Counted from the first letter of the stretch, positions 1 through 64,000 are shown. The stretch: DNA of 64,000 nt from Clostridia bacterium (GCA_017444825.1 JAFSVU010000026.1:86009-150008), one strand, 5' to 3'. A program made the numbers and translations. The notes: generated by a model not told the origin, from the letters alone.

Positions 1-1813
1 TTAGACTTGGAGATCTTCGAAAAATCGGGATCCTCGTCAAAGTTCATAAGCACGAACCTTGTGGCGTTCCAGATCTTATTACCGAAGTTTCTTGCAAACT
101 CAACCTTGGACGTAAGGAACCTCTGATCGTTTCCGGGAGAATTTCCGCTGATAAGGGAATATCTCAGCGCATCAGTACCGTAATCCTTGATGATCTCGAG
201 GGGATCGATACCGTTTCCAAGGGATTTTGACATCTTTCTGCCCTGCTCGTCTCTTACAAGACCGTGGATCATAACGTGTCTGAAAGGCACCTCTCCCATC
301 TGTTCGATGCCGGAGAATATCATCCTGGCCACCCAGAAGAATATGATGTCATAGCCCGTAACCAATACGTCCGTGGGATAAAAATACTTAAGTTCGGGAG
401 TCTGTTCCGGCCAGCCGAGAGTTGAAAAAGGCCAAAGTGCCGAGCTGAACCAGGTATCAAGAGTGTCCTGATCCTGTTCAAGGCTTTTGCAGCCGCACTT
501 CGGGCATACTTCCGGCTTCTCCCTTGCAACGATCATCTCGCCACAGTCAGGGCAATAATACGCAGGGATCCTGTGGCCCCACCAGAGCTGTCTTGATATA
601 CACCAATCCTGAATGTTCTCCATCCAGTTAAAGTAGATATTCTCAAACCGCTGGGGAATGAATCTTGTGTCGCCCTTTTTGACCGCTTCGATGGCAGGCT
701 CGGCAAGGGGCTTCATCTTTACGTACCACTGCTTTGAAACAAAGGGCTCAATCGTGGTGTGGCAGCGCTGACAGGTTCCGACGTTATGCTTGTAAGCTTC
801 CGTCTTCACAAGCAAGCCTTCCGCCTCAAGGTCTTTTACGATCTGTTTTCTGGCCTCAAAACGGTCCATACCGCAATATTTGCCGCCGTTCTCATTGATC
901 ACGCCTTTAGAATCCATTACCTGGATCACCTCAAGACCGTGACGTGCTCCGACGTTAAAGTCATTGGGGTCGTGAGCCGGTGTGATCTTTACAGCACCGG
1001 TACCGAATCCAAGCTCTACGTAATCATCGGCAATGACAGGAATTCTTCTTCCGACAAGAGGAAGGATAAGCTCCTTACCCACAACGTCCTTATATTTCTC
1101 GTCCTCAGGGTTTACTGCCACAGCAACATCACCGAGAAGTGTCTCGGGCCTGGTGGTTGCGATCATTATGCTTCCCGTGCCGTCGGCGAACGGATAATTT
1201 ATATACCAGAAATGGCCGTCCTGCTCTTCATATATGACCTCGATGTCGGAAATGGATGTGTTGCAGCGGGGGCACCAGTTGGTAATACGCTCGCCCTTGT
1301 AAATAAGGCCCTTCTCATAAAGACGTACAAAAACCTCGACAACGGCCTTCGAAAGGCCCTCATCCATTGTAAACCGTTCGCGCTCCCAGTCGCAGGAAGA
1401 GCCGAGTTTTTTAAGCTGATTTACGATCTTTCCGCCATATTCCCTTCTCCATGCCCAGGCTCTTTCGAGAAACTGCTCTCTTGTAACGTCTTCCTTCTTT
1501 AAGCCCTCCTGAGCCATCTTGTCAACGATCTTGGCCTCCGTCGCAATGCTGGCGTGGTCTGTGCCGGGGAGCCAAAGGGTCTCATACCCCTGCATTCTCT
1601 TGAATCTTATGATAGAGTCCTGGAGAGTGTTGTCAAGAGCATGACCCATATGAAGCTGACCGGTGATGTTCGGCGGCGGAATAACTATAGTAAAAGGTTT
1701 CTTATCGGGGTCGACGACAGCATGAAAATACCCTTTTTGCATCCAGTCGGCGTATATCCTGTCCTCGGACGAACCGGGATCGTATGATTTAGGCATATTC
1801 TCAATTGCTTTCA
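1..1813 (-). CDS. valS: Valine--tRNA ligase, N-terminal ~600 aa; the 3' end runs off the window
   Basis: Reverse-strand ATG at 1813-1811 gives [64 protein letters not shown]..., i.e. a class-I aaRS HIGH motif in ValS context. The ORF is open to the window edge. The 247-aa + ORF at 759..1502 is antisense to it. Confidence 0.85.
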
Positions 1814-1901
1814 TTTCAGTGAACCTCCAAAATACATGTAAGGCCGGGATCGGATCCTAAGCGGCCTTGAAATTGCATTATAATTTTAATATAAAAATAA
1901 G

Positions 1902-4424
1902 TCAAGTTTCAGCAGAAAGCGACTGCTTTTCCCGCTGTTTTTTCCCGGTCTTCCGGTTCTTTCTTCTCTGATCTTCGGTTTTCTTTTCCGGTTCGGCTAA
2001 AGAACCGCATTTGTAGTTGTCATCTCTGATAACCAAAGCATAGCCAAGGCTGTCAAGAAGCGACCAGGCTCCGTCAAGAAGAGTATAGTCGTATTTGATC
2101 ACGTCGGCTTCCGCCTCTTCCTCTGGTGTCACGTCGTTCATGTGTTTTGTGACATAATCCTTGAGATCTTTTTCATAGTCCTTGCTGTCCGAATTTGGAT
2201 ATAACTTGTCAAATCTTGAAACAAGAGCTTTGACCTTACGGAACGTGTATAAAGCATCGAACGTACACAGATTACCGTGATGCCTGAGAGCAAAATTCTT
2301 GCCAAAGGAATGTTCCTTTTTTTCATTAAGCTCGCACAGTATTGACTGTTCCGATGCCGGAACAAAGCCTTTTGTAATATGGAAAGCGTTCCACCTGGTA
2401 TGCTCCGTTTCCGCAAGATTACCTCTTTTTGATCCTTTTAAAAAGTCCGGGGAGAACTCAAGCATATATACACCACTTTCCATCTCCTTGAGATGAGGCA
2501 TATCATCTTTCCCGTAAATAGCATAATACTCATCAAAAGTCAGTTGATGCGCCTTGTCATAACTCTTTGGAACGATATTAAGTCCCATAAGATGCATTTT
2601 TAACCTTAGAGAAAGCACTGCGTATGTATTCGACAATCTCTGAAATTCATTCTGCCCGTACCATTTGGCATTAATGCCGTCATCGATCCGGAACTCTGAA
2701 ACACCTGTCTTAACGAAACCGTATTTATGTAACACGTAATTATGTATAGCGGCGTTGTTGTATTTCTCATTTGTGATCATTTTGTAGTTGAACTTGGTCT
2801 CACGGTCTACGCCGAAACAAAAGACTCTGTCCCGTAGAGTCGATGAAAAATAGATCTTCTTGTCAGAATATGCCTTATTCGAAGACGTCCTTGTAAAGAA
2901 ATACGTATTGGCGGATCTTTGGCGATCGTCGGAAACAGTCATAATAAGCTTATTTACGATATCAACGTTCGCAGAATCAGAACCCAAGGCAACGATCACA
3001 AAGTTAAGGTCCTTTTCATTGGCGCCAAGGCAGGATACTACGTTTTTGTAAAAATCACTGTCGTTAATGTCGCACTCTTTAAACTGTTCTGTGGCGGGAA
3101 GTTCCGGAACTTCCAGATAATCTCCCGAGTTTTTGACATACTTGCCGTCTTTATCAACGGAACGTTTGTTATATGCGCATATCCCGTCATGACATGATTC
3201 GGGATCCATATCAAGCCTGTATTCATTCTTATCTCCGATCCGATCGAAAAACTCACGTCTGTATCTGTAATACGTGTGATTAAGGTTTTTATGATCTACG
3301 GATTTGTTCTTGTCAAAGAAATAATAATTGACCTTCTTAAGCTTCTTCTCAGTCTTTCCGTCCTTCGATGTATACTCACTGAGAAACTGGTTAGTCGCGA
3401 CCATAGTCAGGAACATCTGCTGATTTGTCCTTCCGAAGCCTACAAACACGACGTTGATATTTACGTCGGGGCGGATCAGCGCTTTTTCAGTGTCGATATG
3501 CTCCTTTGTCATAAATTCGGTAAGAGGGTATTTCCCGCAAAAATCCATGGCCAGAAGTGTATATTCGTTCTTATAATGTAAAAAACCGTGCGATTCATTA
3601 ACAAAGGAAACGTATGTATTCTCAAACTCTCTGTCGCCAAGCACGTAAGCATCGAAGCGGTGGTCGGGCTTGTCCGGTCCCGTATAGTTATTATTGGCGA
3701 GTTCGTTCGCAAATGAAACTATGCGTCCGCACCAGAACATATTCAGTTCTTCGTCATTGGTGTTGATAATGATATTGATCTTTCCGGGTTTTCTGAAACG
3801 CCTGTACTGCATAAAAACGTATTTCTCAAGCCAGGCCTCCAGATGGTCATTGCTGCTGAACGAAAGAAAAGAGGCTCCTTTAAGAAACAGCTCATCGGCC
3901 TGCTCTTTTTTCATCACGTCAGCAATATATTTACGTTTTACGTCACACGTATTGTAGATCTCGAGATTCTCACTGTTGTTACCAATGATAACGACTTTTT
4001 CCTTGCGGGAGAATTTGAAGGACAGTCTAAAGCGGGCCATATCAATGCCCTGATGAAACAGAGAAATGACCAGTAACACCGCATTTATAAATACCAAAAC
4101 GTAGCAGAGATAAAGAGCGATTTTAAAAAATATGTTTGCGTCGATCAGGCCGAGATCGAAGGTGTATTTAAGGGCTATAAGACTTATGGACTCGGAAACG
4201 CCCTTCCAGAGGGCCTTGAAAAAAGAAAGCCCGTCATAGTAAAAACCAATGGTGAGAAGAGGAATCGCGACGAAATAAATAATGGTGCATTTACCGATCT
4301 TAAAACTTCTCAAATAAGCGCGTTTAGCCGATCTCCCCGGCTTTTTAAAAAAGCTAAACACCACCGCAAACACAAGGCAGACCATAAATACAATGCAGAG
4401 AATGGAAACAATTGTGTAAAGCAT
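1902..4424 (-). CDS. Hypothetical 840-aa integral membrane protein. It has 4 N-terminal TM helices, then a large Lys/Asn/Tyr/Asp-rich soluble region with two Rossmann/RCK(TrkA-N)-like beta-alpha starts (KVVIIGNNSENLEIY and NVVFVGFGRTNQQMFL) and a possible RyR-like motif (LAETEHTRWNAFHITKGF). It may be a CASTOR/POLLUX- or RCK-type channel-like protein
   Basis: Long ORF with an AGGAGG RBS 9 nt upstream of the ATG at 4424. Hydrophobic N-terminus MLYTIVSILCIVFMVCLVFAVVF... Strongly AT-rich codon usage, unlike the flanking groEL and valS. The function call is weak. Confidence 0.6.
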   Translation of the reverse strand: MLYTIVSILCIVFMVCLVFAVVFSFFKKPGRSAKRAYLRSFKIGKCTIIYFVAIPLLTIGFYYDGLSFFKALWKGVSESISLIALKYTFDLGLIDANIFFKIALYLCYVLVFINAVLLVISLFHQGIDMARFRLSFKFSRKEKVVIIGNNSENLEIYNTCDVKRKYIADVMKKEQADELFLKGASFLSFSSNDHLEAWLEKYVFMQYRRFRKPGKINIIINTNDEELNMFWCGRIVSFANELANNNYTGPDKPDHRFDAYVLGDREFENTYVSFVNESHGFLHYKNEYTLLAMDFCGKYPLTEFMTKEHIDTEKALIRPDVNINVVFVGFGRTNQQMFLTMVATNQFLSEYTSKDGKTEKKLKKVNYYFFDKNKSVDHKNLNHTYYRYRREFFDRIGDKNEYRLDMDPESCHDGICAYNKRSVDKDGKYVKNSGDYLEVPELPATEQFKECDINDSDFYKNVVSCLGANEKDLNFVIVALGSDSANVDIVNKLIMTVSDDRQRSANTYFFTRTSSNKAYSDKKIYFSSTLRDRVFCFGVDRETKFNYKMITNEKYNNAAIHNYVLHKYGFVKTGVSEFRIDDGINAKWYGQNEFQRLSNTYAVLSLRLKMHLMGLNIVPKSYDKAHQLTFDEYYAIYGKDDMPHLKEMESGVYMLEFSPDFLKGSKRGNLAETEHTRWNAFHITKGFVPASEQSILCELNEKKEHSFGKNFALRHHGNLCTFDALYTFRKVKALVSRFDKLYPNSDSKDYEKDLKDYVTKHMNDVTPEEEAEADVIKYDYTLLDGAWSLLDSLGYALVIRDDNYKCGSLAEPEKKTEDQRRKNRKTGKKQREKQSLSAET

Positions 4425-4524
4425 AAAGTCTGCCTCCTGTTTCGTACGGCAACAGGCCGGAAAAGAAAATCTTCCCGGCCTTCAGTCATAAATTTGTTAA
4501 GAAGTCAAATCTCAGAATGGCTTA

Positions 4525-6162
<1,638 letters not shown>

Positions 6163-6219
6163 TTATATAACCAATGCCGAAAGGGTCTTAAAAGCCCCTG
6201 CGCATGATCAAATTCTTAA

Positions 6220-6510
6220 TTAATCCTCGACAACTGCGAGAAGATCACTCTGTCTGATGATCATGAAGGTCTCGCCGTCAAGCTTAACTTCAGTGCCGGA
6301 ATACTTGCTCATCATAACTTTATCGCCGACTTTAACTTCCATCGGTATAAGCTTACCGTTATCGTCTCTTCCGCCCGGTCCAACTGCAACTACTACGGCA
6401 TAGTCCTGCTTTTCTTTAGCGCTGCCGGTGAGAATGACGCCGCCCTTGGATTTTGTCTCAAGGTCAAGCATTTTAATAACTATCTTATCACTTAAAGGTC
6501 TGATTTTCAT
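6220..6510 (-). CDS. groS: Co-chaperonin GroES (10 kDa)
   Basis: 96 aa, MKIRPLSDKIVIKMLDLETKSKGGVILTGSAKEKQDYAVVVAVGPG...; lies 69 nt upstream of groEL, the classic operon. Confidence 0.95.
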   Translation of the reverse strand: MKIRPLSDKIVIKMLDLETKSKGGVILTGSAKEKQDYAVVVAVGPGGRDDNGKLIPMEVKVGDKVMMSKYSGTEVKLDGETFMIIRQSDLLAVVED

Positions 6511-6566
6511 ATTGTCCTCCAGATTATTTCAGCCGCTGGTTACAGCCGTTGATTATGATTTTTGTT

Positions 6567-6593
6567 TTAGCACTCAAAAGGTTCAAGTGCTAA
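6567..6593 (-). promoter_or_regulatory. CIRCE element (HrcA operator) in the groES leader
   Basis: TTAGCACTC-aaaaggttc-AAGTGCTAA. This differs from the consensus TTAGCACTC-N9-GAGTGCTAA at one position and sits immediately downstream of the -10 on the transcribed strand. Confidence 0.8.
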
Positions 6594-6601
6594 CAGAGCA
6601 T

Positions 6602-6629
6602 ATTATACTACAAAAATATTGCTTTGCAA
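6602..6629 (-). promoter_or_regulatory. Putative sigma-A promoter of groES-groEL
   Basis: On the minus strand: TTGCAA (6629-6624), a 16-nt spacer, then TATAAT (6607-6602), just upstream of CIRCE. Confidence 0.5.
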
Positions 6630-6664
6630 CCCCTAAAACAAAGATTCTCGGGTTTAAGATAAAT

Positions 6665-9118
6665 TTAAAGTTTCTTAAGCTTTGTGTACTGCATCGCAAA
6701 CCGTTTCAAGCCAAACTTCTCAAAAGATATCTCACATATCCTGTCGTCCCGGTCAGCGGTCAATTCCCCCTCAATGGAGGTGACAAGGCCCTCACCGAAC
6801 TTGGGATGGGCTACGTGATCTCCGATCCTGATGTCCTTATCGCCGGCCTTCGCGCCAAGCCTTGCCTCTTCAAGCTTTACCGACGTTGTGTTAAGAGGCT
6901 TCCCGGCTGTAAAAACTTTCTTATTTATAGGCTTCTGATCATCGCCAAAGGGATCGTCATCAAAGGAAGGGAACAATGATGAAGACCTGTTATCCCCGCC
7001 GTTCTTTTTTCCGTATGAGCCGAATGAAGAATATCCGTTCCTGCCGTAGCCTCTGTATCCGTAGCCCTGATTTTCGGAATTTCCGTAAGTAAGATAATCG
7101 CCTTTGTCGCCATAGGAAACGTAGCCGGTATAACTTCTCCCTGTGGCGGCTCTTTCAGATATCTCTTCTCCCAGATAATTAACATACTTTGAATTCTCTT
7201 GGGGAATTCCGTCTAAGAACTCGGACTTGGGATTGAATTTTGTCTGGCCGTAGAGCATGCGTTCTTTCACATATGAAAGATAGAGCCTCTCTTTAGCTCT
7301 TGTTATCGCAACGTAGCAGAGCCTACGCTCCTCGTCAATATTGCCCTCGTCCATGGCCCTGATAGTCGGGAATATGCCCTCCTCCATGGCTACAACGAAC
7401 ACGACAGGGAACTCAAGTCCTTTGCTGCTGTGGATAGTCATAAGGGTGACTTTATCGGAATCGTCTTCTTCCTTCGCATCCATGTCTGTAGTGAGGGAAA
7501 TGTTCTGAAGGAATCCGGCAAGTGAATTCTCGAGAGTTGAGTCCTGCTCCGTGGCGGTAACGTAATCCTTGGCGACTGTGACAAACTCCATAAGGTTTCC
7601 GCAGCGGTCCTCATCCTTTTCTTTGTCGCTGGCCTCGTAAAAATATCTGAGCCCCATCTCCTCGTTTACAAGCTCCACAAACTCCGGAACGGAAAGGTCC
7701 GGAAGCTTTGAAGCCACATTTTCATAGCAGTCTGCAAAGTCTTTCAGCGAAACGGCGTATCTTGAAAGCTCGGGATAGTCCTTGACGTTTGCGGCCACTT
7801 CCACAGGCGTGATATGATTTCTGTTTGCGATCTGAATGATGGTCTCAACGCCCTTGTCGCCAATGGACCGCTTCGGGATGTTGATGATGGATGTGAAAGC
7901 ATTGGCGTCACCGGGGCTTTCAAACAGACGTAGATAATTGATGAGAACCTTGACCTCGGCCCGCTCAAAGAAGCGCATGCCGCCGTAGACTCTTAGCGGA
8001 AGCGCACGTCTCACAAATTCCGATTCGAGATACTGGGAAAGAGCATTCTGCCTGTAAAGGATAGCAATGTCCTCGTAACCGTATTTGCCGGAGGACACAA
8101 GCCTTGAGATCTCGCCCGCGATGAATCTGCTCTCGTCCAGCTGATTCTCACCGATGAACCTGGCGATCTTTTCACCGCCCTTTTTGGCTGTCCAGAGTTT
8201 CTTTTCCTTTCTGGATCCGTTGTTCTCCGAGATAACGCTGTTAGCAGCGTCAAGGATATTCTTGGTAGAGCGGTAGTTCTGCTCAAGCTTGATCACAGTG
8301 CAGTCGGGAAAATCCTTCTCAAAGCTTAATATATTGTTTATATCAGCTCCTCTGAAGCTGTAGATCGACTGGTCGTCGTCACCCACCACGCAAAGGTTTC
8401 CGTGAGGCGAAAGGAGTCTCACAAGAAGGTACTGGACCTTGTTTGTGTCCTGGTACTCGTCAACCATTATATATCTGTACCTGGTGGCGTAAAAATCGCA
8501 TACGTCGGGATGGTCCTTAAGAAGCTGTACCGCCTTCACAAGCATGTCATCGAAGTCAAGCGCATTGTTCTCAAACATTTTCTGATCGTAAAGCCTGTAT
8601 ACCTTAAGAAGGGTCCTGTCCTGAGGATTGTGAGGATTCAGCATCCTTGAATACTCATCCGGCGAAGTCATATTGTTCTTGAGCTTGGAAATGAGAGCCC
8701 TGTAAAGCCCCGGGTTCTCTTTCTTCGCGTCCATTTCCAGATCCTTGAAGCAGTCCTTAATGACCCTTTCTGTATCCTTCTCGTCATAGATGGCAAACGA
8801 AGAAGTATAACCAATGAGCTGCGCCCTGTCCCTTAGGATCTGACCGCAGAACCTGTGAAAGGTGCTGATAAAAGCGCCTCTTGACTCATCGCCAAGCATG
8901 CTCTCGACCCTTTCGCGCATCTCCCGCGCGGCCTTGTTGGTAAACGTTATAGCAAGGATATTGTACGGAGAAACACCGTACCGCTCAATGAGATAAGCGA
9001 TACGGTAGGTTATGACCCTGGTCTTTCCGCTGCCTGCGCCCGCAAGTATCAGCACCGGCCCGTCTTTTTGAGTCACAGCTTTATACTGTTCCGGATTTAG
9101 TTCCTGTTCGTAATTCAT
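6665..9118 (-). CDS. pcrA: ATP-dependent DNA helicase PcrA (UvrD family) with a Gly/Tyr/Ser-rich low-complexity linker before the C-terminal Tudor-like domain
   Basis: MNYEQELNPEQYKAVTQKDGPVLILAGAGSGKTRVITYRIAYLI... (helicase motif I), plus DEYQDTN and the other SF1 motifs. The ATG at 9118 lies 1 nt after the rlmB stop. The alternative ATG at 9160 adds 14 aa. Confidence 0.9.
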   Translation of the reverse strand: MNYEQELNPEQYKAVTQKDGPVLILAGAGSGKTRVITYRIAYLIERYGVSPYNILAITFTNKAAREMRERVESMLGDESRGAFISTFHRFCGQILRDRAQLIGYTSSFAIYDEKDTERVIKDCFKDLEMDAKKENPGLYRALISKLKNNMTSPDEYSRMLNPHNPQDRTLLKVYRLYDQKMFENNALDFDDMLVKAVQLLKDHPDVCDFYATRYRYIMVDEYQDTNKVQYLLVRLLSPHGNLCVVGDDDQSIYSFRGADINNILSFEKDFPDCTVIKLEQNYRSTKNILDAANSVISENNGSRKEKKLWTAKKGGEKIARFIGENQLDESRFIAGEISRLVSSGKYGYEDIAILYRQNALSQYLESEFVRRALPLRVYGGMRFFERAEVKVLINYLRLFESPGDANAFTSIINIPKRSIGDKGVETIIQIANRNHITPVEVAANVKDYPELSRYAVSLKDFADCYENVASKLPDLSVPEFVELVNEEMGLRYFYEASDKEKDEDRCGNLMEFVTVAKDYVTATEQDSTLENSLAGFLQNISLTTDMDAKEEDDSDKVTLMTIHSSKGLEFPVVFVVAMEEGIFPTIRAMDEGNIDEERRLCYVAITRAKERLYLSYVKERMLYGQTKFNPKSEFLDGIPQENSKYVNYLGEEISERAATGRSYTGYVSYGDKGDYLTYGNSENQGYGYRGYGRNGYSSFGSYGKKNGGDNRSSSLFPSFDDDPFGDDQKPINKKVFTAGKPLNTTSVKLEEARLGAKAGDKDIRIGDHVAHPKFGEGLVTSIEGELTADRDDRICEISFEKFGLKRFAMQYTKLKKL

Positions 9119-9119
9119 A

Positions 9120-9932
9120 TTATTTATTGTTTCTGTGTGTCCTCTGTCTGAAAACTTCATAAAGTACTACGCCGGCGGCAACGGAAGCGTTAAGCGAAGA
9201 AACTGTGCCGGCCATGGGAATGTTTACAGTGTAGTCGCACTTTTCGGCAACAAGCCTTCCCATGCCTTCCGCCTCGTTTCCGATGACCACCGCAACAGGC
9301 CCCGAAAAGTCAGCATTATAAAACGTGGTCTTCCCGTCAGCTGCGGTACCGGTCACCCAAAGGCCTTTCTTTTTGAGCTCCTCAATGGTATTTACTATAC
9401 TCGGAACTCTGGCAACCTTCACGTAGCTCACAGCACCCGAGGATGCTTTAGCGACCGCACCCGTAAGAGGCACCGCCCGTCTCTTGGGAATAATAATTCC
9501 GTGCGCACCAACGGCGTCGGCAGTTCTGATTATGGCGCCAAGATTTCCGGCATCCTGGATCTCGTCAAGAATAATTATAAAAGGATCCTCGCCCTTTTCC
9601 TCCGCAAGCTTTAAAATGTCATCCACGTCAGCGTAGTCTGCTGCAGCCACGTATGCGGCGACACCCTGGTGATTACCGTTTCCGCAGAGCTCGTCAAGTT
9701 TTTCTCTGGACTGTTTTACGACCACGATGTTATTGCTTTTGGCCTCAGCGATAATTGCTCCGAGACTTCCGGACATCTCGCCGGAAAAGCAGATCTTATT
9801 GATCGAGCGTCCCGACTTTAAAGCCTCCTGGACCGTATTTCTTCCGTAAATGATCTCGTGGGAGGTCTCGCCCGGTGCCTCTGAAACCCGTTTCTTGTCG
9901 GGTCTGTATTTATTACCCCGTCCGTAACTCAT
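9120..9932 (-). CDS. rlmB: 23S rRNA (guanosine-2'-O)-methyltransferase RlmB (SpoU/TrmH family)
   Basis: N-terminal L30e-like substrate-binding region (IYGRNTVQEAL) followed by a SPOUT domain (VAVVIGNEAEGMGRLV...NIPMAGTVSSLNASVAAGVVLYE). Confidence 0.8.
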   Translation of the reverse strand: MSYGRGNKYRPDKKRVSEAPGETSHEIIYGRNTVQEALKSGRSINKICFSGEMSGSLGAIIAEAKSNNIVVVKQSREKLDELCGNGNHQGVAAYVAAADYADVDDILKLAEEKGEDPFIIILDEIQDAGNLGAIIRTADAVGAHGIIIPKRRAVPLTGAVAKASSGAVSYVKVARVPSIVNTIEELKKKGLWVTGTAADGKTTFYNADFSGPVAVVIGNEAEGMGRLVAEKCDYTVNIPMAGTVSSLNASVAAGVVLYEVFRQRTHRNNK

Positions 9933-9944
9933 AACTGCTCCTGT

Positions 9945-10403
9945 CTATCTGTCAGCGGCGTCAATGTAAGCAGAGACATCCGGCTCACAAAGCGCCAATA
10001 TTTCCAAAAGCCTTGCGTCATCACCGGAAAGCTCAAGATAACCGATGAGAGCCTCAAACCCTGTCGCCTTGAGATAGTCCTCTATCGACTGATTTTTCGG
10101 TATACTTTTAGGCTTGGAATTCCTTCCTCTTTTCACGATGGAAAGCTCCGTTTCGGAAAGACTTCCTGTTAAGGAATCAAGTATCTTTGCCTGGGCTCCT
10201 GCGTTTACAGCAGCGGAGCAAACCTTATGAAGTTTCCTCACTCTGGCTCCCGGGATCCTTTTCACAGCAAGTTCACGTACAAAACGTTCAAATACCGTAT
10301 CGCCAATGAATGCCAGCGTCAGGGCATTGTTTAAGGCCGCATCCTTATCTGTAAACTCGTCAAAAACAGGCATTTCCACTCCTCCGGGAGCATCCTGTTT
10401 CAC
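9945..10403 (-). CDS. mrnC: Mini-ribonuclease 3 (Mini-III, YazC/MrnC)
   Basis: LNNALTLAFIGDTVFERFVRELAV... is a single RNase III catalytic-domain signature in a protein of about 140 aa. In Firmicutes mrnC typically lies next to rlmB. Confidence 0.7.
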   Translation of the reverse strand: MKQDAPGGVEMPVFDEFTDKDAALNNALTLAFIGDTVFERFVRELAVKRIPGARVRKLHKVCSAAVNAGAQAKILDSLTGSLSETELSIVKRGRNSKPKSIPKNQSIEDYLKATGFEALIGYLELSGDDARLLEILALCEPDVSAYIDAADR

Positions 10404-10534
10404 AGCAAAAAAGCAGATGCTTCCGAGCTGAAATTATACATTAAAAAACCTTTTCGGTCAACCAAAAAAGGCATAAAGAAAGGGGGCTTATTGCCCCGCA
10501 CCTAAACATAAAATACTCCTAAATAAAGGGATAT

Positions 10535-11545
10535 TTAAATATCCGGACTTAGAAATACCGTACCCGGAGTCTTTTTAAACCAGGTGATCTGTCTTTTGGC
10601 ATACCGTCTGGTGTCTTTTTTAATTCTGTCATATACTGCATCGCGGCACCAACGCTCTTCCGGAATGCCCAGCTCGCGAAGCTCCGGAAAGTCAAGATAA
10701 GGTATTATTTCTTTATAACCAATGGCATTAAGCGCGGTAAGTTTAAGTATATCAAGGCTCTTTACAGATTCATCGCTGACGTTGTTTCTGCATGCCGCAT
10801 AGACCATTCTTACTTCATCGTCAAGGCCCTTCTCCCTCATATCATCGACCCGCTCATTGATCTTTTTGTAAAGCAGATCTCTTTCCGGCAGAAGACAGTA
10901 TGTGAGGTAACGGAGCTTTGGCGTGTGTAAAAGAGATTCTTCATTTCGCTGTTGTCGAGGTTTCCCGGTAACAAAGAAAAGCACAAGCTGTCTGTAGACC
11001 CTTTTGATATTGTTCATATGTATTTCGGCAGCGGCTTCGGGATCGTATTTTGCAAGAAGACCGTGAAGAAGCACCTTATCTCCGCTTTCAAAAAGCTGAT
11101 CGCATTTTTCTTTTTCGGCCCTGTATTCCTCACAGAAATAAGTGTCTTCCGGCTCGTCCGTGTAGGTTCTGTTGTCGATTAGGGTGTTGATATAAAGACC
11201 TGTACCGCCGCAAAACACCGGCACTTTTCCCCGGGATATAATGTCACCTGTAATTATCTCAGCAGACTCTTTATATTTAAAAACGCTGTAGTTCTCCCAG
11301 GGATCGACGATATCGATCATGTGGTGAGGTATCTTCTTTCTGTCCTCGAGGGAAGGCTTCGCAGTGCCTATATCCATCATACGGTATATCTGCATGGAAT
11401 CACAGGAAACAAGCTCCCCGCCTAAAAGCCCGCAAAGCTCCATGGCAAGGTGTGACTTTCCTGAAGCCGTGGGCCCGCATATGATGATCGCCGAAGGTCC
11501 GCTCTGTCTTCTGTATTCGTCTGCGATTTCTGCCGCAATGCTCAT
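10535..11545 (-). CDS. miaA: tRNA dimethylallyltransferase MiaA
   Basis: P-loop IIICGPTASGKS and DSMQIYRMMDIGTAKP; found in the conserved mutL-miaA arrangement. Confidence 0.9.
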   Translation of the reverse strand: MSIAAEIADEYRRQSGPSAIIICGPTASGKSHLAMELCGLLGGELVSCDSMQIYRMMDIGTAKPSLEDRKKIPHHMIDIVDPWENYSVFKYKESAEIITGDIISRGKVPVFCGGTGLYINTLIDNRTYTDEPEDTYFCEEYRAEKEKCDQLFESGDKVLLHGLLAKYDPEAAAEIHMNNIKRVYRQLVLFFVTGKPRQQRNEESLLHTPKLRYLTYCLLPERDLLYKKINERVDDMREKGLDDEVRMVYAACRNNVSDESVKSLDILKLTALNAIGYKEIIPYLDFPELRELGIPEERWCRDAVYDRIKKDTRRYAKRQITWFKKTPGTVFLSPDI

Positions 11546-11547
11546 GA

Positions 11548-13470
11548 TCAGGCCCTGTGGAATCTCCTCTCGATCTCATATTGAGTCATTTTAAATATGA
11601 TAGGTCTGCCGTGTGGGCAAGTGCCGGGATTTTTCACAGCAAGTAAAGAGTCGAGAAGATGTCTTATTTCAATATCAGAAAGCTTCATATTGCCTTTAAT
11701 GGCGGCTTTGCAGGCCATCGTATAGACTGCATGATCCGGGAACACGTTGATCATCCCTTCTCCGGTCCTCGGACTGCCTATGGCGGTGACCACAAAAGCC
11801 TCCGCGGAAGACTCGTCAATAAGCGTGGGAACGGATCTTATGATAACGGTGTCAGAGCCGAATTCATCGATCTCGAAACCAAGCTTCTCAAAAGCGTCCT
11901 TTATCTCTCTGAACCTTATCATCTCTGACGGTCCGAGCCTCACGGTAATGGGAAGCAGAAGTGGAGTCGACGGATTGTCGGCACCGAGAAGCCTTGCTTT
12001 GATCTCCTCATATTTAAGACGCTCGTGGGCCGCGTGCTGATCTATCATGTAAAAAGCGCCGTTAAACTCCAAGAGAATGTAGGTCTCAAGAAGCTGCCCT
12101 ATAACACGTCCGTATTTATAAACGTCGTAAAACTCACCGGAAAACTCCGGGTCTTTCTTTTCAGGCACCTTCGTCGCCCGCTCATCTTCGCTTGCGGTAA
12201 CGACTTTTCCGCCCTTCATACCGACGTCAATGCCCTCAAACAAAGCCTGTTCACGCACGCCAAGGGGCTCTACGTCCTTCTTCTGGGCGTATGCATCAGG
12301 GACGGGTTCGGATACGGCCCCGGCTTTTATGATCTCGGAAAACGAAGGAACAGAGAATGGCTCATACTTCTTTGGCATTTCTGAACTCTTCGGCTGTTCA
12401 GTGGATTTCAGGGTTTCGGTGGCTTTTGGTGCTTCCTGTATCTTTGGCGATTCGTTTGATAAAGCAAACTCCGGCGGAGCGATGGCGGGATCGTACACGG
12501 CTCCCATTATCGCATGGTAGACACAGCGGAAGACCGCATTGTTGTCGGCAAACCTGACCTCTGTCTTGGCGGGATGGACGTTTACGTCGACTCTTGACGG
12601 CGGAACCTCGATATTCAAAACAGCAAACGGGAAACGGCCCTTCATGGTAAGGGTCTTGTAAGCCTCATCAATAGCGGCGGACACAGTTTTGCTTTTAACG
12701 TAACGGCCGTTGACGAATGCCAGCTGTCTGTTCCTGTTGCCGTATGTGAGTTCTTTGAGACCGCACAGGCCCGTGACCTTTACATTGTCTTCTGAAAATG
12801 CGCAATCCGTTAGTTTTTCGGATATCTCCCTGCCGAAAATACCATAAACGGCAGACCTGAGATCGCCTCCCGGAGTAAAGAGAATCTGTTTTTTGTCTGA
12901 GATAAGTCTGAATGAAACAGCCGGGTGCGAAATTGCAATTCTCTCCATGGTCTCCGCCACGTAAGACGCCTCGGTCTGATCTCTCATCAGAAATTTATAC
13001 CTTGCCGGGGTGTTGTAGAAGAGATTCTCAACGATAAAGCTTGTACCGTCCTTTGTACCGCAGGGGCCTGACTCAATAAGCTCTCCACCCTCAATAACGA
13101 CGCAGGTGCCCTGATCGTTGTCCCTCGTTTTGGTCCTGAGAGTCACCTTGGAAACGGCAGATATACTTGCAAGCGCCTCCCCTCTGAAACCGAGAGTATT
13201 TATCTCGAACAGGTCCTCGGAGGAACGAATTTTACTGGTGGCATGCTTGTCAAACGCGATGATGCAGTCATCAGGCTCCATGCCGGAGCCGTTGTCGTCG
13301 ATCCTTATGTATTTAATACCGCCGTTTCTGATCTCGACGGATATCCTTGTACTTCCGGCATCGATGGAGTTTTCAACCATCTCTTTTACGACGGAAGCAG
13401 GTCTTTCAACGACCTCGCCAGCCGCTATCTGGCTGGATGTCAGATCGTCAAGTAGAATGATCTTTCCCAT
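11548..13470 (-). CDS. mutL: DNA mismatch repair protein MutL
   Basis: GHKL ATPase N-terminus: IAAGEVVERPASVVKEMVENSIDAGST...IRIDDNGSGM...GFRGEALASI. 640 aa. Confidence 0.92.
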   Translation of the reverse strand: MGKIILLDDLTSSQIAAGEVVERPASVVKEMVENSIDAGSTRISVEIRNGGIKYIRIDDNGSGMEPDDCIIAFDKHATSKIRSSEDLFEINTLGFRGEALASISAVSKVTLRTKTRDNDQGTCVVIEGGELIESGPCGTKDGTSFIVENLFYNTPARYKFLMRDQTEASYVAETMERIAISHPAVSFRLISDKKQILFTPGGDLRSAVYGIFGREISEKLTDCAFSEDNVKVTGLCGLKELTYGNRNRQLAFVNGRYVKSKTVSAAIDEAYKTLTMKGRFPFAVLNIEVPPSRVDVNVHPAKTEVRFADNNAVFRCVYHAIMGAVYDPAIAPPEFALSNESPKIQEAPKATETLKSTEQPKSSEMPKKYEPFSVPSFSEIIKAGAVSEPVPDAYAQKKDVEPLGVREQALFEGIDVGMKGGKVVTASEDERATKVPEKKDPEFSGEFYDVYKYGRVIGQLLETYILLEFNGAFYMIDQHAAHERLKYEEIKARLLGADNPSTPLLLPITVRLGPSEMIRFREIKDAFEKLGFEIDEFGSDTVIIRSVPTLIDESSAEAFVVTAIGSPRTGEGMINVFPDHAVYTMACKAAIKGNMKLSDIEIRHLLDSLLAVKNPGTCPHGRPIIFKMTQYEIERRFHRA

Positions 13471-13486
13471 AGTTTTAACTTACTTC

Positions 13487-15010
13487 CTATAATTGTTTAC
13501 CTGATTTTTTAGAATTGTGAGCAACAAGCGCGATCGCTAGTATCATAAGCGGAACAACAAACACCAATATTATCACCGCACAAACCAGTACCTTATGTTC
13601 GCTTGAAAACGCGATAGTCCTGTCAACTCCCTCGGAAAAAGCATATTTATTGACGTACCCGGAGGACGCACCGGGGGAAGAAATTTCCATTGGTTTTGAC
13701 GTGGCTTCTTCAGGGATCAGTACGTCAAGGGCATCAAAGAGTTTATCACCGCCAGAGTAACGCTGGAGTGAATTATCGACGATATCAAGGATATAAAGCT
13801 GTTTCGCGCCGCCGTTTTTGGAACCGTAAACGAGGAACTGAGTATCCTTGCCCCTGTAGGCTCTGATACCTGTTATAAACAGTGTCTCAATGGTCTCTCC
13901 CGCCGGCGTATAAACGAAAGTGGTAGCTTTCTCAAATCTCTTTTCCGGGTATACCCTGGCAAGGTATTTATCTACGTCATAGAACGTAAAAGTGTTGCCT
14001 GCGATATTGTCGTATTCCATAACGAAAAGGTCTCCGTCGCCGTCAAGTCCCGGTGTGGGTGTGGGAGCAGTAGTATCTTCCGGAGCTACCGATGGGGTGA
14101 CCGTCGGAGTTTCAGTCGGCTTTTCAGTTATTTCAGGCGTGATAGCAGGAGATTCGGAAGGATTTTCGGAAGCGTCCGGAGTTTCAGAAGCATCAGGCGT
14201 CGGCGTCGGAGTAGGCGTCGGAGAAGGTGTGGGAGTCGGGGTGGGAGTCACCGGATCCGGTGCTTTTGCCCTTATGACGTTAACAGAATAAACTTTTTCA
14301 TTACCGTTTTCCGCAGTGACCGTAATGGTCCTCACGTTGTTCCCTACCTTAAGGAACTCGGTTCCCGAGAGAGCGCTCTTTGCCGAGCTGTCCTCAAGTC
14401 CGAAATACATGTAGCAGACGTCAACGTTATTGGCGACGTTTACCGTATATGTCAGGGTCTCCTTATTGAATTTGGGATTAAGAGTGCCTACCGAAGGCTC
14501 GATAAATTTCAGATAGCAGTTGGATGATTTTTCTTTGTTTGATATTCCAAGTGTGGCATTGGTTATAGCGACGTCCATTATGTCGTCCTTGCCCTGCTCG
14601 GGAATGAGCCTTAAGGCCATGTGGTCGGTGATGGTAAAGTTACAGGTTCCGACCGCTTTGCTCTTGAACGTGTATTGGCGTGTGAATGATCTTGAATTCT
14701 GACCCTGGGAAAAGTCCACCTGCTCGCTGATGATGCCCGCCGCCTGGGAGACGTTGTCGCCGGAAATGAATGTGACCTTTGAATTATCATATTCAAATTT
14801 GAAGGAAACGTAGGCGGAATCAACGCTGCTCGTATATGTTAGCGTGAGCTTGAATTCGGTGTTTTCCCTTACTTCATTGGTGCTGAGTGTGAGCTTAAGA
14901 CTTGCATCCGAGGCAGCCGAAACGTTGCTCACGAAAAAGCAGCCCGCGATCATAACGACCGCAAGAAAGGCGCAAAATGCGATATGAATTTTAGAATAAG
15001 ATCTCTTCAT
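13487..15010 (-). CDS. Secreted cell-surface protein: signal peptide, cadherin-like beta-sandwich domains, a PT-rich linker, and a C-terminal TM anchor with a basic tail
   Basis: Signal MKRSYSKIHIAFCAFLAVVMIAGCFFVSNVSAAS. Cadherin-like beta-sandwich motif CYLKFIEPSVGTLNPKFNKETLTYTVNV. Linker [21 protein letters not shown]-terminus VLVCAVIILVFVVPLMILAIALVAHNSKKSGKQL. Confidence 0.7.
   Translation of the reverse strand: MKRSYSKIHIAFCAFLAVVMIAGCFFVSNVSAASDASLKLTLSTNEVRENTEFKLTLTYTSSVDSAYVSFKFEYDNSKVTFISGDNVSQAAGIISEQVDFSQGQNSRSFTRQYTFKSKAVGTCNFTITDHMALRLIPEQGKDDIMDVAITNATLGISNKEKSSNCYLKFIEPSVGTLNPKFNKETLTYTVNVANNVDVCYMYFGLEDSSAKSALSGTEFLKVGNNVRTITVTAENGNEKVYSVNVIRAKAPDPVTPTPTPTPSPTPTPTPTPDASETPDASENPSESPAITPEITEKPTETPTVTPSVAPEDTTAPTPTPGLDGDGDLFVMEYDNIAGNTFTFYDVDKYLARVYPEKRFEKATTFVYTPAGETIETLFITGIRAYRGKDTQFLVYGSKNGGAKQLYILDIVDNSLQRYSGGDKLFDALDVLIPEEATSKPMEISSPGASSGYVNKYAFSEGVDRTIAFSSEHKVLVCAVIILVFVVPLMILAIALVAHNSKKSGKQL
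14080..14285. repeat. Proline/threonine-rich linker coding repeat, (CCN-ACN)n, within the surface protein gene
   Basis: DNA shows ggcgtcggagtaggcgtcggagaagg... periodicity, matching the PTPTPTP stretch in the translation. Confidence 0.7.
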
Positions 15011-15037
15011 AGTTTTACCCTCATAAGTGCAGAATGG

Positions 15038-17401
15038 TTAATTTGGCTGCACCAGTTTTGCGATATCCCAAACGTGTCTCTTGATGTAGAGGAAGTCAAG
15101 AGGCGTCACAGAATTGACGGCAGCAATATTTTTAGTCGAAACGGCTCCCGCCACCAGCCAGATGTCGGCAAGCTCCGATATGCCCCAGACATGGCGTTTT
15201 ACGTAAAGAAAATCAAGTGCATTGATCACTCCGTCACCGGTAACATCGCCAAAGAGTACCACCTTGAACGTGGCAAGTGTGTCACCTGTTATAACGGACT
15301 TTACTGTCACAACTGAACCTGTGGATATGATGCTGTCGCCTGTTATCACCTGGCCGTTTTTATTTTTGACCTCTACGGAGGTGTTGGTCAGTTCGAACTT
15401 TGAAAGGAATTCGGAGACCTTCATGTTTTCCGATATTCCATAGACGATATTTCCGGAAGAAGCAGTGCCGGATGTAGGGAGAGATACACTGTACTCTACA
15501 ACAGGCGTTGGAGTGGGAGTGGGTGTGGGTGGGGGTGTGGGCGTCACGTTAACTGTCGGTGTCGGCGTCGGCGTGGGAGTTGGCGTCGGGGTCGGAGTAG
15601 GTGTGGGTGTGGGTGTCGGCGTCGGCGTTGGTGTCGGCGTCGGGGTCGGCGTTGGTGTCGGCAGCGGCGGATCGAACTCCTCTTCGCTTCTCAAAATGGT
15701 TATGGTATAAAGACCTGCGTCTCCCCGCTGAGATTTGGTTACGATCTCAAATACGTTCTCGCCAATGTAAAGCGTCTTCTCTCCGAGACCGCTTACGGAT
15801 GTGTTTGAATTGATGGGCTCGGCTGTAAGGTTGACCTTACTGATGCTCTTCGGGAGTCTCAAGGTGTAGCTGAAAACACCGGATTCAAAAGTCGGGCTGA
15901 TGATATAATCGCCGACCTTGATGCTTTTAAGTCTGTAATTGGGGTTTCCGTCCTTTGTGGGACACGGGCAGGAAAGCTCCGGAATATCGAGGTATACCGG
16001 GATCTTAAACAAAAACGAGGATTCGAACAGCCCTGCGGATTCGTACGTATTCTTTACGTTCATACTCTCCGAGGTGGCGGCCTCAATGTTCTGCATGTAT
16101 TGGTGCCAGAATCTGCTGAAATATTCGCCCTCCACGTCAAATTTCTGAAGGTAGAAGGTGTCCTGACCCTTGGTTATGTAGTTCATGCCAACTTTTTTGC
16201 TTCCGCCGGCAAGGGCAAGATAAGGAGTGGTCCAGCCCTCGCGTCTTGCCTCCGCAAAACCGTTTGCGTATATCTGAGCATTGGTGGAGCCCGCGGCCTC
16301 TATGTTGAAATAGTTGTACAGGCCTTCATATCCCGGCTCAACACCTGATATCAGCGGACTCTTACCGAGTCCCTGTTCCTGTCTAACCCTTGCGGCCAGC
16401 ATGAGCGGATTCACATTATTAAGCTCACCGAGTCTCATAAAAGCCTGAGCATAGGTGATGTCTCTACCGTCCTCGTCGCCCATAGGCACGTTGGCGTGGG
16501 ACATAAAAGTACCGCTGAGAAGCTTTTCGACGCTCGCCTCGGTAACCACGTCAGGGTTGTATGAAAGCTGTTCAAACTGGAATATATGCTTCTCGTTGAG
16601 GAAGTTCCTGGGATCAAGGAAATAGTCGATAAGTTCATACGAAGCGCATGTAAAATAAGGACCCGAAACACCGACCCAGGCATCCTTGTCCCAGTCGAAG
16701 GCCCCCGGCCTCAAAGATTTCCATGAGGATATGGCAGTGACTTCGATGTCGTTTGAGTTGAATTCATATTCAGCGGCAAGGACAGTCTGCCAGCTGAGGT
16801 CCGTCTGAAAAGCCTTAAACCTCCATTCAGGATGGAGGTAATGAAGGACTCTGAGATAAAGTCTGTATGACTCGGGAAAGCCCTCCTCATCCATGAGAGC
16901 CTCAAATTCGGGATCGCTCGAAGGCGCAACCAAACCAATGTATTGAGCCGAAACATAGCCGTATTTTCTGGCAGAGCCATTGGCGTAACTGACGTAATAC
17001 CAGGCGCTGTCGCTTACAAAAACCCTGCCGTGGATCTCAATGACCGTTCCGTATTTAAGTGAGTCGAGTATAGTCGATTCTGTGGAGGGACCCTCTCTGA
17101 CTCTGAGTGAGCTGTCGGTATAGACGTCCACGTATCCGCAAAGTGTCCTGCTGAAGAGCTGAAGCTCGCCTTCTTCTCCGGGAGGTATGCTGCCGGGATC
17201 GTGGGGTCCCGGAGTTTCGGTGGGTACAGGGGTCTCAGTTTCCGAAGGAACGGGAGTATCGGTTGCAGTAGGTGACTGATCCGGGTCCTCTCCGTGGACT
17301 GTCAGTCCTCCCGAAATAAAAGAAAAGAACATAACGACAGCAAGAAGTACGCAAAACAGCTTCGTAAGCCTTATGTGCTTTTCCTGCAAAGTCATGTTCA
17401 T
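15038..17401 (-). CDS. Dockerin-containing multidomain peptidoglycan hydrolase: signal/TM, SH3b, glucosaminidase (mannosyl-glycoprotein endo-beta-N-acetylglucosaminidase-like), cadherin-like beta-sandwich, (PT)n linker, type-I dockerin
   Basis: SH3b: [36 protein letters not shown]. Glucosaminidase-like region: [14 protein letters not shown]. Cadherin-like: [29 protein letters not shown]. About 20 consecutive PT dipeptides. C-terminal duplicated dockerin calcium-binding loops [21 protein letters not shown] and [16 protein letters not shown]. Confidence 0.75.
15505..15690. repeat. (PT)n coding microsatellite: about 30 tandem ACN-CCN dipeptide codons
   Basis: ggcgtcggcgtgggagttggcgtcggggtcggagtaggtgtgggtgtgggtgtcggc... 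On the antisense strand it reads as a spurious (GV)n ORF (15465..15710 +). Confidence 0.8.
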
Positions 17402-17523
17402 CGGAATTTTTCTCCTTTGTAACGCACCATTTTAAAATAAACGATACAAGTTTATTATACAGCTTTTCCCCGAGAAATTCAAGGAATCATTTTTACTGCA
17501 AAAATAGCGGCATTATGGGCTCG

Positions 17524-18360
17524 TCAATAATAGTCGACCCTTCTGTTGTTCTCAAACACCGGGGGATATATATTCTCCGAAGGATCGATGCCCGCAAGTC
17601 TGCAGCAGGCCTCGTGGGCCCTTTTCGTAAGATCGATAACCGCCTCATGTCTCGGAAGACTCTTATCGGGAAACAGTGGCTCGCCAATGTTAAACGTGAT
17701 CATCCCTTCCCGGTATATCAGCTTAAACAGTCCCTTAGGCTCACGGTAGGAAAAAGCGCACGGAAGGATCGGGACGTCAGCCTTGACGGCGAAATTTGCG
17801 GCGCCGGTCTTAAAAGGTCTTATAGGCATGTAATATTCCCACATACTGCCTTCCGCTGCGATATGGAGCCAGCCCCCATCCTTAATATATCCCAGAACAG
17901 TGTTTGACATGGCGGCCTGAGCTTTGATGTCTCCCACCGGCACAGGGATGCCGCCGTTATATCTTATAAGCTTTTTATTCTCGCCCATCATGTTTTTGTC
18001 CCATACGAGGATACGGGTCTTCCGCCTCCAAAAGGAAAGCATTTCAACTATATAATCCCAAAGATGTATATGGTTTGCAACGGAAATAACGCCTTTTGAG
18101 AGCTCACCTTTATGCTTTTTAAGATTATCTTTCCCCTTTACCTTAAGTCCGAGAGCAATGTAGGTGATCGGCCTTGCCACGGTCTGGACAAGCACCCTCA
18201 TCAGTGCAGCCTTAAATCTGTATGATCTCGAATCATCTATGAACGGGTAGTCTTTGTCAAACACAGCCCCGTCATTTTTCTTGACGACAAGGTAATGTCT
18301 GTCGGTTATATCAGGAAAAGGGTATTTTGTAGGCTTGGGATCATATGGCATAACGATCAT
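17524..18360 (-). CDS. plsC: 1-acyl-sn-glycerol-3-phosphate acyltransferase family protein (PlsC/LPLAT)
   Basis: HX4D acyltransferase motif in ISVANHIHLWDYIV, and a ...PIRPFKTGAA... block. The start is placed at the internal Met (MIVMPYDPK) because the longer ORF (to 18450) would overlap the upstream gene by 80 nt. Confidence 0.65.
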   Translation of the reverse strand: MIVMPYDPKPTKYPFPDITDRHYLVVKKNDGAVFDKDYPFIDDSRSYRFKAALMRVLVQTVARPITYIALGLKVKGKDNLKKHKGELSKGVISVANHIHLWDYIVEMLSFWRRKTRILVWDKNMMGENKKLIRYNGGIPVPVGDIKAQAAMSNTVLGYIKDGGWLHIAAEGSMWEYYMPIRPFKTGAANFAVKADVPILPCAFSYREPKGLFKLIYREGMITFNIGEPLFPDKSLPRHEAVIDLTKRAHEACCRLAGIDPSENIYPPVFENNRRVDYY

Positions 18361-18370
18361 TTCTCCAATT

Positions 18371-19510
18371 TCATTTAAATCTTGCACATTCAAGTACCTT
18401 AAGGGACGTGAAGCCGTATATCTTAAAAGGTCTGAAGTCCGAAAGAGCAAGTTCTTTCATCCTTTTTAAAACAGCGTCTTCATCATCCTTTGACCTCATA
18501 TTTATAAAATCGCACATGATGATTCCCCTAAGGTTTCTCAGAGATACTATCCTTGAGATCACCTCGCAGCATTCAAGGTTGACATCGCGGGCACCAAGTT
18601 TTGACTCCGCGGAATTAACGTCAAATACGTGCATCGCTTCGGTCTTGTCATAAGTTATAACTGCTCCGCTCTTTGTTTTTACGTACCTGCCGAGGTATCT
18701 CGGGATCTTTCGGAGTGCGTCTTTGACGTCAAAGAGCCTTTCGATATTGTGATCGACCGAAACCTCCGGGGGAGCCGGAAGATAGTCGAAATAACTTCTA
18801 AAGGAAAGAGCGGTCTCCGGATCATCAGTGACTATACTTGAATAGTCGTTGTACTTTAAAAAAGCGGTCACATATTCGGGAAGCTCAGTCTTATAAAGAA
18901 TATCTCCGGGAACCGCAGGCTTTTTGGCAGGCGATCCTTTTATACTTGAAAGAATCTTCGCAAACCTTTCGCAAAAAGTTTCCAATTCCTCAGTTATCAT
19001 TAAATTACTGACGCGGCTGTCACCACAAATAGTTCTCACCGTAACGGCGGTTTTATATCCGTCAAACGCCATCCTCCCGCAAACATCTGATAAAGCCTGT
19101 TTCAGTATTTCGGCTTTGGCGGCAGGTATTTTTTTTGATACCTTAAGCACCTCCGGGACAGACTGTTTGGAAAAATCGGGTATAAACTCAACAAAAGTGA
19201 ACAGTCCGGTAAATGAGATGACAGGTGAGGCCCTGTACTGCTTGGAGCCTTCCGGAAGTGAAACGATCCTTAAGGGATACGCTTTTCCTTTTTCAGGCAT
19301 ATTGTCGTCGCAAAAAGCATTTACGTCGGAACCGATATCGGAGAAATAAAAACCGAGACTGTCATCTTTCTTTACAGCTTTTCCCGCAATGATGTCAAAT
19401 TTGTTAAGTTCTGAGAATGAATACGTAAACTGCGCACAGGGCTCACCCTGCTCTGTTACGGTTATTTCGGCACTTTTGAATTCGGTCCTTCGGCAGTAAA
19501 GCTCCTTCAT
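18371..19510 (-). CDS. Rne/Rng-family ribonuclease: a short, divergent RNase E/G catalytic-domain protein
   Basis: LRGIIMCDFINMRSKDD... corresponds to the RNase E/G DNase-I-like active-site block GLIVIDFIDM. The protein is 379 aa and sits in the conserved clostridial cluster with the radical SAM TIGR03960/TIGR03936 pair. Confidence 0.55.
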   Translation of the reverse strand: MKELYCRRTEFKSAEITVTEQGEPCAQFTYSFSELNKFDIIAGKAVKKDDSLGFYFSDIGSDVNAFCDDNMPEKGKAYPLRIVSLPEGSKQYRASPVISFTGLFTFVEFIPDFSKQSVPEVLKVSKKIPAAKAEILKQALSDVCGRMAFDGYKTAVTVRTICGDSRVSNLMITEELETFCERFAKILSSIKGSPAKKPAVPGDILYKTELPEYVTAFLKYNDYSSIVTDDPETALSFRSYFDYLPAPPEVSVDHNIERLFDVKDALRKIPRYLGRYVKTKSGAVITYDKTEAMHVFDVNSAESKLGARDVNLECCEVISRIVSLRNLRGIIMCDFINMRSKDDEDAVLKRMKELALSDFRPFKIYGFTSLKVLECARFK

Positions 19511-19522
19511 CTTGGTTATTCC

Positions 19523-20143
19523 TCAGTACATATTGTTTTTGTGGATCGATATCAGATCAGCTGAAACTCCGGCTTTTTCGCAGACAGCTGAAAAAGCAAG
19601 CTCCGGCCTCAGATTTCCACCCATTCCCGTCGCCACAGTGATATACAAAGCACCGTCTTTAACAAGAAAGCTTTTGATCATCGGTTTTATATCCACAAGC
19701 TTCTCCCCGCTCTTGCTGCGCTTCATTGTCATCAGCTCTTTGCAGGAATAAAATGCGGAGTTAAGAGAATCCTCATCTTCCGGGCTGATACTGCCTATCC
19801 TTGCGGTATATTCGGCAAAGGACACGGAGCAAAGTATCGAATCGTAGGGTTTTATAAGAGGCTTAGCGCTTAGGACCGTGATCTCGCCCGGGAGAGTACT
19901 GTTTAAAAGATCAATGATCTCAGAGGGTTCATAAGGTCTTGCAAACGTTATATCGAGAAGCTCGCAATCCGAAGTAAGACCCACAGGGAGAGGATTTCCG
20001 AAAACAAGCTGCATTCTGGGGTTGAAACCGCATGAAAACGCAACTTCAATGCGCGCCCTTCTTATGGCCCTTTCGAACACTTTTACAAAATCCAAATGTG
20101 ATACAAATTTAACGGAGTCTCCCCTTTTGTAAGTCAGCCTCAT
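19523..20143 (-). CDS. Radical-SAM-associated protein, DUF2344/TIGR03936 family
   Basis: MRLTYKRGDSVKFVSHLDFVKVFERAIRRARIEVAFSCGFNPRMQLVFGNPLPVG matches the family N-terminus (KFxSHLD...ERAxRRA...GFNPRP). The start is placed at Met20 of the listed ORF so that it does not overlap the upstream gene. Confidence 0.7.
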   Translation of the reverse strand: MRLTYKRGDSVKFVSHLDFVKVFERAIRRARIEVAFSCGFNPRMQLVFGNPLPVGLTSDCELLDITFARPYEPSEIIDLLNSTLPGEITVLSAKPLIKPYDSILCSVSFAEYTARIGSISPEDEDSLNSAFYSCKELMTMKRSKSGEKLVDIKPMIKSFLVKDGALYITVATGMGGNLRPELAFSAVCEKAGVSADLISIHKNNMY

Positions 20144-20147
20144 AATG

Positions 20148-22016
20148 TCAGCAGCCAACACACACACCCCCTTTGTATCTTGCAACACCGCAGCCGGCAC
20201 ATTTGGTCCTGCAATCGGGAGTAGTCTCAGCGCGAAGAGCCTTTTCGAGTTCTCTTTTCATAAAGGCCTCCGTGACGCCAATGTCAATTATGCTCCAGGG
20301 AAGCGGGGCATCCGGATCGGGAGTTAAAGATCCTTCAAAGCCTATGACGCCAATGCGCTCTTTTTCTTCTTTCCACACATCGTAGCTGAAGAACTCGCTC
20401 CAGCTGTCAAAGCCTCCCGTCCTCTTCCAGACGTTATAAATAAGCTCCGAGGCTCTTCTGTCACCTCTCGCAAGATAGTTTTCAACCACCGAAAGTTCAG
20501 GATCATGCCATGAAAAACCGAATTTGGGGCCGAGAGCATCCTTAATGAGTCTTTGGCGTCTTTTTATCTCCTCGTATGAAATCTGCGGGAACCACTGAAA
20601 AGGCGTGTGAGCCTTGGGTACAAATGTGGAAACAGATACAGTGATCGAAGGGCTTTTCACCTTCTCGCCCCGGTGGCACTCGTAATATACGTCTCTCACT
20701 TTTCTCGCAAGTGCGGGGATAGCAAGGAGATCTTCATCCGTCTCGGTGGGAAGTCCCAGCATAAAGTAAAGCTTAACGCTTGAATGTCCGCTGGAAAAAG
20801 CAAGCTTAGATGATCTGATAAGATCTTCCTCGGTGATCCCTTTGTTTATAACATCCCTTAGTCTCTGAGTTCCGGCCTCAAGAGCAAAAGTTAGACCGCT
20901 TTTTCTAACCTTTGATATCTTTTCCATAAGATCAAGGGAGAAGGAATCGATCCTTAGGCTGGGAAGTGAAATATTCATGTTTCTTTTTTCGGTGTAGTCG
21001 ATGAGGCCATCCGTCAGCTCCTTAAGCCCGGAATAGTCGTCGGTAGCAAGGCTTAAAAGTGATATTTCTTCGTAACCGGTGCACTCGGAAAGAGCCACAG
21101 CAGCGTCGATAAGCTTTCCGGGGCTTCTTTCCCTTGCCGGTCTGTAAATGTATCCCGCCTGGCAGAACCTGCAGCCTCTCACACAGCCTCTGAATATTTC
21201 CAGCATTATCCTGTCGTGGATAGCCTCAAGGTAAGGCACCACCTGGGACTTCATAAGATATGTGTTCTCAAAATCCGGAACCACCCTTCTTAAAACCTTT
21301 TCAGGAGCTATCCCTTTAAACTCATCTTTAACGAATATCCCTGCGAATGATCCGTCACTTTCGTACTTAACGTCATAAAAAGACGGCACATAAACGCCCT
21401 CGATCTTAGCGGCCCTTTTCAGAAACTCGATCCTGGGAAGGCCCTCTTTTTTCCATTTTCTGTAGCAGTCAAGGATCTCAGGGAGCATATCTTCACCGTC
21501 GCCTACGTTAAACAGGTCGAAAAAATCGGCAATGGGCTCGGCATTGACGCAGGCAGGTCCGCCGCCAATAACAAAAGGCATGCCATCGGTCCTGTCTTTG
21601 GCGTAAACAGGAAGACCTGCAAGGTCTATCATATTGATGACATTGGTGTATGAGAGCTCGTACTGGAGCGTAAAACCAATGAAATCAAAATCTTTGATCT
21701 CCTCCTGGGATTCGTGGGCAAAAAGCCTGTAGCCCTTCTCTCTCATGATTTTTTCCAGATCCGGCCAGGGCGCAAAGACCCTCTCACACCAGATCCAGTC
21801 TCTTTCGTTGAGAAGACCGTAAAGGAGCTTCATCCCGAGGTGGGACATGCCGATCTCGTAGGAATCGGCAAAGCAAAAAGCAAATCTGACGTCGACCTTA
21901 GACTTGTCTTTAACAACACTGTTTAGCTCGCCGCCTGTATATCTGGAAGGCTTTTCCACCTTCATAAGTATGCTGTCAGGTATGTAAGACAAAAGACTTA
22001 CCTCCAAAATACTCAA
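20148..22016 (-). CDS. B12-binding-domain radical SAM protein (TIGR03960 family)
   Basis: CX3CX2C radical-SAM motif in FRGCVRGCRFCQAGYIY. There is an N-terminal B12-binding-like region, and the protein is 622 aa. Its ATG overlaps the dnaE stop as ATGA. Confidence 0.8.
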   Translation of the reverse strand: MSILEVSLLSYIPDSILMKVEKPSRYTGGELNSVVKDKSKVDVRFAFCFADSYEIGMSHLGMKLLYGLLNERDWIWCERVFAPWPDLEKIMREKGYRLFAHESQEEIKDFDFIGFTLQYELSYTNVINMIDLAGLPVYAKDRTDGMPFVIGGGPACVNAEPIADFFDLFNVGDGEDMLPEILDCYRKWKKEGLPRIEFLKRAAKIEGVYVPSFYDVKYESDGSFAGIFVKDEFKGIAPEKVLRRVVPDFENTYLMKSQVVPYLEAIHDRIMLEIFRGCVRGCRFCQAGYIYRPARERSPGKLIDAAVALSECTGYEEISLLSLATDDYSGLKELTDGLIDYTEKRNMNISLPSLRIDSFSLDLMEKISKVRKSGLTFALEAGTQRLRDVINKGITEEDLIRSSKLAFSSGHSSVKLYFMLGLPTETDEDLLAIPALARKVRDVYYECHRGEKVKSPSITVSVSTFVPKAHTPFQWFPQISYEEIKRRQRLIKDALGPKFGFSWHDPELSVVENYLARGDRRASELIYNVWKRTGGFDSWSEFFSYDVWKEEKERIGVIGFEGSLTPDPDAPLPWSIIDIGVTEAFMKRELEKALRAETTPDCRTKCAGCGVARYKGGVCVGC

Positions 22017-25000
22017 AATGAATAGTTTTTGATCTCATTTTCCACCAATGCAGATCCGGAGCATCGACCCTTGTAGAGGACCACCTCAGGGGCATATGCG
22101 TCCCGAAGTTCCACCTCTCTTGGCCCGTCAAAGAATCTCAGGAAAGAGATAGCTGCATTAAGCCTCTTCGGATCCACCATTACCGACAATGGCTCACGGG
22201 CCTCACCGCCATCATACCTTTCTCCACCTGATCCTCCTTGTGCGCTATATGCAGGTCTTCCGCTTCCCGGGCTGTAGGAGTCAGGAGCAAAAAGAGCCTC
22301 CGCTATAACCGAAGCCGCCTCCTCATCTCTGAGGCTTATCCTTCCCGCCACGACGGCGAATTTGTCGATCTCGGCAAGGCCTCTTGACTGCTCATAGGTC
22401 TTCGGGAAAAGGATCACCTCAAAGCTGCCGGTAAGATCCTCAAGGGATACAAAGGCCATGGTCTGTCCGTTCTTGGTTATTTTTTTCTTGACGCCGGTAA
22501 CCACGCCAAACATGACCACGTTCTGATTGTCCTTCACCGAATCCGAGTCATCACGAATTTCACCATCGTTTTTATCGTCACCGGATTGCTTCAGCATGGA
22601 TGCGGTGCAGTTTACGAATTTTCTTATGAACTCGGTGTACTGCTGAAGGGGATGCCCGCTGATATAGACACCCGAGACCTCTTTCTCAAATCCCAGAAGC
22701 TCGTTCTTCGGAAGCTCGGGAAGATCCGGGTAGTTATCGTAATCATCGGCGCCGCTGTCCTCCATGAGATCGAAAAATGAGAACTGCCCCTCGGAAACGT
22801 TTTTGGAGGCGGTATTCACTGCGTCCAGCACGACCTCGTAGGATTTTAACAGTATGTTCCTGTTAAGGCCCAGCGAATCGAAAGCTCCGGCTTTGATGAA
22901 TGAATCCACAGCCCGCTTATTGATGTCCATCGACTTCATCCTTTTGGCAAAATCGTAAAAGTTTCTGTAGCGGCCGTTTTCATTACGTTCGTTCACCAGT
23001 GACAGCACCGCATTCTCACCAACGTTCTTAAGAGCCGCAAGGCCGAATCTGATCTTGTCGCCCACCACAGTGAAATAGGTGTAGCTCTCATTGATGTCGG
23101 GGGGAAGCATCTCAATGCCCATTTCCTTGCAGTCGGCGATGTACTCTGACACCTCGTCGCTTTTGGTTATAAGGCTGTTAAGAGTTGCGCACATAAACTC
23201 CACGGGATAGTAGAGCTTGAGATAAGCGGTCTCGTAAGCGACCACGGCGTAACAGGCGGCATGGGCCTTGTTGAATGCATAGCTCGCGAAATCGATCATC
23301 TTGTCGAATATCTTATTGGTTATTTCAGGGGAGATGCCCTTCTTTTCAGCGCCCTCGACAAACAGCGACCGCTCCTTCTGCATCACGTCATGCTTTTTCT
23401 TTGCCATGGCCCTTCTCACCAGGTCTGAGTGACCCATTGTGTAGCCGGCGACGTCGCGAACGATCTGCATGACCTGTTCCTGATAGACTATGCAGCCGTA
23501 AGTGACCTTGAGTATAGGCTCAAGAAGAGGATGATCATATTTTATGTTTTCGGGATGCTTTCTGTTTTCAATGTACGTCGGTATCTGGTCCATGGGACCC
23601 GGTCTGTAAAGAGCGATGCCCGCTATGATCTCCTCAAGGCTTGTAGGCGAGAGGTTCATCATGAAATTGGTCATTCCTCCGCTCTCAAGCTGGAATATGC
23701 CCGCGGTCTTACCGTCTGAGATCTGCTTGTAAACGGCCGGATCGTCCATCTCCATGTTGTCGAAATCCACGGTGACGCCCCGGTTCTCCTTGACAAGTTC
23801 AAGAGCGTCCTGAATGACTGTAAGAGTCCTGAGACCGAGAAAATCTACTTTTAGAAGTCCCAGCGCCTCAAGCTTTGTCATAGGGTACATGGTTATGGCG
23901 GAGTCATTGGAAAGCTGCACCGGAACGTATGTGGTGACGGGGTCCCTGGTGAGGACAACGCCCGCAGCGTGAGTTGATATGTTTTTGGGCATGCCCTCGA
24001 TGCGCATGGCCTTGTCAATAAGATCCTTTGTGACCTTGTCGGAATCGTATTTGGCCTTAAGTTCAGGGCTTTTTTTCAATGAATCCGCAATGGTGATATT
24101 GAGTTCCTTTGGAATAAGCTTTGCCACCGCGTCAACGTCCGCATAAGGTATGTCGAGAACTCTTCCTACGTCACGGATAGCACCGCGAGCCGCCATGGTA
24201 CCGAATGTGATTATCTGGGCCACGCATTCCTTGCCGTATTTTGCCACCACGTAGTCTATAACTTCCTTCCGCCTGGTATCGGAAAAATCAACGTCGAAGT
24301 CAGGCATGCTGATACGCTCGGGATTCAGGAATCTTTCGAATGCGAGGTTGTACTTTAAAGCGTTGATATTGGTTATTTTGAGGCAGTATGCCACAAGGCT
24401 TGCAGCACCGGAGCCTCTTCCGGGGCCAACAGTGATGCCGTGGTCCTTGGCGTATTTAATGAAATCCCAGACGATGAGATAGTAGTCGGGGTACTTCATC
24501 CTGATAATGACCGAAAGCTCGTATTCGAGCCTGTCTTTTATCTCGTCCGAGAGATCATCGCCAAAGCGGTACTTTGCACCCTCGTAGGTAAGCTTTCTTA
24601 AGTAATCCGCGCTGGTCATGCCATCCGGAACCTCGAAATTCGGAAGTATGGACTGTACGCCAAGCTCGAACTTTAGGTTGCACATTTCGGCTATTTTTTC
24701 TGTATTTTCAATAGCTTCTGGGACGCTCTCAAAAAGCTTTGTCATCTCTTCCGGAGACTTTAAGTAGAACTGATCCGATTCGAATTTCAGACGGTCCTCA
24801 TCGGCCAGCTTTTTACCGGTCTGGATGCACAGGAGTATATCCTGGATAACGGCGTCCTCACGGTTTACGAAATGGACGTCATTGGTGGCGACAAGGGGTA
24901 TGCCTGTCTCCCTGGAGATGTTTATGAGTTCACGGTTCACCTCGATCTGCTCTAATATTCCGTTGCTCTGAAGCTCGAGATAATAATTTCCTCTTCCGAA

Positions 25001-25498
25001 AAGATCGTCGAACCAAAGAGCCGTTTTTTTAGCGGCTTCAAGGTCGTGCTCCATTATAAGCCTCGGGATCTCACCCGCAAGGCAGGCGGAACAGCATACA
25101 AGACCTTCATGGTACTGTGAGAGGATCTCCTTATCGATCCTTGGCTTGTAGTAGAACCCGTCAATGAAGGCGAGAGAAACAAGCTTGATTAGGTTCTTAT
25201 AGCCCGTCATGTCCTTGGCAAGAAGTATCAGGTGATAGTTTGCACTTTCACCGGAGCCCCTGGCGGTCCTGTCGAATCTGGAGCCGGGTGCGCAGTATAC
25301 CTCACAGCCGATGATGGGCTTGATGCCCCTGTCCAGACATTTCTGGTAGAAGTCGATGGCGGCATACATCACACCGTGGTCCGTGATGGCAAGAGAATCC
25401 ATCCCCAGCTCTTTGCACCTGTCGATAAGCTGGTCGAGCCTTGACGCTCCGTCAAGAAGACTGTATTCAGTATGTACGTGAAGATGTGTAAAGCTCAT
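22013..25498 (-). CDS. dnaE: DNA polymerase III alpha subunit DnaE
   Basis: PHP N-terminus MSFTHLHVHTEYSLLDGASRLDQLIDRCKELGMDSLAITDHGVMYAAIDFYQ, a polymerase core, and a C-terminal OB fold. 1161 aa. Confidence 0.95.
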   Translation of the reverse strand: MSFTHLHVHTEYSLLDGASRLDQLIDRCKELGMDSLAITDHGVMYAAIDFYQKCLDRGIKPIIGCEVYCAPGSRFDRTARGSGESANYHLILLAKDMTGYKNLIKLVSLAFIDGFYYKPRIDKEILSQYHEGLVCCSACLAGEIPRLIMEHDLEAAKKTALWFDDLFGRGNYYLELQSNGILEQIEVNRELINISRETGIPLVATNDVHFVNREDAVIQDILLCIQTGKKLADEDRLKFESDQFYLKSPEEMTKLFESVPEAIENTEKIAEMCNLKFELGVQSILPNFEVPDGMTSADYLRKLTYEGAKYRFGDDLSDEIKDRLEYELSVIIRMKYPDYYLIVWDFIKYAKDHGITVGPGRGSGAASLVAYCLKITNINALKYNLAFERFLNPERISMPDFDVDFSDTRRKEVIDYVVAKYGKECVAQIITFGTMAARGAIRDVGRVLDIPYADVDAVAKLIPKELNITIADSLKKSPELKAKYDSDKVTKDLIDKAMRIEGMPKNISTHAAGVVLTRDPVTTYVPVQLSNDSAITMYPMTKLEALGLLKVDFLGLRTLTVIQDALELVKENRGVTVDFDNMEMDDPAVYKQISDGKTAGIFQLESGGMTNFMMNLSPTSLEEIIAGIALYRPGPMDQIPTYIENRKHPENIKYDHPLLEPILKVTYGCIVYQEQVMQIVRDVAGYTMGHSDLVRRAMAKKKHDVMQKERSLFVEGAEKKGISPEITNKIFDKMIDFASYAFNKAHAACYAVVAYETAYLKLYYPVEFMCATLNSLITKSDEVSEYIADCKEMGIEMLPPDINESYTYFTVVGDKIRFGLAALKNVGENAVLSLVNERNENGRYRNFYDFAKRMKSMDINKRAVDSFIKAGAFDSLGLNRNILLKSYEVVLDAVNTASKNVSEGQFSFFDLMEDSGADDYDNYPDLPELPKNELLGFEKEVSGVYISGHPLQQYTEFIRKFVNCTASMLKQSGDDKNDGEIRDDSDSVKDNQNVVMFGVVTGVKKKITKNGQTMAFVSLEDLTGSFEVILFPKTYEQSRGLAEIDKFAVVAGRISLRDEEAASVIAEALFAPDSYSPGSGRPAYSAQGGSGGERYDGGEAREPLSVMVDPKRLNAAISFLRFFDGPREVELRDAYAPEVVLYKGRCSGSALVENEIKNYSF

Positions 25499-25531
25499 GC
25501 CGCCGCTCCTTCCCGGGGTAATGTCTCAAAT

Positions 25532-27286
25532 TCAGCCAATGATCGAAGCGACCTTTGCTTTAAGAAGTTTTTTAAGCTCTTCAGCCTTTTCGACGCAGGC
25601 CTTTTCGGATTCAAAGCTGCTGATGCCGACGTATATCTTGACCTTGGGCTCAGTACCGGAAGGTCTCACCGCAAACCATCCGTCGTCAAGGTAGAACTTG
25701 AGCACGTCGGATCTCGGAAGGTCTATCTTTGAGCTGCCTGCATTGGCGCCGTTCTTATCATAAAAAGTCTTTATACCGGTTTTGATATCGTCGATGGCGT
25801 TGATCCGCCCTTCCAGTACGGCAGGGCCCGCGTCTCTTAAACCGTTCATAAGTTTAACGATATTTTCGTGACCGGATTCACCGGGAAGCTCAATGGATAA
25901 AGCGGATTCGGACCTGAAGCCGTAAGTCTTATGAATGGCGTCAAGGGCGTCCTTAAGGCTTCTCTTTAAGACCACCTTGTTGTAAAGAGCCATCTCGCAA
26001 AGCACCACTCCCGCAGCGACCCCGTCTTTGTCCCGAGCATAACCTTCCGTGAGGAATCCGTAGCTTTCCTCAAAGCCGAGTATGAAGCTGTCCTTATTTG
26101 CCTCATTGATAAGATCGCCAATGAACTTGAACCCGGTGAGAACGGTCTTGAATTCAACGCCGTTTGCCTCCGCGATCCTGCCCGCAAGGTCTGTTGAGAC
26201 GATGGTCGAGACAGCGAACGCGTCCTTCGGCAGACAACCGTTTCTCTTCCTCACGCCAATGATATAGTCCATAAACAGGCATCCTATCTCGTTTCCGGTG
26301 AGACTTCTGTAGCTTCCGTCGCCAAGCCTTACAGCCGCGCCCATCCTGTCGGAGTCCGGGTCTGTACCGAATACTATATCCGCCTTGAGTTTTTTGGCAA
26401 GCTTGATCCCTTTCTCAAGGGCAGCGGGATTTTCGGGGTTTGGCACCGTAAGACCGGGGAAATTACCGTCGGCTCTCGACTGGGACCTGACCATATGGAA
26501 GTTCTTAAAGCCCAGCTTTTTGATCGCCCTACCCATATATTTTGCACCTGCGCCAAACAGTGGAGTGTAGACGATGCAGATCTCACCTGAGTGATCTCTG
26601 ATAAGATCGTTGTCGGCTTTCAGTGCCGTCACCCTGTTTGTAAATTTTTCGATCTGGTCATCCTCAAAAAAGCTGAGAAATCCTCTTCTGATTTCTTTTG
26701 AGAATGAAGGATCGGGTATTTTTGAAAAGTCGAAAAAGCTGTCGATTATTTTCGTTATCTCATCCGCCATTGCAGGGGCGATCTGAACACCGCCCTCCCA
26801 GTAGACCTTGTATCCGTTATACTGCTTTGGATTGTGGCTTGCGGTTATCATGATGCCTGCCTGGAAATCACCCTCCCAGACTGTATATGAAAGAACAGGC
26901 ACCGGAGCCGGAGCCCTGAATATTTTTGTCTTGATGCCGTTTGAAGCAAATACGGCGGCGGCTTCTTTGGCGAAGACCTCAGAATTAAGCCTCGTATCAT
27001 ATGAAACCGCTATACCACGGGACATGGCTTTATCGCCGAATGATTTGATATACTGAGAGATGGCATAGCTTACACGTCTAACGACGTAAATGTTCATACG
27101 GTTGGTGCCGGCGCCCATGACCCCGCGAAGGCCTGCGGTTCCAAACTCCAGATCTCTGTAAAATCTGTCATAGATCTCATCCTTGTCCTTGATGTTCTTA
27201 AGCTCAAGCCTTGTTTCCTCATCAAAGTATCCGTCTGATATCCACTCATTGAAACGTTTCTCCACAAGTTTCTGCTTATTGTCCAA
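25532..27286 (-). CDS. pgcA: Phospho-sugar mutase (alpha-phosphoglucomutase PgcA-like)
   Basis: GTAGLRGVMGAGTNRMN, active-site TASHNPKQYNGYKV, and the metal loop FGTDPDSDRMG. 584 aa. Confidence 0.8.
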   Translation of the reverse strand: MDNKQKLVEKRFNEWISDGYFDEETRLELKNIKDKDEIYDRFYRDLEFGTAGLRGVMGAGTNRMNIYVVRRVSYAISQYIKSFGDKAMSRGIAVSYDTRLNSEVFAKEAAAVFASNGIKTKIFRAPAPVPVLSYTVWEGDFQAGIMITASHNPKQYNGYKVYWEGGVQIAPAMADEITKIIDSFFDFSKIPDPSFSKEIRRGFLSFFEDDQIEKFTNRVTALKADNDLIRDHSGEICIVYTPLFGAGAKYMGRAIKKLGFKNFHMVRSQSRADGNFPGLTVPNPENPAALEKGIKLAKKLKADIVFGTDPDSDRMGAAVRLGDGSYRSLTGNEIGCLFMDYIIGVRKRNGCLPKDAFAVSTIVSTDLAGRIAEANGVEFKTVLTGFKFIGDLINEANKDSFILGFEESYGFLTEGYARDKDGVAAGVVLCEMALYNKVVLKRSLKDALDAIHKTYGFRSESALSIELPGESGHENIVKLMNGLRDAGPAVLEGRINAIDDIKTGIKTFYDKNGANAGSSKIDLPRSDVLKFYLDDGWFAVRPSGTEPKVKIYVGISSFESEKACVEKAEELKKLLKAKVASIIG

Positions 27287-27287
27287 C

Positions 27288-28682
27288 TTATATGCCCTCC
27301 CTGTATAATTGTAATGCCTTATCGATTAAAACGTCTTTTTCGTTTTCGATATCAAATTCAGAAGCCATGACCGCAAGCCTTGAAAGGATCCTCCCCATTG
27401 TTTCACCCTTCGGAATTCCGGCGGCTTTTAGGTCCCTGCCTGAGACCGCGAGGGAGGAAGGTCCGGTCACAGCTTTACCGGATATAACTATATCTTCTAT
27501 CTCATCTTTAAGCTTATGAAGCGATGACTCCAGCAGAGCTATATAGTCCCCTTTTTTTCCGTGAACGTCGGCGCTCATGACCTCAGGTAGCATTGAAGCG
27601 TGTTCTGTTCCCGCAAGCCTTATAAGTTTGCCGGCGGCCTTTCTGTAGTATCCTGAAGTAACCAACGGATCCCTGAAAAACTCATGGTATCTCACAAGAT
27701 CCGTCACGTCCGCAATAAATCTTTTAGGATAGCGAAGGCGGTTTAAAACAGTCTCCGCAATACAGGCGCTGATATCCGCATGCCCCGTAAAATGAGTATT
27801 CCCTTTACTGTCAAATCTCAGGCAGTCCGGCTTTCCTATATCATGCAGAAGAAGAGTCATCCGAAGCAGAAGATCCGATCTCGTTGAAAGCATTGCCGCA
27901 ACCGTGTGAGTATAGACGTCGTAGCAGTGAAACTGATTTATCTGAGGCACGTCCACACATTTCTTAAGTTCCGGTATGATCTCAAATATCACATCTCTCG
28001 TGTCGCCGAGAAATATATCTCTCATCCGGTCGATGTTTTCCGAAACAAGAAGCTTTGAAAGCTCGGCATTAATGCGCTCGGCAGAAACAAATCGAAGGTC
28101 TCCGCATCTTTGAATCGCAGCGGCTTTAGTGTCAGGATCTATATCAAAACCAAGCTTTGCCGAAAACCTGAGAGCACGCATGATCCTAAGAGCATCTTCT
28201 TTGAACCTTTGCTCAGGATCTCCCACGCACCTTATGATCTTCTTATCAATATCGCCAATGCCGCCTGTAACGTCAATAAGCCCCTTGGAAGGAGAATATG
28301 CCAGCGCATTTACGGTAAAATCACGCCTCAAAAGGTCCCTGGAAAGGTCATCCGTGAAAGTGACTTTATCCGGTCTTCTGTGGTCGAGGTAATCCCCGTC
28401 CAGCCTGAACGTGGTTATCTCGATCTGGTGACCGTCGATCAGGACTGTCACCGTCCCGTGGGCAATGCCCGTAGGTATTGTCTTAAAACCCTCAAAGACC
28501 TTAATAGTCTCTTCCACCCTGGCGGAAGTGGTAATATCAAAATCAAAGGGCAAAGCGCCGATAAGAATGTCTCTTACAGCGCCGCCAACCACATATGCCT
28601 CATATCCCCTCGACTCAAGAAGGTCGATCGCGAGGAGCACATGTTCCGGTATTTGATTTATGATATCACCCGGTATACGCAT
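27288..28682 (-). CDS. cca: CCA tRNA nucleotidyltransferase (Pol-beta NTase head plus HD domain)
   Basis: GYEAYVVGGAVRDILIG...DFDITT and RRDFTVNALAY (class II NTase), then an HD domain (LLLHDIGKP). Confidence 0.85.
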   Translation of the reverse strand: MRIPGDIINQIPEHVLLAIDLLESRGYEAYVVGGAVRDILIGALPFDFDITTSARVEETIKVFEGFKTIPTGIAHGTVTVLIDGHQIEITTFRLDGDYLDHRRPDKVTFTDDLSRDLLRRDFTVNALAYSPSKGLIDVTGGIGDIDKKIIRCVGDPEQRFKEDALRIMRALRFSAKLGFDIDPDTKAAAIQRCGDLRFVSAERINAELSKLLVSENIDRMRDIFLGDTRDVIFEIIPELKKCVDVPQINQFHCYDVYTHTVAAMLSTRSDLLLRMTLLLHDIGKPDCLRFDSKGNTHFTGHADISACIAETVLNRLRYPKRFIADVTDLVRYHEFFRDPLVTSGYYRKAAGKLIRLAGTEHASMLPEVMSADVHGKKGDYIALLESSLHKLKDEIEDIVISGKAVTGPSSLAVSGRDLKAAGIPKGETMGRILSRLAVMASEFDIENEKDVLIDKALQLYREGI

Positions 28683-28712
28683 AACTGTTAATAAGTTGTG
28701 TTAAAGCTAAAC

Positions 28713-29993
28713 TCAAATATTCGCAAGAGCCTGATCAATGTCAGCAATAATATCCTCGGGATCTTCGATGCCCACGGAAAAGCGGATAAGGTCCGGAGTG
28801 ACACCGCAGTCCTTAAGCTGCTCGTCGGTAAGCTGTCTGTGAGTGGTGCTTGCGGGGTGGAGAAGCGAAGTTCTGGCATCCGCCACATGGGTCACTACAG
28901 CGGCAAGTTTAACCGAATCCATAAATTTAGTGGCTGCTTCTCGACCGCCCTTTATACCGAAGGATATAACGCCTGAAGAGCCGTTTGGCAGGTACTTTTT
29001 GCAAAGAGCGTTGTTGGGATTGTCCGGAAGATCAGGATAGTTTATCCAGGAAATCTTCGCATCGGGCCCCTGCATTCTTGTCACCAGGTAGTCAGCCACC
29101 TTTTTTGCATTTTCGCAGTGTCTTTTCATTCTTAGCGCCAATGTCTCCATGCCGAGGTTGAGAAGGAAGGCGTTCATCGGCGCAGGCGCGGAGCCGAGGT
29201 CTCTCATAAGATGTGCTCTTGCTTTTACAATGAAAGCTGCCTTTCCGAAAGTCTCGGTGTAAGTGACGCCGTGATATGACTCGTCAGGCTCGGTGAGCAT
29301 GGGGTAATTACCTTTGGTCCAATCAAAATTTCCGGAGTCAATGATGGCGCCGCCGAGAGCCACAGCATGTCCGTCCAGATATTTTGAAGTGGAATGGACG
29401 ACGATATCCGCGCCGAACTCAATCGGTCTGCAGTTTATGGGCGTGGGGAACGTATTGTCCACAATGAGAGGAACGTTGTGGCTGTGGGCCGCCTTGGCGA
29501 ATTCTTCGATATCAAGAATATCGAGGGACGGATTGGAAAGCGTCTCGCCGAAGACCAGTTTTGTATTCTTTCTGAAATACTGCTCGATCTCGGAAGCCTT
29601 TGAAGTGCAGGGAATGAAAGTGGTTTCAATACCCATCTCTTTCAAAGTCTTGAAGAACAGATTATAAGTTCCGCCGTAAATGGATGAGGAGGAAATAATG
29701 TGATCTCCCGCGGAAGCGATATTGAGTATTGATATCAGAGAAGCCGCCTGACCGGATGACGTCAGCATGCATCCTACTCCGCCCTCAAGAGCCGCAAGCT
29801 TTTTCTCAGGTGCGTCAGCTGTGGGGTTTGCAAGCCTGGTATAAAAGAAGCCGTCTTTTTTAAGGTCGAAAAGGTCGCCCATTTCGGCCGAGGAATCGTA
29901 TTTAAAAGTGGTGCTCTGATAAATAGGAAGCACACGCGGTTCACCGTTCTTCGGGGAATAACCCTCTTGTACACAAATAGTATCTCTTTTCAT
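28713..29993 (-). CDS. metY: O-acetylhomoserine sulfhydrylase (PLP-dependent; MetY)
   Basis: MKRDTICVQEGYSPKNGEPRVLPIYQSTTFKYDSSAEMGDLFD..., with the PLP lysine block VVHSTSKYLDGH. 426 aa. Confidence 0.85.
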   Translation of the reverse strand: MKRDTICVQEGYSPKNGEPRVLPIYQSTTFKYDSSAEMGDLFDLKKDGFFYTRLANPTADAPEKKLAALEGGVGCMLTSSGQAASLISILNIASAGDHIISSSSIYGGTYNLFFKTLKEMGIETTFIPCTSKASEIEQYFRKNTKLVFGETLSNPSLDILDIEEFAKAAHSHNVPLIVDNTFPTPINCRPIEFGADIVVHSTSKYLDGHAVALGGAIIDSGNFDWTKGNYPMLTEPDESYHGVTYTETFGKAAFIVKARAHLMRDLGSAPAPMNAFLLNLGMETLALRMKRHCENAKKVADYLVTRMQGPDAKISWINYPDLPDNPNNALCKKYLPNGSSGVISFGIKGGREAATKFMDSVKLAAVVTHVADARTSLLHPASTTHRQLTDEQLKDCGVTPDLIRFSVGIEDPEDIIADIDQALANI

Positions 29994-32900
29994 TAGTCAT
30001 CATCTCCGTTTGATATTTTACATATAGATCTCACGCGGCAATTGCTGCAGTCCGGTTTCTCCGGAGCACAGTAATGGCCGTTGATCATTCTTGAAATTTT
30101 AGATTTTACACCTAAGCTCACTTTCGATTCAACTCCGCCTTCATCCTTTATGATTCCGGGGTTATCGGAAAGCGACAGTTCCGAAAACGAATGCTTTTGG
30201 CCTGTTGATTCCGGTTCCAGCTGGTCTCCGTAGCAGTAGTACCGGATCTTATCGACTTCGATCTTATCGTCTTGCACAAAACGGTCTTTCAGTGCACTTC
30301 TGACGGCATCCTTGGCCTCTTTGCTTTCAAGAGCAAGAGCATAGATGGGAAGCTGAAGCTTTTCTCCGTTTTCAATATTTGTCGTTTTTATAAAGTAGGA
30401 CTTATAGTCGGTTACAGTGAGTATCACCTTCTCGCCAATGATCTTGGCATCGACCCTGTCAATACTGCCGTTTATCAGTACGTCTATATCTTCCGCCCTG
30501 AATTTAACGCTTGGTATCCTGTATTTGTCACCGAACCGGAGCTCAAAGCTGATAGGGAAGCCGGTCTGGGTTTTTCCGGATATTTCCTTCATATTTTTAA
30601 GTTCAAGAGCAACGGCGTCCTTTGTGAGCAGCGCCATTTCACTGTTTCTCGAGGAATTCTCGATGTATCTCAGCGCATTGGCGTTGTATTCACTGCTTCT
30701 GAATTCGTTGTCCGCCTGCTCCACGTATTCTCGCCAGACAGGTACCTTGTCAAGGTCGCTTTCCGGTCTCTTTAAAGAGTTGATATCCGCATAAGCCTTA
30801 CGTATAGAACCCTCAAGAAGCGCATGGACGTAGGTTCCCATGGTATTTGAATTCAGCTCACCGGTATCACGGGATCTCAGCCCGAGGCAGGTCTCATAGA
30901 AAAACCTGACGTCACATTTGTCAATGGCGTCGAGAGTCGTGGCACCAATGGAAAACTCATCCCCTATATTCATCGCCCTCTTCACGTTTTCGGAATCAAC
31001 TTCCGCACGTCCCCTGATGATGTCTATATTTTTCACCGTCTCCGAGTGTGAAGGAGCGTATATCGTTTCTTTAAGCCCTCCGAAAAGTGACTTAACGGTA
31101 CCCACCGCAGTGGCAGGGATGCATTCGTCCCCGTCACCGCTTGACATTGAGTAGCTGAGGTACAGCAGCTTTCTTGCGCAGGTCAGTATCCTGTAGACAT
31201 TAAACTGGGAAAGAAGGACCCTGTCTACAGAATTATATGCGGTCTTTCCGTTGGCCGATGAGATGGCGTCCCTCTCGTTATCCCCGAGAAAGCTTGAATC
31301 CGGAAGATCACCCGGGAAAGAGCCCATATTCGCGCCAAGGACCATCATAACTTTCTTGTCCATATAACCGGATCTTTCGATATCCCCGATCTGTACAAAA
31401 GCACCCGAGAAGGGTATGGAAGCCGCCTTGATAGAAGCTGCCGCGGACATGAGCACGTCGTCTGTAAGCAATGCGATCCTGTTCTTTCCGCCCTTCACAT
31501 TGCCAAGTACCTCAGAGCATTCGTTCATTATATCGATGAATGCGCTTCTGACTCTAATATAGTCTCTGTCGTCCCTGTTGCCGCTTTCATTCCAAAGAGC
31601 CCCATGGTCATCGGAAGAGGAAACGTTTTTCAGGATAAAATCCGATACCATGTCAAGGACGTCGTTAACCGTACAATAATTACCGTTCCTGTGACGGTAT
31701 CCGTTTTCCTTGTCACTAAACAACCGCAGCAGATCTTCGGCCATCTTTATATATGGCGGATAATCGAACGGGACATCCGCGCCCGGGTTCAAACGTTTTT
31801 TGCTTTTCTCTATAAACCTTTCAAAGGCATCAAAGGTCTGAGCCCTGACACATCCGTACTTTAAAAGCTCATTGTCAAGTACGTCAATATCATCCCTCGA
31901 AAAGTCGCCGTGCCGAATAAGCCCCGTCTTCAGGAGTATCCTGATATTATCTATCACACGCTCTCCGGCAAGAATTTTAAGGAAAGAATCCACAAGCCTT
32001 ATGATCCTGTGGCCGGAATATTCAAGATGAGCATCGATAAAGCATGGAATACCATGGTCTTTAAAAATGGCATTAAAGATATGGTAGTTATCCTTCACGG
32101 AAGGCATTGCAACGGCAATATCGGAGTAAGTATAATCGCCGCCTGCCACAAGTTCATTTATTCTCTTTGCGCATGCTTCGATCTCATGGTAAAAATCAAC
32201 TGCCGAGACTATCTCGACGGAATCCGAAGTAAAGGAATTCCTGCTTCTCAATGGATACGCATATTCCCGGCTAAGTCTATAAAGATCCGCCGAATCAGAA
32301 AACCTGGTGTTCCGATGATCTTTACAGTCAATGGGCCGGGTTTTGCATCCCGGAAACATCTTTACAAGATTCAAATAAGTTCTGTTCGGGATCGAAAAAA
32401 CCGGATTATCCGAATCCTTAAAAACGTAAAACGTGACGGACCTTGCGCGGCCTGCCATCGCGGATAGAAGGATCATTTCCTCGTCTGTAAACCCGCTGAA
32501 ACCGTCAAAGAAAAGGTCCGAGTTTTCAACGCAGCTTGTTCCCTCGCCAATCTGTTTAGCCGCAAGAGGGATGAGTTTTGAAAGCTCGGAATAATCCTTT
32601 GAGGCTTCCTCATATTTCTCAAGGATGATCGATAACTCACTGAGCCTTTGAGGCGTCAGCAGGTCGTCGGGATTTGCTTCACCGTATTTCCGGGCTGCTT
32701 CTTTAAGTATTTCAGTCGTGACGCAGTATTTTTCCAGCTCCGAAACAGTATTTGAAAGCCTTGCGACAGCCGAGGGTCTTTCCGAAACCGATTCAAACAC
32801 AGTCAAACTATCAAGCTCATTAAGTACTTTCAAAAGGATCATTGACCTCATGGTACCGGTCATGGGCCGTTTTATTTTTACATCGCTTTCCGAAAGGATC

Positions 32901-33151
32901 CTGTGTACCAGACGGCCGAAGCTGATGACCTCGCTGCCGATAAGGCCATTGCGGCCATGAGAGCCCTCCTCAGATACAGTCTCAAAAAACTTTTTCTCAG
33001 TCTCGACAGTCATCTGCTCAGGAACTATGAGGAAGGAATTCCTCTCAGGAAACAGAGGATCGCCGCCAAGAGATGCCTTATAAAAATCTCTCACGGCCTT
33101 GTATGTTTTCCCGCTCCCCGCGGGTCCGTATACGATCCTGATGTCAGCCAT
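29993..33151 (-). CDS. addB: AddB/RexB-like ATP-dependent helicase/nuclease subunit B (inactivated helicase plus PD-(D/E)XK nuclease with a C-terminal Fe-S Cys cluster). No addA follows it
   Basis: N-terminal Walker A IVYGPAGSGKTY. C-terminal cysteine cluster HYCAPEKPDCSNCRVRSICK, typical of the AddB nuclease domain. The stop overlaps the metY ATG (TAATG). Confidence 0.7.
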   Translation of the reverse strand: MADIRIVYGPAGSGKTYKAVRDFYKASLGGDPLFPERNSFLIVPEQMTVETEKKFFETVSEEGSHGRNGLIGSEVISFGRLVHRILSESDVKIKRPMTGTMRSMILLKVLNELDSLTVFESVSERPSAVARLSNTVSELEKYCVTTEILKEAARKYGEANPDDLLTPQRLSELSIILEKYEEASKDYSELSKLIPLAAKQIGEGTSCVENSDLFFDGFSGFTDEEMILLSAMAGRARSVTFYVFKDSDNPVFSIPNRTYLNLVKMFPGCKTRPIDCKDHRNTRFSDSADLYRLSREYAYPLRSRNSFTSDSVEIVSAVDFYHEIEACAKRINELVAGGDYTYSDIAVAMPSVKDNYHIFNAIFKDHGIPCFIDAHLEYSGHRIIRLVDSFLKILAGERVIDNIRILLKTGLIRHGDFSRDDIDVLDNELLKYGCVRAQTFDAFERFIEKSKKRLNPGADVPFDYPPYIKMAEDLLRLFSDKENGYRHRNGNYCTVNDVLDMVSDFILKNVSSSDDHGALWNESGNRDDRDYIRVRSAFIDIMNECSEVLGNVKGGKNRIALLTDDVLMSAAASIKAASIPFSGAFVQIGDIERSGYMDKKVMMVLGANMGSFPGDLPDSSFLGDNERDAISSANGKTAYNSVDRVLLSQFNVYRILTCARKLLYLSYSMSSGDGDECIPATAVGTVKSLFGGLKETIYAPSHSETVKNIDIIRGRAEVDSENVKRAMNIGDEFSIGATTLDAIDKCDVRFFYETCLGLRSRDTGELNSNTMGTYVHALLEGSIRKAYADINSLKRPESDLDKVPVWREYVEQADNEFRSSEYNANALRYIENSSRNSEMALLTKDAVALELKNMKEISGKTQTGFPISFELRFGDKYRIPSVKFRAEDIDVLINGSIDRVDAKIIGEKVILTVTDYKSYFIKTTNIENGEKLQLPIYALALESKEAKDAVRSALKDRFVQDDKIEVDKIRYYCYGDQLEPESTGQKHSFSELSLSDNPGIIKDEGGVESKVSLGVKSKISRMINGHYCAPEKPDCSNCRVRSICKISNGDDD

Positions 33152-33201
33152 AGATCCTCACAGAAGTTAAAAATCGAACTCAAAAACCAAATTCACCGAT
33201 T

Positions 33202-34185
33202 TCACTGAAATTCATCGGATATGTTAAACAGTGGACTGCGGTACAGTCTCGCGTCATCAAAAGCCCTCTGCCGTTCCGTCATACTGCCCTCATCCACACC
33301 GGAAAGAGCATCCTCCATTTCATAAAGCTTCGCGTCAATGTCATCCATCTCGTGAAGTATGAACGCCTCCGGAAACTTTGGCGTAACTGAGCTGCCGAAT
33401 TCGGGAACACCGTGATGTGACAATATCATGTGGGTAAGAAGCCTTACAGCTTCCGGATCGATCTCAAGTCTCTTGCCAAAATCCTCGACGATCATCGCGC
33501 CCCTTACGATATGTGTCACCAGATTTCCGTCCACAGACACCTGTTTGATAAGTCCGCTGTCACCAAGTTCATATTCATGGATCTTTCCGATATCATGAAG
33601 AGCTGCGCCGCAAAGAAGCAGGTCCTTATTAAGGAACTTGTAAGCCTGCCATATATAAAAGCACCCTTTTATGACGCCAAGGGTATGGTGCAGAAGCCCG
33701 CCTATCTCAGCATGGTGGAAAGAAATGGCCGCAGGGTATCTGATAAGGTCCTCCTTGTAAGCTTCATATATCGCCAATGTGATCTTTTTAAGATCCGGGT
33801 TTTCGACAAGCTTTTCAATAGTGCCGGTGACCTCCGCATACATCGTAAGGCCGTCCTTGGGGCTTGATTTTACCAGATCCCTCACTGTAACGTCATCGGA
33901 AGGACCTGCTTTTCTTAGGCGCCCAACGTTAAGCATGAGCTTATCGCTGTAAGTTTCAACGACCGCTTCAACAAAAACGATATCGCCCACGAAAAAACCT
34001 TCAAAATCGCCCTTCCCGGGATTCCAGAAGTTTCCTGTGATCTTTCCCGATTTATCCTTGAAAGAGAAAAACAGATAGGGATCGCCGGATTTACGGGTCT
34101 TTGCGGTCACGTTGTCGATGATAAAATAGCATCTGATATGTTCGCCGGACTGAAATTCAGAAATTTTTTGTTGTTCCATTAGCAC
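33202..34185 (-). CDS. yhaM: 3'-5' exoribonuclease YhaM (OB-fold plus HD domain)
   Basis: N-terminal OB fold (GEHIRCYFIIDNVTAKTRKSGDPYLFFSFKDKSGKI) and an HD domain (HHTLGV...LCGAALHDIGKIHE...LSHHG). Confidence 0.8.
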   Translation of the reverse strand: MLMEQQKISEFQSGEHIRCYFIIDNVTAKTRKSGDPYLFFSFKDKSGKITGNFWNPGKGDFEGFFVGDIVFVEAVVETYSDKLMLNVGRLRKAGPSDDVTVRDLVKSSPKDGLTMYAEVTGTIEKLVENPDLKKITLAIYEAYKEDLIRYPAAISFHHAEIGGLLHHTLGVIKGCFYIWQAYKFLNKDLLLCGAALHDIGKIHEYELGDSGLIKQVSVDGNLVTHIVRGAMIVEDFGKRLEIDPEAVRLLTHMILSHHGVPEFGSSVTPKFPEAFILHEMDDIDAKLYEMEDALSGVDEGSMTERQRAFDDARLYRSPLFNISDEFQ

Positions 34186-34297
34186 CCCAATAATTCCAAA
34201 TAGGCAACAGCAGTATGATCATACCGCCGCTGCCTTATTCTGTGCGTCCGGTAAATAAAACTCACCGGAAACGCAGTTCAAATCTTAAGACCGCCTG

Positions 34298-36196
34298 TCA
34301 CCACTTATAATCGGTGTCTTTCCAGTTGAGCTCCTCGGGAGCCTCCACCACGTGCACTACCATTGTGACTACCGTATTGTCGGGACCGATGGTTGCGGTG
34401 ATGGTGGCGTCGCCAATGCCCTTGGCGGCTATCATGCCGTCCTTGCTCACAACTGCGATATTCGTATCGCTGGAAGTATACGTAACAGGGTATTTCTCCG
34501 CGGGAACCATAGCAGGATAGTCCTTATGGGACTCGGTCTTATCGTTATAGCACTCGCCCCAGGTGTCATTGCTGAATTTCACAAGAGCTCTTATCTGGAA
34601 CTTGTGAGTAGCACCGTTGGTCTTACCCTTGTATATCGTAAGCTTCGGTTCCACAGCCTCGGCCGAAACGATCTTCGGGCTGCTGTCACTGTAATTGAAG
34701 TCGGCGGCATAGACGTAGACCTTAAACACTATCTGGAAGCCTTCATACGTGGCCTTGACGGTGGTCTTGCCCTCTTTCAGCGCAGTGATCTTGATACCGT
34801 CAAACTTAATGAGAGACGTGTCGTAATCACTGAACGTGATATTGGCAATGTCGTCGTCCTTGATCTCGTGGCGGCTGATATTGGCGTCTATCCAGTATAC
34901 TCTGAAAGATTCATTAACGTCGCCGATGTGCATCTTAACAAGATGGTCGATGGTCGTGATACCTTCCGGGACGGGATCAGTTTCAGCCGGCCAGAAGCCG
35001 TCCGTAATTAGCACGTTTTTGTCGCTCTTGGGCGTTGAGTGGACCTTCTCGTCCTGGTACGTGGTTATGGTTACGAAATTGAATCTGGTAGCCCATTTTC
35101 CCCAGTTATCGTCACGCCCATCGCAGAAAGCGTAACCAAGCATCAACGTATCCTTGAGCTGGATGTGGCCGTTGGTCCTCTTCGAAATACCCATGTTGTG
35201 GCAGAACTGGGCAATGTTCTTCTTTATAAGCTCACCTTTGATGAAATGGATGCCGTCCTTGGACTCCCAGATCTGTACGCCGCTCTGTGCGGAGAACCTG
35301 TTCATGGTCTGAACTCCCATGAAAAGTCCCGCATCTTCCACGTATACAACGTCAAGCTGATCTCCGCCGGAGCTGGTAAAAGCTCTGCCGTGAAACTTCA
35401 TGGTGGCCGGCCAGTTGGGATCTGTGGCGTCCGCGGTCGCAACGTATTTGTAATCACCCGTGTCGCATGCCCAGGTGTAATAAATATAAAGCGTACCGTC
35501 AAGAACCACGAAGCTGGGCTCGCCTGCGCCCCACTTGTCGTCGGACTCATTGTAATAAACTATCGGCATGGGATCTCCGCCCCAGCCGCTGCCGTTCCAT
35601 TTGTCAAAAGGACCGTCGGGCTTTCTGGATCTGGCAACAAAAACGTTGTTATTGATACCTCCGTTGGTGGAAACTATGGTGGAAGTGTAACCGATGTAAT
35701 AATATCCGCCAAAGTAGATAACGCCGGGGTCACAGACCGAATAATGGTCGTATGAATCGGGTGTGGGCTGGAGAACGAGTTTCTCTTTGGACCAGGTCTT
35801 TCCTCCGTCGTCGGAATGCTTGTATGTGAACCAGTCCCACTCACCGGAAGTTCCGGGTGTGGCAAACCATGCATCCATGGTTCCGTCGGGATAATACATT
35901 ATGCTGGGTCCGTATCTGTAGCCCCATTTTCCTTCAACAGGGGCAAATACGTTAAAGCCCGTGCCTTCCGCATCAATGTGGAAGTGGGTGTTCTCAGCCG
36001 GTGTCACTCTCGGAAGTTCATCCTGAAACTCCCTGGGATCGGGTCCCTCGGGTGTAGGCTCTTCTGTGGGCTGTTCTGTAGGATTATTATTCATAGGATC
36101 GCCTCCCTTATCAGTGTTGCAGGCGGCAAAGCATCCGGCCGCCAGAACCAATATCAGAACCAACGATATCAGTCTCAATATATTACGCATTTTCAA
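34298..36196 (-). CDS. Lipoprotein with a beta-propeller glycoside-hydrolase-like domain (GH43/GH32/BNR fold) and C-terminal Ig-like (Big_2) domains
   Basis: Lipobox LVLAAGCFAAC. W/Y/G/D-rich propeller-like repeats (WDWFTYKHSDDGGKTW; GAGEPSFVVLDGTLYIYYTW). C-terminal beta-sandwich segments TALKEGKTTVKAT and KGIGDATITATIG. Confidence 0.55.
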   Translation of the reverse strand: MKMRNILRLISLVLILVLAAGCFAACNTDKGGDPMNNNPTEQPTEEPTPEGPDPREFQDELPRVTPAENTHFHIDAEGTGFNVFAPVEGKWGYRYGPSIMYYPDGTMDAWFATPGTSGEWDWFTYKHSDDGGKTWSKEKLVLQPTPDSYDHYSVCDPGVIYFGGYYYIGYTSTIVSTNGGINNNVFVARSRKPDGPFDKWNGSGWGGDPMPIVYYNESDDKWGAGEPSFVVLDGTLYIYYTWACDTGDYKYVATADATDPNWPATMKFHGRAFTSSGGDQLDVVYVEDAGLFMGVQTMNRFSAQSGVQIWESKDGIHFIKGELIKKNIAQFCHNMGISKRTNGHIQLKDTLMLGYAFCDGRDDNWGKWATRFNFVTITTYQDEKVHSTPKSDKNVLITDGFWPAETDPVPEGITTIDHLVKMHIGDVNESFRVYWIDANISRHEIKDDDIANITFSDYDTSLIKFDGIKITALKEGKTTVKATYEGFQIVFKVYVYAADFNYSDSSPKIVSAEAVEPKLTIYKGKTNGATHKFQIRALVKFSNDTWGECYNDKTESHKDYPAMVPAEKYPVTYTSSDTNIAVVSKDGMIAAKGIGDATITATIGPDNTVVTMVVHVVEAPEELNWKDTDYKW

Positions 36197-36277
36197 ACCT
36201 CCGCTCCATGTCTTTGATCGGAAAACCGACTGCTCAAATTATACAAAATTAATGAGCCTTGTTCAAGAAAATGATTC

Positions 36278-37240
36278 TCAGTAAAGGAACTCATTGAAGA
36301 TGGAATCCTTGGGTATTTCAAACTCTCTGAACCTGTAAAACAGCTCCGCCACGGAAAGATCAAGGTTCTTCGAGACCAGCTGAAGTTCCTCCTCAGTCAT
36401 CGATTTTGTAAGCTCCAGCATCCTGCCGCAGAGATAGAAAGGCTCGTATGAATAGGACGTATTTATGAAAACGTCGGCATATTTTTTGGCCGGTTTTATG
36501 TAGTCCTCCTCACCCTGTCTGACGCTGGGCCAGAGCTTGCAGGTCCTTAGGACAGAAGCGTTCCTGGTAACAAGATCTCTGTTAGTCCGCCGCATAAACC
36601 TCACCATCTGCGGTGTGAGCCTGAGTTTACTTGACGTTTTTGAAGTATAGGAATTAAACGGGCAGATATAGATCTTAAACTTTATGTCGGCCTTAAACCC
36701 GCCGAAAACCTTGGGGTTCATGCCCTGTATCCCCTCTATGATTAGAACGTCTTTTCCCTTGCGGGTAATGACCGGGCCTGTCTCAAAAGCCCTGCCGGCA
36801 TCGAAATCAAAGGAGGGAAGCCGCGTTTCCTTCCAGGAAATAAATGATTTTATGACGCGTTTGAATTTGGCGATGTCAAAAGCGTCGATCCTCTCGTAAT
36901 CAGCTTCCACAGCATCCTCCGGAATTATACCCAGCCTTTTCTGTCTGCTGAGGTTGTAGGATCTGCTGTGATAAAAATCGTCAAGGGAGATCACGTTGAC
37001 GGATATCCCGGTGCTTCTAATCTTGTCCGCAAGCCTCAGCGAAAAGGTGGTCTTGCCGCTGGCCGAAGGTCCAGCCACAAATATGACGCCAAAGAAACTC
37101 TCGACGTTTTTAGTCTTTGCATCAAGTGTTCTTAAAAGATTCTCGTACTGGAGATTGATGGCGGCCTCACCGGTCCTTATAAGCGAGTCTATACCGGCTC
37201 TCTCAGCGATCTTGTTAAGGTCTTCAATGTATGTGTCCAT
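36278..37240 (-). CDS. Nucleoside/uridine-kinase-family P-loop kinase
   Basis: GVIFVAGPSASGKTTFSLRLA Walker A, followed by the uridine-kinase-like ISLDDFYHSR block. Confidence 0.55.
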   Translation of the reverse strand: MDTYIEDLNKIAERAGIDSLIRTGEAAINLQYENLLRTLDAKTKNVESFFGVIFVAGPSASGKTTFSLRLADKIRSTGISVNVISLDDFYHSRSYNLSRQKRLGIIPEDAVEADYERIDAFDIAKFKRVIKSFISWKETRLPSFDFDAGRAFETGPVITRKGKDVLIIEGIQGMNPKVFGGFKADIKFKIYICPFNSYTSKTSSKLRLTPQMVRFMRRTNRDLVTRNASVLRTCKLWPSVRQGEEDYIKPAKKYADVFINTSYSYEPFYLCGRMLELTKSMTEEELQLVSKNLDLSVAELFYRFREFEIPKDSIFNEFLY

Positions 37241-37267
37241 GATACTATCCTTTCTTGTGGATGACGG

Positions 37268-40200
37268 TTATTCGGTCCTCAGTGCTTTCACCGGATCCTT
37301 GACGGAGGCGATGATCGACGGGAAAAGTCCCGCAACGAACGTAAGCAGCATGCTGATGCAGACAAGCACGGCTGATGCCGCCCACGGGATGACCGCATTG
37401 ATGGTATTTATCCCTGTGAAGAAATGTACTATTGCGTTAATTGGGATACAAAGCAGGTAGGACAATCCTATGCCTATAAGGCCCGACGCAAAGCCTATGA
37501 TCAGGGTCTCGGCAGTGAACACGGTGGAGACATCCTTTTTGGACGCGCCAATGGAACGCAGTATGCCGATCTCCTTGGTTCTTTCCAGAACCGATACGTA
37601 AGTGATGATGCCGATCATGATCGACGATACAAACAGCGAAACGGCGACAAAAGCTATAAGCACGTATGAGATTGCATTGATTATGGTGGTAATACCCGAC
37701 ATCAGTATAGCCACGTAGTCTGTGTAATAGATCTTGTCCTCATCGTCATCCTTGGTGTCGTTGTACTGCTCGATTATTTCGGCGATCTTCTCCTTGTTTT
37801 CAAAGGTGTCCGGATAAATGCCAATGGTCTTCGGCGAAGAGAGATTGAGGACGCCAAGCATATCCAAATTGTCCTTGTAGCTGTTTGGCGAGACCTTGTT
37901 TTCGGTTATGACATTGTAAGCTCTTATAGCCTCTTCGTCGGTCGCATTGGTTACGTATTCGTCAAAGGCGGCGGCAAGCTTTTTGTTTGCTCTGTCGCGG
38001 TCCTGGCCGGCATTTTCGGAATACATTGCGAGCGCCGACTGTTCCAGCGTCCTGTCGTAGACCGTCTCAAGAGCTTCAGGAGAGAGACTCATCAGGTACA
38101 TATACGCCTCTTCCGTACTCATAACGCCAAGCCGGTTCCAGTACATGGCAATGAAGCCCACCTGTTTCTCGACAGTATCTATCTGGGAGGATAAGTAAAG
38201 CTTGATAAGGATAAGTTCTTCCTCGGAGGGCGTCTCGATTATCTCATCGATCTTAGCTTCTGCCTCTTTTGCGAAATTCTCTTTTATAGTCTTCTCCGCA
38301 GTCTCTCTGATCAGCTTAAACAGTTCTTCGTCAGAATATGCGCTTAGGTACTGCTTTATGGCATCCGCCTGTGCCCCGTAAGCCTCGGCAATAAGGGTCT
38401 CCATCTGTTCCCTGGTATCAGCAGAGAGGAACACCTCAAGCTTCTGATTAATGTAATCATCATCCGGAGTCGAAATTATCTTCCTGATTGCTTCCGCTTT
38501 TTCGGCATCCGAAAGAGTGTCCTTAAGGTTTATGAACCCGTTGATCCTGTCCCGGTCGGTTATGCCGGAAATGTCGATGTAGTAAGGCAGGCCGTTAAAT
38601 ATATCGACATTCTCGTTTTCAGATTCAAGAAGACGCTTTACGGAGGCGGATTCATTGGTTTTTGAGATCACGTATTCCGTAAGGAGGTTCGTGTAGCAGA
38701 ACGTAGTGTTTGCGGTAATGGCAGTGGACGTGACGTCAGGATTCGCCCGGATAACTCCGCATATATGAAGAGAAAGACTGTTTCCGGCAATCAGCTGCAG
38801 AAGCGCGTTGTCCTCCTCCGCATTGGAGAAAAGTCCGTCTCCGTCGGGATCCGTATAAAGATCTGACTTAAGAACAAGCTTCATGTCGATCTTGTCAAGG
38901 TCCGCAAAGCTCACTTTGTGTTCTTTGAACTCTACCTCTTTGCCTGACATGGCAGTGGCGATTGCAAGGGAAAGGTCCTCACGGCTCATAATGCCGAGAG
39001 TATAAAAACCCATATCGGGGATCTCATTGTTTTTGTCGACGAGAAGAAGCACGTCCTCTTTGCTGCTGGGCCACTCGCCCCAGATGAGATCATACTGGTC
39101 CTTGATCAGGTCGGATATGGGACTGCCGTCTTTCCCGGGGATAAGTTCGTCCCAGAGCGACATGGAAAATGACGAAGATGACATGGCGGAGCTCATGAAA
39201 CTTATACCCTCTCCAACTCCGGAACCGTTAAGTATACCCATAACGGAGGTACCTCTGTATTCTTCCGACTCGCTGTCCCTGACATAAGTGTTAACGTCAA
39301 TGCCGTAGCCATAATGGATGGTGGTCACAAGACTTCTGATATCCGTTTCGGGATCATCGGAGGTCATTTCCTTGTCGAGCCACTTTTTAAATTCAGTCAG
39401 GTTGTTGGACTTGGAGGAATCCGCGAAAAAGGCATTGAACATGTCATAGGCGCGGGAATTAGAGTAAGCGGTATTCTCCTCTTTCTGTTCCTTTGCTCTC
39501 TCCTCCTGTTTATCCTTTGTTGATCCCAGGGCCGAGGAAAGATCCCGGTGTTCCTCTTCAAGGCTGATCGGATAAGATGACAAAGTCTCTCTCTGCACGT
39601 CATCGATATAGTTCTGAACGCCTGTGGATATCGCCAGTATGAGCGCAATGCCGATGATACCGATACTTCCGGCAAAAGCGGTAATAAACGTCCTGCCCTT
39701 TTTCGTCATTATGTTGTTAAACGAAAGTGAAAGCGCTGTGAAGAAAGACATTGAGGTCTTCTTTTTGCGTCCTTTTGACACTTTAGAATGCTTTTCCCCT
39801 CCGTCCCCCGGAGCTTCATTTACACTGTTATCGAGACGTTCAGGGATACCTCTTCCGGTGTATTCAAATTCCGAATAATCCACATTGACGTCATCTTCCG
39901 TTTGAGCGGCTGGAGCGACATAAGCGGGCTCTGACGAAGGCTCGGAAACCGGAAGCACAAGAGACTCTTTTCCTTTTTTTCTAAGTTTCTCAAACTTTGC
40001 AAGTGCTTTGGCTTCAAAGGATATATCCTCTGTGGAAAGGATGTCAGAAGGAACGTCGTTTCCGGCAGCAGGTTCAGATACAGGCTGTATGTCGGCAGTT
40101 ACATCGGTTTCGGGTAATTTTTCACTTTCGACCGGTGCATAGTCTTCTTCGATCCTGACAGGCCCCTCTTTGGACTCGTTTGCGCCGTCGGATACAACCA

Positions 40201-40849
40201 CGCCGTCTTTTAGCCTGATGATCCTGGTGGAATAAGTCTCGGCAAGGTCCGGATTGTGCGTGACCATAATGATAAGGCGGTCTTTTGAAATCTCTTTCAG
40301 TATCTCCATTATCTGGACGCTGGTCTTACTGTCAAGGGCGCCTGTGGGCTCGTCAGCCAGCAGTATCTCCGGGTCGTTTACGATAGCCCTGGCAATGGCA
40401 ACTCTCTGCATCTGGCCGCCGGACATCTGGTTGGGTTTCTTGTGGACCTGGTCGGAAAGACCCACTTTATCAAGAGCTTCAAGAACTCTTTTCTTTCTTT
40501 CGGATCTTGAAACACCCGCCAATGTGAGCGCAAGTTCAACGTTGGAAAATACGGTCTGGTGAGGGATGAGGTTATAGCTTTGGAAAACAAAACCGACGGA
40601 GTGGTTTCTGTAGGTATCCCAGTCTCTGTCTTTGTAATTCTTTGTGGAAACGCCGCGGATAATGAGATCGCCGCTGTCGTATCTGTCAAGGCCGCCGATG
40701 ACGTTAAGCAGAGTCGTCTTACCGCAGCCCGAAGGACCCAGGATAGACACAAACTCGCTGCTGCCGAATGACATCGATACGTTCTTCAGCGCTTCTGTCA
40801 CACGGTCTCCGACCTTGTATGATTTGCAAATTCCAATAAGCTCAAGCAT
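37268..40849 (-). CDS. Fused ABC transporter: an ATP-binding domain plus an FtsX/MacB-type permease with a large central domain
   Basis: MLELIGICKSY...ILGPSGCGKTTLLNVIGGLD...LSGGQMQRVAIARAIVNDPEILLADEPTGALD. There is a ~700-aa acidic middle region, and a C-terminal FtsX-like 4-TM bundle ending in the KDPVKALRTE motif. The longer ORF start at 40876 adds 9 aa. Confidence 0.8.
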   Translation of the reverse strand: MLELIGICKSYKVGDRVTEALKNVSMSFGSSEFVSILGPSGCGKTTLLNVIGGLDRYDSGDLIIRGVSTKNYKDRDWDTYRNHSVGFVFQSYNLIPHQTVFSNVELALTLAGVSRSERKKRVLEALDKVGLSDQVHKKPNQMSGGQMQRVAIARAIVNDPEILLADEPTGALDSKTSVQIMEILKEISKDRLIIMVTHNPDLAETYSTRIIRLKDGVVVSDGANESKEGPVRIEEDYAPVESEKLPETDVTADIQPVSEPAAGNDVPSDILSTEDISFEAKALAKFEKLRKKGKESLVLPVSEPSSEPAYVAPAAQTEDDVNVDYSEFEYTGRGIPERLDNSVNEAPGDGGEKHSKVSKGRKKKTSMSFFTALSLSFNNIMTKKGRTFITAFAGSIGIIGIALILAISTGVQNYIDDVQRETLSSYPISLEEEHRDLSSALGSTKDKQEERAKEQKEENTAYSNSRAYDMFNAFFADSSKSNNLTEFKKWLDKEMTSDDPETDIRSLVTTIHYGYGIDVNTYVRDSESEEYRGTSVMGILNGSGVGEGISFMSSAMSSSSFSMSLWDELIPGKDGSPISDLIKDQYDLIWGEWPSSKEDVLLLVDKNNEIPDMGFYTLGIMSREDLSLAIATAMSGKEVEFKEHKVSFADLDKIDMKLVLKSDLYTDPDGDGLFSNAEEDNALLQLIAGNSLSLHICGVIRANPDVTSTAITANTTFCYTNLLTEYVISKTNESASVKRLLESENENVDIFNGLPYYIDISGITDRDRINGFINLKDTLSDAEKAEAIRKIISTPDDDYINQKLEVFLSADTREQMETLIAEAYGAQADAIKQYLSAYSDEELFKLIRETAEKTIKENFAKEAEAKIDEIIETPSEEELILIKLYLSSQIDTVEKQVGFIAMYWNRLGVMSTEEAYMYLMSLSPEALETVYDRTLEQSALAMYSENAGQDRDRANKKLAAAFDEYVTNATDEEAIRAYNVITENKVSPNSYKDNLDMLGVLNLSSPKTIGIYPDTFENKEKIAEIIEQYNDTKDDDEDKIYYTDYVAILMSGITTIINAISYVLIAFVAVSLFVSSIMIGIITYVSVLERTKEIGILRSIGASKKDVSTVFTAETLIIGFASGLIGIGLSYLLCIPINAIVHFFTGINTINAVIPWAASAVLVCISMLLTFVAGLFPSIIASVKDPVKALRTE

Positions 40850-41025
40850 TAATATGAACCTCCGTCCAAAATCCAAAGGATTTTAAAGCTTTATTATTGA
40901 AAAAAAATGAAAATTACCCGAATAAAGGGGAAGATCGATTCAGGGGACTTAATTCAAAATGAGCCGTCTGTCACGGATCGGTTCAGGGACAGACAGCTCA
41001 TCTCAAGCTTAAGTATCAAACGATA

Positions 41026-42171
41026 TCAGATCTCGGGGATAACGATGTCGATCTCTTTTCCGAGATCCGCAGACCTAGCAATACCATCGATAATGGCCTG
41101 GTTATAGATTATCTGGGATGACGGTACCGGTGAAGGAAGATTGTATCTGCATGCGTCAATGAAGGATCTGCATTTTTCATAGAACAGTCCCTTCGGACGG
41201 TCCGGAAGCAGAGGAAGCTTTACCTCGGTCTGAAGGCCGGCTATATCCTTATAAAGCGTCATCTGGCCGCCCGGAGCTCCGTTCCAGCAATCAGTGGACG
41301 GGATCCGAAGAGCCCCTTCGGTTCCAAGGATGATAGTGTCGCCCGGGGTGTTAATGTGGCAAGCCCATGACGTGATAAAGTCGATCACAACACCGCCTTC
41401 AAGTCTGATAAAACCTGCGGCGAAATCGTCAACGTCGAACCTCTTGGCATCCTCGGGATTGTTGTATTTCGGATTCGGTCCGAAGAATGCGGATTTATAT
41501 CCGGAAACGGTGAGCGGCTTCGGATTTCCAATGGCATTGAGGACCATGTCGAGAGCATAGACGCCTATATCGCCGAGAGCGCCGATACCGGCAGTTCTCT
41601 TCTCAATGAAAGTGGAGTTCGGAATTCCTCTTCTTCTGCCGCCGCCGATTCTTATGTAGTAGACCTTTCCAAGTTCGCCGGACTCTACTATGCGCTTGAT
41701 CTCCTTCATATTGTTATCCATACGGGGCTGGATTCCGATGGAAAGAACCTTACCGGATTTCTTTTCAGCCTTGCAAACAGCAACGGCCTCTTCAAGAGTA
41801 ACGGTAAACGGTTTCTCAAGGAGAACGTTGACACCGTGTTCAAGGGCATAGATGGTGCACTCGGCGTGGGTGGCATTGTATGTGCAGACCGAGACACCGT
41901 CAAGCTCTTCGTTATCGATCAGATCCTTGTGGGAAGTATAAAAATGGATTTTTGACACATCCCAGCCCATGTTTTTGGCAAAAGTCTCAGCCTTTCCCGG
42001 AACGAGATCCGCAAGAGCAACAACCTCTACATCGTCCATCAGATTCAAGGCGTCGGCATGAGCTTCCGCAATCCAGCCGGTACCGATGATACCGTACCTG
42101 AATTTTTTATCAACATTTACTTCCTCTTCCACTTTTTCAGGTGTGAACTGGCTCAATACTTTATCGATCAT
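41026..42171 (-). CDS. Gfo/Idh/MocA-family NAD(P)-dependent oxidoreductase
   Basis: FRYGIIGTGWIAEAHADAL Rossmann start and the EKP motif (NVLLEKPFTVTLEEA). Confidence 0.85.
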   Translation of the reverse strand: MIDKVLSQFTPEKVEEEVNVDKKFRYGIIGTGWIAEAHADALNLMDDVEVVALADLVPGKAETFAKNMGWDVSKIHFYTSHKDLIDNEELDGVSVCTYNATHAECTIYALEHGVNVLLEKPFTVTLEEAVAVCKAEKKSGKVLSIGIQPRMDNNMKEIKRIVESGELGKVYYIRIGGGRRRGIPNSTFIEKRTAGIGALGDIGVYALDMVLNAIGNPKPLTVSGYKSAFFGPNPKYNNPEDAKRFDVDDFAAGFIRLEGGVVIDFITSWACHINTPGDTIILGTEGALRIPSTDCWNGAPGGQMTLYKDIAGLQTEVKLPLLPDRPKGLFYEKCRSFIDACRYNLPSPVPSSQIIYNQAIIDGIARSADLGKEIDIVIPEI

Positions 42172-42216
42172 ACAACCTCCGATATGTTTATTTAAAATGC
42201 CTTAACGCAGGCAAAT

Positions 42217-43050
42217 TCAGTTATTAACTCTTTTAAGAAAATCGATGCTCATCCTTGCGCATTCCATGGCGCTTTTTCCGAGCGCGGGCATATCCTGCTC
42301 GACTATGAGCCACTTGCTTCCGGCCACGCGGGAAGCTTTGATGATCTCTTCGATGTTCTGAACACCATAGCCAACGGGTCTGAAGCCGAAAGCTTCGGCT
42401 TCTTCAGTATCACCCTGCTTCTGCTCGTCGATACCGATGAGCGCATACATCTTTTCCGGTTTCTTGCCCGGCATAACGAAATCCTTGAGATGGACCACAG
42501 GCGACCTTCCGGAATATTTTCTTATATAAGCAGACGGATCCTCTCCGCCCACGTTTACCCAGCAGGTGTCAAGTTCTGTCTTAAGAAGAGCTGCCGGAAC
42601 TTCCCTGTAAAGAATGTCGAGAGCGTATTCGCCGTCTATCTTAACAAATTCAAAATCGTGATTGTGATAGAGAAGTTCAATGCCGTACTTTTTGCAAACG
42701 TCGCCAATAACCTTCGCCCCTTCGATAACCTCTCTGAATCTTTCCCGGCCAGGTCTGAACTCCTCGGTGAGATAGGGAATGACGACGTATTTAACGCCAA
42801 GTTTTGCGTATTCGCCAATGACGCCCTCAGGGTCCGCGATCATATCTGTAAATGGAATATGGGTGGATACAGGATCCAGATTATACTTATCACAAAGAGC
42901 TTTGGCCTCTTCTACGGAATGGCCGTAAAGGCCGGCAAACTCCACTCCTTCGTATCCCATTTCAGCTACGGCTTTGAGTGTTCCTTCAAAGTCTGCTTCC
43001 AGGTCATCTCTCACGGAGTAGAGCTGTATTCCAACCGGAAATCTTGACAT
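42217..43050 (-). CDS. Sugar phosphate isomerase/epimerase (xylose-isomerase-like TIM barrel)
   Basis: MSRFPVGIQLYSVRDDLEADFEGTLKAVAEMGYEGVEFAG... The start is set at the internal ATG, which has a perfect AGGAGG 7 nt upstream. The 51-aa N-terminal extension in the listed ORF has no RBS. Confidence 0.8.
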   Translation of the reverse strand: MSRFPVGIQLYSVRDDLEADFEGTLKAVAEMGYEGVEFAGLYGHSVEEAKALCDKYNLDPVSTHIPFTDMIADPEGVIGEYAKLGVKYVVIPYLTEEFRPGRERFREVIEGAKVIGDVCKKYGIELLYHNHDFEFVKIDGEYALDILYREVPAALLKTELDTCWVNVGGEDPSAYIRKYSGRSPVVHLKDFVMPGKKPEKMYALIGIDEQKQGDTEEAEAFGFRPVGYGVQNIEEIIKASRVAGSKWLIVEQDMPALGKSAMECARMSIDFLKRVNN

Positions 43051-43206
43051 AATAACCTCCTGAAACGGACAAAATAGCACTACAAAAAATCTGTCCGAAA
43101 TGCTAAAATGATTATATCGCCAAAAACGATATAATTCAACAGTTTTAAAAAGGGCTGATGCAACATATTGGTTATATTCAGCAAGATTCTGACCGGAGGA
43201 CACAAA

Positions 43207-44604
43207 ATGAAGAGATTGGTTTGTTTCATAATTTCGCTTCTGATACTCGCAGGATGTCTTTTGACGTCGTGTAAAAGGCCTGAAACGGAGGATCCGGTCG
43301 ATAATAACGAGCCGCAGACCCTAAAGCCTTACACTGCCACTGCGGAAGAAATGGTGGAGGCAACCGAAAGCTTTGAGGGCAATCAGCTTCTGCGGGGCAT
43401 CTGGGTGACGCCAAGGCTCAGGGCAAAGGACTCCCAGGAAACGTATGACGAGGAATACAGAAAGGTGAAAGAAGCAGGCGTAAACATGGTCTTCACCTAC
43501 GACGAGCTGAATTACAAAACCTCCATGGAAAAGCTGCTGTCGGCCTGTGAAAAAAACGGTATAAAAGTTATGATCTCCCTTGCCCGCATATCTTCCGAAG
43601 CAGAGATCAAATTTAACGTTAAAAAAGTGGAACTGTATGATTCCAATCCTGTTGTCATTGGTTATAATCTGATGGACGAGCCGAACACTTCGTCCTTCGA
43701 GCTTCTGGGAAAAGAGTATCAGGCCGTACGGGAAAAATGCTCTCCCGATAAGATCATCATGATCAATTTCTTCCCGAATTACGCCAATGCCGAGCAGCTG
43801 GGAGTCGAAGACTCAGACAACCCCTATCGGGACTACCTGAAGAAATATTTCGAGGTGTCAAGATCCGACGTGGTGTCTTTTGACTATTACCCCTACCGTT
43901 CCGATCCCGCGGGCGACGATAATCTCATCGCAAAAGCACTGACCAATATGCAGGAGATCGTTAGGGCTGAAAGCTATTCTGATGCCGAGGGCTGCTGGGG
44001 ATTTGTACAGAGCGGCGAATGGTCAGGCACCAGGACTCCAAAACTTGGAGAGCTCCGCTTCATCTCCCATCTTCACCTTCTTTTCGGGTTCAAAGCATTT
44101 ACGTATTTCCTGTACGTCACGCCGATCGACGGTGAAACGGCCGAGGGCTTTTTCAAAGGCTTGGTGGAGTACGACGGAACCATCAGGGACACTTACGGCC
44201 TTGTGAAGCAGACCGCGGAAGAGATCGACGGTATGAAAGGAGTTTATCTTGACTATGACTTTACGGGCCTTATGTACGATAAAATTCCGGAGAGTTATAT
44301 GTCTGAAATACAGGAGGATTACGATCTCGTCAAAAATCCGAAAGGACCTTTTACCTCAATAAAAGCTTCGGGTGAGAGCGGATTAATCGCCGGATATTTC
44401 GAAAAAGGGATCAGCAAGCAGGGTCTTTACGTTCTTAACAATGACAGGTATTACGACCAGTCCGCGATGGTGACGCTGAGCGGACTCATGGAGTACAGGG
44501 TCTGGGGCGAAAACGGCATCGAGCAGATGGGCGCCGCAAACGGGATCACCGTCGAATTAAGATCCGGCGAAGCAAAATTCATCGAAGTGTTTGTTAAAGA
44601 TTAA
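43207..44604 (+). CDS. Lipoprotein, putative TIM-barrel glycoside hydrolase (GH5/GH35/GH42-like)
   Basis: GGAGGA RBS, then MKRLVCFIISLLILAGCLLTSC (lipobox). Central region with NEP/E-containing barrel-like blocks (YNLMDEPN). The family assignment is uncertain. Confidence 0.5.
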   Translation: MKRLVCFIISLLILAGCLLTSCKRPETEDPVDNNEPQTLKPYTATAEEMVEATESFEGNQLLRGIWVTPRLRAKDSQETYDEEYRKVKEAGVNMVFTYDELNYKTSMEKLLSACEKNGIKVMISLARISSEAEIKFNVKKVELYDSNPVVIGYNLMDEPNTSSFELLGKEYQAVREKCSPDKIIMINFFPNYANAEQLGVEDSDNPYRDYLKKYFEVSRSDVVSFDYYPYRSDPAGDDNLIAKALTNMQEIVRAESYSDAEGCWGFVQSGEWSGTRTPKLGELRFISHLHLLFGFKAFTYFLYVTPIDGETAEGFFKGLVEYDGTIRDTYGLVKQTAEEIDGMKGVYLDYDFTGLMYDKIPESYMSEIQEDYDLVKNPKGPFTSIKASGESGLIAGYFEKGISKQGLYVLNNDRYYDQSAMVTLSGLMEYRVWGENGIEQMGAANGITVELRSGEAKFIEVFVKD

Positions 44605-45773
44605 GCATCTCTTCCAAGCCTAAGGTAAAATTCTTTTATCTTTTCATTCGTGAGCTTAACCGCGTTGTTTGACAGCCTGTCGACGTTTACGGCAAGGGCC
44701 ATTTTCTCCGCTTCCTCAGCTGAGATCATTGGTTCTTCTATGCCTATATCTGCAAGAAAACTTCTGAAAGCATCCGGAAATTTTGCGGCACTTGTTTTAA
44801 ATGAGACCTCCGCAATTTTTTCAAGTATTACAGGCAGATCATCCTCTTTGTCCGCACTCAAGACCTGCTTCTCTGCCTTAAATATCTCCTCGAAATTGAA
44901 AGCAAACGTCAATGCCACCGCATGCCCGTGAGGGATCCTTTTCAGTTCACTGAGCTTGTAGCTCATGGCATGGGGCGCAGTGGTCCTGGTTATATTGATC
45001 GCCCTCCCCGCAAAATACGAGCAGAGAAGATAGTAAGTGAACATGTCAGGGATATTCTCCGGGATCTCGCCTGAAAAAGCCTCCGGACCGCCATCTTTCA
45101 GATACTCATACATGAAAGGACACATTGCACTAAGCGCTGTAAAAGAATGGCCAATGCTCAAAGCAGTCCTTCGTCTTGAGCATGCGCTCTCCGCGGCCTG
45201 GCAGAAAGCGTCAAGAAATGTGCATTTTCTCTGGTATATCGGAAGGGTCTTAAGAAAACCGCCGCACAGCATCACATAGTCGGGCCTCACGTCTTCATCG
45301 TCAAGGGACTGCTTGACCCCGTCTTTATAATAAACCGCAAATCTCGTGGCCTCGGACCCTGTCCCCGCTGTAGTCGGAATGGCTATCATAGGCACCCTGT
45401 CTCTTACGCAGAATTTCCTGATGCACTTGGCGGTGTCGATGGCGCTGCCTCCTCCAAAACCGACAATGACGTCAGCACAGTATTGATTAAACTTATCGAT
45501 TCCAGATTCAATCTCTTCGATCCTGGGATTAGGAGAAAAGCCCTTAAAAACGTCAAAAGATATGCCGGCCTCATTAAGAAAATCAAAAGAGAAAGCCTCA
45601 TCCGGAAGGCCCGACACGATGAAGACCCGCCCTGCGCCAATGATTTCAACCAGGCTTATCAATCTGTCTCTAAACAGCCCGTCAGCCTCGTTAAAGACAA
45701 AAACATTCTCCGGAAGTCTGTCCTTTAATGAAGCGTAATTTGATATATAGAGGTCCATTAGATCCTTTTTCAT
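44601..45773 (-). CDS. Iron-containing alcohol dehydrogenase family protein
   Basis: VIVGFGGGSAIDTAKC and IPTTAGTGSE motifs. 390 aa. Confidence 0.7.
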   Translation of the reverse strand: MKKDLMDLYISNYASLKDRLPENVFVFNEADGLFRDRLISLVEIIGAGRVFIVSGLPDEAFSFDFLNEAGISFDVFKGFSPNPRIEEIESGIDKFNQYCADVIVGFGGGSAIDTAKCIRKFCVRDRVPMIAIPTTAGTGSEATRFAVYYKDGVKQSLDDEDVRPDYVMLCGGFLKTLPIYQRKCTFLDAFCQAAESACSRRRTALSIGHSFTALSAMCPFMYEYLKDGGPEAFSGEIPENIPDMFTYYLLCSYFAGRAINITRTTAPHAMSYKLSELKRIPHGHAVALTFAFNFEEIFKAEKQVLSADKEDDLPVILEKIAEVSFKTSAAKFPDAFRSFLADIGIEEPMISAEEAEKMALAVNVDRLSNNAVKLTNEKIKEFYLRLGRDA

Positions 45774-45840
45774 AGCTTTCCTTTCACAAAGTCAAGTTCA
45801 TTATTCACCCCTGATTATACAATAATGCCGCTCCAAAGTC

Positions 45841-45968
45841 ACTTCTTATTACTTTGAGCGGCACCCCCTTTTCGCAGCCCTTTTACCTCTTACCTTTTAC
45901 TTATTACTTTGAGCGGCACTCCCTCAAACTATTACTTATTACCTAAGCGGCACCGCTCAAACTAAGTC
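45841..45968 (+). repeat. Three degenerate copies of a dispersed repeat family (core TTACTTATTACYT-N3-GCGGCACYCC); the same family as the 53.3-54.0 kb array
   Basis: acttcttattactttgagcggcaccccc / ttttacttattactttgagcggcactccctcaaac / tattacttattacctaagcggcaccgctcaaac, in the divergent intergenic region. Confidence 0.7.
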
Positions 45969-45970
45969 CC

Positions 45971-45999
45971 TTGTCACTTTCCCCCGAATGTTTTATAAT
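45971..45999 (+). promoter_or_regulatory. Putative sigma-A promoter for the PHP-phosphatase gene
   Basis: TTGTCA, a 17-nt spacer, then TATAAT. GGGAGGTG RBS 7 nt before the ATG at 46020. Confidence 0.5.
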
Positions 46000-46019
46000 C
46001 TCCCCGGGAGGTGCGACGA

Positions 46020-46817
46020 ATGCTTTCCGATACACATACACACACATACTACTCGCCGGATTCCAAATCAGATCCCGAAGATAACATAAAAAAGGCCATT
46101 GAAAACGGTCAGAAATATATCGCCATCACAGACCATTTCGACCACGGAATGAAGTGCGGCAAGTCCGATTACAATTTCGACACTAAGAAGAGAAATGCAG
46201 AATTTGACCGGTTAAAAGACAGGTATGAAGGCAAGATCACGATTATTACCGGCATCGAAACCGGCCAGCAGCCCCTCCGGGATGTAAAACTCTCCAACGC
46301 GGGGAAGCTTACCGAATACGATTTTGATTACGTGATAGGATCGACCCATGTGATCGACGGTCTTGACCCCTACGAAAAGGTTTGGTTTGAAGGAAAGGAC
46401 ATGAACGCAGCCTATAAAAGGCTCCTTGAGACCCTCATTGCCAATGCCCTCTTCTGGGACAATTACGACACCGTCGGCCACTTTGATTACACCACAAGAT
46501 ACGCGCCATACGAAAACAGAATTCTCCGGTTTAAAGACTTCCCGGAGCTCATTGACGAGTTTTTGAAGATCATTATTTCAAAAGACATAGCGCTTGAGTT
46601 AAACACAAAGACCGCCACCAGGGTAGAACCGGACGCTGATATCTGGAAAAGATATAAAAAACTTGGCGGAGAACTGGTGACCATTGGAAGCGACGCCCAC
46701 AAGCCTGAATTCGTTGGATTGGAATTCGAAAAATACGCTGAATTTTTAAAAAGCTGCGGCTTTAAATATACATTTGTTTACGTAAACAGGAAACCTGTTG
46801 CCGAGAGCATCGGTTAA
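46020..46817 (+). CDS. PHP-domain phosphoesterase (histidinol-phosphatase HisJ family)
   Basis: MLSDTHTHTYYSPDSKS...AITDHFDHG... is the PHP metal-binding HxH/DH motif. The listed ORF starts 9 nt earlier at a GTG. Confidence 0.7.
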   Translation: MLSDTHTHTYYSPDSKSDPEDNIKKAIENGQKYIAITDHFDHGMKCGKSDYNFDTKKRNAEFDRLKDRYEGKITIITGIETGQQPLRDVKLSNAGKLTEYDFDYVIGSTHVIDGLDPYEKVWFEGKDMNAAYKRLLETLIANALFWDNYDTVGHFDYTTRYAPYENRILRFKDFPELIDEFLKIIISKDIALELNTKTATRVEPDADIWKRYKKLGGELVTIGSDAHKPEFVGLEFEKYAEFLKSCGFKYTFVYVNRKPVAESIG

Positions 46818-46851
46818 GAAGACGGCCCCGGCCGGCACAAAGGAAATAATA

Positions 46852-48936
46852 ATGAACTGGGAAATAGCTTATACCAATAACTTTGAAGGCGACGTTTCGG
46901 CAGGGATGGATTACAAAACGCCCTCCGACCTCAAGCATTCCGGACTTTCGCTTATATCTGCAAAGGTTCCCGGAAATTTTGAAAGCGAGCTTGTAAATCT
47001 CGGGATCGAAAACGACTATCTTTTCGGCACCAATATCCTAAGCCTTGAAAAATACAAAAACACCCACGTTTACTACTTTACGGAGTTTTTCGCCTATGAC
47101 TGTTCAAGCATAGTCATAGAGAAGTTATTTGCGAAAGCTGTGATCTATCTCAACGGGGAAAAGGTCAAAGAAACCGACCATATCCTCAGCGAGATTACAA
47201 TCAGCGACGGGATCGTCGAAGGGCAGAACACATTGGTCATTCACATCATCCCCTCCGAAAATCCCAGGGCAACCGAATCAAGAGAGCTGGGCATCGAAAC
47301 CAAGGGCATTGGCGGCGAGGTATACGTCAAGAGAACCAGGAAATGCGAGATACGGAATGCATACGTAAGGACCTCTTCATACGACAAGGACAACGACGTG
47401 GCAAAGATCAGATTCACCGCGGATATATACTTAAGGCCGGATTGCAGACACGAGTTTTCCCATCTGAGATTTAAAGCCGTCATCAAGGACGAGAAGAGAG
47501 ATTTTTCATCCGAAGGGGAAATTTTCGGCGACAAGATCGACTGCACGGTGGAGATCACGCACCCGAAGCTCTGGTATCCCAAAAATTCAGGCCGTTCCTA
47601 CCTTTACGATTCTTCGCTGACTGTGCTTGACGGGGGCAAGACCCTTGACGTGTTTGACACATCTACCGGTATCAGGACCCTCCGACTTTCGAGATCAGGT
47701 CAAAAAACAGACGATTTTGAGCTCTATATGAACGACAGCAAGGTCTTTCTTTGCGGAGCAAGCATCGGCCCTTCGGAAATATTCAAGCAGGAAGACAGCG
47801 AAAAAGTCGAGCATCTGGTACAGCTGGCATCCGAAATGAACTGCAACGTGCTGAGGTACAAAGGAGATTATGCGCCGGAGTCTTTTTATGATGCCTGCGA
47901 CAAAAACGGTATTGCCGTCATTACCGCCCTTCCGGGAGCTGACCGGGATTTTGCGGGAAGACCGGAAAATCAGAATGCGTTAAGTGAAGAAGCTCTGATC
48001 GAGATCTCACGCATCAGGAACCATCCCTCTGCAGTTCTGTTTACTTACGACGAGAAGGACTGCAATATCGTTTCTTCAGTGTTTGAGAGCCGTATCGGTC
48101 AGCTTGCAAAGGATATTCCCTTCATCCCCGGAGAATTCCATAAAAATTCAGATCGGGACGCTTCAGACTTCGGTTCCTTCTTCTCAGGTGTTACGGGCTG
48201 CCCTTCCGTGCCCTCGTACGTCTCTCTTAAAAAATTCATTCACAAAAAAGAGAGCTGGCCTGTGATCGACGAAAGCGGGGTCATGACCGGGTCTTATATT
48301 GCCCATTTTGCTCCGGGCTTAAGGACCGCCGCTCCGGGAGAAGACTTCCTTTCGACTGCGGTAAAGAATATATTCGGCGAAGAGCCCGTTAAACCCGAGC
48401 GCTTCACAAAACAGAACCAGATCGCCCAGGCCGAGTGCATCAAGTCCTTCATTGAGTATTACAGAGCAAACAGCGACAAGGCCGGAGGCGTTATAGCTTT
48501 CAGTCTTAATGACGCGCACACTCTGATCTCAGAAGCAGTCATTGACTATTATCTCGAAAAGAAGATCGCCTGCAGCTTCATCAAACGCTCCCTCACGCCA
48601 CTATGCCTGTTGATCTCCGGCTGCAGCGGAGTTTACGCTCTCCACGCGGTAAATTATCTTCCCTACGGCGACCAGATCACATATGTGGTGAAAGATCTTA
48701 CTCAAAACGGCGAGCTTACCAAAACGGGAGTTGAAGACATATTCGCATTCAGCAACACCAGGCTAACCGAGATAACTCTCACGCCGGGCCATTTTTATCA
48801 GATCACCTGGACCACAAGAGCCGGCCGGGAATACACGAATCACTTCTTCATGAGAGACGAAACCAATGATTTTGACGCTTACATGGACGCCCTCACGAAG
48901 GCCAAATACAACGAGTTTAAAAGGGTCGAGGATTAA
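46852..48936 (+). CDS. Glycoside hydrolase family 2-like protein (beta-mannosidase/beta-galactosidase-like); cytoplasmic, with no signal peptide
   Basis: GH2 sugar-binding-like YLNGEKV block; beta-sandwich; TIM-barrel block NCNVLRYKGDYAPESFYDACDKNGIAVI. The start is set at the internal MNWEIAY (AAGGAA RBS). The longer ORF overlaps the preceding gene. Confidence 0.55.
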   Translation: MNWEIAYTNNFEGDVSAGMDYKTPSDLKHSGLSLISAKVPGNFESELVNLGIENDYLFGTNILSLEKYKNTHVYYFTEFFAYDCSSIVIEKLFAKAVIYLNGEKVKETDHILSEITISDGIVEGQNTLVIHIIPSENPRATESRELGIETKGIGGEVYVKRTRKCEIRNAYVRTSSYDKDNDVAKIRFTADIYLRPDCRHEFSHLRFKAVIKDEKRDFSSEGEIFGDKIDCTVEITHPKLWYPKNSGRSYLYDSSLTVLDGGKTLDVFDTSTGIRTLRLSRSGQKTDDFELYMNDSKVFLCGASIGPSEIFKQEDSEKVEHLVQLASEMNCNVLRYKGDYAPESFYDACDKNGIAVITALPGADRDFAGRPENQNALSEEALIEISRIRNHPSAVLFTYDEKDCNIVSSVFESRIGQLAKDIPFIPGEFHKNSDRDASDFGSFFSGVTGCPSVPSYVSLKKFIHKKESWPVIDESGVMTGSYIAHFAPGLRTAAPGEDFLSTAVKNIFGEEPVKPERFTKQNQIAQAECIKSFIEYYRANSDKAGGVIAFSLNDAHTLISEAVIDYYLEKKIACSFIKRSLTPLCLLISGCSGVYALHAVNYLPYGDQITYVVKDLTQNGELTKTGVEDIFAFSNTRLTEITLTPGHFYQITWTTRAGREYTNHFFMRDETNDFDAYMDALTKAKYNEFKRVED

Positions 48937-48943
48937 ATAAATA

Positions 48944-48972
48944 TTGACAATGATACCGATTAATGATATCAT
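48944..48972 (+). promoter_or_regulatory. Promoter for tRNA-Pro
   Basis: TTGACA (48944-48949), a 17-nt spacer, then TATCAT (48967-48972), about 18 nt before the tRNA 5' end. Confidence 0.55.
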
Positions 48973-48989
48973 GCCATCCGTTGACCCGC

Positions 48990-49066
48990 CGAGATGTGGC
49001 TCAGCTTGGTAGAGCGCTGCGTTCGGGACGCAGAAGTCGCAGGTTCAAATCCTGTCATCTCGACCA
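48990..49066 (+). tRNA. tRNA-Pro (anticodon CGG)
   Basis: 77 nt: CGAGATG-TG-GCTC-AGCTTGGTA-GAGC-G-CTGCG-TTCGGGA-CGCAG-AAGTC-GCAGG-TTCAAAT-CCTGT-CATCTCG-A-CCA. It forms a cloverleaf with a C1:G72 pair, a TTCAAAT T-loop and an encoded CCA. Confidence 0.85.
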
Positions 49067-49076
49067 TAAAAAATCA

Positions 49077-49115
49077 CCTCTTTTGCCATGAAAAGCAGAA
49101 GAGGTTTTTTATTTT
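49077..49115 (+). terminator. Rho-independent terminator after tRNA-Pro
   Basis: 10-bp stem cctcttttgc/gcagaagagg (one G-U pair), 8-nt loop, then TTTTTTATTTT. Confidence 0.7.
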
Positions 49116-49202
49116 CTTTCCAAAGAAAAAACGGCACAGAATGATGAAATCATGAACCGTTTATGATATACTTAAGCCAGCTTGAAGCAAAGGAGATTCA
49201 TC

Positions 49203-49772
49203 ATGGACGTACGGGATTATCTTGATATTTTACACGTTGCAGGAAAGCTCAAGGACACCACCAGGCACTGTTTCACGCCAATGAGAAGGCACGAGAGCGT
49301 CGCGGAACACAGCTGGCGTATATCGCTTATGGCAATGCTTTTACGTGAGGTCTTTCCGGAAGCCGACATGGATAAAGTTACAAGGATGTGCCTGATCCAC
49401 GACCTTGGCGAGTGCTTTACGGGAGACATTCCCTCTTTTCTTAAAACCGAAAAGGACAGGGAGAAGGAAAGAGAGCTCCTTGGCCAATGGGTAAACACAC
49501 TTCCCTGCGAAGTGTCGCAGGAAATGAAATCTCTCTACGAAGAAATGGACGGGCAAAAGACCCTGGAATCAAGGATCTACAAATCTCTCGATAAGCTGGA
49601 AGCGATCATCTCCCACAACGAATCGCCCATAGACACCTGGCTCGAAAATGAATACGGGCTTAACCAGACATATGCTTTTGATACGGTCGCGTTCTCCGAC
49701 TGGCTTACAGAGCTTAGAAAAGCAGTTCTCGAAGACACCCTTTTGAAGATCGGTACAGAAGCCAAGCCGTAA
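49203..49772 (+). CDS. HD-domain hydrolase (YfbR-like 5'-deoxynucleotidase family)
   Basis: H...HD motif: ESVAEHSWRISLMAMLL...LIHDLGECFTGD. AAGGAG RBS 7 nt upstream of the ATG at 49203. Confidence 0.7.
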   Translation: MDVRDYLDILHVAGKLKDTTRHCFTPMRRHESVAEHSWRISLMAMLLREVFPEADMDKVTRMCLIHDLGECFTGDIPSFLKTEKDREKERELLGQWVNTLPCEVSQEMKSLYEEMDGQKTLESRIYKSLDKLEAIISHNESPIDTWLENEYGLNQTYAFDTVAFSDWLTELRKAVLEDTLLKIGTEAKP

Positions 49773-49785
49773 AAAAACATTATTA

Positions 49786-49800
49786 ATACGGCCCGGCCGT
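49786..49800. terminator. Short GC hairpin between convergent genes; a possible bidirectional terminator
   Basis: acggcccggccgt palindrome in the 35-bp gap between the HD gene (+) and the esterase gene (-). Confidence 0.3.
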
Positions 49801-49807
49801 GTCAGAT

Positions 49808-50797
49808 TCACCTTTTCAGCATCTCGTGGACAAGTTTCCAGGCACCGTCTGCATAAAAAGAGTGACCGCCCTCTCCTATATACATGGCGCATTTTTCGGG
49901 AACCCCGTTCACCTCATATGCGACCTTTCCGTCCTCGAATACCTTTTTTGCGGCAAACAGCGGGAAAATATCGTCATCACGTCCGGAGACCTGAATGAAA
50001 AATTTTGGGCAGGCCATCGCCATCAAATCGTTCATATCAAAATAGTTTGCGATACCCGGAACAAAATTGCAGGGGCAGTGCGGCATGGCGCCGATCGAAT
50101 CCTTAAACGATGCCATGGCGCAGGATGAGATCACAAGCTTAAGTCTGTCCTCGAGAGCCGAGGTGTAAGCGGTAGCAGTTCCGCCACCCGAATTACCCAT
50201 CATGCATATACATCCGGTGTCCACAAGATCCGCAAATTCACTTTCAATGACGTCAATGACTCTCGCAATATCCCAGACCCTTTCGCCAATGGTAGTCCTG
50301 CCCATAAGAAGATTGTTCATGGACGGCGGCATACAGACGGTTTGCCCCATTTCTCCGAAATTTCTCTGCTCAAGAGCCAGAGCTGCGAAGCCTTCCTTGA
50401 CTGCTCTTATAGCAAAGTCACCGTCTTCACGCTTTATAAAATCACGCTCGGCGTCATTTACAGGTCTGTTAAGGGACAGATGCATCCCGGTGGAGTGACC
50501 CTGTACGCATATCATAAGAGGGGGCTTTTTGATGCCTTCCGGAAGAAGAAGATGGCAGGGCACCCTGTAGCCCTCCTCACTCTCAAAAGTAAACCGTATT
50601 TCCTCGGCGCCTTCGATTTTCCGTCTGTATTCTATCTCCGTGCGGGGCTCTGTTTTCTCGAATTTATCAAGGCCCAGAAGATCCCGGAGTTTATTTCTCG
50701 CAGCGGATTTCCACCCGGCATAATTCTCACCTTTAAATGAAAACGACGGCTTTACGGTCTGTATTTTTTCTTTCAAAAACTCATAGGTAGTCTTCAT
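49808..50797 (-). CDS. Alpha/beta-hydrolase-fold esterase (acetylesterase/dienelactone-hydrolase-like)
   Basis: Nucleophile elbow MMGNSGGG (GxSxG). The start is at MKTTYEF with a GGGAGA RBS. Confidence 0.7.
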   Translation of the reverse strand: MKTTYEFLKEKIQTVKPSFSFKGENYAGWKSAARNKLRDLLGLDKFEKTEPRTEIEYRRKIEGAEEIRFTFESEEGYRVPCHLLLPEGIKKPPLMICVQGHSTGMHLSLNRPVNDAERDFIKREDGDFAIRAVKEGFAALALEQRNFGEMGQTVCMPPSMNNLLMGRTTIGERVWDIARVIDVIESEFADLVDTGCICMMGNSGGGTATAYTSALEDRLKLVISSCAMASFKDSIGAMPHCPCNFVPGIANYFDMNDLMAMACPKFFIQVSGRDDDIFPLFAAKKVFEDGKVAYEVNGVPEKCAMYIGEGGHSFYADGAWKLVHEMLKR

Positions 50798-50952
50798 GAT
50801 AATCTCCCTAAAACTGCAAATTTTTATACCCAAAGTCTAACATAAACCGGTTAAAAAATCAATTGACATAGGTATGCCTTAGTTATAAAATCAAAACTCG
50901 GTTGGACGCGCTTTTTCTTGCCGTCAATAATAATTCACCGGAGGGTACAAAC

Positions 50953-51513
50953 ATGTCACAACAATTTTACCATATGACAATTGCCGGTCTTGAAAGAAAT
51001 CTTCCTCTTTGCCAACTTAACGAAGATATGAAGATCGGCGCTTTCGTAATATTCGGCGATCCCGAGCTCACAACGGCCTGCGCAAAGGCTCTTCTCGCAA
51101 AAGCTCCGGAATACGACTACATCATAGCGCCCGAGGCAAAATCCATCCCTCTGATCCACGAAATGGCAAGACTTGACGGAAACCGCAGATATCTTCTTGC
51201 GCGCAAGGATCCCAAGCTCTATATGAGAGGTGTTTTCAGTGCCAAAGTAAGATCCATCACAACTGCAAGGTGGCAGGAGCTTTACCTTGACATGGCAGAC
51301 GCCGAGCTTATGAAGGGAAAAAGGATCATAGTCCTTGACGACGTTATTTCAACAGGAGAATCTCTTCGCGGTGTTGAAGCTCTGGTAGAAAAAGCTGGCG
51401 GAAAGATCGTTGCAAGAATGGCGATCCTTGCTGAAGGAAAAGCCGCGGAAAGAGACGATATCATCTTCCTCGAGAAGCTTCCCCTTTTCGACGCAGAAGG
51501 AAATCCGCTGTAA
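50953..51513 (+). CDS. Type-I phosphoribosyltransferase family protein
   Basis: PRPP-binding motif RIIVLDDVISTGESL. GGAGGG RBS before the ATG at 50953. Confidence 0.7.
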   Translation: MSQQFYHMTIAGLERNLPLCQLNEDMKIGAFVIFGDPELTTACAKALLAKAPEYDYIIAPEAKSIPLIHEMARLDGNRRYLLARKDPKLYMRGVFSAKVRSITTARWQELYLDMADAELMKGKRIIVLDDVISTGESLRGVEALVEKAGGKIVARMAILAEGKAAERDDIIFLEKLPLFDAEGNPL

Positions 51514-51543
51514 ACTCACATTTTTTAAATCAGGAGATCATTT

Positions 51544-53337
51544 ATGTCCGAATTTTTAACCAAAGAAGACAGACGCACCTGTTACTGCGCCGAGGTATCC
51601 GAGGATATGATCGGCAAAAACATCTGCGTAATGGGCTGGGTGCAGAGAAGACGCGACCTGGGATCATTGGTTTTTATCGACCTTCGCGACAGGACAGGAA
51701 TAGTCCAGCTTGCGTTCGGTGACACCACAGACCCGGAGGTCTTCGAAAAAGCGCTCTCATGCAGGGCTGAATACGTTATTTGCGCTCACGGCATTGTCGT
51801 CAAACGCGGCGGAGCCGTCAACACAAACCTTAAGACAGGTGCCATCGAGATCGACGTAAAATCAATGAAGATACTTTCCGCTGCCCAGACCCCTCCCATC
51901 GAGGTCAATGACAACAGGAAAGTCAAGGACGAGACAGCTCTGAAATACCGCTACCTCGATCTGAGACGTCCCGAGCTTCAGAGAAACATCAAAATGCGCC
52001 ACGAGATCGCGAAAATCGCCAGGGAGTATTATTACGAAAACGGCTTCTACGAGATCGAAACGCCAATGATGATCAAGCCCACTCCCGAAGGCGCCAGAGA
52101 CTACCTGGTTCCCTCAAGGATCCACAAGGGCCACTTTTACGCCCTTCCCCAGTCTCCCCAGATCTACAAGCAGCTCCTGATGGTGGCCGGCTTCGACAGA
52201 TACATCCAGATCGCAAGATGCTTCAGAGACGAGGATCTGAGAGCCGACAGGCAGCCTGAATTCACCCAGATCGACCTTGAAATGTCCTTTGCGACCCAGG
52301 AAGATATCATGGAGATGAACGAGGGCTTCATCAAGCGTGTATTCAAAGAGGTCCTTGGCGTCGAAGTTGAAACGCCGATGCAAAAGCTCACATACGCAGA
52401 ATCAATGAGCCGCTACGGCACGGACAAACCCGACACCAGGTACGGCCTTGAGATCAGAGACCTGACTGATGTAGTTAAAAACGTTGACTTCATTGTTTTT
52501 AAGTCTGCTATTGAAAACGGCGGCAGCGTCCGCTGCATACTGGCTGAGAATTCTGCAGACGTTCTCACCCGCAAGGAGATCGACAAGCTCACCGAACACG
52601 CCAAAGGCATTGGCGCTAAAGGCCTCGCCTACATCCGCTGGACAGAAGATATGCCAAACTGCTCCTTCGCCAAGTTCCTGAAAGAGGGAGAGCTTGACGC
52701 GATAATGAGCGCTGTATCCATGAAAAAAGGCGACGTAATGCTCATCTGCGCTGACAAAGACAAGGTCACCCTTCCGACCCTTGGCGCCCTCCGCCAGATA
52801 GTTGCGAAAAAGCTTGATATCATACCGAAGGACAAGTTCAATTTCCTCTGGATCACGGAGTTTCCTTTCTTTGAGTGGAACGACGAGACAAATCACTGGG
52901 ATGCTATGCACCACCCCTTCACAATGCCGCTGGAGGAGTGCCTGCCCTACCTTGAGACAGACCCCGGAAAGGTCCGCGCCAAGTGCTACGATATGGTGCT
53001 TAACGGAACAGAGCTTCTTTCGGGCTCCATCAGGATCACCGACTGGCAGCTCCAGGAAAAGATGTTTGCGGCTCTCGGCCTCACTCAGGAAGAGATCGAC
53101 AGAAAGTTCGGATTCCTCGTTGACGCCTATAAATACGGCGGACCTCCGCATGGCGGATCAGGCATGGGCCTCGACCGTCTCGCCATGGTCATGTGCGGCG
53201 CAGACAGTCTGAGAGACGTGGTGGCCTTCCCGAAGGTACAGAACGCTTCCGAGCTCATGAGCGGCTGCCCCGCACTGCCGGACGGTGAACAGGTGCTTAA
53301 AGATCTTGGAATTGCTGTGATCGAAACCGAAGAATAA
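51544..53337 (+). CDS. aspS: Aspartate--tRNA ligase
   Basis: N-terminal anticodon-binding OB fold (RTCYCAEVSEDMIGKNICVMGWVQRRRDLGSLVFIDLRDRTGIVQ), class-II motifs (FYEIETPMM; QSPQIYKQLLMVAGFDRYIQIARCFRDEDLRADRQPEFTQID; GGSGMGLDR). 597 aa. Confidence 0.95.
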   Translation: MSEFLTKEDRRTCYCAEVSEDMIGKNICVMGWVQRRRDLGSLVFIDLRDRTGIVQLAFGDTTDPEVFEKALSCRAEYVICAHGIVVKRGGAVNTNLKTGAIEIDVKSMKILSAAQTPPIEVNDNRKVKDETALKYRYLDLRRPELQRNIKMRHEIAKIAREYYYENGFYEIETPMMIKPTPEGARDYLVPSRIHKGHFYALPQSPQIYKQLLMVAGFDRYIQIARCFRDEDLRADRQPEFTQIDLEMSFATQEDIMEMNEGFIKRVFKEVLGVEVETPMQKLTYAESMSRYGTDKPDTRYGLEIRDLTDVVKNVDFIVFKSAIENGGSVRCILAENSADVLTRKEIDKLTEHAKGIGAKGLAYIRWTEDMPNCSFAKFLKEGELDAIMSAVSMKKGDVMLICADKDKVTLPTLGALRQIVAKKLDIIPKDKFNFLWITEFPFFEWNDETNHWDAMHHPFTMPLEECLPYLETDPGKVRAKCYDMVLNGTELLSGSIRITDWQLQEKMFAALGLTQEEIDRKFGFLVDAYKYGGPPHGGSGMGLDRLAMVMCGADSLRDVVAFPKVQNASELMSGCPALPDGEQVLKDLGIAVIETEE

Positions 53338-53340
53338 CAA

Positions 53341-53560
53341 GTAACTGTTAAAGGGAGTGCCGCATCAGGTAATAAGTAAAAGGTAAGAAGTAAAAGGGGC
53401 CCACGTCGACCACATTTCATCGAGGAGCGATTCTTCACGAAGTGAAGCCAAGTGACGAGATGCAAGGTGCGAGACGTGAGCGGTGCCGGACAAAGTAATA
53501 AGTAACGTTGCAAGGGGTGCCGCTTAAGTAATAAGTAAGAAGTACTAAGTAATGAAATAA
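53341..53560 (-). repeat. Inverted-orientation, degenerate copies (at least two) of the TTACTTATTACYT...GCGGCACYCC repeat family
   Basis: The reverse complement of 53341-53400 reads cttttacttcttaccttttacttattacctgatgcggcactcccttt. The reverse complement of 53501-53560 reads tacttcttacttattacttaagcggcaccccttgcaacgttacttattac. Confidence 0.65.
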
Positions 53561-53760
53561 TACTAAGTACTGAAAAATAAGCATATAAGCCACAAAATCG
53601 GAGCCGAGGCATGAAACCAAAGCTCCGCTAATTATTTGTGGCTCGAATTGTTATGTCAGTGCTTCACGTAGTGACTTTTTAACTAATACCTGGTACTTAT
53701 TATTTTGTCAGGTAGCTCTCAAGCCGATTGAGGTTACTTTTACTTAGAACCTCTTACCTA

Positions 53761-54000
53761 TTACTTATTACCTTGGGCGGCACCCCTTCGAACTATTACT
53801 TATTACCTGGGCGGCACCCCTTCGAACTATTACTTATTACCTGGGCGGCACCCCTTCGAACTATTACTTATTACCTGGGCGGCACTCCCTCTAACTATTA
53901 CTTATTACCTGGGCGGCACTCCCTCAAACTATTACTTATTACCTGGGCGGCACACCCTCGAACTATTACTTATTACTTTGGGCAGCACCCCTTGGCGCAG
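53761..54000 (+). repeat. Head-to-tail tandem array of seven ~34-bp units (TATTACTTATTACCTGGGCGGCACCCCTTCGAAC) that abuts the kdgK stop codon
   Basis: Units are contiguous with no spacers and differ by 1-3 substitutions (ccccttcgaac / ctccctctaac / ctccctcaaac / caccctcgaac). This is not CRISPR-like. Confidence 0.85.
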
Positions 54001-54007
54001 CCACCTA

Positions 54008-55027
54008 TTACCTTTTAACTCTCCCCGACGCATCTCCCTTGACCAGCTTTTCCACCTCAGCCACTGTGACCCTGTTAAAGTCACCTTCAATGGTCTGTTT
54101 AAGGCATGAAGCTGCAGTCGCAAAATCAATGGCCGCCTGCGGGTCTTTCCCGGAAAGGATGCCGTAGATAAGGCCTGCGCCGAAGGAATCACCGCCGCCG
54201 ACCCGATCGACGATGTGGATAGAATACCTTGGCGACATATAATAATCTTTTCCGTCGTAAAGAAGAGCCTGCCAGTCGTTGTCATTGGCGGATCTTGAAG
54301 ACCTGAGGGTTATGGCGGCATATTTAAGTCCAAATCTTTGGACAAGCTTTGACGCGACGACCTTGTAGCCCTCCTCGGAGAGAACGCCTTTCGAAGCGTC
54401 CGAATCCTCCGCTTTTATACCGAAAACATCGTTTGCGTCCTCTTCATTCGATATGCAAACGTCCACGTACTGCATAAGATCGGTCATCACTTCCGAGGCC
54501 TTGGCTTTGGACCAGAGCTTTGATCTGTAGTTAATGTCGCAGGAGACAGTGATACCGTTATCCTTTGCGATTATAAGGGCCTCCCGGAGAGCTTCAGCGC
54601 AGCCATCCGAAAGCGCAGGGGTAATGCCGGTAAAGTGGAACCAGCAGCAATCGCGGAATATCTCCTCCCAGTCAAAATCAACGGGTGAGCACTCGGCTAT
54701 GGAGGAACCTGCCCGATCATAAATGCATAAACTCGGACGCTGGGATGCACCTTTCTCCATGTAGTAAATACCGAGACGCTTTCCTCCGCGGACTATACGA
54801 CTTGTATCCACGCCGAAATATCTGAGAGAACTCACTGCTCCGTCACCGATATGGCCTTCGGGCAGCTTTGTTACGTAGCATGAATCGAAGCCGAAATTGG
54901 CAAGAGAAACGGCCACGTTGGCTTCCGCTCCTCCGAAAGTAGCATTCATATTTGAGCTTTGAAAAAATCTTTCATAACCAATTGGCGCAAGCCTCAGCAT
55001 TATCTCACCAAATGTAACGATCTTCAT
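54008..55027 (-). CDS. kdgK: 2-dehydro-3-deoxygluconokinase (PfkB family)
   Basis: MKIVTFGEIMLRLAP...FGGAEANVAVSLANFG and the PfkB C-terminal signature DRVGGGDSFGAGLIYG. Confidence 0.85.
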   Translation of the reverse strand: MKIVTFGEIMLRLAPIGYERFFQSSNMNATFGGAEANVAVSLANFGFDSCYVTKLPEGHIGDGAVSSLRYFGVDTSRIVRGGKRLGIYYMEKGASQRPSLCIYDRAGSSIAECSPVDFDWEEIFRDCCWFHFTGITPALSDGCAEALREALIIAKDNGITVSCDINYRSKLWSKAKASEVMTDLMQYVDVCISNEEDANDVFGIKAEDSDASKGVLSEEGYKVVASKLVQRFGLKYAAITLRSSRSANDNDWQALLYDGKDYYMSPRYSIHIVDRVGGGDSFGAGLIYGILSGKDPQAAIDFATAASCLKQTIEGDFNRVTVAEVEKLVKGDASGRVKR

Positions 55028-55665
55028 CCTCTCACCTCTTTCACTATTCTTACGGCCTCGGCGGCTCTTTTTGTGATCTCGCCAAAATCTTTTGCTTCAA
55101 TAAGGTCCTTCGGTGCGATCCAGCTTCCTCCGCAGCAAACGACCTGCTTTAATTTCAGGTAATCGCCAAGGTTTTCGGGAGAGATACCGCCCGTAGGCAT
55201 GAATTTCATCATGTTGTATGGAGCTGAAACAGCCTTTATGTACTTAATTCCACCCATGGCCTCAGCGGGGAAAAACTTAACTATTTTCTGGTCAAGTGAA
55301 TAAACGAGGTCGATCTCGCTCGGCGTAGCGACTCCGGGTATGAACGGGACGCCCAGAATATCCCTGCTGTAAGTAAAAACATATCTGTTAAACCCGGGGG
55401 CCACCATCAGCTTTGCTCCCGCATCCGCCGCCTTATCCGCCTGTTCAGTAGTTAAAACAGTGCCTGCAGCGGCAAAAAAATCGCCGCCGGTCCTTGTGAT
55501 ATGTTTGATTGCCTCATACGCGGCATCTGTTCTGAACGTGATCTCGGCACAGTTGATACCGCCATTTTGAAGAGCCTCCGCAAGGTATGGTGCCTTGGCG
55601 GGGTCGTTGATCGTGACAACAGGGATCACGCCTGTTTTTTCCAAATAACTTATCAGTTCATCCAA
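55024..55665 (-). CDS. eda: 2-dehydro-3-deoxyphosphogluconate (KDPG) aldolase
   Basis: VIPVVTINDPAKAPYLAEALQNGGINCAEITFRT...KFFPAEAMGGIKYIKAV...GGI. 213 aa. Its stop overlaps the kdgK start by 4 nt. Confidence 0.85.
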   Translation of the reverse strand: MDELISYLEKTGVIPVVTINDPAKAPYLAEALQNGGINCAEITFRTDAAYEAIKHITRTGGDFFAAAGTVLTTEQADKAADAGAKLMVAPGFNRYVFTYSRDILGVPFIPGVATPSEIDLVYSLDQKIVKFFPAEAMGGIKYIKAVSAPYNMMKFMPTGGISPENLGDYLKLKQVVCCGGSWIAPKDLIEAKDFGEITKRAAEAVRIVKEVRG

Positions 55666-55685
55666 AACTAATCACCCTTTCTATA

Positions 55686-57080
55686 TCAATTGAAATATCT
55701 TTCGGCGTTGTAATAACAAATATCCTTAACAAGTTTTTCGAGCATCGATCCGTCGTCCGGGTATTCTCCCCTCTCCACAAGTCCGCCGATAAATGAGCAA
55801 AGAATACGACGGAAATAGTCGTGCCGCGCATAGGAAAGGAACGAACGTGAATCGGTAAGCATACCTATGAAGTTTCCGAAAACTGTGAGATTCGCCAATG
55901 ATTCCAAATGCCTCTCAATGCCCGACCTTGTGTCGCTGAACCACCAGGCAGCGCCGTGCTGTATCTTACCGCAAACACCTTCACCCTGGAAGGAGCCGAT
56001 AACTGTGTCGATCATCTCATTGTCGCCGGGGTTAAGAGAATAAATGATCGTCTTTGGAAGCGAGCCTGCTTCAAGGAGCGTGTTAAGAAAAACTGTCAGG
56101 CTGTCAGATGCGGGCCTTGTGGACATACAGTCAAAACCCGTATCAGGCCCAAGCGTTCTGAATGCGGGCCTGTTCACGTTTCTCTGGGCCCCATAATGGA
56201 TCTGCATAACGACGTTGTGCTTAACGTATTCGCGTCCGAGGAAAAGAAGGAGATTGGACATAAACCTTACACTCTCCTCTTCGGTAGCGACGCCGCCATT
56301 CAGTACTTTTTTGAATATCTTATCAGCCTCTTCATCGGACGTATTCTCAAACGCAAAATAGTTTAGGCCGTGGTCCGAAGCTTTCATATTAAGCTCAGCA
56401 AAATATCCGATCCTCAGCGATAGAGCCTTTTTAAGGCTTTCAAGAGAATCGATAACTATGCCTGCAGCAGCTCCGAGTTTACCCATATATTCGACAAATC
56501 CGGGATTTTCGATGTGAAGGGACTTGTCTGGTCTGAATGAAGGAATAACCGAGCAATAATCAAACGAGCTGTCCTCATTAAGAAGCCTGTGCCAGCGAAG
56601 GTCATCTGAGGGGTCGTCCGTGGTTCCGATATAACGCACGTTTGAACGCCTTATAATGTTCCTTACGGAAAAAGAAGGATCCTTAAGCTTGTCATTGAGG
56701 AAATTCCAGGCCTCTTCACATGTCTCCTGCGACAAGGGCTTATCGAAGCCGAAATACTTTTTAAGCTCCAGATGGCACCATACGTACATAGGGTTCCCTA
56801 TGAGCTTCGGCATAAGCTCGCAAAACTTTTTGAACTTGTCAAAGTCTGCGGCGTCGCCTGTGATATATTTCTCGGGCACGCCGTTGCTGCGAAGAAGCCT
56901 CCACTTATAATGATCGCCGCCAAGCCAAAGACCTGTGATTGTGTCAAAATGCCTGTCCTCATATATCTCCCTGGGATCTATATGGCAGTGATAATCAAAT
57001 ACAGGCTGAATCTCCGCGACCTTGAATAGTCTCTTTGCGACGTCGCCTTCCAACATGAAATCTTTTCCGATGAAGTCCAT
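55686..57080 (-). CDS. uxaC: Glucuronate isomerase
   Basis: MDFIGKDFMLEGDVAKRLFKVAEIQPVFDYHCHIDPREIYEDRHFDTITGLWLGGDHYKWRLLRSNGVPEKYITGDA is the characteristic UxaC N-terminus. Confidence 0.9.
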   Translation of the reverse strand: MDFIGKDFMLEGDVAKRLFKVAEIQPVFDYHCHIDPREIYEDRHFDTITGLWLGGDHYKWRLLRSNGVPEKYITGDAADFDKFKKFCELMPKLIGNPMYVWCHLELKKYFGFDKPLSQETCEEAWNFLNDKLKDPSFSVRNIIRRSNVRYIGTTDDPSDDLRWHRLLNEDSSFDYCSVIPSFRPDKSLHIENPGFVEYMGKLGAAAGIVIDSLESLKKALSLRIGYFAELNMKASDHGLNYFAFENTSDEEADKIFKKVLNGGVATEEESVRFMSNLLLFLGREYVKHNVVMQIHYGAQRNVNRPAFRTLGPDTGFDCMSTRPASDSLTVFLNTLLEAGSLPKTIIYSLNPGDNEMIDTVIGSFQGEGVCGKIQHGAAWWFSDTRSGIERHLESLANLTVFGNFIGMLTDSRSFLSYARHDYFRRILCSFIGGLVERGEYPDDGSMLEKLVKDICYYNAERYFN

Positions 57081-57158
57081 TTGGTAGTTCCTTTATTTCA
57101 AAAAACTGTTAATTAGTATAAGCCGCCGCATTGTTTTGCGGCGGCATTAAAAAACATA

Positions 57159-58268
57159 TCAAGACTGAGGAGTAACATCCGACGTACCGGTATTATCCGG
57201 TGAAGGAAGGATCATGCTGGCGCCCGAGTCCGTGACGTAAGTTGTGGGAAGTTTTCCGTCCCACGCGCTGAGATATTCGATATATTTTAAGTAATCGGAT
57301 ATTACAGCGATCTCCTCGGCGGATTTTCCCTTAAAATCGATGGAGTATACCGTATCTTCACCTGATTTGGACTCATTGATGGTAAAGCCGAGCATACGGG
57401 CGATCTCCACGGATTTCAGCCTTATGGCCTCAGCGTCGGCCTGGGAGATGGCAAGCTTTGCATCAGCGTTACCTTCGGCGGTTGCGACTATGGCCTCTGC
57501 CTCAAGTTTTGCAACCTCAAGCTCCTTCTGAGCCTCGACGATGGCCTTCTCTTTTTCGTATTCGGCCTTCAGCTTCTGCTGCTCCGCAATCATCTTCTCT
57601 TCGACTGTGGTCTCGAAAGCGTCAGAGAAATCGATATTGGTTACGACTACGGTGGTGATGTTTACGTAGTAATCATTGGTTATGGCATTCTTGATGGACT
57701 CCTCGATGGCAGGAGAAACGGTGGCTCTTGTCTCGATGATGTTCATTGCCGACTTTGAGGAAAGCACCGTTTTCGCTTTTTCGATGGATACGGACTGGAT
57801 CCTGTTGGAAAGGTTTACCAGCGAGCCGTAGTTGTTGATAATATCTATTGCATGCCCCGGCTGTATCTGATACTGGACCACCATCTCGATATCCATGGTC
57901 TGGGCGTCGCTGGAATAAGCGGCTGTCTTAACGTCCTCCTGCTGAACGGTTATGTCATAGATCACGTATTCCCTGGTGAACCAGAGATCGAAATACATGC
58001 CCGAAGGTCTTGTGTCGATAGCCCGCCCGAACTGTTTGACAACGGCAACGGTTCCCGCCTCCACGGTATGGATACTTGCAGGTATCACGAAAAGGCAAAG
58101 AATAAAAATGATACCGAAAACAACGGCAATGTTCCTGGAAGCGGTAAGCTTCTTGTCGGCATACGAATTTGATTTTATCTTCTTAAACAGCGCGCCTGCT
58201 CCGAAAAAGCATGCGGCGGCAAGAATGACCAATATTACTCCTACAGCAAATGAAATCATATTCAGCAC
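57159..58268 (-). CDS. SPFH/band-7 (prohibitin/stomatin-like) membrane protein
   Basis: Two N-terminal TM segments, an SPFH core (VEAGTVAVVKQFGRA...), then a long coiled coil (EQQKLKAEYEKEKAIVEAQKELEVAKLEAEAIVATAEGNADAKLAISQADAEAIRLK). Confidence 0.75.
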   Translation of the reverse strand: MLNMISFAVGVILVILAAACFFGAGALFKKIKSNSYADKKLTASRNIAVVFGIIFILCLFVIPASIHTVEAGTVAVVKQFGRAIDTRPSGMYFDLWFTREYVIYDITVQQEDVKTAAYSSDAQTMDIEMVVQYQIQPGHAIDIINNYGSLVNLSNRIQSVSIEKAKTVLSSKSAMNIIETRATVSPAIEESIKNAITNDYYVNITTVVVTNIDFSDAFETTVEEKMIAEQQKLKAEYEKEKAIVEAQKELEVAKLEAEAIVATAEGNADAKLAISQADAEAIRLKSVEIARMLGFTINESKSGEDTVYSIDFKGKSAEEIAVISDYLKYIEYLSAWDGKLPTTYVTDSGASMILPSPDNTGTSDVTPQS

Positions 58269-58298
58269 CTCCTGAAAATAATTAGAGATTAAAAGCGC

Positions 58299-59213
58299 TT
58301 ATTTGTCCTTTCTCTTCTTTTTTAAAATGATGGGAACCATCGAAACGGTAATTATAGCTGCAACTGCTGCGCCACCAACGACTCCTCCGCAGCCCTTATC
58401 CTCAGGCTCTGCGGTCTCAGTTTCACCAACGGGTTCCAAAGTGGGCTCATCGACCGGCTCCGCAGTGGGCTCAGCGGTGGGCTCTTCGGTTGGATCGGGC
58501 TCAAGCGCCTTTGTAATTTCATGATATTTTGCGATATCAAAATTCTCGGCCAGCTCTTTATCGTTGTAAACCACGATATACTGTATGTCGAAATACTCGT
58601 TGACACGGCCTGCAATGGGGATCCTTATACTTTTGAAAGTACCCTTGGCTTCCTTGAAGACTTTGCTGACCTGAAGAGTCCTAACGGCCCATTCGCCCTT
58701 GTTCTTAAGATTCTGGGCGGTGTACATACCCGGAGTGCCTTCGAATTCACCGGAGTGCTGGTCGTCTCTTATGTATATGTTGTTCTGAGACATATGGGCC
58801 TTCGGGGAAGTTCTGTAAAGGAACGAAATGTAGTCGTAGTCGCCCACAGTGAACTCTATCTCGGCAGTCATTCTGAAATCGCCCTCGTTTGCGGGTCTGT
58901 TGCCGTCGGCGTCAAGTCCCTTTTCGTCGAGGGGTTCAATTGGCGTGAATCTTGTAAATGACACACCGTCCTCCTCCATGAATTCCCACCGGACTTTTCC
59001 GTTGGTTCCGTGGACGGTGTACTCACCTGTTTTGAGGCTTATAAGGTCGTAAGCTTCGCAGTTTTCAAGCCACTTGTCATAGCCCTTTTGAGACGCAAAA
59101 TCCACAATTGCACCGGGCATAACAAAATCATCACCTTCATCGGCTGATGCCGGGACTGCTCCCAGCGCCAAAAGAAGCACCAAAGTCAAAACGATCGCAA
59201 TAAACTTCTTCAT
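58299..59213 (-). CDS. Secreted surface protein of unknown function: signal peptide, beta-rich domain, (EPTA)n acidic linker, C-terminal TM anchor with a Lys-rich tail
   Basis: Signal MKKFIAIVLTLVLLLALGAVPASADEG. Linker EPDPTEEPTAEPTAEPVDEPTLEP. C-terminus KGCGGVVGGAAVAAIITVSMVPIILKKKRKDK. Confidence 0.6.
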   Translation of the reverse strand: MKKFIAIVLTLVLLLALGAVPASADEGDDFVMPGAIVDFASQKGYDKWLENCEAYDLISLKTGEYTVHGTNGKVRWEFMEEDGVSFTRFTPIEPLDEKGLDADGNRPANEGDFRMTAEIEFTVGDYDYISFLYRTSPKAHMSQNNIYIRDDQHSGEFEGTPGMYTAQNLKNKGEWAVRTLQVSKVFKEAKGTFKSIRIPIAGRVNEYFDIQYIVVYNDKELAENFDIAKYHEITKALEPDPTEEPTAEPTAEPVDEPTLEPVGETETAEPEDKGCGGVVGGAAVAAIITVSMVPIILKKKRKDK

Positions 59214-59974
59214 TTAAACAGATCCTCCATATCGTATTTCCCTGCGGGTCTGCCGGCCATAAAGACCGCAGCCTTAAGAGCGCCGTCAGCAAAGACTTCT
59301 CTTGACTGGGCACTGTGTGATAACTCAATTACCTCGTTTCTGCCGGCAAATATCACGTCGTGATCGCCGACAATATTCCCGCCTCTGACGCTGCTGATGC
59401 CGAGCTCCTTTTTGTCCCTCCTGGCAAGCCTCGAGTGGCGGTCGTAAACGTATTCAAGCTGTCCGTCCATGGCCTCGTTGAGATTGTCGGCAATGGCAAG
59501 GGCTGTCCCCGAAGGAGCGTCAAGCTTCCTGTTGTGATGTCTCTCGACGATCTCAATATCGAAGTCATCGCCAATGTACTTCGCCGCCTCGGAAGCCAGC
59601 TTCCTCAGAACGTATATTCCCACAGACATGTTCGCGGAACGGAATATTCCGATCTTTTTCGATGCCTCATCGCATTGCTTTAACGTATCCTCTTTAAGTC
59701 CCGTCGTGCAAAGAACAACAGGTTTATTTCTAAGGACCGCAAAGTCAAGAAGCGCAGGAACCGCCGAAAAATGGGAAAAATCTATAATTACATCAAAGTC
59801 TGCATCTGCCGGAACTTCACCCGGACTTCTGTAGACCGGAAACCCGTAAGACGAAGACCCGTCATAAGCCGCGTCGATTCCGAGCGCCAAGCAAATATCA
59901 TCCTTCCCGGAAATAAGACGTACCAGCGCCTCACCCATGGTTCCGAGAACTCCGTTGATCAAAACTTTTGTCAT
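59210..59974 (-). CDS. dapB: 4-hydroxy-tetrahydrodipicolinate reductase
   Basis: MTKVLINGVLGTMGEAL... (NAD(P)-binding start) and the catalytic block EIVERHHNRKLDAPSGTA. Confidence 0.9.
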   Translation of the reverse strand: MTKVLINGVLGTMGEALVRLISGKDDICLALGIDAAYDGSSSYGFPVYRSPGEVPADADFDVIIDFSHFSAVPALLDFAVLRNKPVVLCTTGLKEDTLKQCDEASKKIGIFRSANMSVGIYVLRKLASEAAKYIGDDFDIEIVERHHNRKLDAPSGTALAIADNLNEAMDGQLEYVYDRHSRLARRDKKELGISSVRGGNIVGDHDVIFAGRNEVIELSHSAQSREVFADGALKAAVFMAGRPAGKYDMEDLFK

Positions 59975-59989
59975 ACCTTTCCTCCGGAA

Positions 59990-61348
59990 TTATAATGCTG
60001 CGAGAGCGTCCGCAACGGTCTCAGCCATACAGCCCAGCATCTCGTCATTCATGCCGGGATAAACGCCGAGCCAGAAAGTATCATCAAGAATTCTGTCGGT
60101 GTTTTCCAGGGTTCCGCATACCCTGTAGCCTTTTCCGCTTTCCCGCATTTCATCAAAACAGGGATGTTTGATAAGATTCCCCGCAAAAAGCATTCTGGTC
60201 TGTATACCTCTCTCTTCAAGGAACTTAACGACTTTCCCTCTGGCTCCTTTTTCGGTGCAGGTTATGAGAAATCCGAACCAGCTGGGGTTTGAATTCTCGC
60301 ATGGCACCGGAAGTATCACTTTGTCCGAAAGCCCCCGCTCCGAGAGAAGCTCCGAGAGCCTGCATTTCAAATATGTAAAATTATGCCTTCTCTTCTCAAC
60401 GAATGAAGGAAATTTGTCAAGCTGAGCGACGCCGATGGCAGCCTGAAGATCTGTGGCCTTAAGATTATAGCCCAGGTGTGAATATACGTATTTGTGATCA
60501 TAACCAATGGGCAGTTCCCCGTACTGTTTGTCAAACCTGTGGCCGCAGAGGTTGTCGCAGCCGGAAGGACACATGCAGTCCCTGCCCCAGTCCCTCATGG
60601 AAAGTGCGATCTTCCGAAGAAGCGGATCTCTCATATAGACCGCTCCGCCCTCTCCCATCGTCATGTGGTGGGGAGGATAAAAACTGGACGTGCCAATGTC
60701 GCCGACCGTGCCGGTGAGGTACTTTTTTCCGTCAAGCACGTATTCAGAGCCGAGAGCATCGCAGTTGTCCTCCACCAGAAACAGGCCGTGTCTGTCGCAA
60801 AATGATTTAACAGCCTTAAGGTCGAAAGGATTTCCCAGGGTGTGAGCGATCATGACCGCCCTGGTCTTTTCGGAATAGGCCTCCTCCAGCTTTGAAACGT
60901 CGATGTTATACTGAGGTATGGTCACGTCCACAAATACCGGCACGCAGCCGTACTGGATCATGGGTGCAACAGTGGTGGGAAACCCGCAGGCAACCGTTAT
61001 GATCTCATCGCCCGGCCGTATCCTTCTATCGCCGAGAAGCTTCGACGTAAGCGTCATGAAAGCCAAAAGATTCGCAGACGAGCCGGAATTGACCAACAGG
61101 CAGTAGGGCACGCCAAGGTACTCCGCAAACTTCTTTTCAAAAGCTTTGGTATATTCTCCGGATGTCAGCCAGAACTTAAGAGAAGCGTCCACGAGGTTTG
61201 TCATCTCTTCGCCGTCATATACCCTGCCGCCGTAGGATATGCGGTCGCCCTTCTCATATTTCTTTCTTTGATGAAAGGCCGCCGCATATTCCCGAACTTC
61301 ATCGAGTATTTTGGCCCTGGCCTGTTCTTCGTTCATGTTTTCAAACAT
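59990..61348 (-). CDS. rfbH: CDP-6-deoxy-D-xylo-4-hexulose-3-dehydrase (E1; DegT/DnrJ/EryC1 family with a [2Fe-2S] motif)
   Basis: PLP-fold aminotransferase-like core plus the E1 iron-sulfur cysteine block DWGRDCMCPSGCDNLCGHRF. 452 aa. Confidence 0.85.
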   Translation of the reverse strand: MFENMNEEQARAKILDEVREYAAAFHQRKKYEKGDRISYGGRVYDGEEMTNLVDASLKFWLTSGEYTKAFEKKFAEYLGVPYCLLVNSGSSANLLAFMTLTSKLLGDRRIRPGDEIITVACGFPTTVAPMIQYGCVPVFVDVTIPQYNIDVSKLEEAYSEKTRAVMIAHTLGNPFDLKAVKSFCDRHGLFLVEDNCDALGSEYVLDGKKYLTGTVGDIGTSSFYPPHHMTMGEGGAVYMRDPLLRKIALSMRDWGRDCMCPSGCDNLCGHRFDKQYGELPIGYDHKYVYSHLGYNLKATDLQAAIGVAQLDKFPSFVEKRRHNFTYLKCRLSELLSERGLSDKVILPVPCENSNPSWFGFLITCTEKGARGKVVKFLEERGIQTRMLFAGNLIKHPCFDEMRESGKGYRVCGTLENTDRILDDTFWLGVYPGMNDEMLGCMAETVADALAAL

Positions 61349-61385
61349 TTTCTGTCCTTTCGTTAAAAAGGCTAATTGTCTTTAA

Positions 61386-62540
61386 TTAAACCGCAGCACA
61401 AAACTCTGCGATCTGCTTTTCCATCACGTCAGACACATCAGAAAGAGCAGCCCTGCCGCACGGGATCTTCGAACCTTCCTCGAAGCTTCCGCCGCACTCC
61501 ATGTATACCTTGGACCACTCAACGACTTTGGCAACGGCCTTCTCATAGTTCCAGCGGGGTCTCCAGCCGAACACGTTTTTGATCTTAGCGCAGTCAAGTC
61601 TGAGGAGTCCGGCCTCATGGGGTTTGAATTCGGGATCGTATTCGAACGCACCGCCGTTTAAACCCCAGCATTTGTTGAATACGTCCACAAGTCTTCCCGT
61701 CTCCACGCAGTCGGAATAATCGGGGCCCACGTTATAGCTGCCGGCAAGCTCCGGATGCTCGCAAGTCTCTTTAGCTATCATGAGATAGGCAAATACCGGC
61801 TCAAGAACGTGCTGGTAAGGCCTCACCGAATAGGGATTTCTTATGCCCACCGGGTCCCCGTGTTCTGCGGCTCTCACGCAGTCCGGAATGATGCGGTCCT
61901 TTGCAAAATCTCCGCCGCCAATGACGTTGCCGGCCCGTACAGTGGATACCGCCACAGCCTTACCCGAAAAGAAGGACCTTTTATACGTTCCGGTCACAAG
62001 CTCTGAGCATGATTTGCTGTTGGAATAGGGGTCGTAGCCGTCAAGCACCTCATCCTCTCTGTAGCCCTCTTCCCGCTCAAGATTCCTGTAGACCTTGTCG
62101 GTAGTTACGTTGACGAAGGCTTTTACGGTATCCGAGAGCCTGACGCACTCGAGGACGTTAACGGTTCCGATAACATTGGTTTCGTAGGTGTAGACAGGAT
62201 CTTTATAGGACTCCCGAACGAGAGGCTGCGCAGCCATGTGGATGACGATTTCAGGCCTTGCCGCGAAAAATGCCTTCTTTAGAGCCTCAAGATCTCTTAC
62301 GTCCCCCGCGACAAAATTACAGAGAGAATCGCCGCCGATCACTTCAAACAGCGAGGGCTCCGTTGGAGGCTCAAGAGAATAGCCCGTGACTACGGCTCCC
62401 GCAAGGGAAAGGACCTTCAGCATCCAGGAACCCTTGAAGCCGGAAATGCCCGTTATAAAGACTCTTTTCCCCCGGAAGAATGATGTGAACTCCTCCCCGT
62501 AGGTATATATTCCGTTTTCCAAAGCTTCATTTTCTTTCAT
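61386..62540 (-). CDS. rfbG: CDP-glucose 4,6-dehydratase
   Basis: From Met55 of the listed ORF: MKENEALENGIYTYGEEFTSFFRGKRVFITGISGFKGSWMLKVL (SDR Rossmann), and YDPYSNSK. The 54-aa N-terminal extension would overlap rfbF and is rejected. Confidence 0.85.
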   Translation of the reverse strand: MKENEALENGIYTYGEEFTSFFRGKRVFITGISGFKGSWMLKVLSLAGAVVTGYSLEPPTEPSLFEVIGGDSLCNFVAGDVRDLEALKKAFFAARPEIVIHMAAQPLVRESYKDPVYTYETNVIGTVNVLECVRLSDTVKAFVNVTTDKVYRNLEREEGYREDEVLDGYDPYSNSKSCSELVTGTYKRSFFSGKAVAVSTVRAGNVIGGGDFAKDRIIPDCVRAAEHGDPVGIRNPYSVRPYQHVLEPVFAYLMIAKETCEHPELAGSYNVGPDYSDCVETGRLVDVFNKCWGLNGGAFEYDPEFKPHEAGLLRLDCAKIKNVFGWRPRWNYEKAVAKVVEWSKVYMECGGSFEEGSKIPCGRAALSDVSDVMEKQIAEFCAAV

Positions 62541-62550
62541 ATAACCGGTG

Positions 62551-63318
62551 TCACCAGGTCTTCCAGGGGGCGTTGCCGCTTTTCCAGAGTTCCTCAAGAT
62601 TCTTCTTGTCACGCTGGGTGTCCATGCACTGCCAGTAGCCCGTATGTCTGTAGGCCATAAGCTGACCCTGTTCGGAGAGGGTCTCGAGAGGTTCGTTTTC
62701 AAAAACCGTGGTGTCGTCCTTGAGATAATTGAAAATCTCCGGCTCCATCACCATGAATCCGCCGTTTATCGTACTTGAGTCGTCATCCTTCTTCTCCCTG
62801 AACTGTTTCACCACGTTTCCGTCAATGCCGAGAACGCCGAAACGCTGGACAGCCGATACTGCGGTGAGTGTACCTATCTTTCCGTGACTCCTGTGGAATT
62901 CAAGCAGCTCTTTGAGGTTAACGTCTGAAACCCCGTCGCCGTAAGTCAGCATAAAAGTCTCGTTTCCGATGTATTCTTTTATTCTGAGGATCCTTCCGCC
63001 GGTCATAGTGTTAAGCCCGGTCTCCGCAAGGGTCACCTTCCAGGGTTCATGCTCGTTCTTCAGATATTTAACGCTATTGTTTCCGATATCAAATGTCACG
63101 TCCGAGGTGTGAAGATAATAGTTTGCAAAATAGTCCTTCACTACAAAAGATTTATAGCCCAGACATATGATGAACTCATTGAATCCGTAGTGGGAATAGT
63201 GCTTCATAATGTGCCAGAGGATAGGCTCATCGCCAATTTCGATCATTGGTTTCGGTTTAAGGTGGCTCTCCTCGGATATACGGGTTCCGAGACCGCCGGC
63301 GAGTATTACGACCTTCAT
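62551..63318 (-). CDS. rfbF: Glucose-1-phosphate cytidylyltransferase
   Basis: MKVVILAGGLGTRISEESHLKPKPMIEIGDEPILWHIMKHYSHYGFNEFIICLGYK is the hallmark DdhA/RfbF N-terminus. 255 aa. Confidence 0.9.
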   Translation of the reverse strand: MKVVILAGGLGTRISEESHLKPKPMIEIGDEPILWHIMKHYSHYGFNEFIICLGYKSFVVKDYFANYYLHTSDVTFDIGNNSVKYLKNEHEPWKVTLAETGLNTMTGGRILRIKEYIGNETFMLTYGDGVSDVNLKELLEFHRSHGKIGTLTAVSAVQRFGVLGIDGNVVKQFREKKDDDSSTINGGFMVMEPEIFNYLKDDTTVFENEPLETLSEQGQLMAYRHTGYWQCMDTQRDKKNLEELWKSGNAPWKTW

Positions 63319-63343
63319 AAATATACTCCAAATCGGTTAGATT

Positions 63344-63372
63344 TTGACAGAGTGACAGACTCATCCTATCAT
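63344..63372 (+). promoter_or_regulatory. Putative sigma-A promoter ahead of ychF, leaving a ~200-nt leader
   Basis: TTGACA (63344-63349), a 17-nt spacer, then TATCAT (63367-63372). Confidence 0.45.
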
Positions 63373-63582
63373 TAAAATTGTACCACAAAGGGCCCGGATT
63401 TACAACCTGTTTCGCCCTTCCGCCACCCTCTAAGGATCTTTCTCGAAGCCACCCTTGAAATCCCCCTAAACCCCGAAGAGTGGCCCGGTTCTAAGTTGAT
63501 TTTCATTGGCGCCAGTATTATAATAAAAATCTATATCCTTTTAAGGAGGCAAGGTTCCGTAACCTTTGGAACCGACATTGCA

Positions 63583-64000
63583 ATGAAATTAGGTATTATA
63601 GGACTTCCGAACGTGGGAAAGAGCACTCTCTTCAATGCATTGACCAGTTCAAGGACTGCCGAGAGCGCCAACTACCCCTTCTGCACCATCGAACCGAACG
63701 TGGGCATCGTTCCGGTTCCCGATGAGAGACTGGACGTGCTGGCTAAGATGTACGATCCTGAAAAATACACCCCTGCCACCATCGAATTCGTAGACATAGC
63801 GGGTCTGGTTAAAGGCGCCGGCCGCGGTGAAGGCCTCGGAAACAAGTTTCTGGCAAACATACGTGAATCCGACGCGATCATACACGTGGTGAGATGCTTC
63901 GACGATGATAATATCATCCACGTTGACGGCAGCGTCGATCCTAAAAGAGACGTAGAGACCATTGAGTACGAGCTCATCTTCTCCGATATAGAGCTTCTTG
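63583..64000 (+). CDS. ychF: Ribosome-binding ATPase YchF (Obg-family), N-terminal part; the 3' end runs off the window
   Basis: [79 protein letters not shown]... The ORF is open to the window end. Confidence 0.85.

Follow-up and report, generated by a model that had tools for sequence, protein, structure and literature searches.

A 34-bp tandem array and its inverted counterparts in the convergent aspS-kdgK spacer of a Clostridia bacterium: a probable lineage-restricted interspersed repeat family

Introduction

In a Clostridia bacterium, the convergent genes aspS and kdgK are separated by 670 bp, stop codon to stop codon (53338-54007), and this spacer carries 34-bp units in both orientations. 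The question raised by the locus is whether these units constitute a mobile element, a genetic switch, an array of protein-binding sites, an RNA element or simply a family of repeats. The spacer was analyzed within the 64,000-nucleotide stretch of DNA that contains it (the window), and compared with related sequences designated below by three-digit L numbers. We consider it probable, although by no wide measure, that the spacer is occupied by a lineage-restricted, modular interspersed repeat family that involves no dedicated genetic system.

Architecture of the aspS-kdgK spacer

The C-terminus of AspS (...ETEE*) ends at the same position in relatives, and that of KdgK (GRVKR*) is conserved with L043. 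The parts of the spacer that lie between the two stop codons are listed in Table 1.

Table 1. Features of the aspS-kdgK spacer, its flanking genes and the second repeat locus in the window.
Feature	Coordinates	Strand	Description
aspS, aspartate--tRNA ligase, left flank	51544..53337	+	NCBIfam NF001750, E 1.5e-241; stop TAA 53335-53337
Unit L1, aspS-side block	53338..53397	+	core GGGAGTGCCGC (GTGCCG 53357-53362), then heptamer tract GGTAATAAGTAAAAGGTAAGAAGTAAAAG
Family module, imperfect ~84-nt hairpin	53398..53481	+	apical CTTCAC-GAA-GTGAAG
Unit L2, CCGGCAC subtype	53479..53505	+	AGCGGTGCCGGACAAAGTAATAAGTAA
Unit L3 and degenerate heptamer tail	53506..53572	+	GGGGTGCCGC at 53514-53523; period-7 and period-14 rows in TRF
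Central two-tier hairpin	53587..53644	.	GCCACAAA.../CGGAGC...GCTCCG
Segment inverted between strains	53596..53701	.	opposite orientation in same-species strain L061/L063/L065
Small hairpin, then TTTTT	53655..53680	+	-7.8 kcal/mol, z -2.0
Inner end, kdgK-side block	53694..53757	-	degenerate CCGGCAC-type unit 53694-53721; decayed heptamers 53734-53757
Tandem array, seven 34/35-bp units	53758..53993	-	sense with kdgK; RNA sense GUUCGAAGGGGUGCCGCCCAGGUAAUAAGUAAUA
Terminal partial unit, 14 bp	53994..54007	-	GCGCAGCCACCTA; abuts kdgK stop
kdgK-like PfkB sugar kinase, right flank	54008..55027	-	NCBIfam; stop 54008-54010
Second locus, three units	45842..45965	-	between -35 boxes of divergent Fe-ADH and hisJ-like promoters

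The tandem array on the kdgK side is real. TRF reported it over the whole interval 53758-53993 with a period of 34, 6.9 copies, 94% matches and a score of 384, and a repeat search gave a start-to-start spacing of 34 bp throughout. The core pattern proposed in the initial annotation was matched six times (0.00 expected), and the 11-mer TTACTTATTAC 15 times (0.65 expected). The order of the unit variants is reproduced by independent assemblies (L016-L019); the exact count of identical units, seven here and five in L019, may be affected by short-read assembly. Units 2 and 3 of the array are identical, and the remaining ones differ by 1-4 bases, all of them in the tail that follows GCGGCAC. The linker CCTGGGCGGCAC is common to all units of the kdgK-side array and was not seen in other arrays; because it is private to these seven units, they appear to have been amplified locally from one founder. 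The start of the terminal partial unit (CTGCGC...GGTGC) is also found 3' of the melibiase stop codon in L054.

As the initial annotation had concluded, the array is not a CRISPR array. Its repeat falls within the length range of CRISPR repeats, but the units are contiguous, with neither spacers nor leader. The 42 ORFs of the window were compared with PADLOC and Pfam models, and among the best 25 of 61 PADLOC and the best 25 of 59 Pfam families no cas model, RT, SLATT or transposase domain was present. The PADLOC matches listed comprise helicase-type models, including the DRT model RTasHel, and one mad3 model; we attribute the helicase-type matches, RTasHel among them, to the single UvrD/PcrA helicase found in Pfam. 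The neighborhood consists of syntenic housekeeping genes.

The aspS-side block had been described as at least two degenerate inverted copies. Inverted copies do exist behind aspS, but three cores, not two, were found (53354-53379, 53480-53505 and 53514-53538). Unit L1 is in sense with aspS and begins immediately 3' of its stop codon; it is 98.8% identical to the corresponding sequence of the same-species strain L061 and shares approximately 90% identity with the element of L009 on the pepF side. Unit L2 is the left inverted-repeat partner of 53694-53721 (82% complementary), the latter being a degenerate unit in the plus orientation of the initial annotation, and the CCGGCAC subtype of L2 also opens the arrays in L052 and in the L054 dtd spacer. 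Unit L3 is absent from strain L061. Overall, the complementarity between the two inverted blocks is 76-89%.

The region between the blocks had been taken for a unique center of about 200 bp. This holds for approximately 53573-53693, but the part at 53398-53481 belongs to the family as one of its conserved modules. Using nhmmer, copies of the module were found in L011 (2628-2709, E 1e-20) and in L009/L054 (E 4e-17), where they adjoin unrelated genes; the module is found together with the units only sometimes. Its predicted fold is stable in the window (-29.2 kcal/mol, z -2.6) and in L011 (-31.4 kcal/mol, z -4.1), and weak in the L009 copy (z +0.26).

The central hairpin (Table 1) folds to -29.4 kcal/mol on the minus strand (z -5.0), where it is followed by UUAUAUGCUUAUUUUU, and to -22 kcal/mol on the plus strand (z -2.4). 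Judged by this fold energy and by its position relative to the terminators of relatives, it is probably a shared terminator of aspS and kdgK; a simple terminator scan of the spacer called nothing, the central hairpin included. The small hairpin at 53655-53680 might be a weak candidate terminator for read-through from aspS.

Comparison with relatives and strains

In the syntenic relatives L043, L046 and L049 (KdgK 76-79% identical), the aspS-kdgK spacer measures 77-81 bp and contains one hairpin with A/T runs, and no units were found in approximately 60 kb of these relatives. The sister species of the L054 lineage (L057 and L059) have spacers of 82 bp and 17-32 bp at sites where the L054 blocks measure several hundred and 184 bp; the orthologous sites are thus empty in L043, L046, L049, L057 and L059. 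At the second locus of the window the spacer is approximately 247 bp long, versus 152-154 bp in sister species.

Array length also varies, and together with the occurrence of the motif at other sites (see below) this answers the two refuting conditions of the initial annotation in favor of a dispersed, dynamic element: there are no units in sister species, two in a strain that is approximately 99% identical, and five or seven in the present lineage. The five units of L019 differ from the seven of the window by a clean 68 bp. In strain L061, whose flanking genes are 98.4-99.4% identical to those of the window, the spacer is 358 bp long and contains two kdgK-side units. Comparison of the second locus with L067 revealed indels of approximately 32 and 37 bp, that is, one unit either way. 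The proposal that the near-identity of the seven units reflects recent expansion is therefore supported by the strain comparison.

The center of the spacer is inverted between strains. The center of L061 aligns to the reverse complement of the window sequence with a score of 155 (90.4% over 104 nt), versus a score of 28 for the direct strand. Its divergence between the strains is 10%, as compared with approximately 1% in their flanks, and each orientation is fixed in its lineage over several samples (the window, L019 and L050, as opposed to L061, L063, L065 and L067). The inverted center of the sister strain, which had not been mentioned in the initial annotation, is a consequence of the inverted arms.

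These observations bear on the possibility that the center is a programmed inverton, with family units as its inverted repeats, and that its flipping would redirect either a terminator or a weak promoter in the aspS-kdgK spacer. The central 105 bp does occur in both orientations among strains with 99%-identical flanks (between strains only), the segment is bounded by inverted units, and it contains a sigma-70-like site, CTGACA-17-AATAAT. However, each orientation is fixed in its lineage over the samples given above, and because the two versions differ by 10% the inversion must be an old event and not rapid switching. Moreover, no recombinase domain was present among the best-matching families of the window ORFs (25 of 61 and 25 of 59), the promoter-like site overlaps the central hairpin, and that hairpin is predicted to terminate in either direction. 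We thus regard a programmed inverton as highly improbable.

It is worth mentioning that the nearest tyrosine recombinase gene lies in L052, approximately 7.8 kb to the left of the window start.

Dispersal of the family

The motif was found elsewhere, as expected for a dispersed family and unlike a one-off duplication: at a second locus in the window (45842-45965) and in L052, L054, L006 and L011. The units of the second locus fill the interval between two promoter-like sites, one at 45842-45814 (-) and the other at 45971-45999 (+), and transcription of this locus is improbable. A third locus is located at 22153-22265 of L052, 7.7 kb to the left of the window. Three spacers of L054 carry units, as do L006 and L011 of the Oscillospiraceae MAG RGIG2819. 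The related contigs with units are goat-gut MAGs, in which the repeats adjoin unrelated genes. In total, at least nine blocks in seven spacers were found over the approximately 100 kb surveyed of family-carrying genomes, so that any genome-wide pattern is an extrapolation from this length.

An exact-pattern scan of the genome collection yielded true members only in L006, L009 and L011, those of L010 and L002 being doubtful. An exact-pattern scan of JGI metagenomes gave only single chance matches, and an IMG/VR scan gave no match for either the unit or the module. A blastn search with the whole spacer against phages and plasmids found no match, and nothing relevant was found in Rfam, either at the gathering threshold or at E<=10.

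The opposite orientation of the two arms had been considered consistent with a MITE-like or composite element, in which the whole 670 bp would be a single element with the arms as inverted ends and the center as cargo. The arms are indeed inverted, relatives have empty sites, and in L054 a lineage-specific 23S_rRNA_IVP gene between pepF and melibiase is flanked by two opposite arrays. Nevertheless, in the five further spacers of L052, L006, L011, L054 (dtd) and the window (45842), the family occurs in a single orientation without an inverted partner. The block ends fall at different unit registers, and hence there is no fixed terminus. The contents of the arms also differ (the module and three units versus 8-9 units), and between strains each arm changes without the other. 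A direct target duplication is not visible, the spacer being bordered by TAA at one end and TTA at the other, although the richness in TAA/TAG would hide a duplication of 2-3 bp. Taking these data together, a MITE-like or composite element is very unlikely, and the preferable reading of the arms is that of two blocks, independent of each other and both sense-oriented, that flank an ancestral terminator. As for an autonomous element, the best 25 of 59 Pfam families in the window included no transposase domain. No homology of the center to the terminators of relatives was detected, so that the term ancestral refers to its position.

An iteron-like array had also been proposed, and the units could more generally be DNA-level binding sites for an initiator-type, nucleoid or recombinase protein. 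Identical head-to-tail units with an invariant 20-bp core would suit such sites, as would the location of the 45842 locus in probably non-transcribed, promoter-distal DNA. The array is not embedded in a replicon, however: its neighbors are housekeeping genes that are syntenic in relatives devoid of repeats, and neither a plasmid or phage match nor a replication, partition or recombinase gene context was found. The same genes lack units in relatives, a period of 34 bp corresponds to a non-integral number of helical turns, and an orientation tied to transcription (see below) would be unexpected for sites in duplex DNA. The iteron claim is not supported, and DNA-level binding sites in general seem scarcely probable.

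Orientation of the arrays and composition of the units

All eight arrays that follow a gene are in transcript sense (8/8), a result whose chance probability is 2^-8, or 2^-6 when counted per spacer. The first core is located 0-20 nt from the stop codon, or the stop codon lies within GTTTRAGGGG. The distance is 0 nt for aspS, kdgK, L006, L052, L054 melibiase and L054 dtd, and in L009 and L011 the stop codon is found within the first unit. Given that arrays are in sense with the gene they follow, inverted arms are an automatic outcome in a convergent gene pair. The L054 dtd array fills an operon spacer exactly, from the TAA to the next ATG, and ends with ...GGTAAGAGGT|ATG; since it spans this whole interval, a native 17-nt spacer with an AAAGGA SD, as in L057, has been replaced.

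In RNA sense, the unit consists of a GC-rich core, GGG(G/A)GUGCCGC, a linker of 4-5 nt and (R)GUAA(K)A heptamers. The core (TTACTTATTAC...GCGGCAC) and the first heptamers are invariant in all copies, and the tail varies. The heptamers are mixed (TTACCTC, TTACTTA and TTACCTT), each tract being interleaved with the GC core.

The two strands of the array differ strongly in composition. The initial annotation had noted spurious ORFs on both strands, which holds for the plus (antisense) strand only: it is open, with one stop codon in three frames, whereas the minus (sense) strand carries 30 stop codons through the 236 nt of the array. The 96-aa ORF 53728-54018 is spurious; it had no matches in a set of 5.8 billion proteins. 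SD-core 4-mers occur at 7.2 per 100 nt in the sense strand and 0.0 in the antisense strand, with a window background of 1.6-2.6, and the C/G ratio is 0.52 in sense and 1.93 in antisense.

The array RNA showed no significant structure, either as a whole (z -0.6) or as a two-unit fold (z -0.75). The unit was also considered as an RNA hairpin and rejected, as it folds no better than shuffled sequences. A 3-bp stem around UGCCG (GGG/CCC, GAG/CUC) was rejected as well, its middle pair showing no enrichment beyond base frequencies in 30 units.

The orientation rule and the strand asymmetry raise the possibility that the units function at the RNA level, in transcript sense, within 3' UTRs and intercistronic spacers. 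An RNA-binding protein or 30S subunits could land on them repeatedly, with the SD-like GGGGUG/GGGAGUG cores and the AAGAGGU heptamers as candidate landing motifs, and the units would then stabilize the upstream mRNA, insulate translation by their stop codons in every frame and supply the ribosome-binding region of the next operon gene; the C-rich antisense strand could serve as a Rho loading site against convergent read-through. The sense orientation of every array next to a stop codon, the exact filling of the dtd spacer, the enrichment of SD-core 4-mers to 3-4 times background in sense, and the invariance of the core and first heptamers are all in line with such an element. On the other hand, the same genes are without most or all units in sister species and even in one same-species strain, so that any function must be dispensable and not locus-specific. 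Additionally, the locus at 45842 is situated between two promoters and probably escapes transcription, and the array has no conserved RNA structure, the UGCCG mini-hairpin being without convincing covariation. We regard a functional RNA element as possible, but doubtful.

Comparison with known repeat families and other systems

The closest analogues of the present units are MIRU-VNTR and BOX, and the units are best classified as a new family of a familiar type of bacterial repeat and not as a new system. MIRUs are short direct tandem repeats that are found in many intergenic spacers and are missing from the orthologous positions in related species; they are co-transcribed with flanking genes, their unit ends overlap stop and start codons, and their copy number varies between strains (PMC3184786). 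The present family resembles them in its scattered tandem units, in its consistent sense orientation, in the stop-to-ATG filling in L054 and in the variation among two, five and seven units. It differs in that MIRUs are 40-100 bp long and GC-rich and contain small sense ORFs that permit translational coupling, whereas the present units are 34 bp long, include an AT-rich heptamer microsatellite and are dense in sense stop codons. Furthermore, the present family belongs to Clostridia, has no sequence similarity to MIRUs and includes an additional hairpin module. Supply and co-workers are said to have observed, in 1997, that MIRUs point in the same direction as their flanking genes.

The BOX elements of S. 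pneumoniae (boxA-boxB(n)-boxC, together with SPRITE and RUP) are likewise modular intergenic repeats of a Firmicute, one module of which is amplified variably. In BOX, however, A and C pair into a stable stem-loop and the element is a non-autonomous transposable unit; the present units are non-palindromic, give an unstructured array RNA and have one orientation as a rule. Because of this single orientation, no A-C pairing is possible in the present arrays. No relevant Rfam match was found at E<=10.

The REP/BIME elements of Enterobacteria and Pseudomonas are lineage-specific units of about 35 bp that are located between stop codon and terminator or between convergent genes, and they affect mRNA 3' stability, as well as translation when close to a stop codon. 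The present units are similarly extragenic and lie 3' of genes or between convergent genes. Unlike REPs, imperfect palindromes that usually alternate in orientation inside a BIME and are associated with RAYT transposases, they have no dyad symmetry, are strictly head-to-tail and form no stable hairpin. The STAR elements of Staphylococcus aureus are short GC-rich direct repeats in AT-rich intergenic DNA, with a strain-variable copy number, that are separated by spacers of approximately 40 bp; they are not known to follow a sense-orientation rule. The present family differs from STAR by the lack of sequence similarity and of spacers, and by its sense rule.

A relationship to the DRT10/UG17 RT system was also considered, in which the units would be template-like RNAs or integrated RT products. 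In DRT10/UG17, a structured ncRNA is encoded just 5' of the SLATT and UG17 RT genes, and its template loop, of A-B-A' pattern, specifies the repeat; one such loop, ACUUAUUACU, gives rise to (AGTAATA)n cDNA (bioRxiv 10.64898/2026.04.29.721553). The template loops are poorly conserved among DRT10 homologues, others of which make 9-nt or other repeats (bioRxiv 10.1101/2025.10.16.682844). The unit holds ACTTATTAC(C/T), approximately two copies of the DRT10 heptamer, and the number of heptamers varies in the manner of slippage products. Because the loops are so poorly conserved, a heptamer shared with one E. coli system carries little weight, and ACTTATTAC(T) in the units is not diagnostic of a DRT10 template loop. 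Here the heptamers are mixed, always interleaved with the GC core, and situated in chromosomal DNA flanked by aspS and kdgK, with no adjacent SLATT/RT gene (no RT/SLATT domain being present in the 42 window ORFs among the best families given above). It should be added that this match came to light post hoc, through a string search of the literature. Of all the readings considered, this one has the lowest probability, which is close to negligible.

Two further ideas were rejected. DGR-like homing, suggested by an Avd-like gene beside the L054 arrays, does not fit, as the differences among units are not adenine-specific and none of them falls in the A-rich part. For TTAC targeting of the IS200/IS605 type, neither a Y1 transposase nor subterminal hairpin ends were found.

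Proposed history of the spacer

The reading that we prefer, a lineage-restricted family of modular interspersed repeats, would account for the spacer as follows. The ancestral spacer would have measured about 80 bp and contained one shared terminator hairpin. Two independent blocks would then have come to lie between each stop codon and the hairpin, each in sense with the preceding gene, and would gain and lose whole units by replication slippage or unequal recombination. As the blocks are mutually inverted, recombination between them may, in one strain lineage, have turned the central segment around. The effect on the host would be near-neutral.

Compatibility with gene expression is the simplest explanation of the strict sense orientation, and selection would thus lie behind it. 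In sense, a unit offers stop codons in three frames and purine-rich, SD-like heptamers; in antisense, it leaves all frames open and is C-rich. An element that supplies stop codons and SD-like heptamers would for this reason be tolerated next to a stop codon, or in an operon in the interval from one stop codon to the following start.

Several observations weigh against a repeat family of this kind. The strictness of the orientation rule and the exactness with which arrays abut stop codons exceed what purely neutral filler would predict, and an insertion 3' of a stop codon should be indifferent to reading frames. The invariant core TTACTTATTAC...GCGGCAC with its variable tail could mean a binding site under selection. 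In the material examined, no seeding mechanism (transposase or target-site duplication) was identified; the difference of seven versus five units may be partly an assembly effect; and the center has diverged by 10%, as opposed to 1% in the flanks.

A more active version can also be envisaged, in which the units are not passive filler but a portable, translation-aware spacer, actively directed to stop codons and inserted there in transcript sense. Targeting could occur, for example, by microhomology between the UAA heptamer and gene ends, or by an RNA/RT-mediated step. The unit would act as a cassette of 3' UTRs and intercistronic spacers with stop codons in all frames and SD-like landing sites, its C-rich antisense strand would block convergent read-through, and inverted blocks would produce invertible terminators. 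Such a spacer is quite unlikely; if it were true, it would represent a class of bacterial repeats in which gene expression is coupled to both spread and orientation. In either case, the orientation of the eight arrays, their abutment to stop and start codons and the strand asymmetry provide a small, testable case for asking whether transcription and translation shape intergenic repeats or are served by them.

Regarding the lineage-restricted repeat family that we favor, it would be an undescribed interspersed repeat family of uncultured ruminant-gut Clostridia/Oscillospiraceae. The presence of two, five or seven units, one inversion and the second locus could provide VNTR markers for strain tracking. 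Finally, many short contigs end within the repeats (L016-18, L020, L062, L064, L066 and L068), and the family explains the breaks of the short-read MAG contigs of this species at such spacers.

Organization of the aspS-kdgK intergenic region

The convergent aspS gene and the gene for a kdgK-like PfkB kinase are separated by 670 bp (53338-54007), whose features are listed in the table. The 34-bp array described in the initial annotation was recovered with Tandem Repeats Finder (period 34, 6.9 copies, 94% matches, score 384), and the core pattern given there matched six times (0.00 expected), while the 11-mer TTACTTATTAC matched 15 times (0.65 expected). The unit-to-unit distance is constant at 34 bp, so the array has no spacers, as had been stated. 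Array units 2 and 3 are identical, and the remaining units vary at one to four positions, only in the tail 3' of GCGGCAC. Behind aspS there are three copies on the opposite strand (cores 53354-79, 53480-505 and 53514-38), and a further degenerate unit at 53694-53721 had been overlooked in the centre. The spurious ORFs reported on both strands apply to the + strand, which reads open through the array, but not to the - strand. The array RNA is unstructured (z -0.6).

Features of the aspS-kdgK intergenic region and locations of the repeat family
Feature	Location	Strand	Remarks
aspS	51544-53337	+	NF001750, E 1.5e-241
Units L1, L2 and L3 with hairpin module	53338-53572	sense on +	directly after aspS stop; order L1, module, L2, L3
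Strong two-tier hairpin, unique centre	53587-53644	-	-29.4 kcal/mol, z -5, U-rich tail
Small hairpin and T5, in centre	53655-53680		RNA folding
Degenerate unit and heptamers	53694-53757
Seven-unit array	53758-53993
Partial unit	53994-54007		followed by kdgK stop
kdgK-like PfkB kinase gene	54008-55027	-
Three family units	45842-45965		second locus in the window
Three family units	L052 22153-22265		longer contig of the same organism, 7.7 kb left of the window
Family units	L006 and L011		contigs of goat-gut Oscillospiraceae MAG RGIG2819
Family units	L054/L009		three spacers

From its position, we infer that the central hairpin is the counterpart of the relatives' only terminator, which is bidirectional, and only infer it, because a search detected no sequence homology between the centre and those terminators. 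Within the invertible centre, at 53659-53631 on the - strand, there is a sigma-70-like site (CTGACA-17-AATAAT, 10/12) that overlaps the hairpin and is unlikely to be functional.

A dispersed and modular repeat family

The 34-bp repeats are a dispersed, modular family. The search beyond the locus suggested in the initial annotation located the motif at 45842-45965 and in L052, L006, L011 and L054/L009, the last being a contig that is binned as Desulfovibrionaceae, yet whose PepF has its relatives in Clostridia. In the RNA sense, the unit consists of a core GGG(G/A)GUGCCGC, a linker of 4-5 nt and a run of heptamers (GUAAUAA, GUAAGAG, GUAAAAG) that varies. No variation is seen in the core and the first heptamers, the variable parts being the tail and the linker. 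The stretch 53398-53481 is also found in L009/L054 and L011, with 90-97% identity and adjoining unrelated genes, so that the sequence regarded as unique is not entirely so. It folds as an imperfect hairpin of ~84 nt (-29 to -31 kcal/mol and z -2.6 to -4.1 in two copies, weak in the third). Since this stretch recurs elsewhere and forms a hairpin, the family comprises at least two modules, the unit and the hairpin. No similar sequence was found in Rfam, phages, plasmids, IMG/VR or JGI metagenomes. Many short contigs end in the repeat interior, as is expected for multi-copy DNA. At 45842-45965, the sequence that separates the -35 boxes of two divergent promoters (Fe-ADH and hisJ-like) is taken up precisely by the units.

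A different repeat of ~65 bp, in two to three direct and two inverted copies around ~110 bp, was observed in the Lachnospiraceae MAG RUI364 (L010 590-1080); it has TTACTTATTAC-N5-GCGGCACCC in common with the family and could represent either a related family or an invertible element.

Comparison with relatives and strains

The syntenic sister species L043, L046 and L049 have the same gene order (KdgK 76-79% identical), an aspS-kdgK spacer of 77-81 bp with a single hairpin between A and T runs, and no family units within ~60 kb. The hisJ/Fe-ADH spacer measures 152-154 bp in syntenic relatives versus ~247 bp in the window. Sister species of the L054 lineage (PepF 83-84% identical) have spacers of 82 bp and 17-32 bp, and the repeats at these sites of L054 extend over several hundred bp and 184 bp. 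Given these short spacers, the repeats are lineage-specific gains.

Copy number differs among strains, as a comparison proposed in the initial annotation brought out: seven units in the window, five in L019, which has identical flanks and a clean 68-bp gap that may be an assembly effect, and two on the kdgK side of a strain represented in three samples or more (L061/L063/L065; kdgK 99.4%, aspS 98.8% and eda 98.4% identical to the window). The spacer of this strain is 358 bp long, with L1-module-L2 at 98.8% identity and without L3. Unit-size indels also distinguish the 45842-45965 locus of the window from that of L067, of the same strain. The spacer is a hotspot for the gain and loss of units. 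A single MITE or composite element spanning the spacer, as initially suggested, is unlikely, because arrays of one orientation are the rule elsewhere and the two arms change independently; an iteron array finds no support in the context.

The centre of the L061 strain (~105 bp, L061 5100-5210) matches the reverse complement of 53596-53701 (score 155, 90.4% identity), with a score of only 28 against the direct strand, and is likewise inverted in L063, L065 and L067. This inversion was probably mediated by the inverted blocks. The inverted segment is ~90% identical and the flanking genes ~99%, a tenfold higher divergence. A programmed inverton at the centre is possible but unsupported, with an orientation that is fixed within each lineage and two versions that are 10% diverged.

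Orientation relative to genes

Eight arrays follow a gene, namely aspS, kdgK, a 569-aa gene in L052, pepF, the L054 melibiase gene and dtd, and the upstream genes in L006 and L011. In all eight, the GGUGCCGC...GUAAUAAGUAA strand is the mRNA strand of that gene (chance 2^-8, or 2^-6 per spacer). The first core begins 0-20 nt past the stop, or the stop lies within the unit (GTT TGA GGGG in L009, GTT TAA GGGG in L011). The array at L054 13806-13989 fills precisely the interval between the dtd TAA and the ATG of the downstream gene, which encodes an MBL-fold hydrolase. It stands in place of the SD-bearing 17-nt spacer of the sister species, and the ribosome-binding region of the hydrolase gene is made of family heptamers (...GGTAAGAGGT directly before ATG). 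The blocks end at differing unit registers, and there is therefore no fixed terminus. The two cases not following a gene in sense are the 45842 locus and a heptamer-plus-module copy in L011, which adjoins the stop of a convergent gene.

The sense strand has 30 stop codons in three frames versus one in antisense, 7.2 SD-core 4-mers per 100 nt versus 0 (background 1.6-2.6), and a C/G ratio of 0.52 versus 1.93. The end of kdgK (54008-54016) reads AAA AGG TAA in the window and in L061, and AAA CGT TAA in the repeat-free L043 (11012-11020). Gene ends resemble heptamers, and that of kdgK itself has the look of one from the family (AAAGGTAA); this is a speculative hint of microhomology or overwriting at the junction.

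The main alternative is that the units act at the RNA level in intercistronic spacers and 3' UTRs, for instance by binding a protein or 30S subunits, by insulating or coupling translation, or by Rho loading on the antisense strand. This would better account for orientation and abutment, but the units can be dispensed with in a strain that is 99% identical, and one of the loci is apparently not transcribed; we regard such a role as rather unlikely. We somewhat favor an interspersed family of modular repeats located in intergenic space that is dispensable. Two independent blocks, both in sense, would have been added, each of them between the terminator that the two genes share and one of the stop codons. 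On the kdgK side, the block would have been amplified locally from a single founder unit, as suggested by the private linker CCTGGGCGGCAC common to all its units. Unit number may change through slippage or unequal recombination, and recombination between the opposed blocks would have inverted the centre. The orientation rule would most simply be a compatibility constraint, the sense strand offering stops and SD sequences and the antisense strand being open and C-rich; together with the stop-codon rule, it would matter more only if it reflected an active, expression-coupled mechanism.

Relation to known repeats

The closest analogue is the mycobacterial MIRU, whose units, according to Supply et al. 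in 1997, reportedly run in the same direction as the flanking genes. MIRUs are tandem intergenic units co-transcribed with flanking genes, with ends overlapping stop and start codons and strain-variable copy number, and are missing from orthologous sites of relatives (PMC3184786). Their defining sense ORF for translational coupling is absent here, because the sense strand is rich in stops. Analogues in functional position are BOX, a modular element with one tandem module of variable number, and REP/BIME, of ~35 bp and located between a stop codon and a terminator, but their hairpin or palindrome features are not found here. Considering these likenesses and differences, the sequence family is new and its kind already known.

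A full-text literature search with the 11-mer led to a 2026 preprint on DRT10/UG17 (bioRxiv 10.64898/2026.04.29.721553), in which the reverse transcriptase of one E. coli system makes (AGTAATA)n from the ncRNA loop ACUUAUUACU. This cDNA heptamer is identical to one in the family units. Conservation of the DRT10 template loops is poor, and the repeats made by other homologues differ (bioRxiv 10.1101/2025.10.16.682844). Among the best 25 of 61 and best 25 of 59 families for 42 window ORFs there was no RT or SLATT domain, and the PADLOC matches listed were helicase-type models, attributed to a single UvrD/PcrA helicase in Pfam, and one mad3 model. A relation to DRT10/UG17 was rejected on account of the varying loops, the lack of RT/SLATT among the families listed and the mixed heptamers interleaved with a GC core; the match is almost certainly a coincidence.

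Additional observations

In L054, pepF and the melibiase gene are separated by a lineage-specific insert of 1.4 kb. It carries a 128-aa 23S_rRNA_IVP (Avd-like four-helix-bundle) gene (L054 4597-4983; L009 4644-4890), with oppositely oriented arrays on either side, and a TIR-domain gene lies upstream of pepF. Relative to L052 and window 6665-9160, contig L053 from sample ERZ28654444 (5228-7760 and 12611-15300) has a PcrA/UvrD-like helicase gene interrupted by two ORFs with no Pfam match and a split valS; the cause is variation between strains or else an artefact of assembly. GC-rich hexamer/24-mer (GTCGGC)n and 12-mer tandem repeats at 15513-15669 and 14103-14249, in long - strand ORFs, are probably low-complexity coding repeats. 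The only gathering-level Rfam match in the window is a single tRNA gene at 48990-49063 (RF00005, 67 bits).
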